A DNA stretch of 64,000 nt from assembly GCA_011087645.1 (NCBI GenBank), contig JAALLF010000009.1:51348-115347 (forward strand), in the 5' to 3' direction. Of this stretch, positions 1 to 64,000 are shown one piece after another; positions within the stretch are counted from its first letter, which is position 1, and each line of letters opens with the position of its first letter. Both the position numbers and the translations under genes were made by a program. The notes below the pieces were generated by a model, which saw nothing but the letters and a program-made list of their open reading frames with translations, had not been told where the DNA came from and did not search any database. This DNA comes from Alphaproteobacteria bacterium (lineage in GTDB: Bacteria; Pseudomonadota; Alphaproteobacteria; UBA6615).

Positions 1-143
1 CTTCTCAGGGCAGGCGACTTTTAGAAACCGCGTTACCGCTATGGCGCAAGGCTCAATCGCAACTGGTCGACGGTCTTGGCCGGCAACGCTGGGCCGGTCT
101 GCTCGACGATTTGTCGCAAACGGTGTCACTGACCCAAGCGTGA
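1..143 (+). CDS. 3' end of a gene entering from the left edge; tail resembles the C-terminus of MarR-type regulators (partial)
   Basis: Frame 3 is open from the window edge to TGA 141-143 (...LLETALPLWRKAQSQLVDGLGRQRWAGLLDDLSQTVSLTQA*). A T7 run follows at 147-153. The family call rests on resemblance of the tail only. Confidence 0.3.
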   Translation, partial: SQGRRLLETALPLWRKAQSQLVDGLGRQRWAGLLDDLSQTVSLTQA

Positions 144-195
144 CCCTTTTTTTGGACCATTACGTGCATATACACTTTATGACAGGAGAAACCCG

Positions 196-873
196 ATGAC
201 GAACCAGCAATCCGTACTTGCATGGACCAGTTCAACGAAACTCATTACCGCGGGCCTCGTGGCCGCTTTGGCGATCATCGCCTATTTCACCGGCATCAGC
301 GGCCTAGTTTCGGCCGATCCAAGCCAGGTGTTTCGGCCGGTCGGAATCGCCGTCATTGTCCCGGTGGCGCTATTCTTCACGGCCTATCGGTATTCGAGCC
401 GCCTGCGTAATTTCGTCTTGGCCCAAGATCTGCGCACCCTGACCATGCTGCACCATTGGCGGGTTCTGGGCTTCACGTTTCTAATTCTCTACGCCCACGA
501 TATTTTCCCCGCCGCCTTCGCCTGGCCGGCCGGCTTCGGCGACATTCTGGTTGGGTTCACCGCACCCTTCGTGGTTTCACGGTTGGCCCGCGACCCGGCC
601 TTTGCCACCAGTTGGCGCTTCATCGCGTATCACGCTCTGGGACTGTTCGACTTTGTGGTCGCGGTGATGGCGGCAACCCTGACCTCGGGCGCTTTTCCAG
701 GTTTATTCGCCAGCCCGCTGACCAGCGGCGCGATGGAAGTATGGCCGCTCAACCTGTTCCCCAGCTTCTTCGTGCCGCTGTTCATCATCACCCACATCAT
801 CGTGTTCTTGAAAGTACGTGAGTTGCGGCGCGAGGCCCGCGCCGGTGCTGACACTGCATTGCAGGCCGTCTAG
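196..873 (+). CDS. polytopic inner-membrane protein, family not recognised
   Basis: 225-aa ORF with about 6 hydrophobic helices. GGAGAAACCCG precedes the ATG. Its stop overlaps the stop of the convergent SDR gene (CTAG). Confidence 0.6.
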   Translation: MTNQQSVLAWTSSTKLITAGLVAALAIIAYFTGISGLVSADPSQVFRPVGIAVIVPVALFFTAYRYSSRLRNFVLAQDLRTLTMLHHWRVLGFTFLILYAHDIFPAAFAWPAGFGDILVGFTAPFVVSRLARDPAFATSWRFIAYHALGLFDFVVAVMAATLTSGAFPGLFASPLTSGAMEVWPLNLFPSFFVPLFIITHIIVFLKVRELRREARAGADTALQAV

Positions 874-1679
874 TCGGCGGTATAGCCCCCGTCGATATAC
901 AGCGTGTGGCCGGTGACATAGTCGGAGGCCGGCGAGAGCAAATAGATCAGACCGCCGATCAGATCGTCGGTCTCGCTCAGCCGGCCGACCGGCACCCGGT
1001 CAAGCATCTTCTCGCGCACCGAGCGTCCCGGCTCTTCTTCGGAAAACATCCATTCGGCCAAGGGCGAGCGAAACACGGTGGGGCCGATAGCGTTGATGTT
1101 GGTACCCTTCGCGCCCCATTCGCAGGCCAGCGCCTTGACCATGCCGTCGAGCCCCGATTTCGACGCGCAATAGCCGGTGTAGCCGCTCGGCAGACCATGG
1201 CGACCGCGGGTTGACGACACCACGACGACCTTGTTGCGCGCGCCATTATCAGGCTGTTTGGCGAACTGACGCCCCGCCGCCTGGCAGGCCAGCCAGTAGG
1301 TGTCCAGGTTGGCGATCATCACCTTGCGCCAATCGTCGAACGGCTGGTCCTCGATATAGGCGACATCGTTGGTGCCCAAGGCGATGAACATCAGATCGAG
1401 ACGGCCATGGGCGGTCACTACCGCATCGACGATGGCCGCCGCATTGGCTTCCGTATCGGGCCAGTTATCGACCATCGCGACCGTGCCGCCAGCGGCGGTT
1501 AGTTCTTCCGACATCGCCGCCAATTTGTCGGCGCCGCGGTCGGCCAGGGTCACCTTGCAGCCGGCGGCGGTCAGCGCATGGGCGGCCGCGGCGCCAAAGG
1601 TGCCCGTGCCGCCAACGATCAGCGCCGATTTACCGGATATGTCGAAAAGGGACAGGGGGTTGCTGGTCGTCGCGGTCAT
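870..1679 (-). CDS. SDR family oxidoreductase
   Basis: Contains GGTGTFG (Rossmann TGxxxGxG-like) and YxxxK (YCASKSGLDG). I prefer ATG 1679 behind GAGGAG over the GTG at 1703. Confidence 0.85.
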   Translation of the reverse strand: MTATTSNPLSLFDISGKSALIVGGTGTFGAAAAHALTAAGCKVTLADRGADKLAAMSEELTAAGGTVAMVDNWPDTEANAAAIVDAVVTAHGRLDLMFIALGTNDVAYIEDQPFDDWRKVMIANLDTYWLACQAAGRQFAKQPDNGARNKVVVVSSTRGRHGLPSGYTGYCASKSGLDGMVKALACEWGAKGTNINAIGPTVFRSPLAEWMFSEEEPGRSVREKMLDRVPVGRLSETDDLIGGLIYLLSPASDYVTGHTLYIDGGYTAD

Positions 1680-1831
1680 TTTGGAACTCCTCTTTTGCGC
1701 CACGCGGATTGGCGTCTAACCTAGCCGATCAGTTAGCAAAAGCCGAATATCGAGCTGTCGCACCTTGCCGTGCGGACCTAGCAAGCCTAACTAGGCCGGA
1801 AGGCGCCCCGCACGACTGGAGTAAGTTGAAC

Positions 1832-2713
1832 ATGAGCAACCCCGTCACTACCGTCATCAACCCGCGCGACCGCGATCTCGGTGGGTTTTCCGTGCGCCGT
1901 GTTTTGCCCGCCGCGCAACAGCGAACGGTCGGACCGTTCGTCTTTTTCGACCATATGGGCCCGGCGGCGTTTCCCGCCGGTAAAGGCGTCAATGTCCGCC
2001 CCCACCCCCATATCGGCCTGGCCACCGTGACCTATTTGTTCGAGGGCGAGATTATGCACCGCGACAGTTTGGGCGTCGAACAGGCGGTCCGGCCGGGCGA
2101 TGTAAATTGGATGACCGCCGGGCGCGGCATTGTTCATTCGGAACGCACAGCCGCCGAGGTTAACGCCGTGGAACATCGGCTACACGGGATCCAGTCATGG
2201 ATTGGCTTACCGCTGGCCGACGAAGAAACCGACCCCAGCTTTTTCCACCACGGCGCCGATAGCCTACCCCAGATCGCCCAAGGCGGTGTGACCCTGCGGC
2301 TCATCGCCGGTACTGCCTTCGGCCACACGGCGCCGGTCAAAACATTCTCGCCGATGTTCTATCTCGACGCCCCACTGCCGGCCGGCGCCTTGGTGCCCCT
2401 GCCCGACGGCCATGAAGAGCGGGCGGTCTATGTGGTCGACGGCGAAGTTTCGATTGCCGGCGAACCCTATACGAGCGGGCAAATGGTCGTGGTGGCACCG
2501 GATGTCGACGTCAGTATCGACGCCGTCAGTGATAGCCGGGCCATGCTGCTGGGCGGCGCGCCGATGGACGGCCCGCGGCATATTTGGTGGAATTTCGTCT
2601 CGAGTTCGCAAGACCGTATCGAACAGGCGAAAGACGATTGGAAAAATCAACGCTTCGATGGGGTCGCCGGCGATGACGAATTCATCCCGCTGCCAGAGAC
2701 CTCGCAGCCCTGA
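1832..2713 (+). CDS. pirin family protein
   Basis: RPHPHIGLATVTYLFEGEIMHRDSLG and GIQSWIGLP are classic pirin cupin motifs. I prefer the ATG at 1832 (MSNPVTTVINPRDR...). Confidence 0.85.
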   Translation: MSNPVTTVINPRDRDLGGFSVRRVLPAAQQRTVGPFVFFDHMGPAAFPAGKGVNVRPHPHIGLATVTYLFEGEIMHRDSLGVEQAVRPGDVNWMTAGRGIVHSERTAAEVNAVEHRLHGIQSWIGLPLADEETDPSFFHHGADSLPQIAQGGVTLRLIAGTAFGHTAPVKTFSPMFYLDAPLPAGALVPLPDGHEERAVYVVDGEVSIAGEPYTSGQMVVVAPDVDVSIDAVSDSRAMLLGGAPMDGPRHIWWNFVSSSQDRIEQAKDDWKNQRFDGVAGDDEFIPLPETSQP

Positions 2714-2745
2714 TCACCGAACAGGCCGGCCTGACCAACGAAAAA

Positions 2746-2769
2746 GGCCGGCGCTGGTGCGCGCCGGCC
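2746..2769. terminator. bidirectional stem-loop between convergent pirin and flp genes
   Basis: GGCCGGCGC (2746-2754), 6-nt loop, GCGCCGGCC (2761-2769), with an A-run on the left and TT on the right. Confidence 0.55.
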
Positions 2770-2823
2770 TTGATCGTGTCGTTCCGTGCCGTCGAGAGCG
2801 TGTCTCGACAACCGATAGCTGGA

Positions 2824-3042
2824 TCAGCTACCGCCGATAGTCGGCAGGTTGTCAGCAGCGCCGTCGAGCGCTTGGCCGATATCGTCGAAGAAGATGCTCA
2901 AGTTTTCACCGAGCAGGCCCATGCCCGCAGCGGCGACGATGGCGATAAACGCGATCAGGAAGGCATATTCCGTCGCGACAGCGCCGGCTTTGTCTTTGCG
3001 CAGGCGCAGGGCCAGCGTTTGAAGATATGCAATTGCAATCAT
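2824..3042 (-). CDS. flp: Flp family type IVb pilin (prepilin)
   Basis: 72 aa. Leader ends ...RKDKAG / AVATEYAFLIAFIAIVAAAG, matching the Flp G/xxxxEY processing motif plus a hydrophobic helix. AGGAGAGAGAA sits before the ATG. Confidence 0.8.
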   Translation of the reverse strand: MIAIAYLQTLALRLRKDKAGAVATEYAFLIAFIAIVAAAGMGLLGENLSIFFDDIGQALDGAADNLPTIGGS

Positions 3043-3099
3043 TTCTCTCTCCTAGATTACAGCAGGCCCAACCTGGCCCCGTGGTTGTTTGCCTGCTGT

Positions 3100-3290
3100 C
3101 CTAGTCAGGCAATATTAGTAAGTATTCACAAATAATTCTGGCGCTCTGGTAAGATTACCAAAATCTTCAAAAATTATAGGAGTAAGATAATATTATTAAA
3201 AGTTCCTTTATATAAAATTTATTCTATTAACCTTAAAGATCTCAAGAACCTGGGAATTTCTACGCTATTAAGCATAAATAATTGTTCACC
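3100..3290 (-). promoter_or_regulatory. AT-rich island upstream of flp (likely promoter/regulatory region)
   Basis: About 190 bp visibly far below the surrounding GC content (runs such as taagataatattattaaaagttcctttatataaaatttattctattaacc). It lies directly 5' of flp on the minus strand. No specific box identified. Confidence 0.4.
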
Positions 3291-3422
3291 CAATCCGCTT
3301 CCGCCTCGCCGAGAATGCACGATTTAACCATATCCGAGGTGAATATAGAGGCCGCCGCCGTTAACGATTGGCGTCGATAGCGCATGGGTAGAATGGAGGC
3401 CCCGAAGGGAAAGCTCCGGTGT

Positions 3423-4166
3423 TTAACGGTGCTCGGGGTTCTCGAAATCGAAGCGGCAACCCGCATCCCACGCCGCGCGTTGATTGCCGTGCGCCGGAAA
3501 CCCGCCCGCATCCTTCATCATGCGCGCCGCATGCAACAGGTTCCATGTCATGAAGGTGGTGTTGCGGTTGGTGAAGTCGTTCTCGGGCCCGCCTGAGCCC
3601 TCGTCCAGATAGGACGGTCCCGGTCCCGCTTCGCCAAGCCAACCGGCGTCCGCCTGCGGGGGAATCACATATCCCAGATGTTGCAGGGAATAGAGCACGT
3701 TCATGGCGCAATGCTTGGCGCCATCCTCGTTGCCGGTCACCAGGCAGCCGCCGACCCGGCCGTAATAGGCATACTGGCCCTGTTCGTTCAGATGGCTGGA
3801 GTTGGCGTATAGACGCTCGATGACCTTGGTGCAGACCGACGACTTCTCGCCCAGCCAAATCGGTGTGGTAATCACCAATATGTCGGCGGCTTGGACCTTC
3901 TTATAAACCTCCGGCCAATCGTCCCGCTCCCAACCATGCTCGGTCATGTCGCCATAGACACCATAGGCGATGTTATGATCGACCGCGCGAATGGTCTCGT
4001 GGGCGACGCCGTTCCGCTCCATGATGGTGCCAGCAATATCGATAAGCCCTTGGGTGTGAGACATGCCGGGGCTGCGTTTAAGGGTGCAATTGATGAACAG
4101 CGCCTTGAGATCGGAAAAATCCCACTTGCTTGTGTCGCACCATTCCTGCTGAAGTTCGTTGAGCAT
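3423..4166 (-). CDS. flavodoxin-like fold NAD(P)H-dependent FMN reductase family protein
   Basis: ALFINCTLKRSP...ADILVITTPIWLGEKSS resembles the NADPH-dependent FMN reductase/flavodoxin_2 pattern. The ATG at 4166 follows GGAGGAAA. Confidence 0.65.
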   Translation of the reverse strand: MLNELQQEWCDTSKWDFSDLKALFINCTLKRSPGMSHTQGLIDIAGTIMERNGVAHETIRAVDHNIAYGVYGDMTEHGWERDDWPEVYKKVQAADILVITTPIWLGEKSSVCTKVIERLYANSSHLNEQGQYAYYGRVGGCLVTGNEDGAKHCAMNVLYSLQHLGYVIPPQADAGWLGEAGPGPSYLDEGSGGPENDFTNRNTTFMTWNLLHAARMMKDAGGFPAHGNQRAAWDAGCRFDFENPEHR

Positions 4167-4243
4167 CGTATTTCCTCCACGTGATCTGCGGTGTACATAT
4201 TGCGCCTGGAGCAGCGTAGCCGACACCGCCAGGGGATAACAGC

Positions 4244-4837
4244 ATGTCGAATGAAGCAACGGATCGCCAAACCATCCGCGAAATGATCGAGTGCTGGGCG
4301 ATCTGGCGCGATACCGCCAACTGGGACCGCTTTCGCTCTCTCTGGCATGACGACGGCGTCATGGTGGCGACGATGTTTCAAGGTCCGGTGGATGAATTTA
4401 TCGACCAGGCGCGGCGCGGCCATGAACGCGGCGTCACGGCGCAGCATATTCTGGGTGGCTCGGCGGTCGAGGTAAACGGCAACCGCGCGGTGGCGCAGAC
4501 CCGCGCGACCATCGGTCAACGGTTACCGGTCCATGACGTGCTGTGCGACGTGGTCTGCACCGTGCGCTTCCACGATCTATTTGAAAAACGCGACGGGCGA
4601 TGGGGCATGGTGCACCGGCAGGGCGTCTATGAAAAAGACCGGCTCGACCCGGTCGACACATCGCAAACCGTCACCCTGGACCCGGAAATTTTAGCGCGTT
4701 TCCCCAGCGGCTATTGCCATCTGGCCTATTTGCAGACCGGGGCTGGCCTCACCGTGAAGACCGATATGCCGGGCCTCACCGGCCCGGAAGTCGAGGCGCT
4801 ATACGCCAAAGGCGCCGCCTGGCTGGCGGATGCTTAA
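4244..4837 (+). CDS. NTF2/SnoaL-like fold protein
   Basis: 197 aa. The N-terminal IREMIECWAIWRDTANWDRFRSLWHDDGVM pattern is typical of SnoaL_4/NTF2-like proteins. Confidence 0.5.
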   Translation: MSNEATDRQTIREMIECWAIWRDTANWDRFRSLWHDDGVMVATMFQGPVDEFIDQARRGHERGVTAQHILGGSAVEVNGNRAVAQTRATIGQRLPVHDVLCDVVCTVRFHDLFEKRDGRWGMVHRQGVYEKDRLDPVDTSQTVTLDPEILARFPSGYCHLAYLQTGAGLTVKTDMPGLTGPEVEALYAKGAAWLADA

Positions 4838-4866
4838 TTCTATATGAATTAGCCGAGAAAAGTCGG

Positions 4867-5247
4867 TTATCGATGGTCCGCCGGCGCCAAATCGACTTGC
4901 TTGATCCAGTATTGTTCGGTGAGCCACCGCACGCCTGCGGGCTTGACCCGCACCAGCAGCGTGGTCGATCCCTCGGTGCCACGCTGCACGCCCAATGTGT
5001 TGTAAATATTGGAATGGAACCGCTCAGGCGGAAAATTCGCGGTTACCAGTAAATCAACATTCCTGGGATTTTCATCGAGCGCAGCCACCAGCGCATCAGT
5101 AATTCGCGACGGCCCGGTGACAAGGCCATAACCCCGACCAACGGCAAAAATAGCGGCAACGAACACGACAAACAGGATGTCGCGCCGGTGATACCACGCC
5201 CGCCGCCTTCTTACTGGGCGGACTTCATCTAGCTCTTGTGACGCCAT
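4867..5247 (-). CDS. hypothetical single-pass membrane protein (last gene of the ABC operon)
   Basis: 126 aa with an Arg-rich N-terminus, then one TM segment (ILFVVFVAAIFAVG). It starts 2 nt after the permease stop. Confidence 0.45.
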   Translation of the reverse strand: MASQELDEVRPVRRRRAWYHRRDILFVVFVAAIFAVGRGYGLVTGPSRITDALVAALDENPRNVDLLVTANFPPERFHSNIYNTLGVQRGTEGSTTLLVRVKPAGVRWLTEQYWIKQVDLAPADHR

Positions 5248-5248
5248 A

Positions 5249-6136
5249 TCAGGTTGGTTTCCAGACTAGACCCCAACGTTCGATGGTCCACTTCTCTAGC
5301 GGGACCAGCATATAACGATCGGAAATGAGATAGATTAAAGAAATCAGGATCACGCCAAGGAACACCTCTTCGGTCTTGAACTCTACCGCAGAGACGAAGA
5401 TCATAAATCCAAGTCCGCTGTCGCCACCGATCATCTCGGCCGCGATAAGCGCGCGCCAACCAAATCCCAGCGACATACGCATGCCGGTGATAACCGACGG
5501 CATGGCACCGGGTAGATAGACGTGCTTGATCGTATCGTAATACGACCCTCCCAATGTCTGCACACCCTGCACCAAGACCTTGGGAACGGCGCGCACTCCC
5601 ATCATGGTGTTGAAGAAAATCAACCAGAAGATCGTGTTCAGCATGATGAACAGGGTGGTTTCCCAACCGACGCCAAACCACACGATGGCGAGCGGGATCC
5701 AGGCGATACCGGACACCGAGTTCATGAAAATACCAACCGGCTCGAGATAGCCGGAAATGGTGCGGTTCATACCGGCCAGGATACCGAACGCGATACCCAA
5801 CGGAATGCCCACGACGCCAGCCAAGATGACCCGCCCCAGCGAAGACATGATGTTGTTGGTCAGGTTGCAGTCATTGTGTTGCTGCATTGCGGCAACGAAT
5901 CCGGGACAATCGGATTGCAGAAAGAATATCGCGCCCCACACATCGGAGAGCGGCGGAATTTCGATCGGATCAAACCAAACAAATTGAGTGTTGAGCTCCC
6001 AAAGGATAATCAAAAAGATGAACGGAACGGATCCTAAAAGCACCTTGAAGGCTTTGAGAAGGCGCTGACGGCCAACGCGCTTTTGGACAGCAATCGAGAA
6101 TTCGGTGATGGCAGTCATCGTTGCACGAGCCCCCAT
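5249..6136 (-). CDS. ABC transporter permease (NitT/TauT-type)
   Basis: 295 aa, multi-TM, with an EAA-like loop (LGGSYYDTIKHVYLPGAMPSVITGMRMSLGFGWRALIAAEM). Confidence 0.85.
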   Translation of the reverse strand: MGARATMTAITEFSIAVQKRVGRQRLLKAFKVLLGSVPFIFLIILWELNTQFVWFDPIEIPPLSDVWGAIFFLQSDCPGFVAAMQQHNDCNLTNNIMSSLGRVILAGVVGIPLGIAFGILAGMNRTISGYLEPVGIFMNSVSGIAWIPLAIVWFGVGWETTLFIMLNTIFWLIFFNTMMGVRAVPKVLVQGVQTLGGSYYDTIKHVYLPGAMPSVITGMRMSLGFGWRALIAAEMIGGDSGLGFMIFVSAVEFKTEEVFLGVILISLIYLISDRYMLVPLEKWTIERWGLVWKPT

Positions 6137-6930
6137 CTTTCGATTGTGTCAGACTCCAACGGTCGCAATAGGAAATGGTCGAGGACGATCCAAGTAACCC
6201 CGATCATCACCATGCCGAGCAAAATTTGCGCGGTGTTGTCAAATTCTTGGCCCGAGAAGATCATGTTGCCGAGACCGGGACGACCGGCCAACATTTCACC
6301 GGCAATAACCGCACGCCAGGCAAATCCAATTGACAAACGCGTGCCAACCGCGATCGACGGCATGGCGCCTGGCAGAAGAACGTCGCGCACCACCTGAAAG
6401 CGCGAGGCGCCGAGGGTACGCGCCGCCTGAATATAGCGCACCGGAACTGAGCGCACACCGGACAACACATTGAAGGCGATCGGGAAGAAGCTGGTGTACA
6501 AGATAACGATGAGAACCGTGGTATCACTGTTACCGAACCAAATAACGATTACCGGGAAGATGGCGATACCTGATACCGACTGGAAGAAGTTCATCAGCGG
6601 GTAGAACATATCCGCGACAAATCTGTTCAGGCCAAGCGCCAGGCCGACCGGAATACCAATTGCGATGCCGACAGCGCCGCCAATCACCAGGCGAATCAGC
6701 GTGTCTGAGTAGAAACTTATCAGCGAGCCTTTGTAGAGCATGTCCGCTGACGACAATACGACGGACAAGGGCGAGGGTAGATAGCGATCGGGTCGCTCGA
6801 TCAGGAACGCTGAAATCAGCCACCATAATATGATCGAGCCGACTAGAAATATGATCAGCCGGCCGGCGCCCTCAGTGGCGAATTTCTTCCACTTGAAGAG
6901 ACGTGCCTGTTGAAGATCAATGCTCGTCAT
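6115..6930 (-). CDS. ABC transporter permease (NitT/TauT-type)
   Basis: 271 aa paralogue of the previous permease (ARTLGASRFQVVRDVLLPGAMPSIAVGTRLSIGFAWRAVIAGEM). It overlaps both neighbours. Confidence 0.85.
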   Translation of the reverse strand: MTSIDLQQARLFKWKKFATEGAGRLIIFLVGSIILWWLISAFLIERPDRYLPSPLSVVLSSADMLYKGSLISFYSDTLIRLVIGGAVGIAIGIPVGLALGLNRFVADMFYPLMNFFQSVSGIAIFPVIVIWFGNSDTTVLIVILYTSFFPIAFNVLSGVRSVPVRYIQAARTLGASRFQVVRDVLLPGAMPSIAVGTRLSIGFAWRAVIAGEMLAGRPGLGNMIFSGQEFDNTAQILLGMVMIGVTWIVLDHFLLRPLESDTIERWGLVQR

Positions 6931-7714
6931 CGCTGGTCACCTCCTGGCGTACTAGACGAAGAATTTCATCGCGGGCATTTGTGAACTTGGGATTTGAAGC
7001 CATATCCTTCCAAACCCGTTCCTCGCGCGGAATGTCGATCTTGATTTCGGTCTTAATTTGGCCAGGGCGGCGCGAAAACACGATGCACCGATCGCCGAGA
7101 AAGGCCGCTTCTTCGACCGAGTGCGTAATAAACAGGATTGTCTTCGCCGTCGCCATGACGATGCGGTTAAGTTCGTCTTGCAATGTGATACGCGTCTGTG
7201 CGTCAACTGCGGCAAAGGGTTCATCCATCAGCATGATAACCGGATCGGCGCACAAGGTTCGTGCCACAGCGACACGCTGCTTCATGCCACCGGATAATTC
7301 ATGCGGGTAGCGATCCTCGAAGCCCGATAAGCCGACCAGATCGATATATTCTTGCACGCGCCGCCGGGTTTCTTCTTTTGGCACGCGTTGTAATTCGAGA
7401 CCGTGGCCAATATTTCGCGCGACCGAGCGCCAAGGCAGAATAGCGTGTTCCTGAAACACCACGCCGCGGTCGGGACCAGGCCCGTGAATTTCATTGCCGT
7501 CGACCATGGCGCGGCCTTCACGATAAGGCAGCAACCCGGCGACGATGTTCAACAATGTCGTCTTACCGCAGCCGCTGGGCCCGACGATGGCGACAAATTC
7601 GTTTTCGTAAACTTGGAGATTTATGCCCTCCAAAGCGTGGACAGATTCGCCCGTATATTCATCCGGATAGTGATGACACAGATCCTGGATAATTAGTTTG
7701 GCTTCACCAGACAT
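6917..7714 (-). CDS. ABC transporter ATP-binding protein
   Basis: Walker A GPSGCGKTT, signature LSGGMKQR, Walker B IMLMDEPF. Confidence 0.9.
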   Translation of the reverse strand: MSGEAKLIIQDLCHHYPDEYTGESVHALEGINLQVYENEFVAIVGPSGCGKTTLLNIVAGLLPYREGRAMVDGNEIHGPGPDRGVVFQEHAILPWRSVARNIGHGLELQRVPKEETRRRVQEYIDLVGLSGFEDRYPHELSGGMKQRVAVARTLCADPVIMLMDEPFAAVDAQTRITLQDELNRIVMATAKTILFITHSVEEAAFLGDRCIVFSRRPGQIKTEIKIDIPREERVWKDMASNPKFTNARDEILRLVRQEVTSDDEH

Positions 7715-7800
7715 GTTTCTTCCAAGTAATCGGACGGGCGCGGGAATTTGCCCGCGCCCGTCACAGTATCAAATTAAGCACTTAAGACAGAGGTAGAGGC

Positions 7801-8823
7801 TTAGCTGGCCGCACCCAAGTCTGAGAACCATTCCGGATGGCGTTCCATCGTCGAACGAATGAACTTCGAATCGAGATAACGCGCCGGGTCGTACTTGCTC
7901 TTCATTTTCTTTTGCTCGATCAACAGATCGACCGCAGAACGGAACGCTTTGGCCGTATTCGCGCCGATGCGCGGATCGTAGACCCACAAGTCGAGACCGG
8001 CCAAAACTTCTTCTTTGGTCATGTTAACGAAGCGGGTGCCGATTTCGGCAACTTCGTCTTTGTTCGCTTTGTCGCGAACATAGGCCGCTGCTTCGGCGAT
8101 AGAATCGACAAATTTTTGCGTCTTCGCTTCGTCTTTGTAGACCGTATCCGGATTGCCGTGCAGGTAGGCGCAGAAGCAAACCAAATCGCCGCCACGCTTG
8201 ACGACTTTAGAACCAGCGACCTTATTCAGCATCCGGAAGTTAAAGGGCTCCCATGCGACGACGGCGTCAACGCCGCCAGTGTCGAGCACTGATACCAAGC
8301 TCGGCGGGCGCGTGTTAACGCGCTCGAGATCGTTGCGGCCAAGACCAACTTCCTTCAACGCCTGCAACAGCCAGACATCACCAGTCGACCCGAAGGTCAC
8401 GCCAACTTTTTTGCCTTTGAGATCGGCAACGGTGTTGATGCCGGAATCTTTCGATGCAATGAGCGCGACAACGTCATCGGTCGTCGGTTTTTCAAACGCC
8501 GCGCCGACATAGCCGACGATACCGCGAACATCGAGACCACGCTCGAGTGCGGCTGGCAAGTTGGTGAAAGCGGCCGGTGCAAAATCGAATTCGCCAGCGC
8601 GCAAACCCTTGGAGAGCTCCGAACCGGTGTTGCGAATTTCAACTTTCACGTCAACGCCATTTTTGGCGAAGAAGCCTTTTTCCTGCGCGACAAAGACCGC
8701 GAGGCCACCCGGATTACTCGCCGCCGCGACGACGAGTTCATCCTGAGCGCTGGCTGCGAATCCCGAAGCTGTGAAGCCAACAGCCGCAGCTACCGCTATC
8801 AGGCTGGTTCTAAATTTAAACAT
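7801..8823 (-). CDS. ABC transporter periplasmic substrate-binding protein (NMT1/THI5-like)
   Basis: Signal peptide MFKFRTSLIAVAAAVGFTASGFAASA. I chose ATG 8823 because GGGAGGAAACG lies immediately upstream. Confidence 0.8.
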   Translation of the reverse strand: MFKFRTSLIAVAAAVGFTASGFAASAQDELVVAAASNPGGLAVFVAQEKGFFAKNGVDVKVEIRNTGSELSKGLRAGEFDFAPAAFTNLPAALERGLDVRGIVGYVGAAFEKPTTDDVVALIASKDSGINTVADLKGKKVGVTFGSTGDVWLLQALKEVGLGRNDLERVNTRPPSLVSVLDTGGVDAVVAWEPFNFRMLNKVAGSKVVKRGGDLVCFCAYLHGNPDTVYKDEAKTQKFVDSIAEAAAYVRDKANKDEVAEIGTRFVNMTKEEVLAGLDLWVYDPRIGANTAKAFRSAVDLLIEQKKMKSKYDPARYLDSKFIRSTMERHPEWFSDLGAAS

Positions 8824-8871
8824 CGTTTCCTCCCGTTTCATGAATGCAATTGTTAGTTTCTATCCCTGTCG

Positions 8872-8989
8872 TAGGTCAACTCTATCGCATAACGACAGTC
8901 ATCAACAGTCTCGTGCCAATAGGTCAATAGTTTGACGGTTCAAATTATCGACAACTCTCTCAAAACCGCCATTCTTTCCAAATTATCGA
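8872..8989 (-). promoter_or_regulatory. leader of the ABC operon with two pairs of direct repeats (candidate operator sites)
   Basis: Plus-strand CAAATTATCGA occurs at 8941-8951 and 8979-8989. TAGGTCAA occurs at 8872-8879 and 8920-8927. Both pairs lie in the 162-bp gap between the hydrolase stop and the SBP start. Confidence 0.3.
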
Positions 8990-9003
8990 TATTTTTCACA
9001 CCC

Positions 9004-9930
9004 CTACAGATAGTGGCGAAACCAAGCGGTGGTCTCGCTAGCCACCGTTTCAAAGTACTCGGTATTAGAGAATTCATAAACATGATTATGCCGCGCACCG
9101 GGTAGTTCGACCAGCTTCTTAGGTTCGCCACATTTCTCATAAGTCGCCACCACTTCCTCCGGCGGGACAATCGAGTCGAACTCGGCGGCGAAAAATAGGA
9201 CCGGCCGCGGCGATATGCGGTCGACCACCCAATCGGGCTTGTAACGCAAACATGCCTCGACGCTCTCCATGTCCACATGGGTCACATCTTCCGCGCCATG
9301 TTCTTCGAAAGTCAGTTTCGGTTTCTCCACCGCGTCCGGATCGTTGGGATAAATATCGTAGCGGTAGATCATCTCCTGCTCGCCGGTCACCACGCGGCGG
9401 CGCGCCTCCTCACGAACTTGGTCGCGAAAATTGAACCAGTCATAGGCCGAGCGCACCGAGCGCAGCCAACGCTCGCCATCATGGACGCCGACAGCGGAGA
9501 CGACGACCTTCATGCGCGGATCGAAGGCGGCCGCCCAAACGGCGTTGGCGGCGCCGAAGCTAGAGCCGTATACGCCGATCCGGTCAGCCGCGACGCCGTC
9601 GACGGTTTCCAGATAGGTCACTGCGTCATAGGTATTTTGCGCCTGCTCCAGCGGCCGGTGCCGGCCGCGTTCGCCTTCGGCCTCGCCATAGCCGCGATAA
9701 TCCGGCGCCAGCGCCACGAAGCCCTCACGCGCAAGCCGGCGCGGAATGTCGATGGTCGCGACATTCTTGCGACCGGTATAGCCGGTCAGGCAAACCACCG
9801 CCGGCAAGGGCGCGTCGCCAACCTGCCAGCTATCCGGGCGGTACAGATGGGCGGTAATTTTGAGACCGTCGCTATAATAAAAAACGTTCTCGCGGGTCAT
9901 GCCCTCTTCGGTCACGACATTACCGCTCAT
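9004..9930 (-). CDS. alpha/beta hydrolase
   Basis: 308 aa with nucleophile elbow GSSFG. Its ATG overlaps the upstream hydrolase stop (ATGA at 9927-9930). Confidence 0.8.
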   Translation of the reverse strand: MSGNVVTEEGMTRENVFYYSDGLKITAHLYRPDSWQVGDAPLPAVVCLTGYTGRKNVATIDIPRRLAREGFVALAPDYRGYGEAEGERGRHRPLEQAQNTYDAVTYLETVDGVAADRIGVYGSSFGAANAVWAAAFDPRMKVVVSAVGVHDGERWLRSVRSAYDWFNFRDQVREEARRRVVTGEQEMIYRYDIYPNDPDAVEKPKLTFEEHGAEDVTHVDMESVEACLRYKPDWVVDRISPRPVLFFAAEFDSIVPPEEVVATYEKCGEPKKLVELPGARHNHVYEFSNTEYFETVASETTAWFRHYL

Positions 9931-10847
9931 GTGAGTTTCCCGCGCCGGTCATGGGCCTCCTGCAACCACGGGGGTTTTTTCGGCGCGCGGCGAGACCCAT
10001 CGGTGGGGATCCACTCGGCGAACCAATCGACCGCGTCTTTCAGCCCGGCGCTGGTGCCCGGTTCCTCGTAAAAGCCGAACTGATCGTGGTTGTAGGCGAT
10101 CATTTTCTTCGGCTCGTGCGCCTTGGCGTAGCCCTCGTAGATCTGATCGATCGGGTGAATGACGTCGTACCCGCCGGCGGTCACAATCAGCAATGGGCGC
10201 GGCGCGATCAGATGGATCGCGTCGGAAGCGTTGAACTCGATGATTTTCTCCATGGATTCCATGGCGATGTCGAGCCGGTGGGTCTCGACCGAACTCATCC
10301 AATTGGTGACCAGCTCTACATCGTCGTCCGACGGCATGGCGCTAAATTCGCCTTCGCTACCATGGCTCACCACATCGATGCGCGCGCTGTCTTCGCCATT
10401 CGCCCGGCGCTCGCGGTCCTCGTCGATGCGGTCGAGCAGATCTTCCCACTGCACCCCGGTGCGCAGCGAGCGCATCCATTTGCGCGAATTCATGATCGGC
10501 ACCTGCGCCACCACGCATTTCACCCGGCGGTCATAGGCCGCAGTCTGGATGACAATGCCGCCGCCATAGCTGGTGCCCCAGATACCGATTTGGTCCGTCA
10601 TCACATCGGCGCGGCGCTGCAAATAGGTAATCGCGTTCTTGTAGTCTTCGACCTGCCATTCGGGGAACAGCCGCGCGCGGGGCTCGCCGTCGCTGCGCCC
10701 GAAGGTGCGGTAGTCGATGGTCAGGGTGACATAGCCGGCGTCGGCGAAGTACTGGCCGTGGAATTGCAACACCTCTTTGACGCCGCTGAAACCATGGCCG
10801 ACCACGATCGCCGGACGCGGATTAGCGGCATCGCAGCCGTCGGGCAT
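9927..10847 (-). CDS. alpha/beta hydrolase, paralogue of 9004-9930; 5' end unresolved
   Basis: Nucleophile elbow GTSYG. The first ATG is at 10847, but homology to the paralogue's N-terminus continues upstream with no start codon (see findings). Confidence 0.75.
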   Translation of the reverse strand: MPDGCDAANPRPAIVVGHGFSGVKEVLQFHGQYFADAGYVTLTIDYRTFGRSDGEPRARLFPEWQVEDYKNAITYLQRRADVMTDQIGIWGTSYGGGIVIQTAAYDRRVKCVVAQVPIMNSRKWMRSLRTGVQWEDLLDRIDEDRERRANGEDSARIDVVSHGSEGEFSAMPSDDDVELVTNWMSSVETHRLDIAMESMEKIIEFNASDAIHLIAPRPLLIVTAGGYDVIHPIDQIYEGYAKAHEPKKMIAYNHDQFGFYEEPGTSAGLKDAVDWFAEWIPTDGSRRAPKKPPWLQEAHDRRGKLT

Positions 10848-10949
10848 AAACAGGTCGCCCTTACACGCGACCCCTTCGCTATAAAATGTAATCTCTTCGA
10901 TGTGAAACGACCCCCCGATATGTCTAGCCGCGCGCCGTTGGCCGGCGCT

Positions 10950-12347
10950 TCAGTTAATTGCTGGCCGCTTGTCCGCCCACGGCCGGGCTTCCTCGAACGC
11001 TGCGGCGGCACGGAAAATATCCACCTCACCCAAATGACTTCCGACAATCTGCAGGCCCACCGGCAAGCCGTCGACAAAGCCGCAGGGCACCGATGCAGCG
11101 GGCAAGCCAGTCAGGTTGAAGGGGTAGGTATAGGTCAGCCAGCCAATGACATTGTCGACGGAGCCACGCCCCGGCGGGTAGTCTTCACCAGCATCGAAAG
11201 CGATGACCGGCAATGTCGGCGTCAGTAGCAAATCGTAATCGGCGAAAAAGTCATACACCGTGTTGCGAAGATTGTAGCGCTGGAAAACCTTATTGTAATA
11301 CTCCCCCATGTCCTGACCCAGCGCGCCATCAAGCATGTGGGCGACAGTCGGATCGAGCAATTCGCGTGAATTCTCCAGCACCGGGCGCAGACGCGTGCCG
11401 GCGCCAGCAAAGAATTCCGACATAATTAGATCGAGCGGATCATCAAAGACTTTATCGACCTCGGTAACCTGACAACCCAGTTCTTCAAATACGCCAACCG
11501 CGGCAGTGACCGTCGCCAATACCTCGGGGTCAGGGTCGCCATAGCCGAGGGTTGGGCTCCAAGCGATGCGCAGACCCTTCGCCGGTTGGTCGCACGCGGC
11601 CAAGAAGTCGGGCACTTCCTGCGCCACGGCGCCGGCATCGCGGGCGTCGTAACCGGAAATTGACTGGAGCAACAATGCGCCGTCACGCACCGTTCGCGCC
11701 AAGGGGCCAACATGGGCCAGGGTTGGTGTCGCGCTCACCGGGAAGACCGGGACCCGGCCGAAGTGAGCCTTAATGCCGAACAGACCGGTCAAGGCCGAGG
11801 GAATTCTCACCGATCCGCCGCCATCGGTGCCAAGGCCGAACGGCGATACGCCCGCAGCGATACTCGCCGCCGCGCCGCAACTCGACCCCCCGGTGGTCTT
11901 TTCCAAATTCCACGGATTACGGGTGACGCCGGTCAGCGGAGAATCGCCAACCGCCTTGCAGCCGAATTCCGACGTGGTGGTTTTGCCGAGGATCGCGCCG
12001 CCATCGGCTCGGATCCGTTCCACCGAGGGGGCATCGATATCCGACATATTGTCGGCCATCGCCCGCGAGCCAAATGTCATTCTGGCGCCCTTGGCGGCGA
12101 TCAAATCCTTGACCGAGACCGGCAGACCATGGAGCGGCCCCAATTCGGCGCCCGACATGACCGCGTCCTCAGCGGCGCGCGCAGCCTCCATTGCTTGGTC
12201 TTCCGTAACATCGAGGAAGGCGTTGATCGACGGCTCGACCTCACGCAGGCGAGCGAGCGAACCCGACACCACATCAACCGGCGACACCTGCTTAGAACGC
12301 ACCATATCGCGTAGCTCCAACGCACTCTTCCAGGTCAGTTCCGACAT
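10950..12347 (-). CDS. amidase (amidase-signature family)
   Basis: GGSSCGAAASIAAG signature plus a catalytic-Lys context (VSVKDLIA). GAGGAG precedes the ATG. Confidence 0.9.
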   Translation of the reverse strand: MSELTWKSALELRDMVRSKQVSPVDVVSGSLARLREVEPSINAFLDVTEDQAMEAARAAEDAVMSGAELGPLHGLPVSVKDLIAAKGARMTFGSRAMADNMSDIDAPSVERIRADGGAILGKTTTSEFGCKAVGDSPLTGVTRNPWNLEKTTGGSSCGAAASIAAGVSPFGLGTDGGGSVRIPSALTGLFGIKAHFGRVPVFPVSATPTLAHVGPLARTVRDGALLLQSISGYDARDAGAVAQEVPDFLAACDQPAKGLRIAWSPTLGYGDPDPEVLATVTAAVGVFEELGCQVTEVDKVFDDPLDLIMSEFFAGAGTRLRPVLENSRELLDPTVAHMLDGALGQDMGEYYNKVFQRYNLRNTVYDFFADYDLLLTPTLPVIAFDAGEDYPPGRGSVDNVIGWLTYTYPFNLTGLPAASVPCGFVDGLPVGLQIVGSHLGEVDIFRAAAAFEEARPWADKRPAIN

Positions 12348-12369
12348 GGTCGTACTCCTCGGACAGGGA

Positions 12370-13462
12370 TTAGACAGCGCCCCAGCGCGGATCGAATGTG
12401 GCGGCAGGCCGGTCGAGCGACGTTTCGAACGCTGCCAGAATATCCTCTTTTGAAAGCCGCCGGCCGATCACCACCAATCTGGTCTGCCGTTTTCCCCCAG
12501 GCCAGACATCGGTATGGGACGGCGGGCTGAACACCGCTTGGACCCCTTGGATGATCACCGGCAGTTCGACCGCATCGATTTGCACAATCGCCTTCACCCG
12601 GAACAGATCATCGCCATAGCTGTCGACCAGCCCTTGCAGGAAAGCTACGAAGGGCTCCCAATGCAGCGGCCGTTCCTCGACGATCGACACCGAGACGATA
12701 TCCGAGTGGGCGTGATCGTGCGCATGCTCATGGGGCGAGTGACCATGGTCATGCTCATTATCCCCGTCCCCGCCGATCCAGTCGGGGACCACATCGTCGC
12801 GCAGTTTGGGTTCGAACAGATCGATGTCGAGCAGGCGCTCAACGCCGATGCGGCCATATTCGGCAACTTCGCGCGGCGCCAACGGGTTGAGATCGTCTAA
12901 GACTTCAATCCCGGCTTCGTATTCCTCATCGCTGACAAGGTCGCGCTTGTTCAAGATCAACGTCGGCAAAGGCGATTTGCTTACGCGCTTCGTCGGTGGT
13001 CTCAACCATCTTTTGAAAATGCTTGAGGTCGATCATGGTCAACACCGCGTCCAACCGATAGGTCAAGCTGAGGGTCATATCGGTGTAGAAGAGCTGCGCC
13101 AGGGGAGTCGGGTCGGCGATCCCGGTGGTTTCGACGAGCACCCGGTCAAATTCGATCTTGGGCTCGATGATGCCACCGCGGCGCTGGACCAACCGCAATA
13201 GCGTGGTCAGCAGATCGTCCTTCATGGCGCAACAGATGCAGCCGTTGGTCAGCTCCATCATCTCGTCGTCGGCGCGGGTAATCAGGTCGCCGTCGATGCC
13301 GATCTCCCCGAATTCATTGACGATCACCGCTGTCTTGCCGCTATCGGGGCTCGACAGGATATGGTTGAGCATTGTCGTCTTGCCCGACCCCAGAAACCCG
13401 GTGAGCAAGGTCAGTGGCGCCCGCCGGTCGGCCGTTTCGCCATCGTGTGTTTCGGAAGTCAC
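12370..13462 (-). pseudogene. CobW/COG0523 G3E-family metallochaperone GTPase, interrupted by a frameshift near 12958-12963
   Basis: The N-terminal ORF carries GFLGSGKTT (P-loop) and NGCICCAM (CxCC). The C-terminal ORF carries LILNKRDLV and a His-rich tract (EHDHGHSPHEHAHDHAHS, 12703-12768). The two overlap in different frames. Confidence 0.8.
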
Positions 13463-13512
13463 GGTTCGGATTTCCCGCGGCGGCCAAAAATGACCGCCGC
13501 ACAGGGTCGATC

Positions 13513-14226
13513 CTAGCTGAGCACGGCGAAGGCGCGCACCGGCGAGCCGCTACCGCCGTTCAACTTCAATGGCACGCCGGAGAAGAAGAACTCACCGGCG
13601 CCGATCAACTCTTCCATGTTTACCAGCCACTCGTAATGGGTGATGCCACGCTCGCGGCAGACCCGGTGGCTGGGAAACTCCGACCAATCTGGACGATCGG
13701 TCGAGGGGCCTTCGACACCGTGGATCTTGGAACCCCGGTCGGCCAGCCAATGTGTAGCGGCTTCCGTAAGACCCCAATTGGCGATAACGCATTCCGGATT
13801 GGGATAATGGCGCTTGGTTAGGCCAGAACACATCAAGACGATATGGCCGTCGATCTCCACACCCGCTTTCTCTTGCGCTTCCTCTATGTCGCCAACGTCG
13901 ACGTCGCCGAGGTCAGGGATGTGCTGCAAGTCGAGACAAACCGCTTTGCCCATGAACATATCCAACGGCATCTGATCGACCGGCATGCCATCGGGATTTA
14001 CGTGGAAGAATGCATCGATATGAGTGCCGATATGGTCGATCGTGCTGATATGGGTGGTGGCGAACGTCATCGGGTCGTCCGGCACGCCAAGGCCGAAATC
14101 TTTGGTGTTTTCGTGGGTGTGGTGCGGAATGATCACAGGTCGCTGAAACAGCCTGTGCGCCGGCATATTGTCTTCGAGCGTGAGCGTCAAATCGACGATA
14201 CGCCCGGAAATATTGTTAACCGCCAT
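13513..14226 (-). CDS. cyclase family protein (kynurenine-formamidase-like metal amidohydrolase)
   Basis: HIGTHIDAFFH matches the HxGTHxDxPxH cyclase motif. GGAGAGGAA precedes the ATG. Confidence 0.8.
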   Translation of the reverse strand: MAVNNISGRIVDLTLTLEDNMPAHRLFQRPVIIPHHTHENTKDFGLGVPDDPMTFATTHISTIDHIGTHIDAFFHVNPDGMPVDQMPLDMFMGKAVCLDLQHIPDLGDVDVGDIEEAQEKAGVEIDGHIVLMCSGLTKRHYPNPECVIANWGLTEAATHWLADRGSKIHGVEGPSTDRPDWSEFPSHRVCRERGITHYEWLVNMEELIGAGEFFFSGVPLKLNGGSGSPVRAFAVLS

Positions 14227-14318
14227 GGTTCCTCTCCCCTGTTTTTTCTAGTTAAGGGGCAATTCCATAGGGAGTCAAACGCGCCACCGTGGCGCGGGTC
14301 GACAGATCGACGCGTATT

Positions 14319-16127
14319 TTAAGACAGGCGCGCCTTGAGGTCCTGGCGTTGACTTTCCAATGCCGCCGGCAAGCGGTCGCCGAAATCGTCGAACAACGCT
14401 TTCTGAGCGTCGGCTTCCTGCATGGCGGCCTGCGGATCGACGGTCATGATGTCGCCGAACGACGCGGCCGAGAAGTCCAGCCCGGTCCAGGTCAAGTCCT
14501 CATAGCTGGGCATCATGCCAATCGGCGTTTCTTCGGCGTGGCCGTGGCCGTTGACCCGGTCGACGATCCATTCGAGCACCCGCATATTCTCGCCGAAGCC
14601 CGGCCAGATGAAGTTGCCCTCGGCGTCCTTGCGGAACCAGTTCACCCGGAAGATCTGCGGCGGGTTGGCTAATTTTCCGCCGAGGGTCAGCCAGTGCTGC
14701 CAATAGTCGGCCATGTTGTAGCCGCAGAAGGGCAGCATCGCCATCGGGTCGCGGCGGATCGCAGCTTGGTCGACCGCGGCGGCCGTCGCCTCGGAGCCCA
14801 TGGTGGCCGCCATATAGACGCCGTGCTCCCAATCGCGGGCCTCATAGACCAGCGGGAAGGTGTTGCTCAGCCGACCGCCGAAAATAAACGCGCTGATCGG
14901 CACGCCATTGGGATCGTCCCAGGCCGGGTCGGCACTGGGGCATTGGCTGGTGGCGCAGGTAAAGCGCGCATTGGGATGGGCCGCCAAGACGTCGCTATCC
15001 GGCGTCCAGTCGTTGCCTTTCCAATCGATCAGATGATCGGGCGTCTCGCCGTCTTTGCCTTCCCACCACACATCGCCATCATCGGTCAGCGCGACATTGG
15101 TGAAGATGGTATCGCGCTCCATCATCGTCATGGCGTTGGGGTTGGTCTTCATCGACGTGCCCGGCACCACGCCGAAATAGCCGGCTTCCGGGTTGATCGC
15201 GTAGAGGCGGCCGTCATCGCCCGGCTTGATCCAGGCAATGTCGTCGCCGACCGTGCTCACAGTCCAGCCGTCATAGCCTTCCGGCGGAATTAGCATGGCT
15301 AAATTTGTCTTGCCGCAGGCGCTGGGGAACGCGGCGGCGACATAGGTCTTTTCACCGCGCGGCGATTCTAAACCGAGGATCAGCATATGCTCGGCCAACC
15401 AGCCCTCGTCGCGCGCCATCACCGAGGCAATGCGCAGCGAGAAACATTTCTTGCCGAGCAACGCGTTACCGCCATAGCCGCTGCCATAGGACCAAATCGA
15501 ACGTTCTTCGGGAAATTGAATGATGTATTTGGTGTCGTTGCACGGCCACGGCACATCGGCCTGGCCCGGTTCGAGCGGCGCGCCGACCGAATGCATGCAC
15601 GGCACGAACTCACCATCGTCGCCCAATACATCGAGCGCCGCCTGACCCATGCGGGTCATCACGCGCATGCTCATCGCCACATAGGGAGAATCGGTCAGCT
15701 GCACACCGATATGGGCGATGTGCGAGCCCAGCGGGCCCATGCTGAAGGGCACCACATACATCCGCCGGCCGCGCATGCAGCCGGTGTAGAGCCCCTTCAT
15801 GGTCTCGCGCATTTCGTCGGGGTCGATCCAGTTATTGGTCGGTCCTGCGTCGACCTCTTCGCGCGAACAGATAAAGGTGCGGTTCTCGACCCGCGCGACA
15901 TCGTCGGGATCGGAGCGCGCGAGGAAGCAACCCGGACGCTTTTCCGGATTGAGCGGTAGCAGCGTACCGGCTTCGACCATGAGGGCGGTTAGCCGATCGA
16001 ATTCATCCTTCGACCCGTCGCACCAATAAACGCTTTCGGGCGCGGCGAGCGCAACCATCTCGTCGATCCAGGCCAACAATTTGGCGTTCTTCGTGCCCAC
16101 CCGTAACGGCTCGGCTAGCTCAGCCAT
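14319..16127 (-). CDS. pckG: phosphoenolpyruvate carboxykinase (GTP)
   Basis: [13 protein letters not shown] kinase-1a motif, [18 protein letters not shown], and the length expected of GTP-type PEPCK. ATG 16127 follows AGGGGA. Confidence 0.9.
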
Positions 16128-16381
16128 TGTACTCGTCCCCTCTGCTCGCCGGTTGGCGATAACTGCAGTTACCCTGCTTAAACTAAACAATAAACTGATT
16201 GAGTCGGGTGATGTAAATAGCCGCGTGAGAATCGTTTCGGTGGATTAATGATGATTCCCGCCAAAACCCCGCAAATCCGCCAGCCTGATCGCTAAAATGC
16301 TTTATTAAGGGGGCGCGTCCGATCGTCGCGGCGTATAGTAAGGTCCCCACCCGTTGTTCTCCCCCAGCCCATTAGAAACGA

Positions 16382-17560
16382 ATGCCCCGTAACGTCAGGT
16401 TCGTCGCCCTCCTCGCGTTGATGTCCGGTCTCGCGCCGATCTCGATCCATATCCTGCTGCCGGTGTTGCCGGAGATCGAGCGGGCCTTTGGGCGCGGCGG
16501 CGGTGTCAGCCAGCTCACCCTGACGCTCGGCCTGGTCGCCATGGCGGTGACGACGATTGCCTATGGCCCCGCCGCCGACCGGTTCGGGCGCAAACCCGTC
16601 TTGCTGTTCGGCTTGGCGCTGTTCGCCTTTGGCAGCCTGTTGTGCATCTGGTCGCCCAACATCGAAGTGCTGATCGTCGGCCGTGTGGTGCAGGCCGCCG
16701 GCGGCGCCGCCGGCATGGTGATCAGCCGCGCCATTGTGCGCGACGTCTATGACCGCGAAGAGTCGGCGCGGATCATCGGCTATATGATGTCGATCATTAT
16801 TCTGGCGCCGATCTTCGCGCCGTTGATCGGCGGCTTTCTCACCGAACTCTTCGGCTGGCGATCGGTGTTCATATTCGCCGGCCTTATGGGCGCCATCGCC
16901 CTGGTGTTTACCCTCGTCGGTTACCGCGAAACGACACAGCGGTTGCCCGGCGGCAGTTTTCTCAGGGAAATCAGCACGGCGTTTCCGATCCTCCTCAAGG
17001 ACCGCGCGTTCCTGGCCTATACCGGTTACGCCTGCTTCGGCGTCAGCATCTTTATGACTTTCTCCGGCGGCCTGCCACACATCATGGTCAATCTGTTCGA
17101 CCGGCCGCCGTCGGATTTCGGGCTGTTCTTCATGATGATCATGACCGGGTTTATGATCGGCACTGTGTTGAGCACGCGGCTGACGCCAAAGATCGGCATC
17201 GAAAACATGATCCGCCGGGCTAGCGCCACCGGCTTCCTTGTCGCGCTTGTCATGCTGACGCTCCTGCTCACGGGCCATGTGTCGCCCTGGACGATCTTCG
17301 TCCCGGCCGCCGCGATGGGCATCTGCCATGGTCTGGCGATGCCCAACGCGCAGGCGGCCGGCGTTAGCGTCAATCCCTCCATCGCCGGGTCGGCATCGGG
17401 ATTGCTGATCTTCATTCAAATGGCGGTCGGCGCCGCCTTTGCCCAATCGGCTGGCATGATCCCCACCGACACGCCCTTCCCGCTGGTGATCCAAGTCACC
17501 ATCGCCGCGTTCCTGGCCTTCGCCAGTTTCAGCTTCTTAATTGGTCGCCGGCGGTCTTAA
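16382..17560 (+). CDS. MFS transporter (Bcr/CflA-like drug-resistance subfamily)
   Basis: 392 aa, 12 predicted TM helices, and GPAADRFGRKPVLL (MFS motif A). Confidence 0.8.
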   Translation: MPRNVRFVALLALMSGLAPISIHILLPVLPEIERAFGRGGGVSQLTLTLGLVAMAVTTIAYGPAADRFGRKPVLLFGLALFAFGSLLCIWSPNIEVLIVGRVVQAAGGAAGMVISRAIVRDVYDREESARIIGYMMSIIILAPIFAPLIGGFLTELFGWRSVFIFAGLMGAIALVFTLVGYRETTQRLPGGSFLREISTAFPILLKDRAFLAYTGYACFGVSIFMTFSGGLPHIMVNLFDRPPSDFGLFFMMIMTGFMIGTVLSTRLTPKIGIENMIRRASATGFLVALVMLTLLLTGHVSPWTIFVPAAAMGICHGLAMPNAQAAGVSVNPSIAGSASGLLIFIQMAVGAAFAQSAGMIPTDTPFPLVIQVTIAAFLAFASFSFLIGRRRS

Positions 17561-18975
17561 GGCGCGCCAATCGTCGCAATACGCAGAACGTTGGTGCTGC
17601 CCGGCGTGCCGAAGGGGACACCGGCGGTGATGATGATTTGCTCGCCGGCCTCAGCGAAACCCTCGCTCTCGGCGATGGCCGCGGCGCGGTCGACCATGTC
17701 GCGGAAGCTTTGGGCGTCCTCGGTCTCGACGCAGTGGACACCCCAGGCAATCGCCATGCGGCGCGCCGTGTCGCGGCTCGGCGTCAGCACCATGATTGGC
17801 ACGTCGGGCCGCTCGCGCGACGCGCGCAACCCGGTCGAGCCCGAGGTCGTGTAACAGACGATGGCCGCCACGCCGATGGTGTCCGCGACCTGGTGCGCCG
17901 CCAGCATGATGGCGTCCGCGCTGGTGGTCTCCGGCCGCGTCTCGGCCTGCTCAATGATCGCCCGGTATTGCGGATCGGTCTCCACCGAATGGGCCACCCG
18001 ATCCATCATGGTCACCGCTTCCAGCGGATAGCCGCCAACCGCCGATTCCGCCGATAACATCACCGCGTCGGCGCCCTCGAACACCGCGGTCGCCACGTCG
18101 GTCACCTCGGCGCGGGTCGGGGTCGGCGCCTCGATCATGGACTCAAGCATTTGCGTCGCCACGACGACGGGCTTACCGGCCCGCCGGGCCGCCCGGGTGA
18201 TGGTCTTCTGCAGACCCGGCACCTGCTCGATGGGCAACTCGACGCCCAAATCGCCGCGCGCCACCATGATGGCGTCGCTCACCTCCATGATTTCGTCGAG
18301 ATGGTCCATCGCCCGGGGCTTTTCCATTTTCGCCATCACCCAGGCGCGGTCGCCGATGATTTCGCGCGCTTCCGTAATGTCCGCCGCCCGCTGGACGAAA
18401 GACAGGGCGATCCAATCGACCCCCAGCGACAATCCAAAATCTAAGTCTTCCCGGTCTTTCGCCGATAGCGCCGTCACCGGCAGAATGGCGTCGGGCACGT
18501 TGACGCCTTTGTTCGAGGTCAACGAACCGCCGACTTTCACCACCGTATCGGCGCCATCCGGCGACACAGCGGTGACTTCGAGGCGAATTTTGCCATCGTC
18601 AAGCAGCAGCGCCATGCCCGGTTCCAGGGCCGCGAAGATTTCCGTGTGGGGTAGCGCGGCCCGCACGGCATCGCCCTCGGCCTCGTCGAGGTCGAGGCGG
18701 AACGGTTTGCCTTCCTCGAGCACCGTGCCATCGGCCATGGCGCCAACGCGCAATTTCGGCCCCTGCAGGTCGACCAGGATACCGATCGGCCGGCCGAGCT
18801 CCTGCTCCACGGTGCGGATCGCCTTGTGCCAGGCCGCGACATCGTCGTAATTACCGTGGCTCATATTCAATCTGAAAACGTCGGCGCCCGCCTCGAACAA
18901 CCGGCGGATCATTTCGGGCGAGCCGCTCGCCGGGCCCAGTGTCGCCAGCACTTTTACGTTGCGGGTTCGCCGCAT
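17557..18975 (-). CDS. pyk: pyruvate kinase
   Basis: MRRTRNVKVLATLGPAS, MVARGDLGVE and VATQMLESM motifs. I chose the ATG at 18975. Confidence 0.9.
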   Translation of the reverse strand: MRRTRNVKVLATLGPASGSPEMIRRLFEAGADVFRLNMSHGNYDDVAAWHKAIRTVEQELGRPIGILVDLQGPKLRVGAMADGTVLEEGKPFRLDLDEAEGDAVRAALPHTEIFAALEPGMALLLDDGKIRLEVTAVSPDGADTVVKVGGSLTSNKGVNVPDAILPVTALSAKDREDLDFGLSLGVDWIALSFVQRAADITEAREIIGDRAWVMAKMEKPRAMDHLDEIMEVSDAIMVARGDLGVELPIEQVPGLQKTITRAARRAGKPVVVATQMLESMIEAPTPTRAEVTDVATAVFEGADAVMLSAESAVGGYPLEAVTMMDRVAHSVETDPQYRAIIEQAETRPETTSADAIMLAAHQVADTIGVAAIVCYTTSGSTGLRASRERPDVPIMVLTPSRDTARRMAIAWGVHCVETEDAQSFRDMVDRAAAIAESEGFAEAGEQIIITAGVPFGTPGSTNVLRIATIGAP

Positions 18976-19145
18976 GGGAACTTTCCCTTTTATCCTCTGG
19001 TGGGTCCGCCAACGTAACACTACGCCGCGAATTCAACGCAACCGGAAATTAAGCAGGCGTGTCGCTAGCGCAGCCGGCATGACTTGTGCTGTATAGGGAC
19101 AACAATTCAACTCGTCCGAAGGCGAGTATCCGGGGGAATGAGTTT

Positions 19146-21479
19146 ATGCGCGAGTATGGAATCGGCCAGTCGGTGCCACGGGTCGAAGACCGCCGGTTGC
19201 TGACCGGGTTGGGAAACTATACCGACGATCGCAAGGTCGCCGATCAGGCCCAAATGGCGGTCGTGCGATCGCCCCATGCCGCCGCCCGGGTGACCGCTAT
19301 CGACACCGCCGCCGCTGCTGAGATGCCGGGCGTCCTGGCTGTCTTAACGGGTGCGGATGCCGACGCCGACGGGCTGGGCGGTCTGTCGTGCAGCGTGAAA
19401 CGGCGCCAGCGCGACGGCCAGCCGATGGTCGAACCGCCCTACCCGATCCTGGCTCATGACGCGGTCAATATGGTCGGCGTCGCGGTCGCCATCGTGGTTG
19501 CCGAACGTCTCGACCAAGCCCTCGACGCCGCCGAGATGGTCGAGGTCGATTACGACGTTCTAGACGCGGCGACCGATACCGGCAGCGCCATGGAGGCCGG
19601 CACCCCGCAGGTCTGGAACGAGGTCGAAAACAACGAGAGCTTCTATTTCACCCTGGGCGACCAGACAGCCATAGAAGAGGCCTTCGGGTCGGCCGATCAT
19701 GTGGTCGAGTTGGGGTTCACCGTCACCCGGGTCTCGGCCAACCCGATGGAACCGCGCGGGATGATCGGCTTCTACGATCCCAGCGACCAGCGCTACACCT
19801 TATATGCCGGCATGCAGTCGCCGCACCGGGTGCGCAGCGAACTGGCGGCCAGCGTGTTGCGGGTGCCTGAGGCGCGGCTGCGGATTATCTCGCCCGATAT
19901 GGGCGGCGGCTTCGGCATGCGCGGCGCACCCTTCGCCGAGCATGCGCTGGTGCTGTGGGCCGCCCGGCGGCTGGGACGTCCGGTGCGCTATGTGGCGACC
20001 CGTTCCGAATCCTTGGCCACCGACTACCACGCTCGCGACAATGTCTCCTCGGCCGGGCTGGCGCTCGATAGCGACGGCAAGTTCCTCGGCTTGCGGGTCA
20101 GCACCAAGGCCAATCTCGGCGGCTATCTGAGTTTCGCCGGGCCCCATTCGCCGACCAATAATCTCGGCGGCCTGTCGGGGGTCTATACGACGCCGGCTAT
20201 TTTCGCCGAAGTGCGCGGCGCCTACACCCATACCAGCCCGACCACCGCCTATCGCGGCGCCGGCCGGCCTGAAGCCTCCTACGCAGTCGAACGCCTCATC
20301 GACACCGCGGCGCATGAGTTGGGTTTCGACCCGGTGGAGCTGCGCCGGCGCAACCTCATTCCAGCCAGCGCCCTGCCCTACGACACCGGCTTCGTCTTCA
20401 CCTATGACACCGGCGATTTCGAAGTGGTCTTGGACAAAGCCGTCGAGGTGGCTGATCGGGCCGGCTTCGCCGCGCGCCAGTTAGCGGCGCGCGACCAGGG
20501 AAAACTGCGCGGTCTGGGCATCGCCTGCGTCATCGAAATCGCCGGCGGTCCGCTGCCGGTCCCCAATGAGGAAAGCGCCGCCATTCGCTTCGAGGCCGAT
20601 GGCGGGGCCACTGTCGCGATGGGCACCCACTCCCACGGACAGGGACACGAGACCGCGTTTCGCCAAATCACCCAGGAACTGCTCGGCCTCGAATTCGACC
20701 AGATCTCCATTACCTATGGCGACACCGACGTGGTGCCCCACGGCAAGGGCACCTTCGGCTCGCGCTCGATCAGTGTTGGCGGCGCGGCGCTGCAGCGGGC
20801 GTCGGAAAAAATCATCGACAAGGCAACGCGGATCGCCGCGCACCTGCTCGAGACGGCCGAAGCCGATATCCGCTTCGACGACGGCCAGTTCATTGTCGAG
20901 GGCACCGACCGCTCGATCAGCCTGACCGACATCGCTAAGGCCGCCTATGCGCCGGCGCGCCTGCCCACCGGCATGGAAATCGGCCTGGCCGAGAGCGCCA
21001 TCGTGCTGCCGCCAGGGCCGACCTACCCCAATGGCTGCCATGTCTGCGAAGTCGAGATCGACCGCGACACCGGCGTTGTCGAGATCATCAATTACGTCGT
21101 CATCGACGATTGCGGGCGCATGCTCAACCCGTTGCTGGTCAAGGGTCAGGTCCATGGCGGCATCGCCCAGGGCGCCGGCCAAGCCCTGATGGAAGAAGTG
21201 GTTTATGACGGCGACAGCGGGCAGCTCCTCACCGGCTCTTTCATGGACTACACCATGCCGCGCGCCGACAATTTCCCCTCCTTCGAGGTGGTCGGCCATG
21301 AGGTGCCGTCGACCAACAATCCGTTTGGCTTCAAAGGCGCCGGCGAAGCCGGCACGGTGGGCGCCCTGCCGGCGGTGATGAACGCGGTGTGCGACGCGCT
21401 GCGCCCGCTCGGCGTACGCCACCTGGATATGCCGGCGACGTCGCAGCGAATCTGGCAGGCGATCCAGAACGCAGAATAA
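19146..21479 (+). CDS. xanthine dehydrogenase family molybdopterin-binding subunit (form-II CoxL-like)
   Basis: N-terminal GQSVPRVEDRRLLTG. The active-site loop reads AYRGAGR, the form-II/BMS-type motif, not the AYxCSFR of true CO dehydrogenase. Confidence 0.85.
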   Translation: MREYGIGQSVPRVEDRRLLTGLGNYTDDRKVADQAQMAVVRSPHAAARVTAIDTAAAAEMPGVLAVLTGADADADGLGGLSCSVKRRQRDGQPMVEPPYPILAHDAVNMVGVAVAIVVAERLDQALDAAEMVEVDYDVLDAATDTGSAMEAGTPQVWNEVENNESFYFTLGDQTAIEEAFGSADHVVELGFTVTRVSANPMEPRGMIGFYDPSDQRYTLYAGMQSPHRVRSELAASVLRVPEARLRIISPDMGGGFGMRGAPFAEHALVLWAARRLGRPVRYVATRSESLATDYHARDNVSSAGLALDSDGKFLGLRVSTKANLGGYLSFAGPHSPTNNLGGLSGVYTTPAIFAEVRGAYTHTSPTTAYRGAGRPEASYAVERLIDTAAHELGFDPVELRRRNLIPASALPYDTGFVFTYDTGDFEVVLDKAVEVADRAGFAARQLAARDQGKLRGLGIACVIEIAGGPLPVPNEESAAIRFEADGGATVAMGTHSHGQGHETAFRQITQELLGLEFDQISITYGDTDVVPHGKGTFGSRSISVGGAALQRASEKIIDKATRIAAHLLETAEADIRFDDGQFIVEGTDRSISLTDIAKAAYAPARLPTGMEIGLAESAIVLPPGPTYPNGCHVCEVEIDRDTGVVEIINYVVIDDCGRMLNPLLVKGQVHGGIAQGAGQALMEEVVYDGDSGQLLTGSFMDYTMPRADNFPSFEVVGHEVPSTNNPFGFKGAGEAGTVGALPAVMNAVCDALRPLGVRHLDMPATSQRIWQAIQNAE

Positions 21480-21638
21480 CCTCCCTTATTAGGTGTAGAT
21501 TCTCACTCCTATTTCACGAAGGCGTGTAGTCGGCTCTGACGAATTGACTGCGCTAACCATTCCTCTCATGATTTGGAGCGTGTGTTCCAATTTATTTTGT
21601 TGCACACGCTTCAGAAATATATTGGGGAGGAATCAGTT

Positions 21639-23087
21639 GTGAGCAAAGTTGGGAAAAAATCTGAGAAGTCTGTTGTCGAAACCAAGGAAGAACAGGTAAC
21701 GACCGGCATGGATCGCCGTGGTTTCTTGGGAGCCGCCGGTCTAGGCGCGGCAGGCGTCGCCACCGCATCGGCGACCGGACTATTGTCCAAAGGCGCGTCC
21801 GCGGCAATTTCAGCGCCCGACACTGGTATTACGCCAGGCGCTGAATCTGTGGCGCGCATGGCGCCCTATACGGATTCATGGAACCGCATCGCCGCCCGCC
21901 CCTTCGGCGGCTTCAACTTCGCACTGGGTTACATCGGTGAAGGCGTCGACATGATGGACCCGAAGCAGGACAAGCCAAACCCGTCCGGCCTGTTCGAAAG
22001 CGCCAACCCGGCCATTGTCTCTGGCGTCGGCGACAACGAGACCGACGACCGGTCGGCCGAATATTGGTATCGCGGCATTTTGAATTGGTCGAACGAGACC
22101 ATCGCCAACGATTTCTGGTCAGCGATCAACTATATGCGCCGCATGTGGGCACTCGACCTCGATGATCCGGAAACCGATGGCATTCAGCTCGGCGACGGTT
22201 CGCGTTATCGCTATCCCGGCAGTCCCAATCCGAACGACGAAATCAGCTTGTGGTCGCCGCGCATCGCGCGCGACGGCAAGGGTGGCTATGTGCGCATGGC
22301 GCCGACATTGCTCGCCCCCTCGGTTGGCTACACTGTCGTTTTCCGAGCCGGCCGCGACCATCCCAACTATACCGGCGGCACCACGGCGCGGTCGCCGGAA
22401 GATCCCGGTAAAGTTCGTGACGGCGGCATCTGGGGCGGCACTATTGCCGATATGGATGTGCTGAAGATCATGCAAGATGTCGAAGCCGGCAATCGGACTT
22501 ACACAACGCCGGGCGGCAATAAGAGCGATTCAGCTTTGTGGGGTCAGTTCTGGAGGCGGGTCGCACCGCTTGAAAATGTCAACATCTCGCAGATCAATCC
22601 GGACACCGCGTTTGCCGACCGGCCGGCGCCGCGCAGCAACTGGCCAATCGGCTATCTGCCGAGCGGCACGGACTATTTCTGGGGCAACTACGATCTGAAA
22701 TTCGGCGAAGATGAACCGACGGTCGTGCTGCACTATGAATCGCAGATCCCCACCCGGTTCCGCGACTTTGATGGCGTTCCGGAAGCCTTCATCTGCGAAC
22801 TCACCGCGCATCCCGGCGGCACCGATATGCCGGCGGATCAGGTCGCCCGCGGGTTCAAGGATACCGACGGCAGCCTCTCCGGATTTGCCGACCTGAACGA
22901 TCCGAACTTGAACGGTCAAAACCAGTTCGGTCATGGCCGGGTACACGGCACGTCCTACCCGCGCGGTGTCGATGCGCAGGGCCGGACGACCTTCCACTTG
23001 CGTAACTGGTTGTTGTTCCCGCCGCGCCTCAATGCGGTGAACTCGATCAACGACACGGTGCCGGGCAAGGGTATCCTCAGCGCCTAG
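21639..23087 (+). CDS. Tat-signal-bearing secreted protein of unrecognised family
   Basis: Twin-arginine signal MDRRGFLGAAGLGAAGVATASA. Candidate starts are GTG 21639 behind GGGGAGG, or ATG 21708. The roughly 450-aa mature part is W/Y/G/D/N/P-rich with a single Cys. Confidence 0.7.
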   Translation: MSKVGKKSEKSVVETKEEQVTTGMDRRGFLGAAGLGAAGVATASATGLLSKGASAAISAPDTGITPGAESVARMAPYTDSWNRIAARPFGGFNFALGYIGEGVDMMDPKQDKPNPSGLFESANPAIVSGVGDNETDDRSAEYWYRGILNWSNETIANDFWSAINYMRRMWALDLDDPETDGIQLGDGSRYRYPGSPNPNDEISLWSPRIARDGKGGYVRMAPTLLAPSVGYTVVFRAGRDHPNYTGGTTARSPEDPGKVRDGGIWGGTIADMDVLKIMQDVEAGNRTYTTPGGNKSDSALWGQFWRRVAPLENVNISQINPDTAFADRPAPRSNWPIGYLPSGTDYFWGNYDLKFGEDEPTVVLHYESQIPTRFRDFDGVPEAFICELTAHPGGTDMPADQVARGFKDTDGSLSGFADLNDPNLNGQNQFGHGRVHGTSYPRGVDAQGRTTFHLRNWLLFPPRLNAVNSINDTVPGKGILSA

Positions 23088-23150
23088 CCAAATTGATCAA
23101 GCGCTACAGTTACCAGCCTCCCAGCCCTTGCCCAGGGCAAGGCGCCAACC

Positions 23151-23197
23151 CTCTCTCCCCATCCGCGGTATGGGGTGGGGAGAGAGTGGGAGGTTTT
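23151..23197 (+). terminator. stem-loop plus T-run after the Tat-protein gene (also a REP-like palindrome)
   Basis: CTCTCTCCCC (23151-23160) pairs with GGGGAGAGAG (23177-23186), followed by AGGTTTTG. A second hairpin, CCTTGCCC/GGGCAAGG, lies at 23126-23142. Confidence 0.45.
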
Positions 23198-23291
23198 GCC
23201 AACGAACTTAACTTTTATGGCGCGGCCGTCCATGGAATGGTTACGCCGCAGCGCCATGCCGCTGCCAAACAGGTCGAGAGAGGCAATCGTT

Positions 23292-23459
23292 ATGTCAAAA
23301 GGTCCGAGCGAAGTCATCGAGCATTTGGACGCCGCCGTCGCGGCGGCGGAACACGCCGAAATGAGCGCCAGCGAAATCATGGGCATGCTGTTTTATTACG
23401 CCCACAATATTGCCCAGCGGGCCCGCGAGACGGCGCTGGAAAATCAGGAGGACAGCTAA
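23292..23459 (+). CDS. small hypothetical protein (55 aa)
   Basis: MSKGPSEVIEHLDAAVAAAEHAEMSASEIMGMLFYYAHNIAQRARETALENQEDS, behind GAGAGAGG. Helical, with no recognisable family. Confidence 0.4.
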   Translation: MSKGPSEVIEHLDAAVAAAEHAEMSASEIMGMLFYYAHNIAQRARETALENQEDS

Positions 23460-23558
23460 CCGGCGCTACTCAAGACGCGCCGTCAGCATGTTTTCGATTT
23501 TGGAACGCTTGCTTCAAATAATAACACAGCATATGCTCCATAATTATCAAATGGTTAT

Positions 23559-23586
23559 GGCCCCGCCCGTGGGGCCGTGTTTATTT
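23559..23586 (+). terminator. hairpin plus T-rich tail immediately upstream of the TetR start
   Basis: GGCCCC gcccgt GGGGCC followed by GTGTTTATTT. It is preceded by an AT-rich stretch containing the perfect palindrome AGCATATGCT (23528-23537). Confidence 0.35.
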
Positions 23587-23599
23587 CGAGATGGTGGTT

Positions 23600-24247
23600 A
23601 TGGCACTAGGAACTGAAACGCGCACAAAGATACCGGCGAGCCAACGGGCGCCGGGGCGTCCTCGTGGCTTCGAAGCGGATGCGGTATTGGACGCGGCGCT
23701 GGAGTTGTTTTGGAAACACGGCTATCGCACGACAACAACCCGCGATTTAGAATCCGCCCTCGGCCTATCTCAGTCGAGCCTCTACAACACCTTTGGGTCG
23801 AAGAAGGATCTGCTGGAAGCCGCCCTGGATCGCTACGAGGCGATGACCGACCGCGAACTGTTACGGCCGATGGAACAATCGAGCGCCGGCCTGGCGGCCA
23901 TCGACACCTTCTTTGTCGATCTGGGTCATTGGGTGACCCATGAGGGCCGGCGCGGTTGCATGCTGATCAATATGATGGCCGAAGATGGCGGTGAGACCGA
24001 CGCCATTACAATTCGCGCCCGCATCTACCGCACCCGCGTTCGCGATGCGCTGCGCGCCAGCGTTGCCCGCGCCATCGCCGAGGGCGAGACGCGCGACATC
24101 GACGCCGATGATTGCGCGGATTTGCTGCTCGGGTTGGTGTTGGGGCTGAACATCGCCGCGCGCGGCGGCGCGTCGGATACCGAACTGGCCACGTTGATGG
24201 ACGCCATTCACGCCCAGGTCAGCGGTTGGCGCGTCGCGCCGAGCTAA
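23600..24247 (+). CDS. TetR/AcrR family transcriptional regulator
   Basis: N-terminal HTH region LDAALELFWKHGYRTTTTRDLESALGLSQSSLYNTFGSKKDL. Confidence 0.85.
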   Translation: MALGTETRTKIPASQRAPGRPRGFEADAVLDAALELFWKHGYRTTTTRDLESALGLSQSSLYNTFGSKKDLLEAALDRYEAMTDRELLRPMEQSSAGLAAIDTFFVDLGHWVTHEGRRGCMLINMMAEDGGETDAITIRARIYRTRVRDALRASVARAIAEGETRDIDADDCADLLLGLVLGLNIAARGGASDTELATLMDAIHAQVSGWRVAPS

Positions 24248-24265
24248 TTGCCTTTACAGGTTTGA

Positions 24266-24496
24266 CTATTGCGCCTGAAACCGCAGGCGCAAATCTTCGT
24301 AACCGCCAATATGCTCACCGTCGATGAATATCTGCGGCACCGCCTTGGCGCGCGGCAGACGCTCTTGGAAATCCGCCAGGATCGCCGGGTCCGACATCAC
24401 GTCGAGGTTGGTGTAGGCCAGCCCCTTCTCGTCCAGAAGCTTTTTGGCGGCGTCGCAATAACTGCATTGCGGCGTTGAAAAAATTTCGATTTTCAT
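24266..24496 (-). CDS. glutaredoxin
   Basis: 76 aa with a CSYC active site in IEIFSTPQCSYCDAAKKLL, and C-terminal VPQIFIDGEHIGGYEDL. Confidence 0.85.
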   Translation of the reverse strand: MKIEIFSTPQCSYCDAAKKLLDEKGLAYTNLDVMSDPAILADFQERLPRAKAVPQIFIDGEHIGGYEDLRLRFQAQ

Positions 24497-24559
24497 GGGT
24501 CTCCTCGCGCGCGGATGGGGAGGCTGGCCTGGCCAACCTCCCCTACCCTGATATGTCGG

Positions 24560-25141
24560 TTAGCCGGGATGGTTGATTGTGAGCATTGGCTTCACGCCGT
24601 CGAACATCGGCTCGAGCGCAACGCCAAGCGCATCGCCGAATTTGGAAACGGCGATGTACTGGGTAATGACAAAGGCCGCGTCGACGATCTGCGGCTCGGT
24701 CCAATTGGCGTGCAGGCGATCCCACAGCTCCTTCGGCACCCGGTTGGCGTCCTCGCCGATCTGTATGCAGAAATCGAGCAACGCCACTTCACCCTCGGTA
24801 AAGTGCGGGCTGGTGCGATACTTGACGCCATCGATATCGCGGATCTTCTCCTCTGTCATGCCAAGCATATCGCACAGACGTTCGTGCTGGATAACGCAAT
24901 ACTGACAGTCGTTACCCTGAGTGGCTTTAAGGATCAGCAATTCCTTGGTCAGCCAGTCGAGCTCACCGTCTTTCAAAATCGCCATAATCATTTCGGTGAA
25001 GGCGTTGCCGTACTCGGGCTGATGGCCAAACACTTTGAATATGTTCAGCAGGGCCTGAAAACGATCCTCCGCTTTGTCGTAGAATTCCAAGGTTGCCGGA
25101 TTGGCGGTTTCACGTTCGACGTATGAGACACTCATCTTCAT
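24560..25141 (-). CDS. carboxymuconolactone decarboxylase/AhpD-like family protein (CxxC)
   Basis: LILKATQGNDCQYCVIQHERL is the AhpD-type CxxC-H motif. 193 aa. Confidence 0.75.
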   Translation of the reverse strand: MKMSVSYVERETANPATLEFYDKAEDRFQALLNIFKVFGHQPEYGNAFTEMIMAILKDGELDWLTKELLILKATQGNDCQYCVIQHERLCDMLGMTEEKIRDIDGVKYRTSPHFTEGEVALLDFCIQIGEDANRVPKELWDRLHANWTEPQIVDAAFVITQYIAVSKFGDALGVALEPMFDGVKPMLTINHPG

Positions 25142-25187
25142 TTCTCCCTGTTTTGACTGTTCGTTCCAAACTCACTAAAAAAAATTT

Positions 25188-25769
25188 CTAACGCAACAAT
25201 GCCGCCGCTTGGGCCGCGACCGACCGCAGCAACGGTTCTTCCGGGCGCGAACGCGACAACACCCGCAACCCGATAAATAGCCCCAACAAACCCCGCGCCG
25301 TATCGACCGGATCCACATGGGCCGGAATCTCGTCGGCGTCCTGCCCTTGGTCGATCATGTCGCGAAAAAAACTCTCCATTTCGGCCAAGCCATGATCGAC
25401 AATTTCTGAAATTTCCGCATCGTGCGGCGACAATTCGAGCGCGGTATTCACCAGCAGGCAGCCATCGCTCGAACCGGCATCGACGACTGCCGAGATCACT
25501 TGATCGAAGGCGGTCTCGATGGCCGCGCGCGGGCTGTTCGCGGCAATAACGGCGGCAATCCAGTCCTCCCGATAAACCGAGTCATAGCGGCGCAACGCCT
25601 CGATAAACAGACTGCGCTTGTCGCCGAAAGTGGCGTACAGGCTGCCCCGGTTGATGCCCATGCACTCGACGAGGTCCTGCATCGACGTGGCGTCGTAGCC
25701 TTGCGCCCAAAAGGCGCCCATCGCCTTCGACAAGGCCGCGTCGTGATCGAACTGTTTTTCCCAGGGCAT
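25188..25769 (-). CDS. TetR/AcrR family transcriptional regulator
   Basis: HTH region AMGAFWAQGYDATSMQDLVECMGINRGSLYATFGDKRSLF. Confidence 0.85.
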   Translation of the reverse strand: MPWEKQFDHDAALSKAMGAFWAQGYDATSMQDLVECMGINRGSLYATFGDKRSLFIEALRRYDSVYREDWIAAVIAANSPRAAIETAFDQVISAVVDAGSSDGCLLVNTALELSPHDAEISEIVDHGLAEMESFFRDMIDQGQDADEIPAHVDPVDTARGLLGLFIGLRVLSRSRPEEPLLRSVAAQAAALLR

Positions 25770-25798
25770 CGTTACCTCGTTTTCGGCATCATTTTACT

Positions 25799-25813
25799 GA
25801 TCGTGGAACGATC
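25799..25813. promoter_or_regulatory. palindrome upstream of the TetR gene (candidate autoregulatory operator)
   Basis: GATCG-TGGAA-CGATC, 30-45 nt 5' of the ATG at 25769. Confidence 0.3.
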
Positions 25814-25852
25814 GGTCAAAACTCTGGCGCTCACATAAACGCGATTTCCGGG

Positions 25853-25880
25853 AAAAAAGAACCCGGCCGAAGCCGGGTTC
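25853..25880 (-). terminator. rho-independent terminator of the UGA-containing redoxin gene
   Basis: On the minus strand, GAACCCGGC-uucg-GCCGGGUUC (25859-25880) is followed by a U6 run (plus-strand A-run 25853-25858). It lies 29 nt after the TAA. Confidence 0.8.
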
Positions 25881-25908
25881 TCATCTGCATAGATAACGCC
25901 TGCGAGCG

Positions 25909-26388
25909 TTATTTATTTTTCTGCGATTCGTAGAAATTCACCATCTTAACCACATCGGACGCATCGAGCCGGCCAAGCGGGCCGTCGCTGTAGCATGAAT
26001 TCATGATGGTATTGGTTTCCGCATTGATCAGGTAGGCCGTCGGCTGAATGATTTGCCGGCGTTCTTCCCACCAGGATCCCAATAGATCAGCGGTCGCTTT
26101 GGTAAGCCCATAGCCGATCGGGAAGTTGACCGTATCGGCGATTTCTTGCGCCTTATCGAGCGGATCGACGCTGGAAGCGACAACCTTGACGCCTATCTCG
26201 TCAAATTGGTCTTTGTGTTCTGCGAAGCCGGCTAACTGACGGCGACAATAGGGTCACCAGTGACCCCGGTAAAACAGGACGACCCGGTAACTAGAATCCA
26301 GGCCCTCCGGCAGGTCGAGCGTGCCGCCGCCGACGAGATCAACTGTCACGGTCGGCAGGGTATCGCCTATGCCAAATCTGTCAGACAT
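25909..26388 (-). CDS. peroxiredoxin-like (AhpC/TSA-redoxin fold) protein with in-frame UGA at the CxxC position; probable selenoprotein (UxxC)
   Basis: Hand translation gives ATG 26388 (AAAGGGG upstream), 44 codons, TGA at 26254-26256, then 114 more sense codons to TAA 25909-25911. The motif reads VVLFYRGHW-[TGA]-PYCRRQLAGF. The six-frame track lacks it because the TGA splits it. Confidence 0.7.
26220..26248 (-). promoter_or_regulatory. candidate SECIS-like hairpin 8 nt downstream of the UGA
   Basis: Minus-strand RNA UUGU-C-GCCG-[UCAGUUAGC]-CGGC-UUC-GCAG. The upper stem is 4 GC pairs, the lower stem 4 pairs (2 wobble), and the 9-nt loop contains GU. It is a modest structure folded by eye only. 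Confidence 0.3.
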
Positions 26389-26525
26389 GTATGCCCCTTT
26401 GTCTAAACAATGCTGCGGCGGGTTCGCAAAAGCCGGTGCCGCGATCCACCACCATCATGCAACGAAGCCTAGCGTCGGTGCAACGCTCCTATTTCGGCGA
26501 AGGTAATCGCATGTGACAGCCTCGC

Positions 26526-26638
26526 CCTTCGAGACGCCGCCCTTTGGGCGGCTCCTCAGGATGAGGCTTTGTGCATATCTAACAGAATTCCTCATCCTGA
26601 GGGCTCGCGCAGCGAGTGTCTCGAAGGACGAGGAATTC
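26526..26638. repeat. nested inverted-repeat element (MITE/REP-like)
   Basis: Outer inverted repeat: CCTTCGAGAC (26526-26535) / GTCTCGAAGG (26618-26627). Inner inverted repeat: CCTCAGGATGAGG (26554-26566) / CCTCATCCTGAGG (26590-26602). There are also arm-internal hairpins GCCGCCC-ttt-GGGCGGC and GAATTCCTC...GAGGAATTC. Confidence 0.7.
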
Positions 26639-26665
26639 CACCACGCGCCTCATGCGATAGCCCCC

Positions 26666-28699
26666 CTATTTCGGCGGCTTACCGCCGCCCCTACCGCCAC
26701 CGCCGCCGTTGCCCCCTTTACCTTTTTTGACATTCAGCGAGACGACCGCCGTGGCGCTACCGCCGTTTGGATCATCGGCGCTGAAGGTAAAGCTGTCAGC
26801 GCCGGTGTAATTATTATTCGGCGTGTAGGTCTGGTTTGCGCCGGTCCCGGATAGCGTTCCATTCGACGGGGCCGACACGATCGCAAAGCTCAGCGCATCA
26901 CCATCCGCGTCGCTGCCAGTCAAGGTGATGTCGACTTGCGTGTTCTTTCGCGTCGTCACAGACTGATCATCAGCCACCGGCACATCGTTCACCGCCGCTA
27001 CGGCAACCGAAACGCTAGCGCTATCAACACCGCCCTTGCCGTCGGAGATGGTGTAGTCGAACCCGTCATTGCCGTTGAAGTTCGCCGCCGGCGTATAGGT
27101 GACGCTGTCATCGGCGTTGATCAGCACGGCTCCGTTTGCGCCTTGGGTGACCGAGACAACCGACAGGCTATCGCCATCGGGATCGCTATCGTTGGCCAAC
27201 ACAGCGATCTGAACCGCGACATCTTCGTCGGTTGCGGCGCCGTCGGCGGTTGCCACGGGCGGATCGTTCGGCGTGGTCACGCCAACGGCGATCTCGATCT
27301 GACCCGACGCACTGTCGGAAATGCCGTCGTTCACTGTAAAGAGCAGATCGTCGTTGCCGGCATATCCCGGGTTGGGCGTGTAGGTCAGGTTCGGCGCTGT
27401 CCCCGACAGGGTGCCGTTCAAGGGTAGTGACACCAGAGCGTAGGTCAACGGATCACTGTTGGCGTCGCTACCGGTCAGGGTGACCGCGAGCGCGGTATCG
27501 GCAGGCGTTACCAATTGCTGGTCGTCGGCGACCGGCGCGGCCAAGCCGCTGCAATCGCCCCATTGCTGCGAACCGCGATCGCCGGTCGTGGTGGTGGCCT
27601 GGGCGACGATGCACTGGGTCTGACCCTCAAGGGCCTCGAAGGTGAGGTTGAGGTGATAGTCGGCCGGATTTAAGTCGGCGGTGCGGATTGTCACCCCATT
27701 GAACTGTCCATCGTGGAAATTGTCCGGGTGCTGTTGGTCCATATGCACATGCGCGCTGTAGGTCTCGCCATGGTCAGGCCAGAACGGCCCCTCGTTGACG
27801 CCGCCCTCGCCAAAGCTTTCCCAGGGAACGCTCGAGCTGTCTTTATGAGTGTATTGGCGGTTCCACTCGGTCATATCGAACCAGGACGGGTACGCATTGT
27901 AGCCGCGCGCATCGGGCGTATTACCCGGCTGGATCAAACGCTGGGCGGCAAAATCGTAGAGCAATAGCTCGACCCGATTGACATCCACCCGCGGCGTGTC
28001 GACCTTCACTTCGACCACCGGGTTCGAGGGGCTCGACGTATCAACCGCGCCAAAGGTCACTGTCGGCGGTGTCGGATCGCTATAGGGCAACACAATTAGC
28101 GGATGGATGGCGTCGCGCTGCCAGCTGCTGAACTTGTCGTCGGCCGGCGCGTCGCGGATTTCGAAATGCAAATGATCGAAGCCGCTGGCGCTCTCGCCAG
28201 AGAAGGCGACCAGGTCGCCCTTCGAGACGGTGTCGCCGACCGACACGGCCCAACCGCTCAGATGCATGTAGTTGCTGTGATAGCAGCCGACGCCGTCGCA
28301 ACTGGCATGGCCGGGACGGAAATGGCGAATCTGTACCACCGGGTCGGAATAGCTCGAGTGATTACCGGCCAACCGAACGACACCGTCGGCGATGGCGAAG
28401 ATTGGTGTACCGATCGGCGTCGCGATGTCGAGACCGCGGTGGAAATCGTAGCGGTCGTTCTGCGATGTCAGCGGCCGCGGACCATAGGTCCAGTTTAACG
28501 GCAGATCGGTGTAGTCGGCGTTGCCCCAGCGTTCCTGCGGACATCCGTGGGACGCGGCATCCCAACCGGCGGGCGGCGCATCGGCGATGCGCCCGCATAG
28601 GGGCCAAGCGGGTGCCGGATCGAATTGCTGGCCAGAAGCCGCCGCGCTCCACAGCAAAGGTGCCAAACACAGAAAAAAGAGGAAATATCGTTTGATCAT
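26666..28699 (-). CDS. secreted M23 family metallopeptidase with C-terminal cadherin/Ig-like repeats
   Basis: Signal peptide MIKRYFLFFLCLAPLLWSAAASG. M23 motifs HRGLD and HLHFE. Three repeats of about 90 aa and a Gly/Lys-rich tail. Confidence 0.8.
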   Translation of the reverse strand: MIKRYFLFFLCLAPLLWSAAASGQQFDPAPAWPLCGRIADAPPAGWDAASHGCPQERWGNADYTDLPLNWTYGPRPLTSQNDRYDFHRGLDIATPIGTPIFAIADGVVRLAGNHSSYSDPVVQIRHFRPGHASCDGVGCYHSNYMHLSGWAVSVGDTVSKGDLVAFSGESASGFDHLHFEIRDAPADDKFSSWQRDAIHPLIVLPYSDPTPPTVTFGAVDTSSPSNPVVEVKVDTPRVDVNRVELLLYDFAAQRLIQPGNTPDARGYNAYPSWFDMTEWNRQYTHKDSSSVPWESFGEGGVNEGPFWPDHGETYSAHVHMDQQHPDNFHDGQFNGVTIRTADLNPADYHLNLTFEALEGQTQCIVAQATTTTGDRGSQQWGDCSGLAAPVADDQQLVTPADTALAVTLTGSDANSDPLTYALVSLPLNGTLSGTAPNLTYTPNPGYAGNDDLLFTVNDGISDSASGQIEIAVGVTTPNDPPVATADGAATDEDVAVQIAVLANDSDPDGDSLSVVSVTQGANGAVLINADDSVTYTPAANFNGNDGFDYTISDGKGGVDSASVSVAVAAVNDVPVADDQSVTTRKNTQVDITLTGSDADGDALSFAIVSAPSNGTLSGTGANQTYTPNNNYTGADSFTFSADDPNGGSATAVVSLNVKKGKGGNGGGGGRGGGKPPK
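26729..27538 (-). repeat. three tandem ~90-aa cadherin-like/VCBS-like domain repeats inside the M23 protein
   Basis: Each unit reads (N)D(x)PVA(D/T)...TLTGSDA(D/N)...(T/S)Y..(V/I)S.P.NGTLSGT..N.TYTPN..Y.G.D.F.F...D. Residues about 388-657. Confidence 0.7.
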
Positions 28700-28943
28700 G
28701 ATCTCGCCCCCAAAGACGATGGAACGGCGCGAGTTTTCCCTCGTACCGTCTAAGATTTATATTTGATGCCAATACTCACATACAAAGTAATTAATATCAA
28801 ATATGAAGGATACGACGCCAGATAGGATGGTTTATTATTATGGTTAACGTGAAGACTGTTTAACACCGACCATTGTTCTGTTATGTATTAAAGGAATGAA
28901 CTCTTAGCATTTCGACTAGTCATACAGGTAGGGGTACTTTTCC

Positions 28944-31900
28944 ATGCTGACGATGAGACACTATCTGGCCAGCCTCGCCGTTGGCCTGTTGCTTTTTGGC
29001 GGCGTGCAAACCGGAGCCGCAGCGGTTCTCGAACGCGGCCCCTATCTGCAGACCCCTACCGCGTCGAGCATGGTGCTGAAATGGCGCACCGATACGCCGA
29101 CTGATTCGGTGGTGATTTTCGGCGATGCGCCGACCAGTCTCACCACCACCGTGTCCGACCCCACCTTGACGACGGAACACGAAGTCACGGTCAGCGGTCT
29201 CGCGCCCGACACGCGCTATTATTACTCGGTGGGCGCGACCGGCGAGACCTTGAGCGGCGCCGATAGCGATCACTTCTTCACCACCAGTCCCGCGCCCGGC
29301 ACCGCCACGCCGACGCGAATCTGGGTCATTGGCGATTCCGGTACCGCCAATGCGGACGCAGAGGCTGTGCGCGACGCCTATAAGGCGGTTACCGGAACCA
29401 GTGACACCGATCTATGGCTGATGCTCGGCGATAACGCCTATCCTGACGGCACAGATAGCGAGTATCAGGCCGCCGTGTTCGACACATATCCGGAGCTATT
29501 GCGCAAGATTCCTCTGTGGCCGACCTTGGGCAACCATGACGGCCACAACGCCGATTCCGCCACGCAGGCTGGCCCCTATTACGATATCTTCACCCTGCCG
29601 AAGAATGGCGAGGCTGGGGGTCTGCCCTCGGGTACCGAGGCCTACTATTCGTTCGACTATGGCAACATCCATTTCGTCAATCTGGAATCCTACGAGACCG
29701 ACCGCTCGCCGGGCGGCGCCATGATGACTTGGCTGACCAACGATTTAGCGGCCAACGACAAGGAATGGGTCATCGCCTTCTGGCACCATCCGCCCTACAC
29801 CAAGGGCTCGCACAATTCCGACACTGAAGGCCGACTAATCGATATGCGGCAAAACGCGCTGCCGATCTTGGAATTCCATGGCGTGGATTTGGTCTTGTCG
29901 GGACATAGCCACGCTTACGAACGCTCCCATCTGCTCGACGGCCATTACGGCGCGTCCAACACCTTGGACGACGCCACAATGATCCTCGACAACGGCGGCG
30001 GCAGCGAGGCCGGCGCCGGCGCCTACGACAAGCCAGCGGGCGGCACCAACGCCGGCGCGGTCTACGCCGTGGCGGGCAGCTCGGGCAAGACCAGCAGCAG
30101 CGGTAATCTGGACCATCCGGCGATGTACTTCTCGCTGCGCAGCCTGGGCTCGATGATCCTGGAAGTGAACGCCAACCGGCTCGACGTCCAATTCATCGAC
30201 CAAAACGGCGATGTCGATGATGAATTCACCATCACCAAAGGCCCCGATACCACACCACCGACCATTACCAAGACCGAAGCCGGCGACGCCGCGGCTGTCA
30301 CCGTGACCTTCTCGGAAAAAGTCGAGGCGGCAAGCGCGGAAGACGTCACAAATTACGCGATCGACAACAGCGTTGACGTTGTCGGAGCAACCCTGGCAGC
30401 CGATGAGCGAACAGTGACCCTCGACACATCGCCGCTTACCGAGGGTGTTCTTCATACGTTGACCGTCAACAATGTGGACGACATCGCCGGCAATACGATT
30501 GCGGCGAACAGCCAGAGCCAGTTCACCTTCGTGGTCATCCAGACTAAGGACTTCCAGGATGGCGTGGCGCCGACATCCGGCTATGCCGGCACAAGCGACG
30601 CCTATATTTCCGAGGGTTCGCCGAACGGCGCCTTTGGCACCGCGACCACATTGTTGGTCGACGGCAGCGACCCGTCGGGCCTGGATCTTTCGTCCCTAAT
30701 GTTTTGGGATATCAGCGAAATCCCCAGCGATGCCCTGGTCGATAGCGCGTCGATCACCATCAACGTCACCAATGTGAACAGCACCGCCTACAATATTTAC
30801 CAGATGCTGACCGGTTGGCAGGAAACCACCGTGACGTGGAATGAAGCGTCCTCGGGGACCCCCTGGCAAAGCCCTGGCGCGGATGGTGCGGCGGATCGCG
30901 GCGCGACGGTGTTGGGCGCCATGTCCAGTGGCGTCACCGGCCCCCTTACGGTGCCCCTCAACCAAGCGGGCCTCGACGTTATCCAATCGTGGATCGACGG
31001 CAGCGCGCCGAACCACGGCTTTATTACGACGAATACATCGGCGAGCAACGGCCTTGATTTCAGCTCGCGCGAAGCAAGTGGCGCCCTCAACCATCCGAAA
31101 TTATCGGTGACCTATTCGCTGCCGACCAGCGGCCCGGACACGGAGCCCCCAAGCCCCCCTTTTTCGCTAACCAATGATTCCAAGACCGATACCAGTATCT
31201 CTTTTTCCTGGCAGTCGTGCGAATCGGCGCCTTGCGACAACGTTGGGGTGACCGGTTACATCGTTTACCGAAACGGCGGCATGGTGGGGACGCCGGTCAC
31301 ACCATCGTATATCGATAGCGGCCTGACGCCGGACACACTCTATACCTACGAGGTCAGCAGCATCGACGCGGCGGGCAATGAATCTCCGCTCAGCTCTCCT
31401 CTCCCAGTGATAACCGATCCGGCGGCAACGCCGACGGTTCTGGTCAACGATATCGCTATGTCCTTGCTGAGCAACAGGAAGCTGCGCGCCAGCCGCGCCG
31501 ATGTGGTTATCGTCGATGGCAATGCCCAGCCGGTTGCCGAGGTTACGGTTTCCGGTTTCTGGAGCGGCTTGACGAGTGCAAATGTGACGGGCAGCACCGC
31601 GGGAGATGGCACGATCACCTTCGATTCTGCCGAGGTACCGAAGAATAGCGGCGGCGAATTCGCATTTTCGATCACCAACCTCGAGAGCGTCGACCATGTC
31701 TACGACGAAGCGGCCAATATCGAATCCAGCGACTGCATCACCAGCGGCGGCGGCGCCTGCAGCGACGGGCCTGGCGATCCTCCCGGCGACCCGACATTCT
31801 TCATGAAGGTATCTTCGATCGTCGTGATGCCACTCGCCGCGCAAAAACGGTGGCAGGCCGAGGCTGAAGTAACAGTCGTCGACACGCCAGACGGCAATCT

Positions 31901-32132
31901 CATTCCCGGCGCGACCGTGACCGGTAATTGGACATTCATATCGGGCAGTACGGTGGATCTCGGTAATGCTAGCGCCGTCACCGATGGATCGGGTGTCGCC
32001 CGCTTATTATCGCCTAAACGCAAGGCCAACAGCGGCGATGAATTTATCTTCACGCTGACCGGGGTGACCAAAACGGACGGAGCGCTCGACAATAGCGAAG
32101 GGCAGTCTACCGGCAGCGCACTCGTACCCTAG
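28944..32132 (+). CDS. large secreted purple-acid-phosphatase-like metallophosphoesterase with Ig/DNRLRE-like/Fn3 C-terminal domains
   Basis: Signal peptide, then a PAP N-terminal domain (LERGPYLQ...RYYYSVG). Metallophosphoesterase motifs GDSG, GDNAY, GNHD, WHHPPY, GHSHAYER. Later TGWQETTVTWNEAS, and an Fn3-like segment (ISFSWQ...GYIVYRNG). Confidence 0.8.
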   Translation: MLTMRHYLASLAVGLLLFGGVQTGAAAVLERGPYLQTPTASSMVLKWRTDTPTDSVVIFGDAPTSLTTTVSDPTLTTEHEVTVSGLAPDTRYYYSVGATGETLSGADSDHFFTTSPAPGTATPTRIWVIGDSGTANADAEAVRDAYKAVTGTSDTDLWLMLGDNAYPDGTDSEYQAAVFDTYPELLRKIPLWPTLGNHDGHNADSATQAGPYYDIFTLPKNGEAGGLPSGTEAYYSFDYGNIHFVNLESYETDRSPGGAMMTWLTNDLAANDKEWVIAFWHHPPYTKGSHNSDTEGRLIDMRQNALPILEFHGVDLVLSGHSHAYERSHLLDGHYGASNTLDDATMILDNGGGSEAGAGAYDKPAGGTNAGAVYAVAGSSGKTSSSGNLDHPAMYFSLRSLGSMILEVNANRLDVQFIDQNGDVDDEFTITKGPDTTPPTITKTEAGDAAAVTVTFSEKVEAASAEDVTNYAIDNSVDVVGATLAADERTVTLDTSPLTEGVLHTLTVNNVDDIAGNTIAANSQSQFTFVVIQTKDFQDGVAPTSGYAGTSDAYISEGSPNGAFGTATTLLVDGSDPSGLDLSSLMFWDISEIPSDALVDSASITINVTNVNSTAYNIYQMLTGWQETTVTWNEASSGTPWQSPGADGAADRGATVLGAMSSGVTGPLTVPLNQAGLDVIQSWIDGSAPNHGFITTNTSASNGLDFSSREASGALNHPKLSVTYSLPTSGPDTEPPSPPFSLTNDSKTDTSISFSWQSCESAPCDNVGVTGYIVYRNGGMVGTPVTPSYIDSGLTPDTLYTYEVSSIDAAGNESPLSSPLPVITDPAATPTVLVNDIAMSLLSNRKLRASRADVVIVDGNAQPVAEVTVSGFWSGLTSANVTGSTAGDGTITFDSAEVPKNSGGEFAFSITNLESVDHVYDEAANIESSDCITSGGGACSDGPGDPPGDPTFFMKVSSIVVMPLAAQKRWQAEAEVTVVDTPDGNLIPGATVTGNWTFISGSTVDLGNASAVTDGSGVARLLSPKRKANSGDEFIFTLTGVTKTDGALDNSEGQSTGSALVP

Positions 32133-32150
32133 GATGAGACGGCCCCGAGG

Positions 32151-32987
32151 ATGAGACGGCGCGATTTTCGACGGAATGTTTTTGCCGCAGCCCTGTTTGT
32201 TGCCGGGCTGCTGAGTCCCGCCGCGGCGTTTGCCCATGCCGATATCATCGAACGTATCACCGCGCTCGATGACCAAATTCTAGCGACGCCACAAGACCCT
32301 GCGCTTTACCTTAAGCGCGGCGAGCTGCACCGTCTGCACCGCGATTGGCCGGCGGCATTGAACGACTACAAGCAGGCCGAACGTCTCACCCCCGATGATC
32401 CCGCGATACACTACTATCGGGGGCGCATGCGGTTGGAAGCCGACGAACCAGCCTTGGCGCGGCCCCTGCTCGACCAATTTCTCGCCGCCCGGCCCAACCA
32501 TGCCGACGCGCTGCTGATCCGGTCGCGCGCGCTATCCCGGCTCGGCGCCTGGCTGGCGGCGGCCGACGATCTGAGCCGCGCGATCGCCCTGCTCGATCCG
32601 CCGACCCCGGAAGTCTATCTGGAACGCGCGCGCGCCCTGGTTGCGGCGGGCCCCGAAAATGTCGACCGGGCGGTCGTCGGTCTCGACGCTGGCATCGAAC
32701 GCCTCGGCCCACTGGTCACGCTGATTGGTTATGGGATTGATGTCGAGCGCACCCATGGTCGACACGCGCAAGCCCTCGCCCGCCTCGACACGCTGCCAGT
32801 GCAAATTAGCCAGCAACCGGCCTGGCTTGCAACGCGCGGCGACATTCTACGCGACTTGGGGGAACTCCGGCAGGCGAAGGCGACTTACCGGTCCGGCTTG
32901 GACAAAATCGAGACCTATCCCATGGCGCGGCGCAACTCGCGCGCCACGGTTGAGCTGGAGACCCGTCTCCGCGAAGCGCTGCAATAG
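32151..32987 (+). CDS. TPR-repeat protein with signal peptide
   Basis: MRRRDFRRNVFAAALFVAGLLSPAAAFA, then repeated A..Y.RG......A..D...A helices. Confidence 0.65.
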   Translation: MRRRDFRRNVFAAALFVAGLLSPAAAFAHADIIERITALDDQILATPQDPALYLKRGELHRLHRDWPAALNDYKQAERLTPDDPAIHYYRGRMRLEADEPALARPLLDQFLAARPNHADALLIRSRALSRLGAWLAAADDLSRAIALLDPPTPEVYLERARALVAAGPENVDRAVVGLDAGIERLGPLVTLIGYGIDVERTHGRHAQALARLDTLPVQISQQPAWLATRGDILRDLGELRQAKATYRSGLDKIETYPMARRNSRATVELETRLREALQ

Positions 32988-33047
32988 CGCCGCCGCCGGC
33001 TCGATGATTTCGAACAATATTAACGGCGGCGGCAAAGAGAAGTCCGG

Positions 33048-33671
33048 CTAACTCGATTGCGGTGCGATACCCGCCGCCAGCGCCATGCGCACGAGATGGG
33101 ACAGGCTGCGCGATTGCATTTTCTCCATTACGCGGGCGCGGTGGGTTTCCACCGTGCGGGTGCTAATGCCGAGTTCATAGGCGATTATCTTATTCGGCCG
33201 GCCGGTGACCAACTGTTCCAGGACTTCGCTTTCACGCGGCGTGAGCAGCGCAATTCGCTCCACCGCGTGAGCGAACAGTGTTTTTTCCGCCTGTTGCATC
33301 TCGTTTTGCGCCAGTGCCCGCCGAACACTGTCGAGAAAAATATCGTCGTCGAACGGTTTTTCGATGAAGTCGAAGGCGCCGGCCTTCAGCGCCTGGACGG
33401 CCATGGGCACATCGCCATGCCCGGTGATGATGATGATCGGCAGGTCGATCCCGAGCACCGCCAAGCGGGCCTGCAATTCCAGCCCATTCATGCCGGGCAT
33501 TTGCACATCAACGACCAGGCAACCGGTATCGTCGGCCGAGAACGCATCGAGGAAAGACTGAGCTGATTCAAAGCCCCGGGGAGTCAATCCATCGGAATCG
33601 AGCAACGCGCATATGGACTTTCGGACCGCAGGGTCATCGTCGACAACGGATACATTTAGCTCAATATTCAT
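33048..33671 (-). CDS. FixJ/LuxR-type response regulator
   Basis: Receiver with VVDDDPAVRKS, VVDVQMPGMNG, IIITGHGD and IEKPF. C-terminal LuxR HTH (LTPRESEVLEQLVTGRPNKIIAYELGISTRTVETHR). Its ATG overlaps the kinase stop by 11 nt. Confidence 0.9.
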   Translation of the reverse strand: MNIELNVSVVDDDPAVRKSICALLDSDGLTPRGFESAQSFLDAFSADDTGCLVVDVQMPGMNGLELQARLAVLGIDLPIIIITGHGDVPMAVQALKAGAFDFIEKPFDDDIFLDSVRRALAQNEMQQAEKTLFAHAVERIALLTPRESEVLEQLVTGRPNKIIAYELGISTRTVETHRARVMEKMQSRSLSHLVRMALAAGIAPQSS

Positions 33672-35316
33672 CGAGGCCCTCGGTTTGCGGTAGCGGCAAG
33701 GTAAAGTGGAAACTGGTTCCCCCACCGGAGTTCGGCGTTGGCCACAGCCGCCCGCCATGTGCGTCGATTATCGAGCGGCAAATCGACAACCCGACCCCCA
33801 TACCGTCGGTTTTGGTCGTCACGAAAGGCTCGAATATTCGTTTGGCGACCTCATCGGGAAGGCCGGGGCCGGTATCCGAAATCATCACCATGAGGGAGGC
33901 TTCCGGCGTTGGTGAAGCGCTTATTGTCAAATGGCGCTCCTCCGCCCTCTCCAACGCATCGACGCCGTTGCGCACTAAATTAAAGACGACCTGCTGAATT
34001 TGGATCCGGTCGATCAATACCGGCGGCATGTTGGGCGCCAATTCGTAAGCGTATGAGACTCCCTTATCGGCAGCGCCGACCAGCGCCATGGCGCTGGCTT
34101 CTTCGACAACGCTGGCAAGATCTTCCAACAGTCGTTCGGTTTCGCCGCGTTGGACGAACTCGCGCAATCGTCGGATGATTTCGCCCGCTCGCGCGGCTTG
34201 GCTCACCGCGTCGTCCATATATTCGTAAACCTGCTCGGACACATCGCCATCGGCGGCCTGTAATTTCCGCCGACTGGCCTGCACAAAATTAATCATCGCC
34301 GTGAGCGGTTGGTTTAGCTCATGCGCAAGGCCGGTCGCCATCTCGCCCATCGCGCTCAACCGCGAAATGTGGTGCATCTTGGTCTCGAGCTCGCGCACCC
34401 GCGCCTCGGCCAGTCGGCGCTCGGTGATGTCCACCAGCGCGGCATTCGCGCCGATAATTTTACCGTCAGGGTCGCGGTCGGCGACCGACGTTAAAATCAC
34501 ATCGACAGTCTCACCGTTTTTTTTGACCAAGGTAAACTCGGCGGTTTGTGGAATGCCGGCGCCCAAGACGCCGGGGATATTGGTCCCCACCGCGCGGCGG
34601 CGAGATTCTTCGGTCAGAAAATCACCCGCTTTCCGGCCAATAGCCTCCTCGCGCGCATAGCCCATGACCTTGAGCCATTGTTCACTGACACTAACGAAAC
34701 GGCTGTCCATATCGATGGCGTACATCATCGCCGGGGTATTTGTGAAAGCGGCTTGGAAGTGGCGTTCCTGTGCGACGATCGCAGCTTGCCGGCGCCGATT
34801 GTCGGTCATGATCGCCATGTAGTCGCTCAGCGAACGTAGGATCGCGAGATCATCACCATTGAATTGTGTACTAAGATTCCGCCCCGCCAGAACAAAGCCA
34901 AACCGCCGTTCGAAACTACCAACCGGCGCGATCGCCAAGGTTCGTGCTTGCAGTTTTTCGTGCAACAGCGGACAGGCTGGAAGTTTCGAGTTCGCTACTC
35001 CGTCGACGAGCGTGTGCACGACATCATCGTTTGTGCTGTCAGATAAAGTTTCGAGCTCCGCACTCAAGGCCGGTTCGATATTCTGAGCAGATTGATTTCC
35101 GTTTTCGTACGTTCTCAGATGCCACGCCCGATCAGCGTCGTCGCGCCAGACATAACCGCCGAGGTCGCAGGAGATGATCGACAAAATACCCTGCGCCAGC
35201 AATTCGCCCTGTTCGACCTCAGTTTCCGACGCGGCGATCGACGCAAATAACCCACTCAAAGCATGCGCGTATTTCAACGCTTCATCGCTTCGTTGTTCGT
35301 CGAGAGTGTGCGCCAT
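33661..35316 (-). CDS. GAF-PAS sensor histidine kinase
   Basis: H-box GLAHELNQPL and N/G boxes (NLVRNGVDA, DTGPGL, GMGVGLSI). The PAS segment is FTNTPAMMYAIDMDSRFVSVSEQW. No FixL-type proximal His is seen in the PAS domain. Confidence 0.85.
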   Translation of the reverse strand: MAHTLDEQRSDEALKYAHALSGLFASIAASETEVEQGELLAQGILSIISCDLGGYVWRDDADRAWHLRTYENGNQSAQNIEPALSAELETLSDSTNDDVVHTLVDGVANSKLPACPLLHEKLQARTLAIAPVGSFERRFGFVLAGRNLSTQFNGDDLAILRSLSDYMAIMTDNRRRQAAIVAQERHFQAAFTNTPAMMYAIDMDSRFVSVSEQWLKVMGYAREEAIGRKAGDFLTEESRRRAVGTNIPGVLGAGIPQTAEFTLVKKNGETVDVILTSVADRDPDGKIIGANAALVDITERRLAEARVRELETKMHHISRLSAMGEMATGLAHELNQPLTAMINFVQASRRKLQAADGDVSEQVYEYMDDAVSQAARAGEIIRRLREFVQRGETERLLEDLASVVEEASAMALVGAADKGVSYAYELAPNMPPVLIDRIQIQQVVFNLVRNGVDALERAEERHLTISASPTPEASLMVMISDTGPGLPDEVAKRIFEPFVTTKTDGMGVGLSICRSIIDAHGGRLWPTPNSGGGTSFHFTLPLPQTEGLDEY

Positions 35317-35494
35317 CTGACTTTCGATTATTGCTCACGACATTGTTCGGAAACGCCCGGGTCGGAGTCAAGAATTACGCTCTGGGTATTATTACCCATA
35401 CTGTCGGGCCTCCATCGCACATAATTTCTAGTAAACCGGCCAACCGATTCACGGGCGCTCATCTGGGCCCTTTGCCGGAGACATTAGTGTGGTC

Positions 35495-35863
35495 ATGGAG
35501 AAAACGGTCTTTGTAGTGATGATAAACGGCGATCGAGCCGTCGCGGATTCCATGGCGGCCTTAATTGGCAGCATGGGTTATGCCGTGCGCGTCTACGATT
35601 CCTGTGAAGAATTTGTGAGTGCCTATGTCCCCGATCAACGCGGTTGCGTGGTGATCGATTTAGACCTGTCGGACCACAAGGCCGTGCAGCTGGTCGAAGA
35701 TCTTCCAACGCGCGGCGTAGCGTTACCCATAATTATGATGGCCGAATATGATCCCGCGGCCGCAGCCGTGTCGGCGTTGCCAGCGGGCGTCATCGTATTG
35801 CTGCAAAAGCCGTTTATGGATGAACTGCTCGCCGACACGATCGAGCAAGCGTTTACGCGCTAG
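35495..35863 (+). CDS. stand-alone receiver-domain protein with a degenerate acidic pocket
   Basis: Aligns to the FixJ receiver. The phospho-Asp context VVIDLDLSD and the Lys (LQKPF) are kept, but the N-terminal DD is replaced (VVMINGD) and the conserved Thr position reads IIMMAEYD. Confidence 0.7.
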   Translation: MEKTVFVVMINGDRAVADSMAALIGSMGYAVRVYDSCEEFVSAYVPDQRGCVVIDLDLSDHKAVQLVEDLPTRGVALPIIMMAEYDPAAAAVSALPAGVIVLLQKPFMDELLADTIEQAFTR

Positions 35864-35990
35864 CCGCTGTCCGTAGTTTTACCGGGGTATAATTCCGAAT
35901 TTCGCGATTTCGCCTTCGCGCTTACGTTGAATCTCATAGATCGACGACACCGGATCTGAGACGCAACACCAGACAAGCGGAGGAAACGTC

Positions 35991-36257
35991 ATGGTCACCC
36001 GATTTGTGCAACCGAACATAGAGTCGGCCACCTCGTTAGAGGACACGGGTAAAATTCCGACATTCCGCGCTTTGAAGGGTGTTGTGTTCGCCACCTTGTT
36101 GCTGTTTGGAACGACACTTTTGAGTGCGTCCGGTGGCGCTCAAAATCCGTACTTACTGCGCGGCGCGTTCGTCAAGAATCTCGACAACATGCACGCCGAG
36201 ATAAGCATCGCTTGGGAATATGCCGGCACGACGGGGCGGATTCTAGGAACAATCTGA
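35991..36257 (+). CDS. hypothetical small protein (88 aa)
   Basis: A strong SD (GGAGGAAACGTC) precedes the ATG. One hydrophobic segment (VVFATLLLFGTTLLSA). Low-GC context and no family recognised. Confidence 0.35.
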   Translation: MVTRFVQPNIESATSLEDTGKIPTFRALKGVVFATLLLFGTTLLSASGGAQNPYLLRGAFVKNLDNMHAEISIAWEYAGTTGRILGTI

Positions 36258-36309
36258 GCAACGTCGATCTCTGACTGTCCTTGCAACCCACGACAACGGA
36301 GAAATCAAT

Positions 36310-36783
36310 ATGAACGCCCGAAAAATCTTACTAAGACCGACCCTACTCGCGACCGCCGCGGTATTCACCGTCGGCCTCGCTCTGTCCTCCACCGCCTTGG
36401 CGCAGGATAAATCGCTTTATGAACGCCTGGGCGGCTACGACGCAATTTCAGCCGTGGTCGACGATTTCGCTCCCAAGTTGTTCTCCGACCCGGTCGTCGG
36501 CAAACGCTTCTTCGGCATGAGCGATGATTCGCGCGAGGGCTTTCGGCAAAAAAATAAAAACCTTGTCTGTATCGCCACCGGCGGTCCCTGCAAGGTCATC
36601 AGCCGCCCGGCCAAGGTGACCCACGGCGGGCTCGGCATTAAGGCCTCGGAGTTCAACATCGTGGTCAATCACCTGGTCGACTCTCTCGATAAATTCCAAG
36701 TCCCGGCGAAAGAGCAAAAGGAGCTCTTGGCCATCGTCGGCAGTCTGCGGCCCGATATCGTCGAGGTTGAAGACGGCAGCTAG
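36310..36783 (+). CDS. group-1 truncated haemoglobin-like protein with N-terminal signal peptide
   Basis: [19 protein letters not shown] (trHb Gly-Gly plus B-helix), IATGGP, and the proximal-His context VTHGGLGI. These follow [31 protein letters not shown]. Confidence 0.7.
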
Positions 36784-36853
36784 CACGTTTCCATCCAACG
36801 GGGCCGCGGCTGGCGTCGCGGCCCCTATTCTCTCGCACCAACAGGGGGCCGCC

Positions 36854-38065
36854 ATGCACTACAATCGTTTCTTCGCCGATCATATTCATGAACTTCGCCA
36901 AGAAGGACGTTACCGCGTCTTTGCCGACCTGGAGCGCCAAGCCGGTAACTACCCGACGGCCAGCTATCATTGCGACGACAGCCTCGACGATGTCACCGTT
37001 TGGTGCAGCAACGATTATCTGGGCATGGGCCAAAACCGCGACGTCCTGGCCGCCATGACCAAAGCCATGCACGCGTGTGGCGCCGGCGCCGGCGGCACCC
37101 GCAACATCTCCGGCACCAGCCACTATCATGTCTTGCTGGAACGCGAGATCGCCGACCTCCACTATAAAGAATCAGCGCTGCTGTTCACCTCCGGCTATGT
37201 CGCCAATATGACAGCGCTAAGTACCCTGTCGGCACAGCTGCCCAATTGCGTCGTGCTGTCCGACGCCCATAACCACGCCTCGATGATCGAAGGCATTCGC
37301 CACGGCCGCGCGGAAAAACTCATTTTCCGCCACAACGACCCCGACGACCTGGATCGCCTGTTGCGTCGGATCGATCCGGGCCGGCCCAAACTCGTGGTCT
37401 TCGAATCGGTCTATTCGATGGACGGCGATATCGCACCGATCGCCGAAATCTGCGATGTCGCCCAGAACCACGACGCCCTGACCTATCTCGATGAAGTCCA
37501 TGCCGTTGGCATGTACGGCGAGACCGGCGCCGGCATCGCCCAACGCGACGGCGTCGCCGACAGGGTCGATGTAATCCAAGGCACATTGGCAAAGGCGTTT
37601 GGCGTCATGGGCGGTTATATCGCGGCCTCAACCAACCTAGTCGACTTCGTGCGGTCCTGCGGTTCCGGGTTTATTTTCACCACAGCGCTGCCGCCGTCCC
37701 TGGCGGCCGGGGCGCTGGCCAGCGTTCGGTTGCTGAAAGAAAATCCGACGATCCGCGAACGCCACCAAGAACGGGCACAACGCGTGAAGACGGTTCTTAC
37801 AGCTTCCTCGATCCCGGTGCTGCCATCGTCGTCGCATATTGTGCCGGTGCTGGTCGGCGACGCTGAACTGTGCAAACAAATCAGCGACGATTTACTGGCC
37901 GAGCATAGGATCTACGTGCAACCCATTAACTACCCGACGGTGCCCCGGGGCACCGAGCGCCTGCGCCTCACCCCGACACCGCTCCATGACGACGCCGCGA
38001 TTGACCGGCTGGCGGCAGCGCTGACGGAAGTGTGGGAACGCCATCGCCTTCCGTTAGCGGCGTAA
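36854..38065 (+). CDS. hemA: 5-aminolevulinate synthase
   Basis: [38 protein letters not shown], and the PLP-lysine motif GTLAKAFG. About 400 aa. Confidence 0.9.
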
Positions 38066-38066
38066 A

Positions 38067-39134
38067 TCACGCCTCGACTTCGTTGTTCTCGCGGGTCTTT
38101 AGCTTGCCGTAATGAGTATAGGAATTCTTCATATACCAGTCGAAAAACTCCCAATAAGTCTGCGTGGGGAATTGCGGCGGGTTGTCCGCATCGGTGCAAG
38201 TCGCCAGGCATTCTCCCACCGTGTCGAAGCCGGGATTGACGAAACAGGCGAAAGAATAGCGGTCATTCTCGCGCGGCGGCACGACGCGGTGCGGCGTCGC
38301 GCGAAACCGCTTGTTGGTCCAGCGCTCGAGGAACATGCCCATATTGACGATAATCGCGCCCTCGGGCAGCTCGGGCCAAAACCAGGTTTCGTTATCAGTG
38401 TCGAGAATCTGTAGACCCTCTTCATTGGCCGGCGGCAGATAGGTGTTGAAGCCGGTATCGCAATGGGCGTTCGAGCCCATCTCGCCATCGTCGAGATCGT
38501 TCTTCGGCGGATATTTGGCGACGCGGAAATAAGTATAGCTGCGCTCGAAAAAGGGATTGAAGAAATCGGCCTCGAGCCCAAGCGAGCGCGCCCAAACCGG
38601 CAGCAGCGATTTACCGAGCCCAGTGATTGCCGCCATATAATCCTCGCAGGCGGCGCGAAACCCCGGCAGTGCGTCTTCGGGTAGCCACGGGGTATGGCCG
38701 TAGAAACGCTTGCCCTCGACCACATTGGCATCGTCGGCGGGATAGTCCGTGGCCAACACCAAACACTCCACGGTGTTGAGTTTCTTGCTCTTATGGAACT
38801 TGGAATGGGTGGTCAGACCGCCGCGCGCCGGCACATAGCCTTTCTGGTCGTGGGTCACGGCGACCGACATCTTGGTCTCCAGCGGCAGATCGTGGAACCG
38901 CTTGGCGGTCGCGGTCATACCGTCGATTTTCGACTGCGGGATACCGTGATTGACGATGCACAGAAAGCCCAGCGTCTCCCAGACGTCGCGCCACTGCTTA
39001 GCCACTTCCTCAATGGCCTCGGCGTCGCCCAACCGGGCGCGGCCGACATCGATCACCGGCAAGGGCTTGCGCGGCAAATCGCGCGCGCTGCGGGCGAAGG
39101 CGGATTCGGCAGGGGTATCGGCTGTAGCGGTCAT
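38067..39134 (-). CDS. 2OG-Fe(II) oxygenase (isopenicillin-N-synthase family)
   Basis: HxD (NAHCDTG) plus distal His/Arg (RFRATPHRV) and the WTNKRF motif. Confidence 0.8.
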   Translation of the reverse strand: MTATADTPAESAFARSARDLPRKPLPVIDVGRARLGDAEAIEEVAKQWRDVWETLGFLCIVNHGIPQSKIDGMTATAKRFHDLPLETKMSVAVTHDQKGYVPARGGLTTHSKFHKSKKLNTVECLVLATDYPADDANVVEGKRFYGHTPWLPEDALPGFRAACEDYMAAITGLGKSLLPVWARSLGLEADFFNPFFERSYTYFRVAKYPPKNDLDDGEMGSNAHCDTGFNTYLPPANEEGLQILDTDNETWFWPELPEGAIIVNMGMFLERWTNKRFRATPHRVVPPRENDRYSFACFVNPGFDTVGECLATCTDADNPPQFPTQTYWEFFDWYMKNSYTHYGKLKTRENNEVEA

Positions 39135-39194
39135 GACGGCTTCTCGTTGGCGCTCAGGGGTCCATGCATTATAGCGCAGATGGGCTCTTTCCGC

Positions 39195-40226
39195 TCAGCC
39201 GTCCACAAAGCCGCCCGCGCCGTCGACGAAGAGCGGGTCGAGTTCAGGAATTCGGCTAATCAGCTTTTGTTCGTGCAGATAGCGCCATAGGGTTTCGACG
39301 ATCTCGCGGTTCTTGTCGGTCAGGCCGAAGGGAACCGGATCGTCGTCGGTGGTATCGCCCCAAGGGTTGAGATTTCCGCCCTCGGCGTAGAATTGTTTCT
39401 TGCTGGCGCAGCACGCCTCAAAAATTGCCCGGGGCGCGGCTGGATATTGCGCCAGACAGCTCTCATGGATCACCACCGCATGGTTCAGCGGATAGATCCC
39501 GGTGCGGGCAAAATAGCCGCGCTCGGCGGCTTCGGTGTCGGGCATTAAGGGCCGAAGCTGTTGTTCATCCGCCGGCTTCTTGCTGTCTTCAGTGCGTGGC
39601 GACAAGAAGGCGTCGATCTCGCCGTCGATCACCAACTGTTCCAGGTCGCCCTCGACCATACTGACCGCCGCTTCCTCCGGCGGCACGAACCGCCGCTTGG
39701 TGCCGGTGACCCATTTCAGGTCGGACCAATGCAGATCGTATTCATCGATCATGGTGCCGCGCCACCAAACGCCGGCGGTTTGGGTGAATTCCAAAGCGCC
39801 AATGCTCTTACCAGGCAAATCCGAGGGATGTGTCAGATCGCTATCGCGACGCACATAGAGCGAGCCGTGCCGGAAGGCGCGGTTGAGGAACACCGGGATC
39901 GCGGACATCCACTCCACCCCGCGATCGCGCATCATGGTGTAGTTGGCCAGCGAAAATTCGTTGGCCTGGAAAGGTTGATTTTCCAGCACGGCCGTGAATG
40001 CCTGGGTCGGTCCCACGGCCATGTATTGGATATCAATGCCGTCGCGCGCGCCCGACACGTGGCTAAAAAACGGCCATTCATGGCCCACAAACTCGATCAT
40101 CGCCTCGCCTACCCCATCCGGCATTGTCCGCCCTTCCCTTCTATCGACTATAAAACTGGCCGAATAATAGTCCCGAACCCCGGCGAAAGTAATCCGCGGG
40201 AGCGTTGCTATGTCTCCAATGTACAC
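39195..40226 (-). CDS. 4,5-dihydroxyphthalate-decarboxylase-like (PBP-fold) protein
   Basis: FSLANYTMMRDRGVEWMSAIPVFLNRAFRHGSLYVRRDS...PGKSIGALEFTQTAGVWWRGTMIDEY resembles the PhtD family pattern. Confidence 0.55.
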   Translation of the reverse strand: MYIGDIATLPRITFAGVRDYYSASFIVDRREGRTMPDGVGEAMIEFVGHEWPFFSHVSGARDGIDIQYMAVGPTQAFTAVLENQPFQANEFSLANYTMMRDRGVEWMSAIPVFLNRAFRHGSLYVRRDSDLTHPSDLPGKSIGALEFTQTAGVWWRGTMIDEYDLHWSDLKWVTGTKRRFVPPEEAAVSMVEGDLEQLVIDGEIDAFLSPRTEDSKKPADEQQLRPLMPDTEAAERGYFARTGIYPLNHAVVIHESCLAQYPAAPRAIFEACCASKKQFYAEGGNLNPWGDTTDDDPVPFGLTDKNREIVETLWRYLHEQKLISRIPELDPLFVDGAGGFVDG

Positions 40227-40287
40227 TTTCCTTGCCGGCGTAAAGTGGCTTGAACCTCAGCTTCCCTGATTTAGAGTGGCAATCGTT

Positions 40288-40821
40288 ATGTCTGACCTAA
40301 TCGCCCTGCACCAAGCCTATGAACGCGGCGACCTGGAAGCCGTCAAAGCCGGCCTGGGAAACCCGCCGGATTTCCCCAACTGCCGCGGCCCGGTGGCGGT
40401 CGGCGAGATCGTCCTGGAATACGCCATCTATCACAGCCCGCTGGCGTTCATCCGCACCTTGCTGGAGATGGGCGCCGATGCCAATTACGGCGACCATGCC
40501 GGGTTTCCATCGCTGATCGCCGCGCTGACCTGCGCCGACCGGGACGATATGTACGAAATTTTAGAGCTGCTGCTGGCCCACGGCGCCGACATCCAGCAAC
40601 GCGGCTTCAACGACTACACGCCGCTCCATTGGGCGGTCGCCGACGGCAACATCACGGCGGTGGAATTTCTGCTGGCGCGCGGCGCCGATCCGAGCGCGCG
40701 CACAACCATCGACGATTGCGCCACCCCGCTCGAGGAAGCCGAAATCCTCGGCCTCACCGAAATGGCGGCGGCCCTGCGGAAGCTCATTGCCGCCGGGTCG
40801 AAAATCTCACCTACCAAATAA
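40288..40821 (+). CDS. ankyrin-repeat protein
   Basis: Repeats such as TPLHWAVADGNITAVEFLLARGADPSA and LELLLAHGADIQQ. No signal peptide. Confidence 0.75.
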   Translation: MSDLIALHQAYERGDLEAVKAGLGNPPDFPNCRGPVAVGEIVLEYAIYHSPLAFIRTLLEMGADANYGDHAGFPSLIAALTCADRDDMYEILELLLAHGADIQQRGFNDYTPLHWAVADGNITAVEFLLARGADPSARTTIDDCATPLEEAEILGLTEMAAALRKLIAAGSKISPTK

Positions 40822-42858
40822 TTTATTCAGCCCACCCAACGGGTTATCTGAGGTTGTTGAACTATCGTCACCGGAACTGTCAGTGCCGGGAATGACGCTC
40901 TTAAGAGCATCCAAGGGACTGTCGCCGCTGGCCCCATCGGTGCCGGGGATCGCGCCCTTCAGGCCCTCAAGCGCCTTCGACGGGTCCTTGATCAACTCAT
41001 CGACGGCGCCCGTCAGATCCGGCGCGAATGCCAGATTATCCCACGGTCCGGTGATCTTTACCGGCACAGATATTCCGGCCGCCTGTGCGTCGCCGCCTTG
41101 ACCTTCTGTGGAGGCTACCACCTTTGGCGTCACCAGATAGTCGACCATGCGCTTGGGCATATCCGACGTGCCCTTGCCATCGACGCGCAACAGCGGCGAT
41201 TTCAAGAACAAATCGTCATTTTTCACGATGCCGTTGGTAATGGTGTAAGTGCCCGCCAGTTCGGCGAAATCGGTCTTCTGGGTTTCCTTCGCCGAGGAAT
41301 CGAGAAACGCGCTGGAGATGTTACGCATCATCGCCGCCAAATTGATCCCGCGGACGGCGCCGTCGAGAAACTGAATGCTGCCGTTACCGTTGAGCGCCGA
41401 CACCAGTTGGCGCTGGGACGCGCCACGGGTGGTCACGTCGGCAACGATATTGGCGGTGCCTTCGATGCGTTCGAATTTCGCCGCGTCGGTCAGCAGCGGC
41501 GCCGCCTGAACGCCTTTCAAATCGAGTTTCTGCGTAATCGAGTTGCGCCCGGCATCGACCGTGATGCGGCCGGTGCCGTTGCCGTCGTAAAGCGCCATCT
41601 CATTAAGATCGAGGGCCAGCTTGCCGCCGATAAGGACAGTCTTCAGCGCGGTCTTGCCAACCTTGATATCCTTGACCGTGAGGCCGCCGGTGACGAAGCT
41701 TAGATCGGCGTTGACCAATCTCAGCGCGGAAAAGTCGATCGGGTCGTCGCTCCAGTCGCTTGGGCCCGCCGCCGCGCCACCTGCGGGGGCGCTGCCGCCG
41801 GAAGACGCCGCCGGTTTATCGCTCGCCGGCGGCAGATAGGTGTTCAAATCGATCTTGTCGACGTCCAGGGACGCGACGATTGACGGCACGCTGCCGCTGG
41901 TGTCGACCTCGAAATCGCCCTTCGCATTCATATTGTCGATGGCGATTTCAGCGCCCTTGAAGGCAACGCTCTTGCCCGCCATGTCCAGCGTGCCCTTGAT
42001 CGACAGCGGCCCCAAGCCCCCGCCGGCGGCCTCGATGGGCTTGCCGGCCCACGCCGCCAAACCGCGGATCGAGGGCACATCCAACGTAACATCACCGGCC
42101 ACCGCGACCGGCTTGGCGTTGGTGATGGACCCCTTATAGTCGAGCGAGACCGGGTTCGCCTTGATCGAGGTTTCCACGCCGGTCGAAGCGCCTTCCATCA
42201 GCGCGCGGGGCTGGTCCACTTTCAAGGTCAGTTCGATGGTTTCGCCGTTCCAGGCCAGGGAACCGTCGGCGGACATCGCCTGGTCGAGGCTCGGCAGATT
42301 GATATTGGCGTTGATCGCCTGAATTTCCTGGCTGGTGCCGGCTTGCGCATCGGCAAACCGCACCGTGCCGTTGACCAGCCGCACATCGCCCAGGCTGATT
42401 TCGCGCAGGCCGCCGCCATCGCCGCCGTCGCTGTCCGAGCTTTTTTCGCCGCCGTCGTCAGAGGCTTCTTTTTCCTCGAACTGCCAGTTCGGCTTGCCGT
42501 TGGCATCAACCTCCAGATTGATCACCGGATCGATCAGCACGAACGACGAGACTTCCACCTGACCGCTGAGCAGCGGGAACAGCGAGACGCCGACTTCCAA
42601 TTCGGCAAGCTCCAGCATATTGGTCTGCTTGGCCCCGGCCGCGTTGGCGAAGGTCACGTCGCCGGCCTTGAGCCGAACCTTGGGCAGGATCGACAGGTCG
42701 AAATCGCCGGCGATCGTCAGCTCACGGCCCGTCGCATCTTTGGCGCGGGTGGTTATTTGCTCCTTCACCGTGTCCAACGGAATGAAAAATGGCGCAATCA
42801 CCGCCGCTCCAACAACGAGCACGACCAAAACTACTATGCCTATTAGGATTTTTTTCAT
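40807..42858 (-). CDS. AsmA family protein
   Basis: N-terminal anchor MKKILIGIVVLVVLVVGAAVIAPFFIP, then long beta-rich repeats typical of AsmA/TamB-like proteins. Confidence 0.8.
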   Translation of the reverse strand: MKKILIGIVVLVVLVVGAAVIAPFFIPLDTVKEQITTRAKDATGRELTIAGDFDLSILPKVRLKAGDVTFANAAGAKQTNMLELAELEVGVSLFPLLSGQVEVSSFVLIDPVINLEVDANGKPNWQFEEKEASDDGGEKSSDSDGGDGGGLREISLGDVRLVNGTVRFADAQAGTSQEIQAINANINLPSLDQAMSADGSLAWNGETIELTLKVDQPRALMEGASTGVETSIKANPVSLDYKGSITNAKPVAVAGDVTLDVPSIRGLAAWAGKPIEAAGGGLGPLSIKGTLDMAGKSVAFKGAEIAIDNMNAKGDFEVDTSGSVPSIVASLDVDKIDLNTYLPPASDKPAASSGGSAPAGGAAAGPSDWSDDPIDFSALRLVNADLSFVTGGLTVKDIKVGKTALKTVLIGGKLALDLNEMALYDGNGTGRITVDAGRNSITQKLDLKGVQAAPLLTDAAKFERIEGTANIVADVTTRGASQRQLVSALNGNGSIQFLDGAVRGINLAAMMRNISSAFLDSSAKETQKTDFAELAGTYTITNGIVKNDDLFLKSPLLRVDGKGTSDMPKRMVDYLVTPKVVASTEGQGGDAQAAGISVPVKITGPWDNLAFAPDLTGAVDELIKDPSKALEGLKGAIPGTDGASGDSPLDALKSVIPGTDSSGDDSSTTSDNPLGGLNKLFGR

Positions 42859-43057
42859 CGGACCAACTTTCGCTTTCAGGCCTTCGCCAAGTTATGTGAT
42901 TGATCATCACGCCGGCTGAGGCGGAATATGTCGCAAAAGTGTGCCATATCGGCCAACGCGCAGCCAGAGAGTCGGCGCGCATTTTCTCTAGCGCCACATT
43001 GTGTCAATTTGGTGTCAGAATCGCCCGCCCTTAACTGACATTTGTGAAGAATTGGCC

Positions 43058-44392
43058 ATGACTAACACCCCAGAAATCGCGGATACCGCGACCCGCTACG
43101 TCCAATCGCCGGGCCACATCGCCGAACTGGCCGGCCAAATTCGCGCGGGCGAGATCAGCCCAGCCGAGCTGGTGCAGCGCTATCTCGACCGGATCGCCGA
43201 GAGCGACCCCGCCGTGTGCGCCTGGCTATCGGTCGATGGCGACGGCGCCATGGCGGTGGCCGAACAATTGGGGCAGGAAGCCCAGGCCGGCAATTTCCGC
43301 GGCGCCCTGCACGGCGTCCCCATCGGCATCAAAGACCTCATCGACGTCGCCGGCTGGCCGACCAAATGCAACAGCGGCACCCGCCGCAATGCGCCGCCGG
43401 CAACCGCCGATGCCGAGATCGTCGCCGCGCTGCGCGCCGCCGGCGCGATTATCCTCGGTAAATGCCACACCACCGAGTTCGCCTATTTCCATCCCTCGCC
43501 GGCGCGCAACCCCCACAATATCAACCACACACCGGGCGGCTCGAGCAGCGGCCCGGCGGCAGCGGTCGCGTCGGGCACGGTACCCGGCGCGCTCGGCACC
43601 CAAACCATCGCCTCGGTCAATCGCCCGGCGGCCTATTGCGGCATCGGCGGCTTCAAGCCCAGCACCGGCGTCGGCACCGCCTACGGAGTGACGCCGCTGG
43701 CGCCACTGTTCGACACGGTGGGTTTCTATGGTGAGACGGTGGCCGACGCGGTGGCGTTATTCGAGGCCACCTGTCCGGCCTATATGGCGCCGCCGGCAAT
43801 CGATCAGGCTGCCGATCTTCGCGTCATCGTGTTGGAAGACCCGTTCTTCGACTTGGCCGACCCGGAGATTCTGGCCGCACGGGACACGGTTGCGGGCCAG
43901 ATGTCGGCGGCCGGCCACGAGGTCGTGCATCTATCTTCGCCGGTCCCCCTCGAAGCCTTATGCAAACAGCAAATGCGCGCCGCCGAGTTCGAACTAGCGC
44001 GTGTCCATGCCGGCTTGCTCGGTCACCCCGCCGATGACGTTAGCGCCAAACTGCGAGAGGCCATCGGGCGCGCCGGCGATTGCAGCGAGGACGCGTATCT
44101 CGCCGGCCGGCGTGAGATGGCCCGAGCGCGTGAAACATTTTTCGCCGACATAGCGAGCGCCGACGCCGTGTTGGTGCCAGCAGCGCCGCAAACGGCGCCT
44201 GAAGGTTTGGACTGGACCGGCGATCCGCGCTTCATCGCTCCGTGGACGGCGCTTGGCGGACCGGGTGCTTCGCTGCCGTCGGGGGTCGGAAAATCCGGCT
44301 TGCCGATCGGTTGCATGCTGGCCGGCCGGCCCGGCGAAGACCGCGGCTTCGCCCGTCTATCGTGCCGTCTTGCAGAAGCTGTTAACGGTTAA
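43058..44392 (+). CDS. amidase (amidase-signature family)
   Basis: GGSSSGPAAAVASG signature and GIKDLIDV (catalytic Lys). Confidence 0.85.
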   Translation: MTNTPEIADTATRYVQSPGHIAELAGQIRAGEISPAELVQRYLDRIAESDPAVCAWLSVDGDGAMAVAEQLGQEAQAGNFRGALHGVPIGIKDLIDVAGWPTKCNSGTRRNAPPATADAEIVAALRAAGAIILGKCHTTEFAYFHPSPARNPHNINHTPGGSSSGPAAAVASGTVPGALGTQTIASVNRPAAYCGIGGFKPSTGVGTAYGVTPLAPLFDTVGFYGETVADAVALFEATCPAYMAPPAIDQAADLRVIVLEDPFFDLADPEILAARDTVAGQMSAAGHEVVHLSSPVPLEALCKQQMRAAEFELARVHAGLLGHPADDVSAKLREAIGRAGDCSEDAYLAGRREMARARETFFADIASADAVLVPAAPQTAPEGLDWTGDPRFIAPWTALGGPGASLPSGVGKSGLPIGCMLAGRPGEDRGFARLSCRLAEAVNG

Positions 44393-44417
44393 GCTAAGAG
44401 TTCGGGCGGGGCAATGT

Positions 44418-44556
44418 CCCTCTCCCCTTGGCAGAGGGGTTGGGGTGAGGGGAAATAATTCCACCACTTCCTGTACCTAATCAGCGCAATCTGTGAGGAC
44501 TTGTTTTCCCCTCACCCGCTCGCTTTGCTCGCCACCCTCTCCCGGTGGGAGAGGGT
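44418..44556. repeat. cluster of REP-like GC-rich palindromes
   Basis: CCCTCT/AGAGGG (44418-44438). GGGTGAGGGGAAA (44443-44455) pairs with TTTCCCCTCACCC (44506-44518). ACCCTCTCCC-ggt-GGGAGAGGGT (44534-44556). Confidence 0.65.
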
Positions 44557-44563
44557 CTTCGAT

Positions 44564-45391
44564 TTAGATGCCCTTTTCCTCACCGTGCACGTGGTAGGAG
44601 ATGTCGCGCGACGGCGGCCGCCCCTTAATGTCAGCGCCGGTTGGCAACCAGGCGCACGGATTAGCGCCGGGCGCCCAAACCGTCTTGCAGCTGCCGGGCA
44701 CGAAGAACTCGACGAAGACGATCTCGCCGTCACTGTCATTACGGAAAGAATGAACCTCGTGCTCGTAATTGTAGAGCACATCGCCAGCGCTCAGTGTGCT
44801 GGTCTCGCCGTCGAGCAACGCCGTAACGGTACCGGAGAGAAGGTACTGAAAATGTTCGGCCCCCTCATGGTGGTGCGCCGGCGCCTCGGTGCCGACCGGG
44901 TAGCGGATCATCTCGCCGCGATAGGCGCCGGTGCCGGTCAACGTGCGGGTCGCCATATAGATGCGCGTGCGCTCGTCATGCTCTGATTGCAGCACCGGCT
45001 CGTGGGACCAATCCGTCGTCCTTACCTCCGCCGGCGTATCGGCAACGTCGGGGTCGAACCGGGCGGCCTCGGGCACCGTCGCCATCAAAAGCCGGGTGTC
45101 ATCGGCTGCAGCGCTGAAGCTGCCGGCATAGCCCAGAGGCAGATAGGTCACACCGTTGGGCTCCAGCGCCTGGTCAGAGCCGGTCAGCGAACCCGAACCG
45201 TCGACAATCTGCAGCCAACCAAACATATCGTCGCTCAACGCTAAATCGAAAGCGGCCCCGCTCTCAAACGTTATGAGATCGAGCAAAACATTGTCCGAGC
45301 CGGTATTTTCCGGCGATAGCAGCGATTGCCTGGAAACTCCGGAACCAACCGGCTGGGCCGCGACTTCCGCGCCGCGAACAATGATGGGCAT
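44564..45391 (-). CDS. bicupin-domain protein
   Basis: The second cupin carries APAHHHEGAEHFQYLLSG. I prefer ATG 45391 behind AAGGAA over TTG 45406. Confidence 0.65.
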   Translation of the reverse strand: MPIIVRGAEVAAQPVGSGVSRQSLLSPENTGSDNVLLDLITFESGAAFDLALSDDMFGWLQIVDGSGSLTGSDQALEPNGVTYLPLGYAGSFSAAADDTRLLMATVPEAARFDPDVADTPAEVRTTDWSHEPVLQSEHDERTRIYMATRTLTGTGAYRGEMIRYPVGTEAPAHHHEGAEHFQYLLSGTVTALLDGETSTLSAGDVLYNYEHEVHSFRNDSDGEIVFVEFFVPGSCKTVWAPGANPCAWLPTGADIKGRPPSRDISYHVHGEEKGI

Positions 45392-45443
45392 GACGTTTTC
45401 CTTCAAACAGTTCCGATATTGATCTCAATATGCCATCGCCCGC

Positions 45444-47765
45444 CTAGCCCGACAACGGGCCGAACGACGGCGGCGAGACCCGGCGCTGGGACGCCGCCTC
45501 ATAGGCCGACGCGACCTTCAACAACACGTCCTCCTTGCCCGGCTCAGCCCGGAAGACCAACGAGAACGGCAGACCGGGAGCCACCGCCGGGGTCGGCGTA
45601 TGGGACGGCGCGGAGACATATTTCGTGCCGTCTTCGCTCAGCGCGAACACCGGATCGTAGGCGGTGTCGACATAACCGGCCGGGATCAGCACTTCGGTCA
45701 AACCGGCATTCGGCCCGTTGAAAGTCTCCGGACGCAAGTTATGGACAATGTCATATTGCGGCGGCCCGCCGATGATCCCTGGTGGCCACGGCGTGTGCAG
45801 GCGCACCAGCCCATCCAAATGGTTCTCCAGGATCACCATCATGTCGACCCGGCGCAGCAATTCGCGCAACATGATGCGTTCGTTGACGCCTTGGCGGTGA
45901 CCGTGGGGATTGCGCGGATCAGCCACCTCTTCCCAGTTTTTGAACGAGGCGCGCTGGTCGTCACCCCAGAATTTCGAACGCTCGTTGAGAGCGGTGAAAT
46001 CGGTCAAGGTTTCGGTGTAGCCCCGCTCGGCCCAGTCCGCCGCCCGCCGCGACAGATATTGCGGAATGTGGAAGCGGAACGCCATCGCCATTTCCTGGTG
46101 CTGGATGGTGCCGATATCCAAATTCGACGGCGGCTCGATCCGCCCGTCGGCCATCTCGATCATATAGTCGATGGGCGACATGTCGCCGGAGCCAAAGGTT
46201 TGGCCAGGCATGAACTCAGTGGGAACAATCGCCGCCGCGAAGTCTTTGAAGATCGGCTGCCCATCGCCGCCCAGCCGGAACATCAGATCGGGCATAAAGA
46301 CCGGGATCAGCCGCGCCAGCGCGGTGCGGAAATCGACCGTCATCGCTTCGATTTCCGGGTCCGGCTGCCAGAGCGGATCAGACGATTCCACCAAGGTCGC
46401 GCCGAGATGACCGCCCAAGACCGTTTTTATTTCTTGCACCGCCGCCGCGCAGATCGGCTCCTCAGTCTTCGAATCCGGCGGATAGATCATCGATTCCCGG
46501 ATGACCCCCAGCCGCATGCCGGTCAACGCGCCGGGGTTGCCGTCCATCTTGATGTGGCTGGCATAGGGCGTATCCAACACCGACGAGCGCGGCACGGTGG
46601 TATAGGGATCGCGCGGGTCGTAGTAGCCCTCTTCCGGGTCTTTCAAGGCATCGAGAATTGTCGCGCAGTCGGCGATCGAGCGGCAATGAATGCCGCTGCG
46701 GTCGCAATATATGTCCGCGCCAATGGCGCCACCGTCAAAACCAAGCATCGATTTGTGGGGCAGGATCAGCGCCACCGAGTTGTGGTTCGACGGCCCGCGG
46801 CACGAGGCTCTGGTCTCCTCGCCCAGGCTCGCCATCACCAGATTGGTGCTGACCGAAACCGCCGAGCCCGAGCTTGAGCCCAGCGAGGCGGCGCGAGTGG
46901 TGTCGTAAGAGTTCGACGGATTGCCGCCCCAGGTGCTGCGTTGGAACCCTAATGTCGAGGGCAGTACCTTGTCGGGATTGTGCCGGCCGCCGCCGGGGTC
47001 GCCCGCGCGGCCGTTATATTCGGTGTTCACCGCCTTGGCGTAGATGATCGCGCCCTTATTGCGCAGCTGCTCGATCAAAACATGATCGCGAGACGGAAAA
47101 TCGATGTCATAGGCCGCGTCACCGCCGCCGGTCGAGCGCATGTCCTTTGTGTCGAACGGGTCCTTGAACGAGAACACCACGCCATACATGGGCATGGCTT
47201 CAAGGTCGGGATTGGCGCCGAATTCAGCGTCCAGCTCGGCGGCGCGTTCCAGCGCGTCGGGTTGCTGGCGGAACATCTCGCAGACCGGCGGCGCGCCGGC
47301 GGGCAGCGGGCCTTCTGACGGATGCCGGTCGAAATCGCCGCGGCAGGTCACCGACCGCTCGCCGCGAATATTGAGGGTCGCCAGAGCGTTGACCTGCCCC
47401 GCATCGGGGATGCCGGCGATCATACCGAACTGCTGCTGCACCTCGGGGTCCGAGGCGGTCGCCTCCATGCGGCCGAATTCCAGCGGCGGCCCCTTATACT
47501 TGTCGAGATCGGGCAGCACGTCGGCAACGGCGATGGTTTCGGTGGGAAAGCGCAGCGGCGACTGGGCCCGCACCGCGCCGGTCGCTTCGGGTACCGGCGC
47601 GCCATCTTGCGTGACCAGCATGCTGGCGACACCGTTATAGGCCCGCGCCCGCGCGATATAGGTTTCGACAATCTCGACGCAGGTCGTCTCGCCCGCTTTG
47701 ATCGCCGCCTGCATTTCGTCGATGGTCGCTTCCTCGAGACGAAATGGCGTGTCTTGCCCACTCAT
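45444..47765 (-). CDS. large (773 aa) amidase-signature family protein
   Basis: N-terminal amidase helix (EATIDEMQAAIKAGETTCVEIVETYIARARAYN), a catalytic-Lys context (FSFKDPFDTKD), and the Ser-rich signature LGSSSGSAVSVS. Confidence 0.8.
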   Translation of the reverse strand: MSGQDTPFRLEEATIDEMQAAIKAGETTCVEIVETYIARARAYNGVASMLVTQDGAPVPEATGAVRAQSPLRFPTETIAVADVLPDLDKYKGPPLEFGRMEATASDPEVQQQFGMIAGIPDAGQVNALATLNIRGERSVTCRGDFDRHPSEGPLPAGAPPVCEMFRQQPDALERAAELDAEFGANPDLEAMPMYGVVFSFKDPFDTKDMRSTGGGDAAYDIDFPSRDHVLIEQLRNKGAIIYAKAVNTEYNGRAGDPGGGRHNPDKVLPSTLGFQRSTWGGNPSNSYDTTRAASLGSSSGSAVSVSTNLVMASLGEETRASCRGPSNHNSVALILPHKSMLGFDGGAIGADIYCDRSGIHCRSIADCATILDALKDPEEGYYDPRDPYTTVPRSSVLDTPYASHIKMDGNPGALTGMRLGVIRESMIYPPDSKTEEPICAAAVQEIKTVLGGHLGATLVESSDPLWQPDPEIEAMTVDFRTALARLIPVFMPDLMFRLGGDGQPIFKDFAAAIVPTEFMPGQTFGSGDMSPIDYMIEMADGRIEPPSNLDIGTIQHQEMAMAFRFHIPQYLSRRAADWAERGYTETLTDFTALNERSKFWGDDQRASFKNWEEVADPRNPHGHRQGVNERIMLRELLRRVDMMVILENHLDGLVRLHTPWPPGIIGGPPQYDIVHNLRPETFNGPNAGLTEVLIPAGYVDTAYDPVFALSEDGTKYVSAPSHTPTPAVAPGLPFSLVFRAEPGKEDVLLKVASAYEAASQRRVSPPSFGPLSG

Positions 47766-47813
47766 GATGCTCTCCCCCTTTATTATCTTTTTACGGCCCC
47801 TCGACCGCGCCGG

Positions 47814-49013
47814 CTAACCTGGTTGCGCCTCCCTACGTTGTACACTGCTCGACCACAGATAAAACACCGCAAAAGCCCCGATCGCCACGACGGAGGGGAA
47901 CGACAGGCTAACGCCCACTGCCGGCGATAGTAATTGCAGAAGCCCAACAGCCCAAACGACGAATATGAGATCGGCGTTCAATCGGCCCAGCCGGCTCAAC
48001 AGCACGATGAAGGCGATGACGACGATGCCGCTATCGTAAAACAGGGTATGGGGCGAAATGAGCACGATGGCGAGGCTCGCCAGGGCCATTTGCGCGTTGA
48101 AGTCGGCGGTGCGCCCGCCGCGGTACCAAACCCAGCTTATGGCAAGAATAGTCGCCACCGCGAGACCCCAGCCGAGCGTGAGGGCAACGGGGTTCCCGGC
48201 GCCGATGACCGCTTGGACAAATCCCCGCCACGACACCAGTTCGGCGAAATTGAAGCGCAAGTCGAGGCCGGAGAAAGTGCCGATGATATTGAACCAATCG
48301 ACAAACCAGGCCGGCCCCAGTAACGCGGTGTTCACGCCGTATAAAACCAGGCCGGTGGCGCCGGCGCTGACCCACACCCGCCAGCGACCCGACAGGAAGA
48401 ACAGCCCGGCCAGAGGAATGGCGAATTGGGGTTTGAACAGAAGCAGGCCCAAGTAAATGCCGGCCTGGTAATGCTTGTTGTGCAGCACCCGGTGCCAACA
48501 CGCGACAATAAGAAGAATCGTCAGCGCGGTGTTCTGGCCGCCGATCACCGAGCGGAAAATCGGATAGGCGGTAAAGGTCAAAAAGAACAGCAGATAAGGG
48601 CTGGCGATCAACGTGGGATAGATCTGCTGGATCAGGACGGCGGCCAACGCCAGCGCCGCGACCATCGCCAGGGTATGGACGGCGTAGGAAAGCCGGAACG
48701 GCAATTGCGACAGGGGCACATAGGCCAGCGCAAAATGCGGCGGATAGGCGAAGGGCAGCACGCCGGTCTCCTCGCCCACCACATGGCTCTGATAGGCGCG
48801 TTGCTGGCGCAGCGAATACAGAGTTTCGGCTTGGCCGTCGGCGATAATCTGACCCGCGGTGTAGAAGGCCGGATAGTCGCCGCCGACGCGTCCCCCCAGC
48901 GTCGTCGTGCCGGACCCGGACAGCAGTATCACCAGGAACGCCCCCGCCAGCGCCAGCAAGGCGCCGCGCGAGTACAGTTTCACGCGCCACGGGGTGAGAA
49001 GGGTCTCAAGCAT
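47814..49013 (-). CDS. GT87/DUF2029 family GT-C glycosyltransferase (polyprenyl-phosphate-sugar dependent)
   Basis: About 10 TM helices, with GGDYPAFYTAGQII...LYS...FAYPPHFALAYVPL, the DUF2029 first-loop pattern. Confidence 0.65.
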   Translation of the reverse strand: MLETLLTPWRVKLYSRGALLALAGAFLVILLSGSGTTTLGGRVGGDYPAFYTAGQIIADGQAETLYSLRQQRAYQSHVVGEETGVLPFAYPPHFALAYVPLSQLPFRLSYAVHTLAMVAALALAAVLIQQIYPTLIASPYLLFFLTFTAYPIFRSVIGGQNTALTILLIVACWHRVLHNKHYQAGIYLGLLLFKPQFAIPLAGLFFLSGRWRVWVSAGATGLVLYGVNTALLGPAWFVDWFNIIGTFSGLDLRFNFAELVSWRGFVQAVIGAGNPVALTLGWGLAVATILAISWVWYRGGRTADFNAQMALASLAIVLISPHTLFYDSGIVVIAFIVLLSRLGRLNADLIFVVWAVGLLQLLSPAVGVSLSFPSVVAIGAFAVFYLWSSSVQRREAQPG

Positions 49014-49018
49014 AGGGG

Positions 49019-49759
49019 CTACAAGTTCGTTTTATGAAACACGAAGGCCGGCACGTTGCGGATAATCACCATGATGTAGCGCCAGAACCAAGGCGAATAA
49101 ACGACCGGTCGCCCCTTTTCGATAGCCCGCGCAATGTCGCCGCCGACTTTGTCCGGCGACGCCCATAGAGCGCCTTTGTCGAAGTCCGCGGTCATCGGCG
49201 TATCGACAAAGCCAGGGCGAATATCGATCACCTTCACATCTGTCGCCGCAAGGCGGTGGCGCAACCCATCGAGGAAGGTGCTGACCGCGCGCTTGGCCGT
49301 GCCGTACACATAATTGCTCTTACGTCCCCGGTCACCGGCCACGGAGGTGATGACGGCGATGGTTCCGCTACCCTGCTGCTCCAAACGCTCGGCCAATAAG
49401 GTCAGTAGACCGATATGGCTCAACCCGTTGACCTCCAGCGCCGCCAGGGTCTGCGCGGCATCGCCTTGGCAGGCCTGCTGATCGGGCAGCGTGCCGTGGG
49501 CCAACAACGCCACATCGACTTTGTCGAACGCGCCATACAGCGCCTCGACCGAGGCTAGCATTTCGGACGGCACGGCCAGGTCGCTGGCGAATATATGAAC
49601 CTCTTGGGCGCCACGTACTTTTAGGTCGGCGGCGACCTGGTCGAGCTTGGCGCTGTCGCGGCCGACCAGAAAAAACCGTCCGCCGGACGGCGCCAGGTGG
49701 CGTGCGGTGGCTTCGGCAATCGCCGAATAGGCGCCAAAGATGACAATATTTTCCATCAA
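49019..49759 (-). CDS. DprE2-like SDR (polyprenylphospho-2-keto-pentofuranose reductase)
   Basis: YVYGTAKRA (YxxxK). The C-terminus VYSPWFWRYIMVIIRNVPAFVFHKTNL parallels the mycobacterial DprE2 tail. It overlaps the upstream DprE1-like gene by 4 nt. Confidence 0.75.
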   Translation of the reverse strand: MMENIVIFGAYSAIAEATARHLAPSGGRFFLVGRDSAKLDQVAADLKVRGAQEVHIFASDLAVPSEMLASVEALYGAFDKVDVALLAHGTLPDQQACQGDAAQTLAALEVNGLSHIGLLTLLAERLEQQGSGTIAVITSVAGDRGRKSNYVYGTAKRAVSTFLDGLRHRLAATDVKVIDIRPGFVDTPMTADFDKGALWASPDKVGGDIARAIEKGRPVVYSPWFWRYIMVIIRNVPAFVFHKTNL

Positions 49760-51090
49760 CTATTATCCTGACTATTGGCCCCGTTCACGCGCCGCCAAAA
49801 GGACGACGAGAAGGCCGGATCGGTCCACTTCGCGAATTCTTCCAATCGGGGAAAGGCTTGGCGAAACATCTGCGGCGACATACGCGCATCTTTGGCCGGG
49901 TAGACCGCGCCGCCGCAAGCCCCGGTGATCGCGTCGAGCTGATCCAACAGGCCGCGAACTTTGTCGCCCGTGTTGGGAAAATCCAACGCCAGCGTCACAC
50001 CGGGCCGTGGAAATGACATTAATCCCGGTGACGGCCGGTCGCCGAATATCTTGAGCACCGCCAGGAACGACCCCATCCCCGCCGCCGCTATTTTTCGCAG
50101 AATTTCGGTCATGCCGGCGTCACCTTCGGCCAGCGGCAGGACACATTGATATTGGAAGAAACCCTTGGGACCGTACATACGGTTCCAGTCGCCGATCGCG
50201 TCGAGGGGATAAAAGAACGGCCGGTAATGAACTTGAGCAGCGGCCTCGTCTTCGCGTTGTTTTCGAAAATAGAGCGCATTGAAGGCGCGCAAGCTCACCT
50301 GGTTGATCAGCGATAGCGGCGGCGCAAAAGGCACCGAAAGGCCGTCGCGCGGCGTCTTGGGTTCGCCGCGCGCGATCTCCGTCGCATGGTTGCCGCGCAT
50401 GAACAGGCCCCGGCCCAAAGAGACATCTTTCGCCAGACAATCGATCCAGGCAACGGTGTATTCGAACCCATCGTCGGAGGCTTCCGACAGGCGAAAGAAC
50501 TCGGTCAAATTATGGAAGCGGATAATTTCCTGGTCGATATAGGCGTTGGCGATCGGTTTGAGTTGCAGCTCCGCCCAGGTCACCATCCCGGTCAGACCGA
50601 GGCCGCCGATGGTGGCGTGAAAATAATCACGGTTCTCCTGGGGCGCGCAAAACAGACGCGCGCCGTCGGATCGCAACAGTTCAAAGCTTCGCAGATGGGA
50701 CCCGAAGGTGCCGGCCCGGTGGTGGTTCTTGCCATGGATATCGTTGGCGATAGCGCCGCCCACAGTCACTAGACGAGTCCCCGGGCTGACCGGCAGAAAC
50801 CAGCCGCGCGGCACGACGACATCGAGAATGTCGGCCAGCAGCACCCCAGCTTCGCAGCGCAGCACCCCGCTATCGGCATCGAAGGCGATAAAACGGTCGA
50901 GGTGGCGGCAATCGATCAACACGCCGCCGGTGTTCAGACATGAATCGCCATAGCTGCGCCCGTTGCCGTAGGGCAGCATGGTTTGACCGGCTTCGATCTG
51001 CGGCAGCGCCGATGTGCGGTCATCGAACCGCACACCCGATTGCGGGCCGAAATCGATCCGGCCCCAGGATTGATACGGACCGCCGCTCAC
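49756..51090 (-). CDS. DprE1-like FAD-dependent oxidase
   Basis: SWGR...LPYGNGRSYGDSCLN and an FAD-binding PCMH-type N-terminal domain. I propose the GTG at 51090, which overlaps the upstream stop (GTGA). Confidence 0.75.
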   Translation of the reverse strand: MSGGPYQSWGRIDFGPQSGVRFDDRTSALPQIEAGQTMLPYGNGRSYGDSCLNTGGVLIDCRHLDRFIAFDADSGVLRCEAGVLLADILDVVVPRGWFLPVSPGTRLVTVGGAIANDIHGKNHHRAGTFGSHLRSFELLRSDGARLFCAPQENRDYFHATIGGLGLTGMVTWAELQLKPIANAYIDQEIIRFHNLTEFFRLSEASDDGFEYTVAWIDCLAKDVSLGRGLFMRGNHATEIARGEPKTPRDGLSVPFAPPLSLINQVSLRAFNALYFRKQREDEAAAQVHYRPFFYPLDAIGDWNRMYGPKGFFQYQCVLPLAEGDAGMTEILRKIAAAGMGSFLAVLKIFGDRPSPGLMSFPRPGVTLALDFPNTGDKVRGLLDQLDAITGACGGAVYPAKDARMSPQMFRQAFPRLEEFAKWTDPAFSSSFWRRVNGANSQDNS

Positions 51091-52602
51091 AGCCAAACGG
51101 CCAGCGCGACCGGAATCAAGGCAATAACGAAGGCCGCCCGCGACGCCCAATCCCGCATCGCGAATACGATCGGATCGTCGGTCAAGACGCCGCGCTGCGC
51201 CGCCAGCCAAATATGGGCGATCCAATACAACAGCACCGGGCACACGGCCCACAGAAACTCCGGCGTGGCGTACAGATCCGGCGTCGTGAGATTGTTGACA
51301 TAGAGCGCCAAGGTGACGATCGAGGCCACACCGGACGCGGTGCCCAGCGCCATCAAGACGCTCTGATCGCCGGACCGATAGCCGCGCCCTTCCACATCGC
51401 TCTCGCCGCGTTTGAACACGTCACTGACTTCGGCATAGCGCTTGGCGAAGGCCAGGCTGGCAAACAGAAACATCGAAAAGGCGAGAAGCCATAGGGTCAA
51501 CGGCGTATCGGTCGCTGCCCCCCCCGGCAATAATGCGCAGCGTGTAGAGACTGGCCAGAACGATGATGTCGACCAAAGGCTGGCGCTTGATCCATAACGA
51601 ATAGGCGCCGGTGATAAGCAGATAGCCGATCAGCACCAGCCCAAATTCCGACCCGACGAAAAACGCGCCGGCCAACGAAACCAGCCCCAGCACACCCGCG
51701 GTGAATAGGCCCGGTAGCACGGCCAACCGGCCCGACGCGAAGGGCCGTTGTTTCTTGCGCGGATGGCGGCGGTCGGCCTCCAAATCCATCAGATCGTTAA
51801 CCAGATAGACCGAGGACGCGGCCAAACCGAAGCACAAAAAGGCGAGAACAGCCTGCACCAAGCTCAAGCCGCTAAATTGCTGCGCGGCCAGGATCGGAAT
51901 AAAGATGAGGATGTTTTTGACCCACTGATAGAGCCGGGCCGCCTCTGCAAGGCTGGTCAGAAAGCTCGCCTTTTCTGACAATATTTCAACATGTTCCTTG
52001 GCGCTCTTGACATCAGACGTCAAAGCAGACAACGCGTTTACCAGGACCGCGGTGCGCGCCGCCGACCAGACAATCTTGTCGACCGGCGCATTGGCCATAT
52101 AGTCGAAACCGCCGGCCCCAAAACGCTCGACCAATAAATCGCGCTTCGCCGCGCCGGAAATATTGTGATCCGCGGTGCTGGCGATCACCTCGTCGAACAG
52201 ACCCAGATGCGCGCCGATCGCTTGTGCGACAGCGACGTTCGATGCCGTTGCCAGCACGGTTCGCCGGCCCGCGGCCCGCGCCGCGCGGACATGTTCGAGC
52301 ACATCATCGTCATAGGGCAAGAGACCCACATCAACGGGCGCGTGGGTCGCTATTTCATGCTTGAAACGGGCTTTGCCCGCGCCCAGCCAGCCCGGCAGCC
52401 GCAGCACATCGAACGGGCGATTTTTAAGGAGTTCGACCACCCCTTCGTGCAGGGTGTCGGTGCGCGTCAAGGTGCCGTCCAAATCGACGACCAACGCGAT
52501 GTCTGGCGCGATGTCTGGCGCGACATCGGACGCCAAATCCGACGTCCCATCCGACACTGGGGAACCAGGTTCAGGCGCCCCCTCCTGCACTTCAATAGCC
52601 AT
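51087..52602 (-). pseudogene. HAD-phosphatase/UbiA-prenyltransferase fusion (DPPR-synthase-like), frameshifted in a G8 run
   Basis: HAD motif VVDLDGTLT and UbiA motif NDLMDLEAD. The reading frame breaks at the C8 (plus-strand) run 51518-51525. With 7 G's the protein reads ...LYTLRIIAGGAATDTPLTLWLLAFS... continuously. Confidence 0.8.
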
Positions 52603-52739
52603 GGACCTGATCTATCCCCGGCAAAATTAACATTGCCTTAAGCATAATCGCCGCAGCGCCAAAATAGTGTCTTATTTTGGGGTGGATTTCAGCGCCAATC
52701 TAGGGCGTTCGATCGAGCCGGATAGGGCGTCAGCAGCGT

Positions 52740-53465
52740 TTACGACCTTGGCGTTGCGAGAAAACAGAACTGCCCGGAATATTGCAGTTTAAGAAACGCG
52801 ATCATCGGCGGCGGTAGCATTACGACGGTCCCCAGCAGGCCGATCATCAGGTTCATCGGCGACAACTTGAAAAGGAAGTTCAGTAATCGGGGACCGCCAA
52901 CGAGCTGACGTGCAATCAGGGAGTAAGCGTCTATTCCTGGCCGGATCTCTAACAATTCGAGACCGGCGTCCGAAAAGACCCGGCTGAGACCGTAGGGTGT
53001 AAAATTGAAAATACTGTAGGAATGATAAGGCTCCAGATAGGAGACCTCGCCGATCAGCAGACCTCCTTTACGCAGGGTACGTCTAACATCGGGCATGAGT
53101 TTATCGGGGTGCCTGACATGCTCGAGAACCTGGTTGGTGTAGATCAGATCGAAGAACCCGTCTTCGTAGGGCAAGTCTATACCATCGAATGTGTCGAACT
53201 GGATATCTTCGCGTGTCCGGCTGTCGACCTCGGGAGATGACTCGATATCAACGCCATACCACGCCGCCGCAGGCAGCACGCGGTTAAAGAGCTCGATCGA
53301 CCGGCCGTCGCCACAGCCGAGATCAAGAATGTTATTTGCAACGCCAACTTGCTCGATAACCTCGCCGATCCAGGACTCGGCGGTTGTTTGCCGGCGGCCC
53401 CGTTCGGTGATGTAGGGTTTCAAGACTTGGTATGCGTTCTGCCGCTCGATGAATTTTCTCAGCAT
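52740..53465 (-). CDS. class I SAM-dependent methyltransferase
   Basis: Motif I ILDLGCGDGRS and post-I/II elements. GC content is visibly lower than in flanking genes. Confidence 0.8.
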   Translation of the reverse strand: MLRKFIERQNAYQVLKPYITERGRRQTTAESWIGEVIEQVGVANNILDLGCGDGRSIELFNRVLPAAAWYGVDIESSPEVDSRTREDIQFDTFDGIDLPYEDGFFDLIYTNQVLEHVRHPDKLMPDVRRTLRKGGLLIGEVSYLEPYHSYSIFNFTPYGLSRVFSDAGLELLEIRPGIDAYSLIARQLVGGPRLLNFLFKLSPMNLMIGLLGTVVMLPPPMIAFLKLQYSGQFCFLATPRS

Positions 53466-53642
53466 TTTCCAACTCCAACAGCCATTAGAAAAACGCTAAC
53501 ACGGCGGGTTTTCCGCTTTGCTAAAAAAGTGAAAGTGGTGAAATTATTCTGGCTACCAAAGACCCGGTCAGGTCTTTGTTGAGCCTTGGAAGCGGGATCT
53601 ACCGCCACCGATAGAGGGTAAAAGCCGTTCAAGTTTTTGCTG

Positions 53643-54965
53643 CTAAAAAAACTGGTTCTTAGGCCGCGGCAGGCCGAGATTTTCGCGTAGGGTCTTGCCC
53701 TCATATTCGGTCCGGAACAGCCCGCGCCGCTGCAGCTCGGGCACTACCCGGTCGCAGAAATCGTCGAGCCCGCCGGGCAGATGGGAGAACATAATGGTGA
53801 AGCCATCGCTGCCGCGCGTCTCCAGCCATTCGGCCATCTCATCGGCGATTGTCTCAGGCGTGCCGACCATCGCCGCGCCGGAATAGCCGCCGAGCCGCTG
53901 GGCCAGTTGGCGCACAGTCAGATTCTCCCGCTCGGCCATGGCGATGGCGCGGGCGCGACCGCTCTTGCTGGCGTTGCTTTCGGGGACTTCCGGCAAGGGC
54001 TCGTCGGGGTCGAATTTCGACGCGTCGTGGCCCAACGCAATCGACAGCGACGCGATGGCGCTGTCGGAATGCACCAGACTATCGAGCATCGCGCGTTTTT
54101 CCTTCGCCTCTTCCACGCTGTCGCCGATCACCACGAAACAGGCCGGCAGAATTTTAATATGGTCGGGGTTACGCCCCGCCTTTTCAGTGCGGCCCTTTAC
54201 ATCGGCGTAGAAGGCCTGGCCAGCCGCCAGATCGGAGTGCGAGGTGAACACCGCTTCGGCGGTCTCCGCCGCCAGTTGACGTCCGGCATCCGACGAACCG
54301 GCCTGCACGATCAAGGGCCAGCCCTGGACCGGGCGGGCGATATTGAGCGGGCCACGCACCGAGAAATATTTTCCCTTATGGTCGAGCACATGCATCTTTT
54401 CGGGATCGGAATAGATGCCGCTTTCCGGATCCTGCAGAAACGCATCCTCGTCCCAACTGTCCCACAGGCCGGTGACCACATCGTAGAATTCGCGCGCGCG
54501 GGCGTAGCGGTCGCCATGTTCCAGCGCGTCTTCCAGGCCGAAGTTTTTCGAAGCATCCGGATTCGAGGTGGTGACGATGTTCCAGCCGGCCCGACCGCCG
54601 CTGATATGGTCCAACGAGGCAAACCGGCGCGCCACATGATAGGGCTCGTCATAGGTGGTCGACCCGGTGGCAACCAGGCCGAGATGCTCGGTCACCGCGG
54701 CCAGGGCGGGTAGCAGGGTAAACGGCTCGAACGAGGTTGGGGTGGCGCTGCGCTTCAGCGCCTCTAGGGGCATGTTGAGGACGGCCAGGTGATCGGCCAT
54801 GAAAAACGCGTCGAACTTGGCCGCCTCCAGCTTTTGCGCGAAATGCTTGATATGCGCGAAATTGAAATTCGCGTCCGGATAGGCGCCGGGAAACCGCCAG
54901 CCGCCGGTGTGGATGGTCGCCGGCCGCATAAAGGCGCCGAGATGGAGCTGACGGGTCTCGCCCAT
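53643..54965 (-). CDS. LLM-class flavin-dependent monooxygenase (NtaA/SnaA/DszA family)
   Basis: LHLGAFMRPATIHTGGWRFPGA...FDAFFMADHLAV is the typical N-terminus of this family. About 440 aa. Confidence 0.85.
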   Translation of the reverse strand: MGETRQLHLGAFMRPATIHTGGWRFPGAYPDANFNFAHIKHFAQKLEAAKFDAFFMADHLAVLNMPLEALKRSATPTSFEPFTLLPALAAVTEHLGLVATGSTTYDEPYHVARRFASLDHISGGRAGWNIVTTSNPDASKNFGLEDALEHGDRYARAREFYDVVTGLWDSWDEDAFLQDPESGIYSDPEKMHVLDHKGKYFSVRGPLNIARPVQGWPLIVQAGSSDAGRQLAAETAEAVFTSHSDLAAGQAFYADVKGRTEKAGRNPDHIKILPACFVVIGDSVEEAKEKRAMLDSLVHSDSAIASLSIALGHDASKFDPDEPLPEVPESNASKSGRARAIAMAERENLTVRQLAQRLGGYSGAAMVGTPETIADEMAEWLETRGSDGFTIMFSHLPGGLDDFCDRVVPELQRRGLFRTEYEGKTLRENLGLPRPKNQFF

Positions 54966-55141
54966 GGGACACAAATCCTCTTAAAAACGCTTCGATAGGG
55001 GATCAAATAGGTCGCGATCGCCAACGACTCAATCCGACCGCCCAACAATAATTTTACGCGCTGTACCGCCCACCGGACAAGCTTGCCCCCGCGTTGCCGC
55101 ATAGCCTAGTTTGCTCGCACTCAAAGGGCGAGAAAACCGGC

Positions 55142-55648
55142 ATGACAGAGAGCGACGGTACCGGCGCAAACACCATCGATGTGGGCTCGTTCTGGCGCGC
55201 CATCGGCCAGCGGGCCACCGGCGCGACCATCGTTACCGCCGCCGGCAGTAGCGGTCCCGCCGGTTTGCTGGCGCTGTCGGCCACCCATGTCACGGCCGAT
55301 CCGCCGACCATGCTGGTCTCCATCGACAACAAGACCTCGGCGTTGGCGAGCGTGCTCGAGGCCAAACACTTCGCCGTCAACTATTTGCCCCAGGGCGCGG
55401 AAGATATCGTCGAGCTGTTTTCCGGCAAAAGCCCGCTGAAAGGCGCTGATCGCTTCGCGGCTGGAAGTTGGGGCGCGCTGGCTACCGGCGCGCCAACCTA
55501 TAACCGGGCCATTGGCGTCATCGATTGCACGCTGGAAGAAGTCATCGAGCGCCACGGCGTCTCCATTATTTTGGGCCGGGTGGTCGATTTCCACGCCGAC
55601 CCGGATGGCGCGCCGCTGGTCTATTTTCGCGGCGGTTACTTGGCTTAA
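55142..55648 (+). CDS. flavin reductase domain protein
   Basis: FWRAIGQRATGATIVTA...LLALSATHVTADPPTMLVSI pattern. It is divergent from the monooxygenase. Confidence 0.8.
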   Translation: MTESDGTGANTIDVGSFWRAIGQRATGATIVTAAGSSGPAGLLALSATHVTADPPTMLVSIDNKTSALASVLEAKHFAVNYLPQGAEDIVELFSGKSPLKGADRFAAGSWGALATGAPTYNRAIGVIDCTLEEVIERHGVSIILGRVVDFHADPDGAPLVYFRGGYLA

Positions 55649-55663
55649 AGGGGTATTTAAAAA

Positions 55664-56521
55664 ATGAAACTCATCATCGGCGCTTCCGGGGCGGTCGGCA
55701 TCCCGTTGATCAAACAACTCGTGCAACGGGGCGAGGCGCTGCGCGCGCTATCGTCGAGCGAAGGCTCTGCCGAACGGTTGCGCGAACTCGGCGTTCAAGA
55801 GGTCATGGTCGGCGATTACCGCACCGATGGCGTCGTCGAGCAGGCCATGGCAGATGTCGAGAGCGCCTGCTACGTGCCGGCGCGCTTCGTCGCCGATGAG
55901 TTCGAAATCGGCAAGCGCATCGTCGACGCCGCCAAGGGCGCGAGCTTGGAGCATTTCCTTTTTTGCTCGGCCTTCCACCCGCAGCTCCACGAACTCAGCC
56001 ACCACTGGCAAAAACTGCAGGTCGAGGAATATCTCGTGGATAGCGACTTGCTGAATACCGTGGTCCAACCGTCGATGTTCATGCAGAACATTCGCGTCGA
56101 ATGGAGCCGCATCGTTGAGGCGGGCATCTATCCCCGCCCCTATTCGCCCCACAGCAAGATGAGCGTGATCGACACCGATGATCTGGCCGAGGCCATGGCC
56201 AACATCATGACCGAACGCAAATTTCAGGGCGCAAGCTACCAGCTCGCCGGTCCCGGCCCGATCACCCATGCGGAGATGGCGGCGGTTATTTCTGAGGAAA
56301 TCGGCAAGCCGGTAGAAGCGGTCCACCGCGACCTTAACGATTGGAAAAGCTGGGCCGAGGGCCGCGGCTGGACCGACTACGCCATCACCAACTACATCGC
56401 CATGTGCACCCATTACGACCAGCACGGCTTCAAATACGGCAACACGATCACGCTGGCGGCGATCCTCGGCCGCGAGCCGATCGATTACCGGGCCTTCGTG
56501 CGGAAGCTTGTGGCGCAATAA
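55664..56521 (+). CDS. NmrA-like NAD(P)-binding protein
   Basis: MKLIIGASGAVGIPLIKQLV Rossmann N-terminus. 285 aa. Confidence 0.7.
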   Translation: MKLIIGASGAVGIPLIKQLVQRGEALRALSSSEGSAERLRELGVQEVMVGDYRTDGVVEQAMADVESACYVPARFVADEFEIGKRIVDAAKGASLEHFLFCSAFHPQLHELSHHWQKLQVEEYLVDSDLLNTVVQPSMFMQNIRVEWSRIVEAGIYPRPYSPHSKMSVIDTDDLAEAMANIMTERKFQGASYQLAGPGPITHAEMAAVISEEIGKPVEAVHRDLNDWKSWAEGRGWTDYAITNYIAMCTHYDQHGFKYGNTITLAAILGREPIDYRAFVRKLVAQ

Positions 56522-56528
56522 ATCGTTT

Positions 56529-58238
56529 ATGAGCAACGCGTTCGATTACATCATCGTCGGTGGCGGGTCGGCCGGGTGCGTGCTGGCCAACCGGCTTTCG
56601 GCGCGCGCGTCGTGCCAGGTGCTCTTGCTGGAGGCGGGACGCGATACGGCGCCGGGGGCCGAACCGGCCGACGTCCTCGATACCTACCCGGTGTCCTACT
56701 ACAATCCGCGCTATATGTGGTCCGGGCTCACCGGCCATATGCGCCGCCACGACAGTTCGCCGGACTTGGCTGTCCGCCAGGCCCGCATTCTTGGCGGCGG
56801 CTCGTCGCTGATGGGTATGGTCGCCCTGCGCGGCACCCCCGACGATTATGACGGCTGGGCCCACATGGGCGTCGACGGTTGGGGCTGGCGCGATGTGTTG
56901 CCTTACTTCCGAAAACTCGAAAATGACATCGATTACGGCGCGGACCCCGAGGGCGATCTGCACGGCCAAGACGGTCCGGTACCGATCCGCCGGCTCGCAC
57001 CGGCCGACTGGCCGCCGATGGTTCACGCGCTGAAAGATTATTGCGAAAGCCGGCAAATCGCCCATATCGACGATTTCAACGGTGATTTCCGTGACGGCTT
57101 CGGCGTGCTGCCGATCAGCAAGTTCCCCGACAAGCGGGCGTCGAGCGCCATCTGCTATCTCGACGCCGCGACCCGCCAGCGCGCCAACCTGCGCATCGTC
57201 ACCGACGCGCCCGTACGTCGGCTTGAACTCGACACCAACGCAGGCAACAGCCGGGTCACCGGCGTCAGCGCCGAAATCGACGGCCAGGTGCAAACTTTCA
57301 CCGCTGGCGAGGTGATCATCTCCGCCGGCGCTCTGCAATCGCCAACGATGTTACTGCGCGCCGGTATCGGCCCAGCCGACGATCTGCAACGTCTAGGCAT
57401 TCCGGTCGTCGCCGATCTGCCAGGGGTGGGCGCCAACCTGCACAACCACCATATCGTCTTTCTCGTCGCCCATATGCGCCGCGCGGCGAGCCACCGCGAC
57501 CGCGCGCGCCTCCACACCACGGCGACCCTGCGCTATTCGTCGGGCATCGACGATTGTCCGCCCAGCGATATGTATATCTCCCTGGTGGGGACGACCGGAT
57601 GGCACGCGCTCGGCCGGCGCATCAGCTCGCTGACCCCCGCCCTGTTGCAACCGGCCTCGCGCGGGAAGGTTTCCCTGCGCAGCGCCGATATAAACGACCG
57701 CGCGCTCATCGAGTTCGACTTTCAGTCCGACGACCGGGACCGCGTGCGCCTGGCCGGCGCCGTGCGCCGGGCGGCCGAGATGCTGCTGGCGCCGGATGTT
57801 CGAAAACTATGGCACCAGGCCTACCCGGTAGTCCGCGCCCATCGCATGCGCCAGCTCAACAATGTCACCCCCTACAATGCGCTGCGCGCCAGGGTTTTGG
57901 CGAAACTGCTTGATACGCTGCCGGCGGCCGGGCGGCCGATCGTCGGGTCGCTCTCGGACCCCGGCTTGGATATCGCGGCGCTGCTCGCCGACGAGGACCG
58001 GCTCAACGACTTCGTGACCGGTAGCGTCTCCGGCATGGCCCACCATGCGGGCACCTGCCGCATGGGCGCCGCCGATGACCCGCTGGCGGTAGTCGATGCA
58101 AACGCGCGCGTGCGCGACGTCCCCGGTCTGCGGGTGATCGACGCCTCGATCATGCCGGTCATCCCCCGGGGCAACACCAATATCCCGACCATCATGGTGG
58201 CGGAAAAAATCGCCGCGGCGATGGTGGAAGACCGCTAA
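56529..58238 (+). CDS. GMC family oxidoreductase (choline-dehydrogenase-like)
   Basis: FDYIIVGGGSAGCVLANRLS, the GGGSSLMGM region, and the C-terminal HHAGTCRMG...VIDASIMP. Confidence 0.9.
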   Translation: MSNAFDYIIVGGGSAGCVLANRLSARASCQVLLLEAGRDTAPGAEPADVLDTYPVSYYNPRYMWSGLTGHMRRHDSSPDLAVRQARILGGGSSLMGMVALRGTPDDYDGWAHMGVDGWGWRDVLPYFRKLENDIDYGADPEGDLHGQDGPVPIRRLAPADWPPMVHALKDYCESRQIAHIDDFNGDFRDGFGVLPISKFPDKRASSAICYLDAATRQRANLRIVTDAPVRRLELDTNAGNSRVTGVSAEIDGQVQTFTAGEVIISAGALQSPTMLLRAGIGPADDLQRLGIPVVADLPGVGANLHNHHIVFLVAHMRRAASHRDRARLHTTATLRYSSGIDDCPPSDMYISLVGTTGWHALGRRISSLTPALLQPASRGKVSLRSADINDRALIEFDFQSDDRDRVRLAGAVRRAAEMLLAPDVRKLWHQAYPVVRAHRMRQLNNVTPYNALRARVLAKLLDTLPAAGRPIVGSLSDPGLDIAALLADEDRLNDFVTGSVSGMAHHAGTCRMGAADDPLAVVDANARVRDVPGLRVIDASIMPVIPRGNTNIPTIMVAEKIAAAMVEDR

Positions 58239-58312
58239 CCCACGGTTGGCCTGACGTTTGGCGTTATCGATTTAGCCTTGACTCCGCGCCACATATATCT
58301 GATATTTCTGTC

Positions 58313-58912
58313 ATGACAGAAATTACAAACAATTCGAGCAACCTCTCCCCCGCCGTCGAGCGTTTCATTCTTCATTGGGGCGATTTGGGCGGCCAATGGG
58401 GGGTCAACCGCTCCGTGGCGCAGATCCACGCGCTGTTATACCTGTCCGAGCACCCCCAGACGGCCGAGGATATCGCCGAAACCCTGGGCCTCGCCCGCTC
58501 CAATGTTTCCAACTCGATCAAGGAGCTGATGGGCTGGAAACTCATCCACCGGGTACCGGTGATGGGCGACCGTCGCGATCATTTCGCCGCCGAGACCGAT
58601 ATCTGGGAAATGGTGACGCGCATCGCCCAGGGCCGCAAAGAGCGGGAAATTGACCCGGCGGCCGAAGCCCTACGCGCCTGCATGGCGGAAGCCGAAACCG
58701 ACACCCAGATCAGTCCGGTGGCTTTGAAACGCCTACAGGAAATGCTCGAATTCGTCGAAACCATCAACCGGTGGTACACCCAGATGCTCAATGTACCCAA
58801 ACCGGCTTTGGTCACCCTGATCAAGATGGGGTCGAAAGTCACCACCTTGCTCTCGCCAATCACCCGGCGCGGCGGCAAAAAGGACCGTGAAACGGCAAAC
58901 CAAGACGCGTGA
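58313..58912 (+). CDS. GbsR/MarR-like (COG1510) transcriptional regulator
   Basis: FILHWGDLGGQWGVNRSVAQIHALLYLSEHPQTAEDIAETLGLARSNVSNSIKELMGWKLIHRV. Confidence 0.65.
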   Translation: MTEITNNSSNLSPAVERFILHWGDLGGQWGVNRSVAQIHALLYLSEHPQTAEDIAETLGLARSNVSNSIKELMGWKLIHRVPVMGDRRDHFAAETDIWEMVTRIAQGRKEREIDPAAEALRACMAEAETDTQISPVALKRLQEMLEFVETINRWYTQMLNVPKPALVTLIKMGSKVTTLLSPITRRGGKKDRETANQDA

Positions 58913-58967
58913 TATTTTTTTGCGCCGTTGTTTCTGTCTCTACAGAAATAACGGTTTTAAGGATAAT

Positions 58968-59669
58968 ATGGAGGGTTCGATCATGTTGCGGCTTGTTTCC
59001 GACCGAAGTGTTGAAAAACCCGTCGCCGCGCGGTCTTGGACCCATAGTGCCGATCTCGACGATTTACGGTTTCGGGCCCTGGTGGGTGCGGAAGCCTGGA
59101 GCCGCCTGCCGAAAGCCGTGCAAACTCGCTTTGCCAAACGGCTGACCGACCAACGCGCGGCAATGTATGCCGGGGAAATTATCGAGACCCGCATGAACCC
59201 GCTGGGCTGGCTCCTCGCCCAGGCCACGCGGCTCATCGGCGCGCCGTTACCGCTCACCCGCGACGCCGACGTGCCCGCCACGGTGACAATCACCGAAGAC
59301 GGCCCAAGCAAAGGCCAATATTGGACCCGGGTCTATGGCCGCCACCATGGCTTCCCGCAAGTCATCCATAGCTCCAAACGGTTCCGGGGGCCGACCGGCT
59401 TGGAAGAATATATCGGCCGCGGCGTCGGCATGGCGCTGACCGTCCACGCCGACGATTACGCCATCCGCTTCCGCAGCGATCATTACTTCATGCAGCTATT
59501 GGGATTGCGCCTGCGCCTGCCGAAATGGCTGAGCCCGGGCACGGTCACCGTAAGTCACATCGATTTCGGCCCCGATCAATTCGCCTTCGTGCTCGATCTT
59601 CACCACCCCCTGTTCGGCGAACTTGTGCACCAGAGGGGAATTTTCCGCGACACCGTTTTCGAGGAGTGA
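58968..59669 (+). CDS. DUF4166-like protein
   Basis: FRALVGAEAWSRLPKAVQTRF...LGLRLRLPKWLSPG pattern, and pairing with a saccharopine-dehydrogenase-like gene. ATG 58968 follows AAGGA. Confidence 0.5.
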   Translation: MEGSIMLRLVSDRSVEKPVAARSWTHSADLDDLRFRALVGAEAWSRLPKAVQTRFAKRLTDQRAAMYAGEIIETRMNPLGWLLAQATRLIGAPLPLTRDADVPATVTITEDGPSKGQYWTRVYGRHHGFPQVIHSSKRFRGPTGLEEYIGRGVGMALTVHADDYAIRFRSDHYFMQLLGLRLRLPKWLSPGTVTVSHIDFGPDQFAFVLDLHHPLFGELVHQRGIFRDTVFEE

Positions 59670-59674
59670 ACGCC

Positions 59675-60265
59675 ATGCCCAATCCCAACGCCACACCCAC
59701 CAACGAATTTCGGATCACCGCGCCAATGGCCCAATTCCTCGACTATTTCGGCGAACTGGGGCCGCGCTGGGGTGTCCGCACCGAGACGTCCAAGACTCAA
59801 GCGCTGCTGTTCCTGGCCGACCGACCGCTGAGCCGCAATGACATCGCCCAGGCATTGGACATAACCAAGCCCAAAGCGACCAGCGCGCTCAAGGATCTGG
59901 ACGATTGGGAAATGGCGCACCAAACCGATGACGGTCGCTGGCGTACCGGCAGCGAACCCTGGGATCTGCTCTTCACCGCGCTGGAAACCCGTCAGCAGCG
60001 CGAGATCGCGCCAGCCTTGGACATCCTGCGCCAGTGCACCGCCGGCGCCAAGGCGGACCCGACCACGCCAGCGTCAGTGCGGCGGCGGATTGGCGGTGTG
60101 TTGAAGCTGGTCGAAAACCTCGCCGCGATCGATGTGCAGTCCCGCCGGCTGCCGAAGAGCCTGCTGCCGCGCCTGGTCAGCGCCACCGGCACCGCGTCGC
60201 GCCTGATCGATCGCGTCTTCCCCCACCAAACAGCCGCGCCCAAGGAGAACCGCCATGAAAACTGA
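59675..60265 (+). CDS. second GbsR/MarR-like regulator (paralogue of 58313-58912)
   Basis: FLDYFGELGPRWGVRTETSKTQALLFLADRPLSRNDIAQALDITKPKATSALKDLDDWEMAHQ parallels the first regulator. Confidence 0.6.
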   Translation: MPNPNATPTNEFRITAPMAQFLDYFGELGPRWGVRTETSKTQALLFLADRPLSRNDIAQALDITKPKATSALKDLDDWEMAHQTDDGRWRTGSEPWDLLFTALETRQQREIAPALDILRQCTAGAKADPTTPASVRRRIGGVLKLVENLAAIDVQSRRLPKSLLPRLVSATGTASRLIDRVFPHQTAAPKENRHEN

Positions 60266-61601
60266 TGCCCCGCTGCGCGTTCTCATTGTCGGCGCCACCG
60301 GTGTCTTTGGCCGGCGCCTGGCCGAACAATTGGTGCACGAGCCGGGCATTACCCTGATCCTGGCGGGCCGCACCGCCCAGACGCTGGCGCACCTCGACAC
60401 CAATCTCGGCAATCGCACCGAGCGCGCAGTGCTCGACCGGGCGTTGGTGACAGCGGGCGATTTGCAGAACTTGGGCGTGCGTTTGGTGATCGATGCCGCC
60501 GGCCCGTTTCAGGAAAGCGGCACCAGCCTTATCGAGGCCGCCATCGAAGCTGGGTGTCACTATGTCGACCTGGCCGACGGGCGCGCCTTCGTCGCTGGCA
60601 TCGGCCGGTTCGACGCGGCGGCGCGCGCACGGGGCGTCACCATTCTCTCCGGCGCCAGCTCGACGCCAGCCCTCTCCCATGCAGCTGTCGACGCACTGAC
60701 CCGCGGCTGGCGCGCGGTCGATACCATCCGGGTGGCCATCAGCCCCGGCAACCGGGCGCCGCGCGGCGTATCGGTGGTGCGCGCCGTGCTGTCTTATGCG
60801 GGCCAGCCGATACGGCTTTTTCGCGATGGCGGCTGGCGCATCGCGCCCGGATGGGGTCTGACCCATGAGCTAGACTTTCCGGGAATCGGCCGGCGCACGG
60901 TTTCGCTTTGCGAAACGCCGGATATGGACTTGTTTGTCGACCGTTACCGGCCTCGCATAGCCGCCGAGTTCTTCGCCGGTTTCGAATCCCGCCTCATGCA
61001 TCAGGGCCTGCGTCTCGCCGCCCTGCTCGTGCTCTGGCGGTTGATTAGGTCCCTAGCACCCTATGCCACACCGTTGCATTTTATCGCGTCGCTACTGCAG
61101 CCCTACGGCACCGACCGGGGCGGCATGGTCGCCCAGGTCACCGGACAAGATCGCTATGGCCGGCCGGTGGCGGCCCAATGGTCGCTCGCCGCCGAAGGCG
61201 GCCGCGGCCCCTTCGTGCCAACCCTCGCCGCGTTGGTCCTGGCTCGCCACTTTCGCGATGGCAAGATTACCTATCGCGGTGCGATGCCCTGCGCCGGCAC
61301 CCTGGCGATCGAGGATTTTCACGCCGATTTCCAGCGCCTGGGCATCAAGACGAAAATCCGCCGTTCAAATCACGCGCGCGCCGAAACCGCCCGCGAGACC
61401 AGACGCCGCAGCCCGGCACCGATAAACGCGAGCACCACGCAAGGCCCGACAACGAACAAGCAGGCGAAGGCGTTGATCTCCGGACCGCCGATAATCCAGG
61501 CGACCACACAGCCCGCCGCCGCGCCGCCATACAGCGAGACCCAGCCAAATTCCAAGAAACGCGGCAACAGGAAAATGCTCGCCACAATCGCCAGCGGATA
61601 G
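60255..61601 (+). CDS. saccharopine-dehydrogenase-like NAD(P)-binding protein; 3' end doubtful
   Basis: LRVLIVGATGVFGRRLAEQL Rossmann start. The last roughly 75 codons are low-complexity and overlap the convergent membrane-protein gene. Confidence 0.6.
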   Translation: MKTDAPLRVLIVGATGVFGRRLAEQLVHEPGITLILAGRTAQTLAHLDTNLGNRTERAVLDRALVTAGDLQNLGVRLVIDAAGPFQESGTSLIEAAIEAGCHYVDLADGRAFVAGIGRFDAAARARGVTILSGASSTPALSHAAVDALTRGWRAVDTIRVAISPGNRAPRGVSVVRAVLSYAGQPIRLFRDGGWRIAPGWGLTHELDFPGIGRRTVSLCETPDMDLFVDRYRPRIAAEFFAGFESRLMHQGLRLAALLVLWRLIRSLAPYATPLHFIASLLQPYGTDRGGMVAQVTGQDRYGRPVAAQWSLAAEGGRGPFVPTLAALVLARHFRDGKITYRGAMPCAGTLAIEDFHADFQRLGIKTKIRRSNHARAETARETRRRSPAPINASTTQGPTTNKQAKALISGPPIIQATTQPAAAPPYSETQPNSKKRGNRKMLATIASG

Positions 61602-61918
61602 ACCCCGGGGATCGCCAACACCGGCGCGCCCAGCAGGGTCACGCTCAAGATCACCGCGGTCGCGACGGCGACGGCGCCGGCATAGGGCCAGCGAATTTCG
61701 ATCGCGCGCCGCAACAGCACCACCGCCGCCGCGGCATGGATCAGCAATAGCAACGCAAGTCCGCCTTCGAGGAACGCGCCGACCTGTTCGAGTTCGCGGA
61801 TCGAGGGATCGTTGGCGGCGGCTTGGGCAGCCTGAAAGTGCGCCACGGCGACACTGGCTCGCCATACGGAGCCGACGGCCAGCACCAGCGCGACACCTAT
61901 CATTGCTACATGTTTCAC
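61370..61918 (-). CDS. hypothetical membrane protein (about 5 TM)
   Basis: 182 aa with consecutive hydrophobic helices (MIGVALVLAVGSV..., LALLLLIHAAAAVVLL..., AVAVATAVILSVTLLGAPVLAI...). Confidence 0.55.
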   Translation of the reverse strand: MKHVAMIGVALVLAVGSVWRASVAVAHFQAAQAAANDPSIRELEQVGAFLEGGLALLLLIHAAAAVVLLRRAIEIRWPYAGAVAVATAVILSVTLLGAPVLAIPGVYPLAIVASIFLLPRFLEFGWVSLYGGAAAGCVVAWIIGGPEINAFACLFVVGPCVVLAFIGAGLRRLVSRAVSARA

Positions 61919-62074
61919 GCAGCCGAAGCCTTTTCAGTCGTGTGACCGGCGACATCCCCATTCTACGGCCATCATCATATTCCGGTAAGACCGGCACAAT
62001 GCGAGATAATTATGACGGTTTATTGCGCCCCTACCCGCCCCCAACACTCCTGACAGGAGGTTGTCAGGAGGGGT

Positions 62075-62287
62075 GTGCAAATATCGCGGCCATCGAAACC
62101 CCTGAGAGGAGACATCCCAATGAGCTTTTCCCCTGAACATTTGGTCGCCTGGTGCGAACTGCGCGACGATTTCCGCATGTTCCGTCTCGACCGCATCTCC
62201 GGGATGGACGATAGCGCCGGCGCCTTCCGCCCCGAGCGCGGCAAGACCTTGACCGATTTCTATCGCAGTATGGAAGAACGGAACTGA
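62075..62287 (+). pseudogene. remnant of a YafY-type (HTH-WYL) regulator; only the end of the WYL domain survives
   Basis: HLVAWCELRDDFRMFRLDRISGM is the characteristic WYL-domain C-terminal strand. No HTH or first half of the WYL domain lies upstream. Confidence 0.55.
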
Positions 62288-62320
62288 GCGAACCTCCGCC
62301 CCGCCCCAATCATTGATGAG

Positions 62321-63763
62321 CTATAACCCGGCTTGGGTGATGAACTTGGTGTTGAGATAGGCGTCGATGGCTTCGCTGCCGCCTTCCGAGCCGTAGCCGG
62401 AATCCTTGACCCCGCCGAACGGCGTCTCGATCAGCCCGATGCCATGATGGTTGATCGACACCATGCCGCTCTCGAACGCGGAACCAATCGCCTCGGCGGT
62501 TTTCGCCGACTTGGTATAGGCGTAGGCCGCCAGACCGTAATCGAGCCGGTTGGCCTCGGCGACCACCGCATCGAAATCGCTGAACGGCATGATCGGCGCC
62601 ACCGGGCCGAAGGGTTCTTCGTTCATGATGCGCGCATCCATCGGCACGTCGGTCATCACCGTCGGCTCGAAGAAATAGCCCTTATTGCCCTTGCGCTCGC
62701 CGCCGGTGCGCACGGTCGCGCCCTTGGCCACCGCGTCGGCGACGAAACCCTCGATGGCCTCGACCCGGCGGTCGTGCGCCAGCGGTCCCATCTTGGTGTC
62801 CGGCTCCAGGCCGTTGCCGACCGGCAGGTTCGACGCGAACTCGGTAAAGCCCTCGACGAACCGGTCATAGTGTTTCTCGTGCACCAGAAAGCGCGTCGGC
62901 GAGACGCAGACCTGGCCGGCGTTGCGGTACTTATTCGCGGTCAACACTTTGAGCGCCACTTCCACATCGGCATCTTCGAAGACGATCGCCGGCGAATGGC
63001 CGCCGAGCTCCATGGTGACCCGCTTCATATGGGCGCCGGCCATGGCGGCGAGCTGCTTGCCGACCGCGGTCGAGCCGGTAAAAGTGATCTTGCGGATGGT
63101 GCGGTGGGGGATGAGATATTCGGAAATCTCGGCCGGGACGCCGTAGACCAGATTGACCACCCCGTCGGGCAGGCCGGCATCGACGAAGCACTTGAACAGC
63201 GCGGCGCAACTCGCCGGGGTTTCCTCCGGGCCCTTCAGAATGATCGAGCAACCCGAGGCGACCGCGCCCGACAGCTTGCGGACCGCCTGGTTGATCGGAA
63301 AGTTCCACGGGGTGAAGGCCGCCACCGGGCCGACCGGCTCCTTGGTGACCATCTGGGTCACGCCGGCCATGCGCGCCGGGATGACCCAGCCATAGGCGCG
63401 GCGCGCCTCCTCGGCGAACCAGTCGATGATTTCGGCGCCGAACAGGGTCTCGCCCTTGGCCTCGAACAGCGGCTTGCCCTGCTCCTGGGTCATCACCGCG
63501 GCGATCTCGTCGGCCCGCTCGCGCACCAAACCGGCGGCCTTGCGCATGACCTTATAGCGCTCCATCGCCGAAGCATCTTTCCATTCGCGGAACCCGGCCT
63601 CGGCGGCCTCCAGCGCCGCGTCGAGATCGGCGATGCGGGCATGGGCGACATTGCCGATGGCCTCCTCGGTCGCCGGGTTGATCACATCGATGGTCTCGCC
63701 GGCAGCGGCGGGCAACCATTTGCCGGCAATGTGGAGCTCGGTATTGGGATAGGTGTCGGTCAT
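62321..63763 (-). CDS. NAD(P)-dependent aldehyde dehydrogenase (succinate-semialdehyde-dehydrogenase-like)
   Basis: ELGGHSP (catalytic Glu), the [12 protein letters not shown] catalytic-Cys loop, and [10 protein letters not shown] chose ATG 63763 ([16 protein letters not shown]). Confidence 0.85.
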
Positions 63764-64000
63764 GGGGATGGGTCCTGATGTGTCGGTTTGAGATGATGCG
63801 AATATCGGGGGCCGGTTAGCCGGCGCGGCCCTACATTTCCCGCATTCCCCGCGCGCGTTCAAGGGCTGTGCGGGATTTTGTGGGGTTGGGGAGACTTTGC
63901 TGGTGAAACTATCCCAGGCTCACCAATCCTAGAAGACAAACATACGAACACTATGCCGGTCTCGCGGTTGTGGCGGCGATTGCACTCTACCTCTCGAACA

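What the first reader, a model, noticed from the sequence alone, without database searches (positions are those of the whole stretch)
25909..26388. Unannotated UGA-interrupted peroxiredoxin-like gene: probable selenocysteine (U-x-x-C) redox protein
The six-frame track shows no minus-strand ORF at all across 25.84-26.51 kb. The only ORF listed there is a 61-aa plus-strand one at 26321-26506, which looks spurious. The minus strand reads as one clean 159-codon gene if a single in-frame TGA (26254-26256) is decoded. It has an SD (AAAGGGG), ATG 26388, TAA 25909-25911, and a textbook hairpin plus U-run terminator. My translation is MSDRFGIGDTLPTVTVDLVGGGTLDLPEGLDSSYRVVLFYRGHW[TGA]PYCRRQLAGFAEHKDQFDEIGVKVVASSVDPLDKAQEIADTVNFPIGYGLTKATADLLGSWWEERRQIIQPTAYLINAETNTIMNSCYSDGPLGRLDASDVVKMVNFYESQKNK. 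FYRGxW-C-P(Y/F)C-xxxL is the redox-active motif of the AhpC/TSA Prx-like thioredoxin-fold family. The TGA sits exactly where the first (nucleophilic) Cys belongs, and the frame stays open for 114 further family-like codons. Sec/Cys interchange at the CxxC of thiol oxidoreductases is the established hallmark of bacterial selenoproteins. The gene also lies in a thiol-redox neighbourhood. An automated annotation would miss it or call it a pseudogene.
Basis: partly seen in the sequence, partly recalled or inferred. Interest (0 to 1): 0.85.

Follow-up and report, generated by a model that had tools for sequence, protein, structure and literature searches.

The report
Unannotated selenocysteine Prx-like redox gene
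This is a real but unannotated gene for a selenocysteine-containing peroxiredoxin-like redox protein, and it belongs to a selenoprotein family ("Prx-like 1") published in 2005-2008, so it is a correct catch but not a new kind of thing.

Summary
Minus strand 26388-25909 reads as 159 codons with one in-frame TGA (26256-26254) inside FYRGHW-U-PYC, with an SD, ATG, TAA and terminator.

The selenoprotein interpretation is strongly supported:
- All 80 species-level genome relatives (56-68% identity) carry TGA at this column. Only rare homologues carry Cys.
- Both sides of the TGA are under equal purifying selection.
- UGA is a normal stop for 18 of 51 long ORFs in the window.
- A 6-bp hairpin with loop AGUUG/A starts 11 nt after the UGA. 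Its core plus the loop GU occurs in 72 of 72 distinct sequences, against 1.8% expected from codon usage. It shows compensatory changes.
- selA, selB, selC or selD lie within 10 kb in 38 of 80 relatives.

The scaffold is Prx-like, but the active site is thioredoxin/ResA-like (UxxC plus a conserved Pro). It is not a true peroxiredoxin site.

The exact subfamily (…LFYRGHWUPYCRRQL…) is listed as "Prx-like 1" in the GOS 2008 selenoproteome supplement, so this is a new member of a known kind.

Not testable here: Sec machinery in the window's own genome (it is a metagenome scaffold), and actual Se incorporation. The window's hairpin is the weakest of the set (a U·C mismatch).

The parts
25909..26388 (-). 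Complete coding sequence of the Prx-like selenoprotein: 159 codons including Sec45, with ATG at 26388-26386 and TAA at 25911-25909.
   Evidence: Searches give the sequence and translation. Pfam AhpC-TSA scores 1.5e-18. Full-length colinear orthologues exist. Purifying selection acts on both sides of the UGA.
26254..26256 (-). In-frame UGA, read as Sec45, the first position of the U-P-Y-C redox motif.
   Evidence: TGA sits at this column in all 80 genome loci and in L001-L006. Rare homologues have Cys (TGT/TGC) here. UGA is otherwise a normal stop in the window, ending 18 of 51 long ORFs.
26245..26247 (-). Codon for Cys48, the second residue of the UxxC motif. It aligns with the peroxidatic Cys of true Prx and with the second Cys of ResA CxxC.
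   Evidence: Invariant in alignments A1 and A3. PDB profile alignments show the correspondence.
26227..26243 (-). SECIS-like hairpin inside the coding region. The stem is GCCGUC/GCCGGC (6 positions, with a U·C mismatch at the fifth in this copy) and the loop is AGUUA. The stem starts 11 nt after the UGA.
   Evidence: 97% of cells form standard pairs, against 17-54% for slid controls. Pair 18-26 shows 5 standard pair types and pair 15-29 shows one compensatory change. The core stem plus loop GU occurs in 72 of 72 sequences, against 1.8% under synonymous resampling. The Leu codon is UUG or UUA in 80 of 80 sequences, against an 11% background. dG is -5.8 kcal/mol here and -10.8 to -14.1 in fully paired relatives.
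26394..26400 (-). Shine-Dalgarno-like AAAGGGG, 5 nt upstream of the ATG.
   Evidence: Read directly from the sequence.
25853..25880 (-). Intrinsic terminator: GAACCCGGC-TTCG-GCCGGGTTC followed by TTTTTT, about 28 nt after the stop codon. It makes the gene monocistronic.
   Evidence: Read directly from the sequence. It was not listed by the consensus scan.
25188..25769 (-). TetR-family regulator immediately downstream, with its own promoter-like site at 25819-25791. This is context and a possible regulator of the redox cluster.
   Evidence: Pfam TetR_N and TetR_C_13. Promoter-like TTGACC-17-TAAAAT. Synteny is kept in L001-L003 and L006.
24560..25141 (-). AhpD-like / carboxymuconolactone decarboxylase (CMD) family protein with a CQYC motif in the Cys form. 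This is context.
   Evidence: Pfam CMD 1.3e-13. NCBIfam peroxidase-related / AhpD core domain. Sequence shown.
24266..24496 (-). Glutaredoxin (76 aa, CSYC), a candidate reductant for the selenoprotein. This is context.
   Evidence: NCBIfam GRX_bact 8.2e-21. Sequence shown. Called as PF00462 in L006.

Best explanation
The locus is an intact, expressed-type gene for a 159-residue cytoplasmic selenoprotein. [quoted passage not shown]

Recoding (inferred from anatomy and comparative data). When the ribosome reaches UGA45, the hairpin 11 nt downstream (stem GCCGNC/GNCGGC, loop AGUUR) recruits SelB·GTP·Sec-tRNASec. Selenocysteine is inserted instead of termination. The hairpin lies within the codons for C48-R-R-Q-L-A-G-F, so RNA and protein constraints are superimposed.

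Chemistry (inferred from family knowledge). The protein has a peroxiredoxin-type thioredoxin fold. Its active site is thioredoxin/ResA-like, with U45-P-Y-C48 at the N-cap of helix 1 and an invariant Pro116 where ResA has its proline loop. It lacks the Prx Pro/Thr/Arg catalytic set. Sec45 is the attacking nucleophile on an oxidised substrate, which may be a disulfide, a sulfenic acid or possibly a hydroperoxide. A Se-S bond to Cys48 resolves the intermediate. A thiol system then regenerates the enzyme; in this lineage the neighbouring glutaredoxin with GSH is plausible, and the AhpD-like protein may be a partner.

The substrate is unknown.
For: Shown by tool results:
- The reading frame and motif are as described, and the family is AhpC-TSA.
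- TGA is conserved at the same column in 80 of 80 species-level loci from Alpha- and Betaproteobacterial MAGs at 56-68% identity, and in the syntenic L001-L003 at 82%.
- Of the 120 best database proteins, 89 are C-terminal fragments and 24 read 'W' at this column. One 'W' protein (P0011) was checked and is TGA in the DNA. Only 6 are true Cys forms.
- Selection is equal on both sides: pS 0.40-0.54 against pN 0.10-0.20 in the 44 N-terminal codons, and pS 0.48-0.66 against pN 0.09-0.20 in the C-terminal part.
- No in-frame start codon occurs after the UGA until 26082, so the C-terminal domain cannot be made separately.
- UGA ends 18 of 51 long ORFs in the window.
- The hairpin is 97% paired, with compensatory changes. 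The core stem plus loop GU occurs in 72 of 72 sequences against 1.8% under synonymous resampling.
- Distant Cys forms lack the hairpin, and L089 lacks the loop GU.
- Sec machinery lies within the flanks in 38 of 80 loci: selA 28, selB 30, tRNA-Sec 30, selD 12. Among loci with at least 9 kb on both sides the figure is 24 of 43. The order is often selA-selB-selC followed by this gene.
- The active-site mapping comes from PDB profile alignments.
- A confident AF2 model of Cys homologue P0005 (pLDDT 92.4) places CxxC at a helix N-cap. Its best structural matches are Bcp and Prx at TM 0.80-0.84.

Literature:
- The Prx-like UXXC selenoprotein family is described in PMC1088965.
- 'Prx-like 1, pfam00578, UxxC, 225 selenoproteins' is in PMC2398784. 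Its supplement lists sequences with the identical LFYRGHWUPYCRRQL motif.
- The family is listed as 'predicted with high confidence' in PMC13188914.
Against: - The window comes from a metagenome scaffold. No tRNA-Sec, selA, selB or selD is present in the 64 kb window or in 10 kb beyond it, so Sec machinery in this particular genome is unverified.
- The window's hairpin is the weakest of the set. It is the only one of 72 sequences with a U·C mismatch at pair 18-26, and its dG is -5.8 kcal/mol.
- The 81-nt region does not fold better than shuffled sequence (z = -0.33).
- No Rfam SECIS model matches.
- The sequences are phylogenetically related, so the shuffle and resampling statistics overstate independence.
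- According to the reviews read, this family is only 'predicted' and has not been shown experimentally to contain Se.
- The catalytic function (disulfide reductase or peroxidase) and the partners are inferred, not shown.
Confidence: 0.88

Rival explanations
1. Relic gene. The family is a genuine selenoprotein family, but this particular lineage has recently lost the Sec machinery. The window copy would then be a non-functional remnant that terminates at UGA45.
For: No sel genes or tRNA-Sec occur in the window, in 10 kb beyond it, or in the syntenic relatives L001-L003. The window's SECIS hairpin has a U·C mismatch and the lowest stability of those folded.
Against: The window copy and its 82%-identical relative L001 both keep TGA, the start codon, the full frame, the hairpin core and the loop GU. 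Their divergence shows pN/pS of about 0.15-0.25 on both sides of the UGA, which neutral decay would not give. Twelve other sequences tolerate a U·U mismatch at the same pair. In many relatives the sel genes are also more than 10 kb away: 42 of 80 loci show none in the flank.
Confidence: 0.05
2. Simple nonsense pseudogene or sequencing error: a Cys codon (TGC/TGT) mutated or misread to TGA in this copy.
For: A single-base change would convert TGY to TGA. The source assembly calls only the 44-aa N-terminal piece here.
Against: TGA occurs at the identical column in all 80 independent species-level assemblies and in several metagenomes. The downstream RNA hairpin is conserved. Purifying selection acts downstream of the stop.
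Confidence: 0.01
3. UGA is decoded as a standard amino acid rather than Sec. This could be Trp or Gly through a reassigned genetic code, or Trp/Cys through near-cognate read-through stimulated by the downstream hairpin.
For: Public gene callers translated 24 of the 120 best hits with W at this position. Low-level Cys/Trp insertion at Sec codons under selenium limitation is known from other systems (own knowledge).
Against: UGA terminates 18 of 51 long ORFs in the window, so the code is standard. The one 'W' protein checked (P0011) lies on contigs of about 1.4 kb and does not translate to the query under table 11. Trp in place of the nucleophile of a CxxC site would be inactive. The tight physical linkage with selA-selB-selC-selD points specifically to Sec.
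Confidence: 0.03
4. The gene is a true peroxiredoxin (a peroxidase) in which Sec merely assists. Cys48 would be the peroxidatic residue, as in canonical Prx.
For: The best sequence and structure matches are BCP and Prx. Cys48 aligns with the Prx peroxidatic Cys. The neighbouring gene is AhpD-like.
Against: The Prx catalytic Pro (-7), Thr/Ser (-3) and Arg are replaced by Arg41, Sec45 and Pro116. The motif and the Pro align with ResA's CxxC and its LPTTF proline. The literature classes the family as distinct from TxxU Sec-Prx (PMC1088965).
Confidence: 0.15

Closest known systems
Prx-like 1 / 'Prx-like thiol:disulfide oxidoreductase' selenoprotein family (pfam00578, UxxC). Sources: Zhang & Gladyshev, Sargasso Sea 2005 (PMC1088965), GOS 2008 (PMC2398784), and reviews PMC9312934 and PMC13188914.
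   Same: It has the same Pfam domain and the same UxxC Sec motif. The local sequence is identical to sequences listed under '#Prx-like 1' in the GOS supplement, such as LFYRGHWUPYCRRQL. It has a bacterial-type SECIS directly after the UGA. Cys homologues exist. An association with AhpD-like genes is noted in the literature.
   Different: Nothing essential differs. This copy comes from an uncultured alphaproteobacterial-type metagenome scaffold and is unannotated. Its local context (TetR, AhpD-like, Grx) is lineage-specific. The reference member cited in the reviews (WP_010940744.1, which I recall as Geobacter) was not compared directly here.
Sec-containing peroxiredoxin (Prx, TxxU), for example from Eubacterium acidaminophilum
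   Same: It shares the AhpC/TSA fold and is a selenoprotein with Sec in the active-site helix cap.
   Different: In Sec-Prx the Sec replaces the peroxidatic Cys (T-x-x-U). Here Sec sits three residues earlier, in place of the Thr, and the peroxidatic position stays Cys (U-x-x-C). The Prx Pro and Arg are absent.
ResA / TlpA / StoA-type thiol-disulfide oxidoreductases (W-C-x-x-C plus a conserved Pro)
   Same: GHW-U-PYC aligns with ResA GTW-C-PHC, and the invariant Pro116 aligns with the Pro of ResA's LPTTF. The overall fold is a thioredoxin fold with an N-terminal beta-hairpin extension.
   Different: ResA and TlpA are membrane-anchored and extracytoplasmic, whereas this protein shows no signal or anchor sequence by inspection of the N-terminus. 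Similarity is low (E about 3e-7). The best structural matches are Prx and BCP rather than ResA. This protein has Sec instead of Cys.
E. coli fdhF-type bacterial SECIS (own knowledge of the SelB-binding minimal hairpin)
   Same: It is a hairpin inside the ORF that begins about 11 nt after the UGA, with a small apical loop containing G-U. A small apical loop with a guanosine is the feature PMC1088965 names as common to bacterial SECIS elements.
   Different: The stem is shorter (6 bp) and has no bulged U. Instead, many members have a U·U or U·C mismatch at the fifth pair. SelB binding was not tested, and no Rfam model matches.

Membership tests
Prx-like 1 / Prx-like thiol:disulfide oxidoreductase selenoprotein | AhpC/TSA (pfam00578) domain | tested here: met
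   PF00578 scores 1.5e-18 and 67.3 bits against a cut-off of 26, covering residues 7-124.
Prx-like 1 / Prx-like thiol:disulfide oxidoreductase selenoprotein | In-frame UGA forming a U-x-x-C motif that aligns with Cys of a CxxC in homologues | tested here: met
   The motif is HW-U-PYC. Cys forms read HWCPYC, HWCPFC or HWCPLC, with TGT or TGC in the DNA.
Prx-like 1 / Prx-like thiol:disulfide oxidoreductase selenoprotein | Sequence-level match to published members | tested here: met
   The GOS 2008 supplement lists, under '#Prx-like 1', sequences with YRGHWUPYCRRQL and YRGHWUPFCRRQL. GHWUPYC occurs 27 times.
Prx-like 1 / Prx-like thiol:disulfide oxidoreductase selenoprotein | Bacterial SECIS: a stem-loop immediately downstream of the UGA with a small apical loop containing G | tested here: met
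   The hairpin occupies alignment columns 14-30 with loop AGUUR. It is 97% paired with compensatory changes. It occurs in 72 of 72 sequences against 1.8% under synonymous resampling. The window copy has one U·C mismatch.
Prx-like 1 / Prx-like thiol:disulfide oxidoreductase selenoprotein | Host genome encodes selA, selB, selC (tRNA-Sec) and selD | not testable with these tools
   The window is a metagenome scaffold. None of these genes is in the window or in 10 kb beyond it. In relatives the feature is met, with sel genes within the flank in 38 of 80 loci.
Prx-like 1 / Prx-like thiol:disulfide oxidoreductase selenoprotein | Selenium actually incorporated at the UGA | not testable with these tools
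   This needs 75Se labelling or mass spectrometry. The reviews list the family as predicted only.
Canonical peroxiredoxin (Prx/BCP/AhpC) | Prx fold | tested here: met
   An AF2 model of the Cys homologue P0005 (57% identical, pLDDT 92.4) matches Bcp4, Prx6 and AhpC at TM 0.80-0.84. It is a proxy, not the window protein itself.
Canonical peroxiredoxin (Prx/BCP/AhpC) | P-x-x-x-T/S-x-x-Cp active-site motif | tested here: not met
   The aligned positions are R41…U45-P-Y-C48. The Cp position is kept, but Pro is replaced by Arg and Thr/Ser by Sec.
Canonical peroxiredoxin (Prx/BCP/AhpC) | Conserved catalytic Arg (the R-x-x-F-I-I/V strand) | tested here: not met
   The Arg of 2cx3 (KRAVF) and of 6q5v (VRAVF) aligns with the invariant Pro116 (QPSEF).
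Sec-containing Prx (TxxU) | Sec at the peroxidatic position | tested here: not met
   Sec is at -3 relative to the peroxidatic position. The literature separates UXXC Prx-like proteins from TXXU Prx.
ResA/TlpA-type thiol-disulfide oxidoreductase | W-C-x-x-C motif and a conserved Pro loop | tested here: met
   GhwCpyC aligns with ResA GTWCPHC, and P116 aligns with the Pro of LPTTF. The cis conformation of the Pro was not tested.
ResA/TlpA-type thiol-disulfide oxidoreductase | N-terminal membrane anchor or signal peptide (extracytoplasmic location) | tested here: not met
   The N-terminus MSDRFGIGDTLPTVTVDL… has no hydrophobic segment. This was judged by inspection only; no predictor was run.

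The most novel reading that the evidence does not exclude
In uncultured Alpha- and Betaproteobacteria, this Prx-like 1 selenoprotein, rather than formate dehydrogenase, may be the 'anchor' selenoprotein that travels with and justifies the selA-selB-selC(-selD) locus. Its function may be tied to selenium handling itself, for example reducing selenotrisulfides or protecting or delivering selenide for SelD, rather than to general antioxidant defence. The linkage is kept in at least two different gene arrangements. In several Alphaproteobacterial loci the gene is co-directional, directly after selC. In Burkholderiales it is convergent with selC.
Probability: 0.1. Interest if true: 0.5.

Novelty: new member of a known kind. 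Interest (0 to 1): 0.2.

Why it matters
Biologically it adds one more instance of a well-documented, abundant environmental selenoprotein family, so nothing new in kind.

The practical value is in annotation. In a 5.8-billion-protein collection, 113 of the 120 best relatives are truncated at the UGA or translated with Trp there. No NCBIfam model reaches its cut-off for this subfamily. NCBI MAG records name the C-terminal stump 'redoxin domain-containing protein'. A dedicated model with Sec awareness would repair many records.

The comparative set assembled here also gives three useful things:
- A clean example of an RNA element constraining an amino-acid position. Residue 53 (V/A/G/D) co-varies with the wobble base of Arg50.
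- A likely recent Sec-to-Cys conversion that still carries the SECIS hairpin (L088).
- A strong physical linkage between this gene and the Sec-machinery locus, which I did not find described in the papers read.

The family's substrate and the actual incorporation of Se remain experimentally untested.

Tried and rejected
- Folding 81 nt after the UGA alone gave an MFE no better than shuffles (z = -0.33). It also suggested a long-range pairing and a small hairpin enclosing the UGA itself (26250-26267). Neither is conserved. The UGA-spanning hairpin needs GGU for Gly, which only 23 of 80 sequences have, and alifold keeps only the local 6-bp hairpin.
- Rfam at gathering threshold over the whole window, and at E <= 10 on 26150-26300, found no SECIS family, only a chance sRNA hit.
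- ARAGORN on the window found no tRNA.
- tblastn with SelA and SelB from L004, and with a SelD probe, found nothing in the window. The SelD probe was E. coli SelD recalled from memory, and it was validated by strong hits in 12 loci.
- One more look-up extended the source scaffold by 10 kb and found no sel genes.
- A crude scan for other UGA-interrupted redox genes in the window returned 77 motif hits. All except 26256 were in low-complexity, out-of-frame-looking contexts, and I did not pursue them.
- The TetR-CMD-Grx cluster was tested as a conserved functional module, but it is kept only in the closest relatives. It is therefore weak evidence for partners.
- The consensus terminator scan missed the obvious terminator.
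- One literature search failed on a syntax error.
Full report
**1. Observation**

It has a single in-frame TGA at 26256-26254 (codon 45) inside FYRGHW-*-PYCRRQL.
- AAAGGGG lies 5 nt before the ATG.
- The stop codon is TAA (25911-25909).
- A 9-bp GC-rich hairpin with a TTTTTT tail follows at 25880-25853.
- After the TGA, the first in-frame start codon is a TTG at 26082. The C-terminal domain therefore cannot be made on its own in this genome.
- With U replaced by C, the protein matches Pfam AhpC-TSA (1.5e-18) and Redoxin (7.7e-9).

**2. Is the TGA conserved or an accident?**

A search of 5.8 billion proteins gave 442 relatives. Of the 120 best:
- 89 are 90-115-aa pieces that begin just after the motif;
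- 24 are 'full-length' proteins with W at the Sec column, on short contigs;
- 6 are true Cys forms.

One 'W' protein (P0011) was checked and is TGA in the DNA.

Reading the DNA directly shows TGA at the motif column in several sets of loci:
- the syntenic metagenome relatives L001-L003 (82% identity);
- a 3.6-Mb contig (L004);
- an NCBI MAG (L005).

In all of them the N-terminal 44 codons are conserved.

A scan of one genome per GTDB species returned 256 relatives. The best 80 are Alphaproteobacteria, Rhodospirillaceae, Hyphomicrobiaceae, Defluviicoccus, Burkholderiales and other Betaproteobacteria MAGs, at 56-68% identity. All 80 carry TGA at this column.

Between the window and five relatives, synonymous differences far exceed non-synonymous ones. 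This holds equally upstream of the TGA (pS 0.40-0.54, pN 0.10-0.20) and downstream (pS 0.48-0.66, pN 0.09-0.20).

UGA is an ordinary stop for 18 of 51 long ORFs in the window, so the genetic code is standard.

Together these results exclude a nonsense pseudogene, a sequencing error and a reassigned code.

**3. The recoding signal**

The 48 nt starting at the UGA are much more conserved than the protein requires.

RNAalifold and my own reading agree on one hairpin. It occupies alignment columns 14-19 and 25-30, which correspond to window 26243-26227. The stem is GCCGNC/GNCGGC, the loop is AGUUG or AGUUA, and it begins 11 nt after the UGA.

Pair counts:
- 97% of cells form standard pairs, against 17-54% when the 3' partners are slid.
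- Pair 18-26 shows GU 27, AU 13, GC 12, UA 4, UG 3, UU 12 and UC 1.
- Pair 15-29 has one double compensatory change, in L064.

Column 26 is the second position of codon 53. The amino acid there (Val, Ala, Gly or Asp) therefore co-varies with the wobble base of Arg50.

Codon use confirms selection at the RNA level:
- The Leu codon in the loop is UUG (70) or UUA (10) in 80 of 80 sequences. Those two codons make up 11% of Leu codons in long ORFs of the same loci.
- Arg49 is CGC in 79 of 80 sequences, against a 39% background.

I resampled synonymous codons for the same peptides with background usage. The five core pairs plus the loop GU appeared in 1.8% of trials, against 72 of 72 observed. These sequences are related, so the numbers overstate independence, but the effect is very large.

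The Cys forms serve as controls:
- The distant ones (L090, L091) have no hairpin.
- L089 (TGC) has CUA for Leu, so the loop GU is gone.
- L088 (TGT) keeps the whole element, which looks like a recent Sec-to-Cys conversion.

[quoted passage not shown] This hairpin fits that description.

There are caveats for the window copy:
- It is the only sequence with U·C at pair 18-26.
- Its hairpin is the least stable of those folded, at -5.8 kcal/mol against -10.8 to -14.1 for fully paired relatives.
- The wider 81-nt region folds no better than shuffles.
- No Rfam SECIS model matches.

**4. Sec machinery**

The window has no tRNA genes and no SelA, SelB or SelD matches.

The window is part of a 119-kb metagenome scaffold (ERZ23499434, scaffold_98). 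The same region is in NCBI MAG GCA_012103305.1. Another 10 kb of the scaffold shows no sel genes.

At lineage level the link is strong:
- In L004 the gene lies 4 kb from selA-selB.
- Across the 80 species loci, selA (28), selB (30), tRNA-Sec (30) or selD (12) lie within the available flank in 38 loci.
- Among the 43 loci with at least 9 kb on both sides, 24 have one of these genes.
- In several Alphaproteobacterial loci (L029, L045, L055) and two others (L068, L069) the order is selA-selB-selC followed within about 40-240 nt by this gene.
- In Burkholderiales the gene is convergent with selC.

The low pN/pS between the window and L001, neither of which has sel genes nearby, argues that the gene has stayed functional in this clade.

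**5. What the protein is**

Profile search of the PDB gives BCP and Prx as best hits (2cx3, 2.7e-9), followed by ResA.

In the Prx alignments:
- Cys48 falls on the peroxidatic Cys.
- Sec45 falls on the conserved Thr/Ser.
- The Prx Pro at -7 is Arg41.
- The catalytic Arg is the invariant Pro116.

In the ResA alignment:
- Both positions of U-P-Y-C align with ResA's C-P-H-C.
- Pro116 aligns with the Pro of LPTTF.

It puts the CxxC at the N-cap of helix 46-57. Its best structural neighbours are Bcp4, Prx6 and AhpC at TM 0.80-0.84.

So the scaffold is peroxiredoxin-like while the active site is thioredoxin/ResA-like. This matches the literature name 'Prx-like thiol:disulfide oxidoreductase'.

The likely chemistry is inferred, not shown. 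Sec45 would attack an oxidised substrate, a Se-S bond to Cys48 would resolve the intermediate, and a thiol system would recycle the enzyme.

**6. Neighbourhood**

The gene is monocistronic, with its own terminator. Downstream on the same strand lie:
- a TetR regulator (25769-25188);
- an AhpD-like/CMD protein with CQYC (25141-24560);
- a glutaredoxin with CSYC (24496-24266).

A second TetR gene lies on the other strand (23591-24247).

It is conserved only in the closest relatives (L001-L003 and L006), and in a weaker form in a few Betaproteobacteria.

The GOS paper and a 2026 review note Prx-like/AhpD-like clustering.

**7. Comparison with what is known**

- The Sargasso Sea study (2005) describes a 'Prx-like protein' selenoprotein family with a thioredoxin-like UXXC instead of the TXXU of Sec-Prx.
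- The GOS study (2008) lists 'Prx-like 1, pfam00578, UxxC' with 225 selenoproteins.
- The GOS sequence supplement contains, under '#Prx-like 1', entries such as …KYNVVLFYRGHWUPYCRRQLVAFEE… and EYKVILFYRGHWUPFCRRQLVGFEE…. GHWUPYC occurs 27 times. This is the same subfamily.
- Reviews from 2022 and 2026 list the family as predicted with high confidence, not experimentally verified.

The finding is therefore a new member of a known kind.

Two side observations did not appear in the papers I read:
- The 2006 comparative study describes fdhA as the neighbour of selABC in Alpha- and Betaproteobacteria. Mukai (2021) describes fdoGHI-selABC clusters. Neither mentions the strong linkage of this subfamily to the selA-selB-selC(-selD) locus.
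- The co-variation between an amino acid and the SECIS stem.

**8. Verdict**

Novelty is low, and interest is about 0.2. The value lies mainly in annotation. No NCBIfam model reaches its cut-off for this subfamily, and most public protein records for it are truncated or mistranslated.

Noticed in passing
L009, L029, L045, L055, L068, L069 (co-directional); L021, L025, L034, L051, L078 (convergent); This Prx-like selenoprotein gene is physically linked to the Sec machinery in many Alpha- and Betaproteobacterial MAGs. It sits directly after selA-selB-selC in several loci, is convergent with selC in Burkholderiales, and often has selD 2-9 kb downstream. The papers read describe fdhA/fdoGHI as the sel-locus neighbour in these classes, not this gene.
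   Followed up: partly
L088:5615-5662: A Cys form (TGT) of the protein still carries the complete SECIS-like hairpin and loop GU (CGC CGA CAG TTG GTC GGC). This looks like a recent Sec-to-Cys conversion with a fossil SECIS. More distant Cys forms (L089, L090) have lost the loop GU or the whole hairpin.
   Followed up: partly
window 26227-26243 (alignment A2, columns 18 and 26): Residue 53 of the protein (Val, Ala, Gly or Asp; second codon position) co-varies with the wobble base of Arg50 through SECIS pair 18-26. All 4 Asp forms have CGU. Twelve of 13 Ala forms have CGG, the window's CGU being the exception. All 3 Gly forms have CGU. An RNA stem is constraining which amino acid is allowed.
   Followed up: yes
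P0001-P0027; L092:253, L093:746: Twenty-four of the 120 best database proteins have Trp at the Sec column. In the one checked (P0011) the DNA has TGA. Gene callers seem to have applied a UGA=Trp code on these contigs, most of them under 1.6 kb, producing plausible-looking but wrong full-length proteins.
   Followed up: partly
window 26250-26267 (minus strand): In the window the UGA itself sits in the 3' arm of a 7-bp hairpin (GGGGUCA-CUGG-UGACCCU). This needs GGU for Gly42, which only 23 of 80 relatives have, so it is probably a by-product of the conserved G-H-W-U-P codons.
   Followed up: yes
window 21573-23087 (+): A 504-aa ORF has no Pfam match. The source assembly calls it as a 482-aa protein, also without a Pfam hit (L006 15613-17061). 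It sits between a molybdopterin xanthine-dehydrogenase-type gene (19086-21479) and the TetR gene.
   Followed up: no
L094/L095 8154-9409 (about 0.4-1.65 kb beyond the window's left edge): A guanylate-cyclase-like gene is called as two pieces (115 and 295 aa) in the ENA assembly. In the NCBI MAG it is one 402-aa product over 1256 nt, which is not a multiple of 3. This suggests a frameshift, a pseudogene or a recoding site.
   Followed up: no
window 26666-28699 (-) and 28944-32132 (+): Two large, probably secreted proteins flank the gene upstream. One is an M23 peptidase with three Big_9/cadherin-like repeats (677 aa). The other is a 1062-aa calcineurin-like phosphoesterase with CBM96, fn3 and Big_5 domains. 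The pair is syntenic in L001.
   Followed up: no
window 25853-25880 (minus strand): The consensus terminator scan did not report the clear 9-bp GC-rich hairpin with a T6 tail after the gene. Instead it reported a plus-strand hairpin overlapping the stop codon (25889-25916). This region may act as a bidirectional terminator.
   Followed up: no
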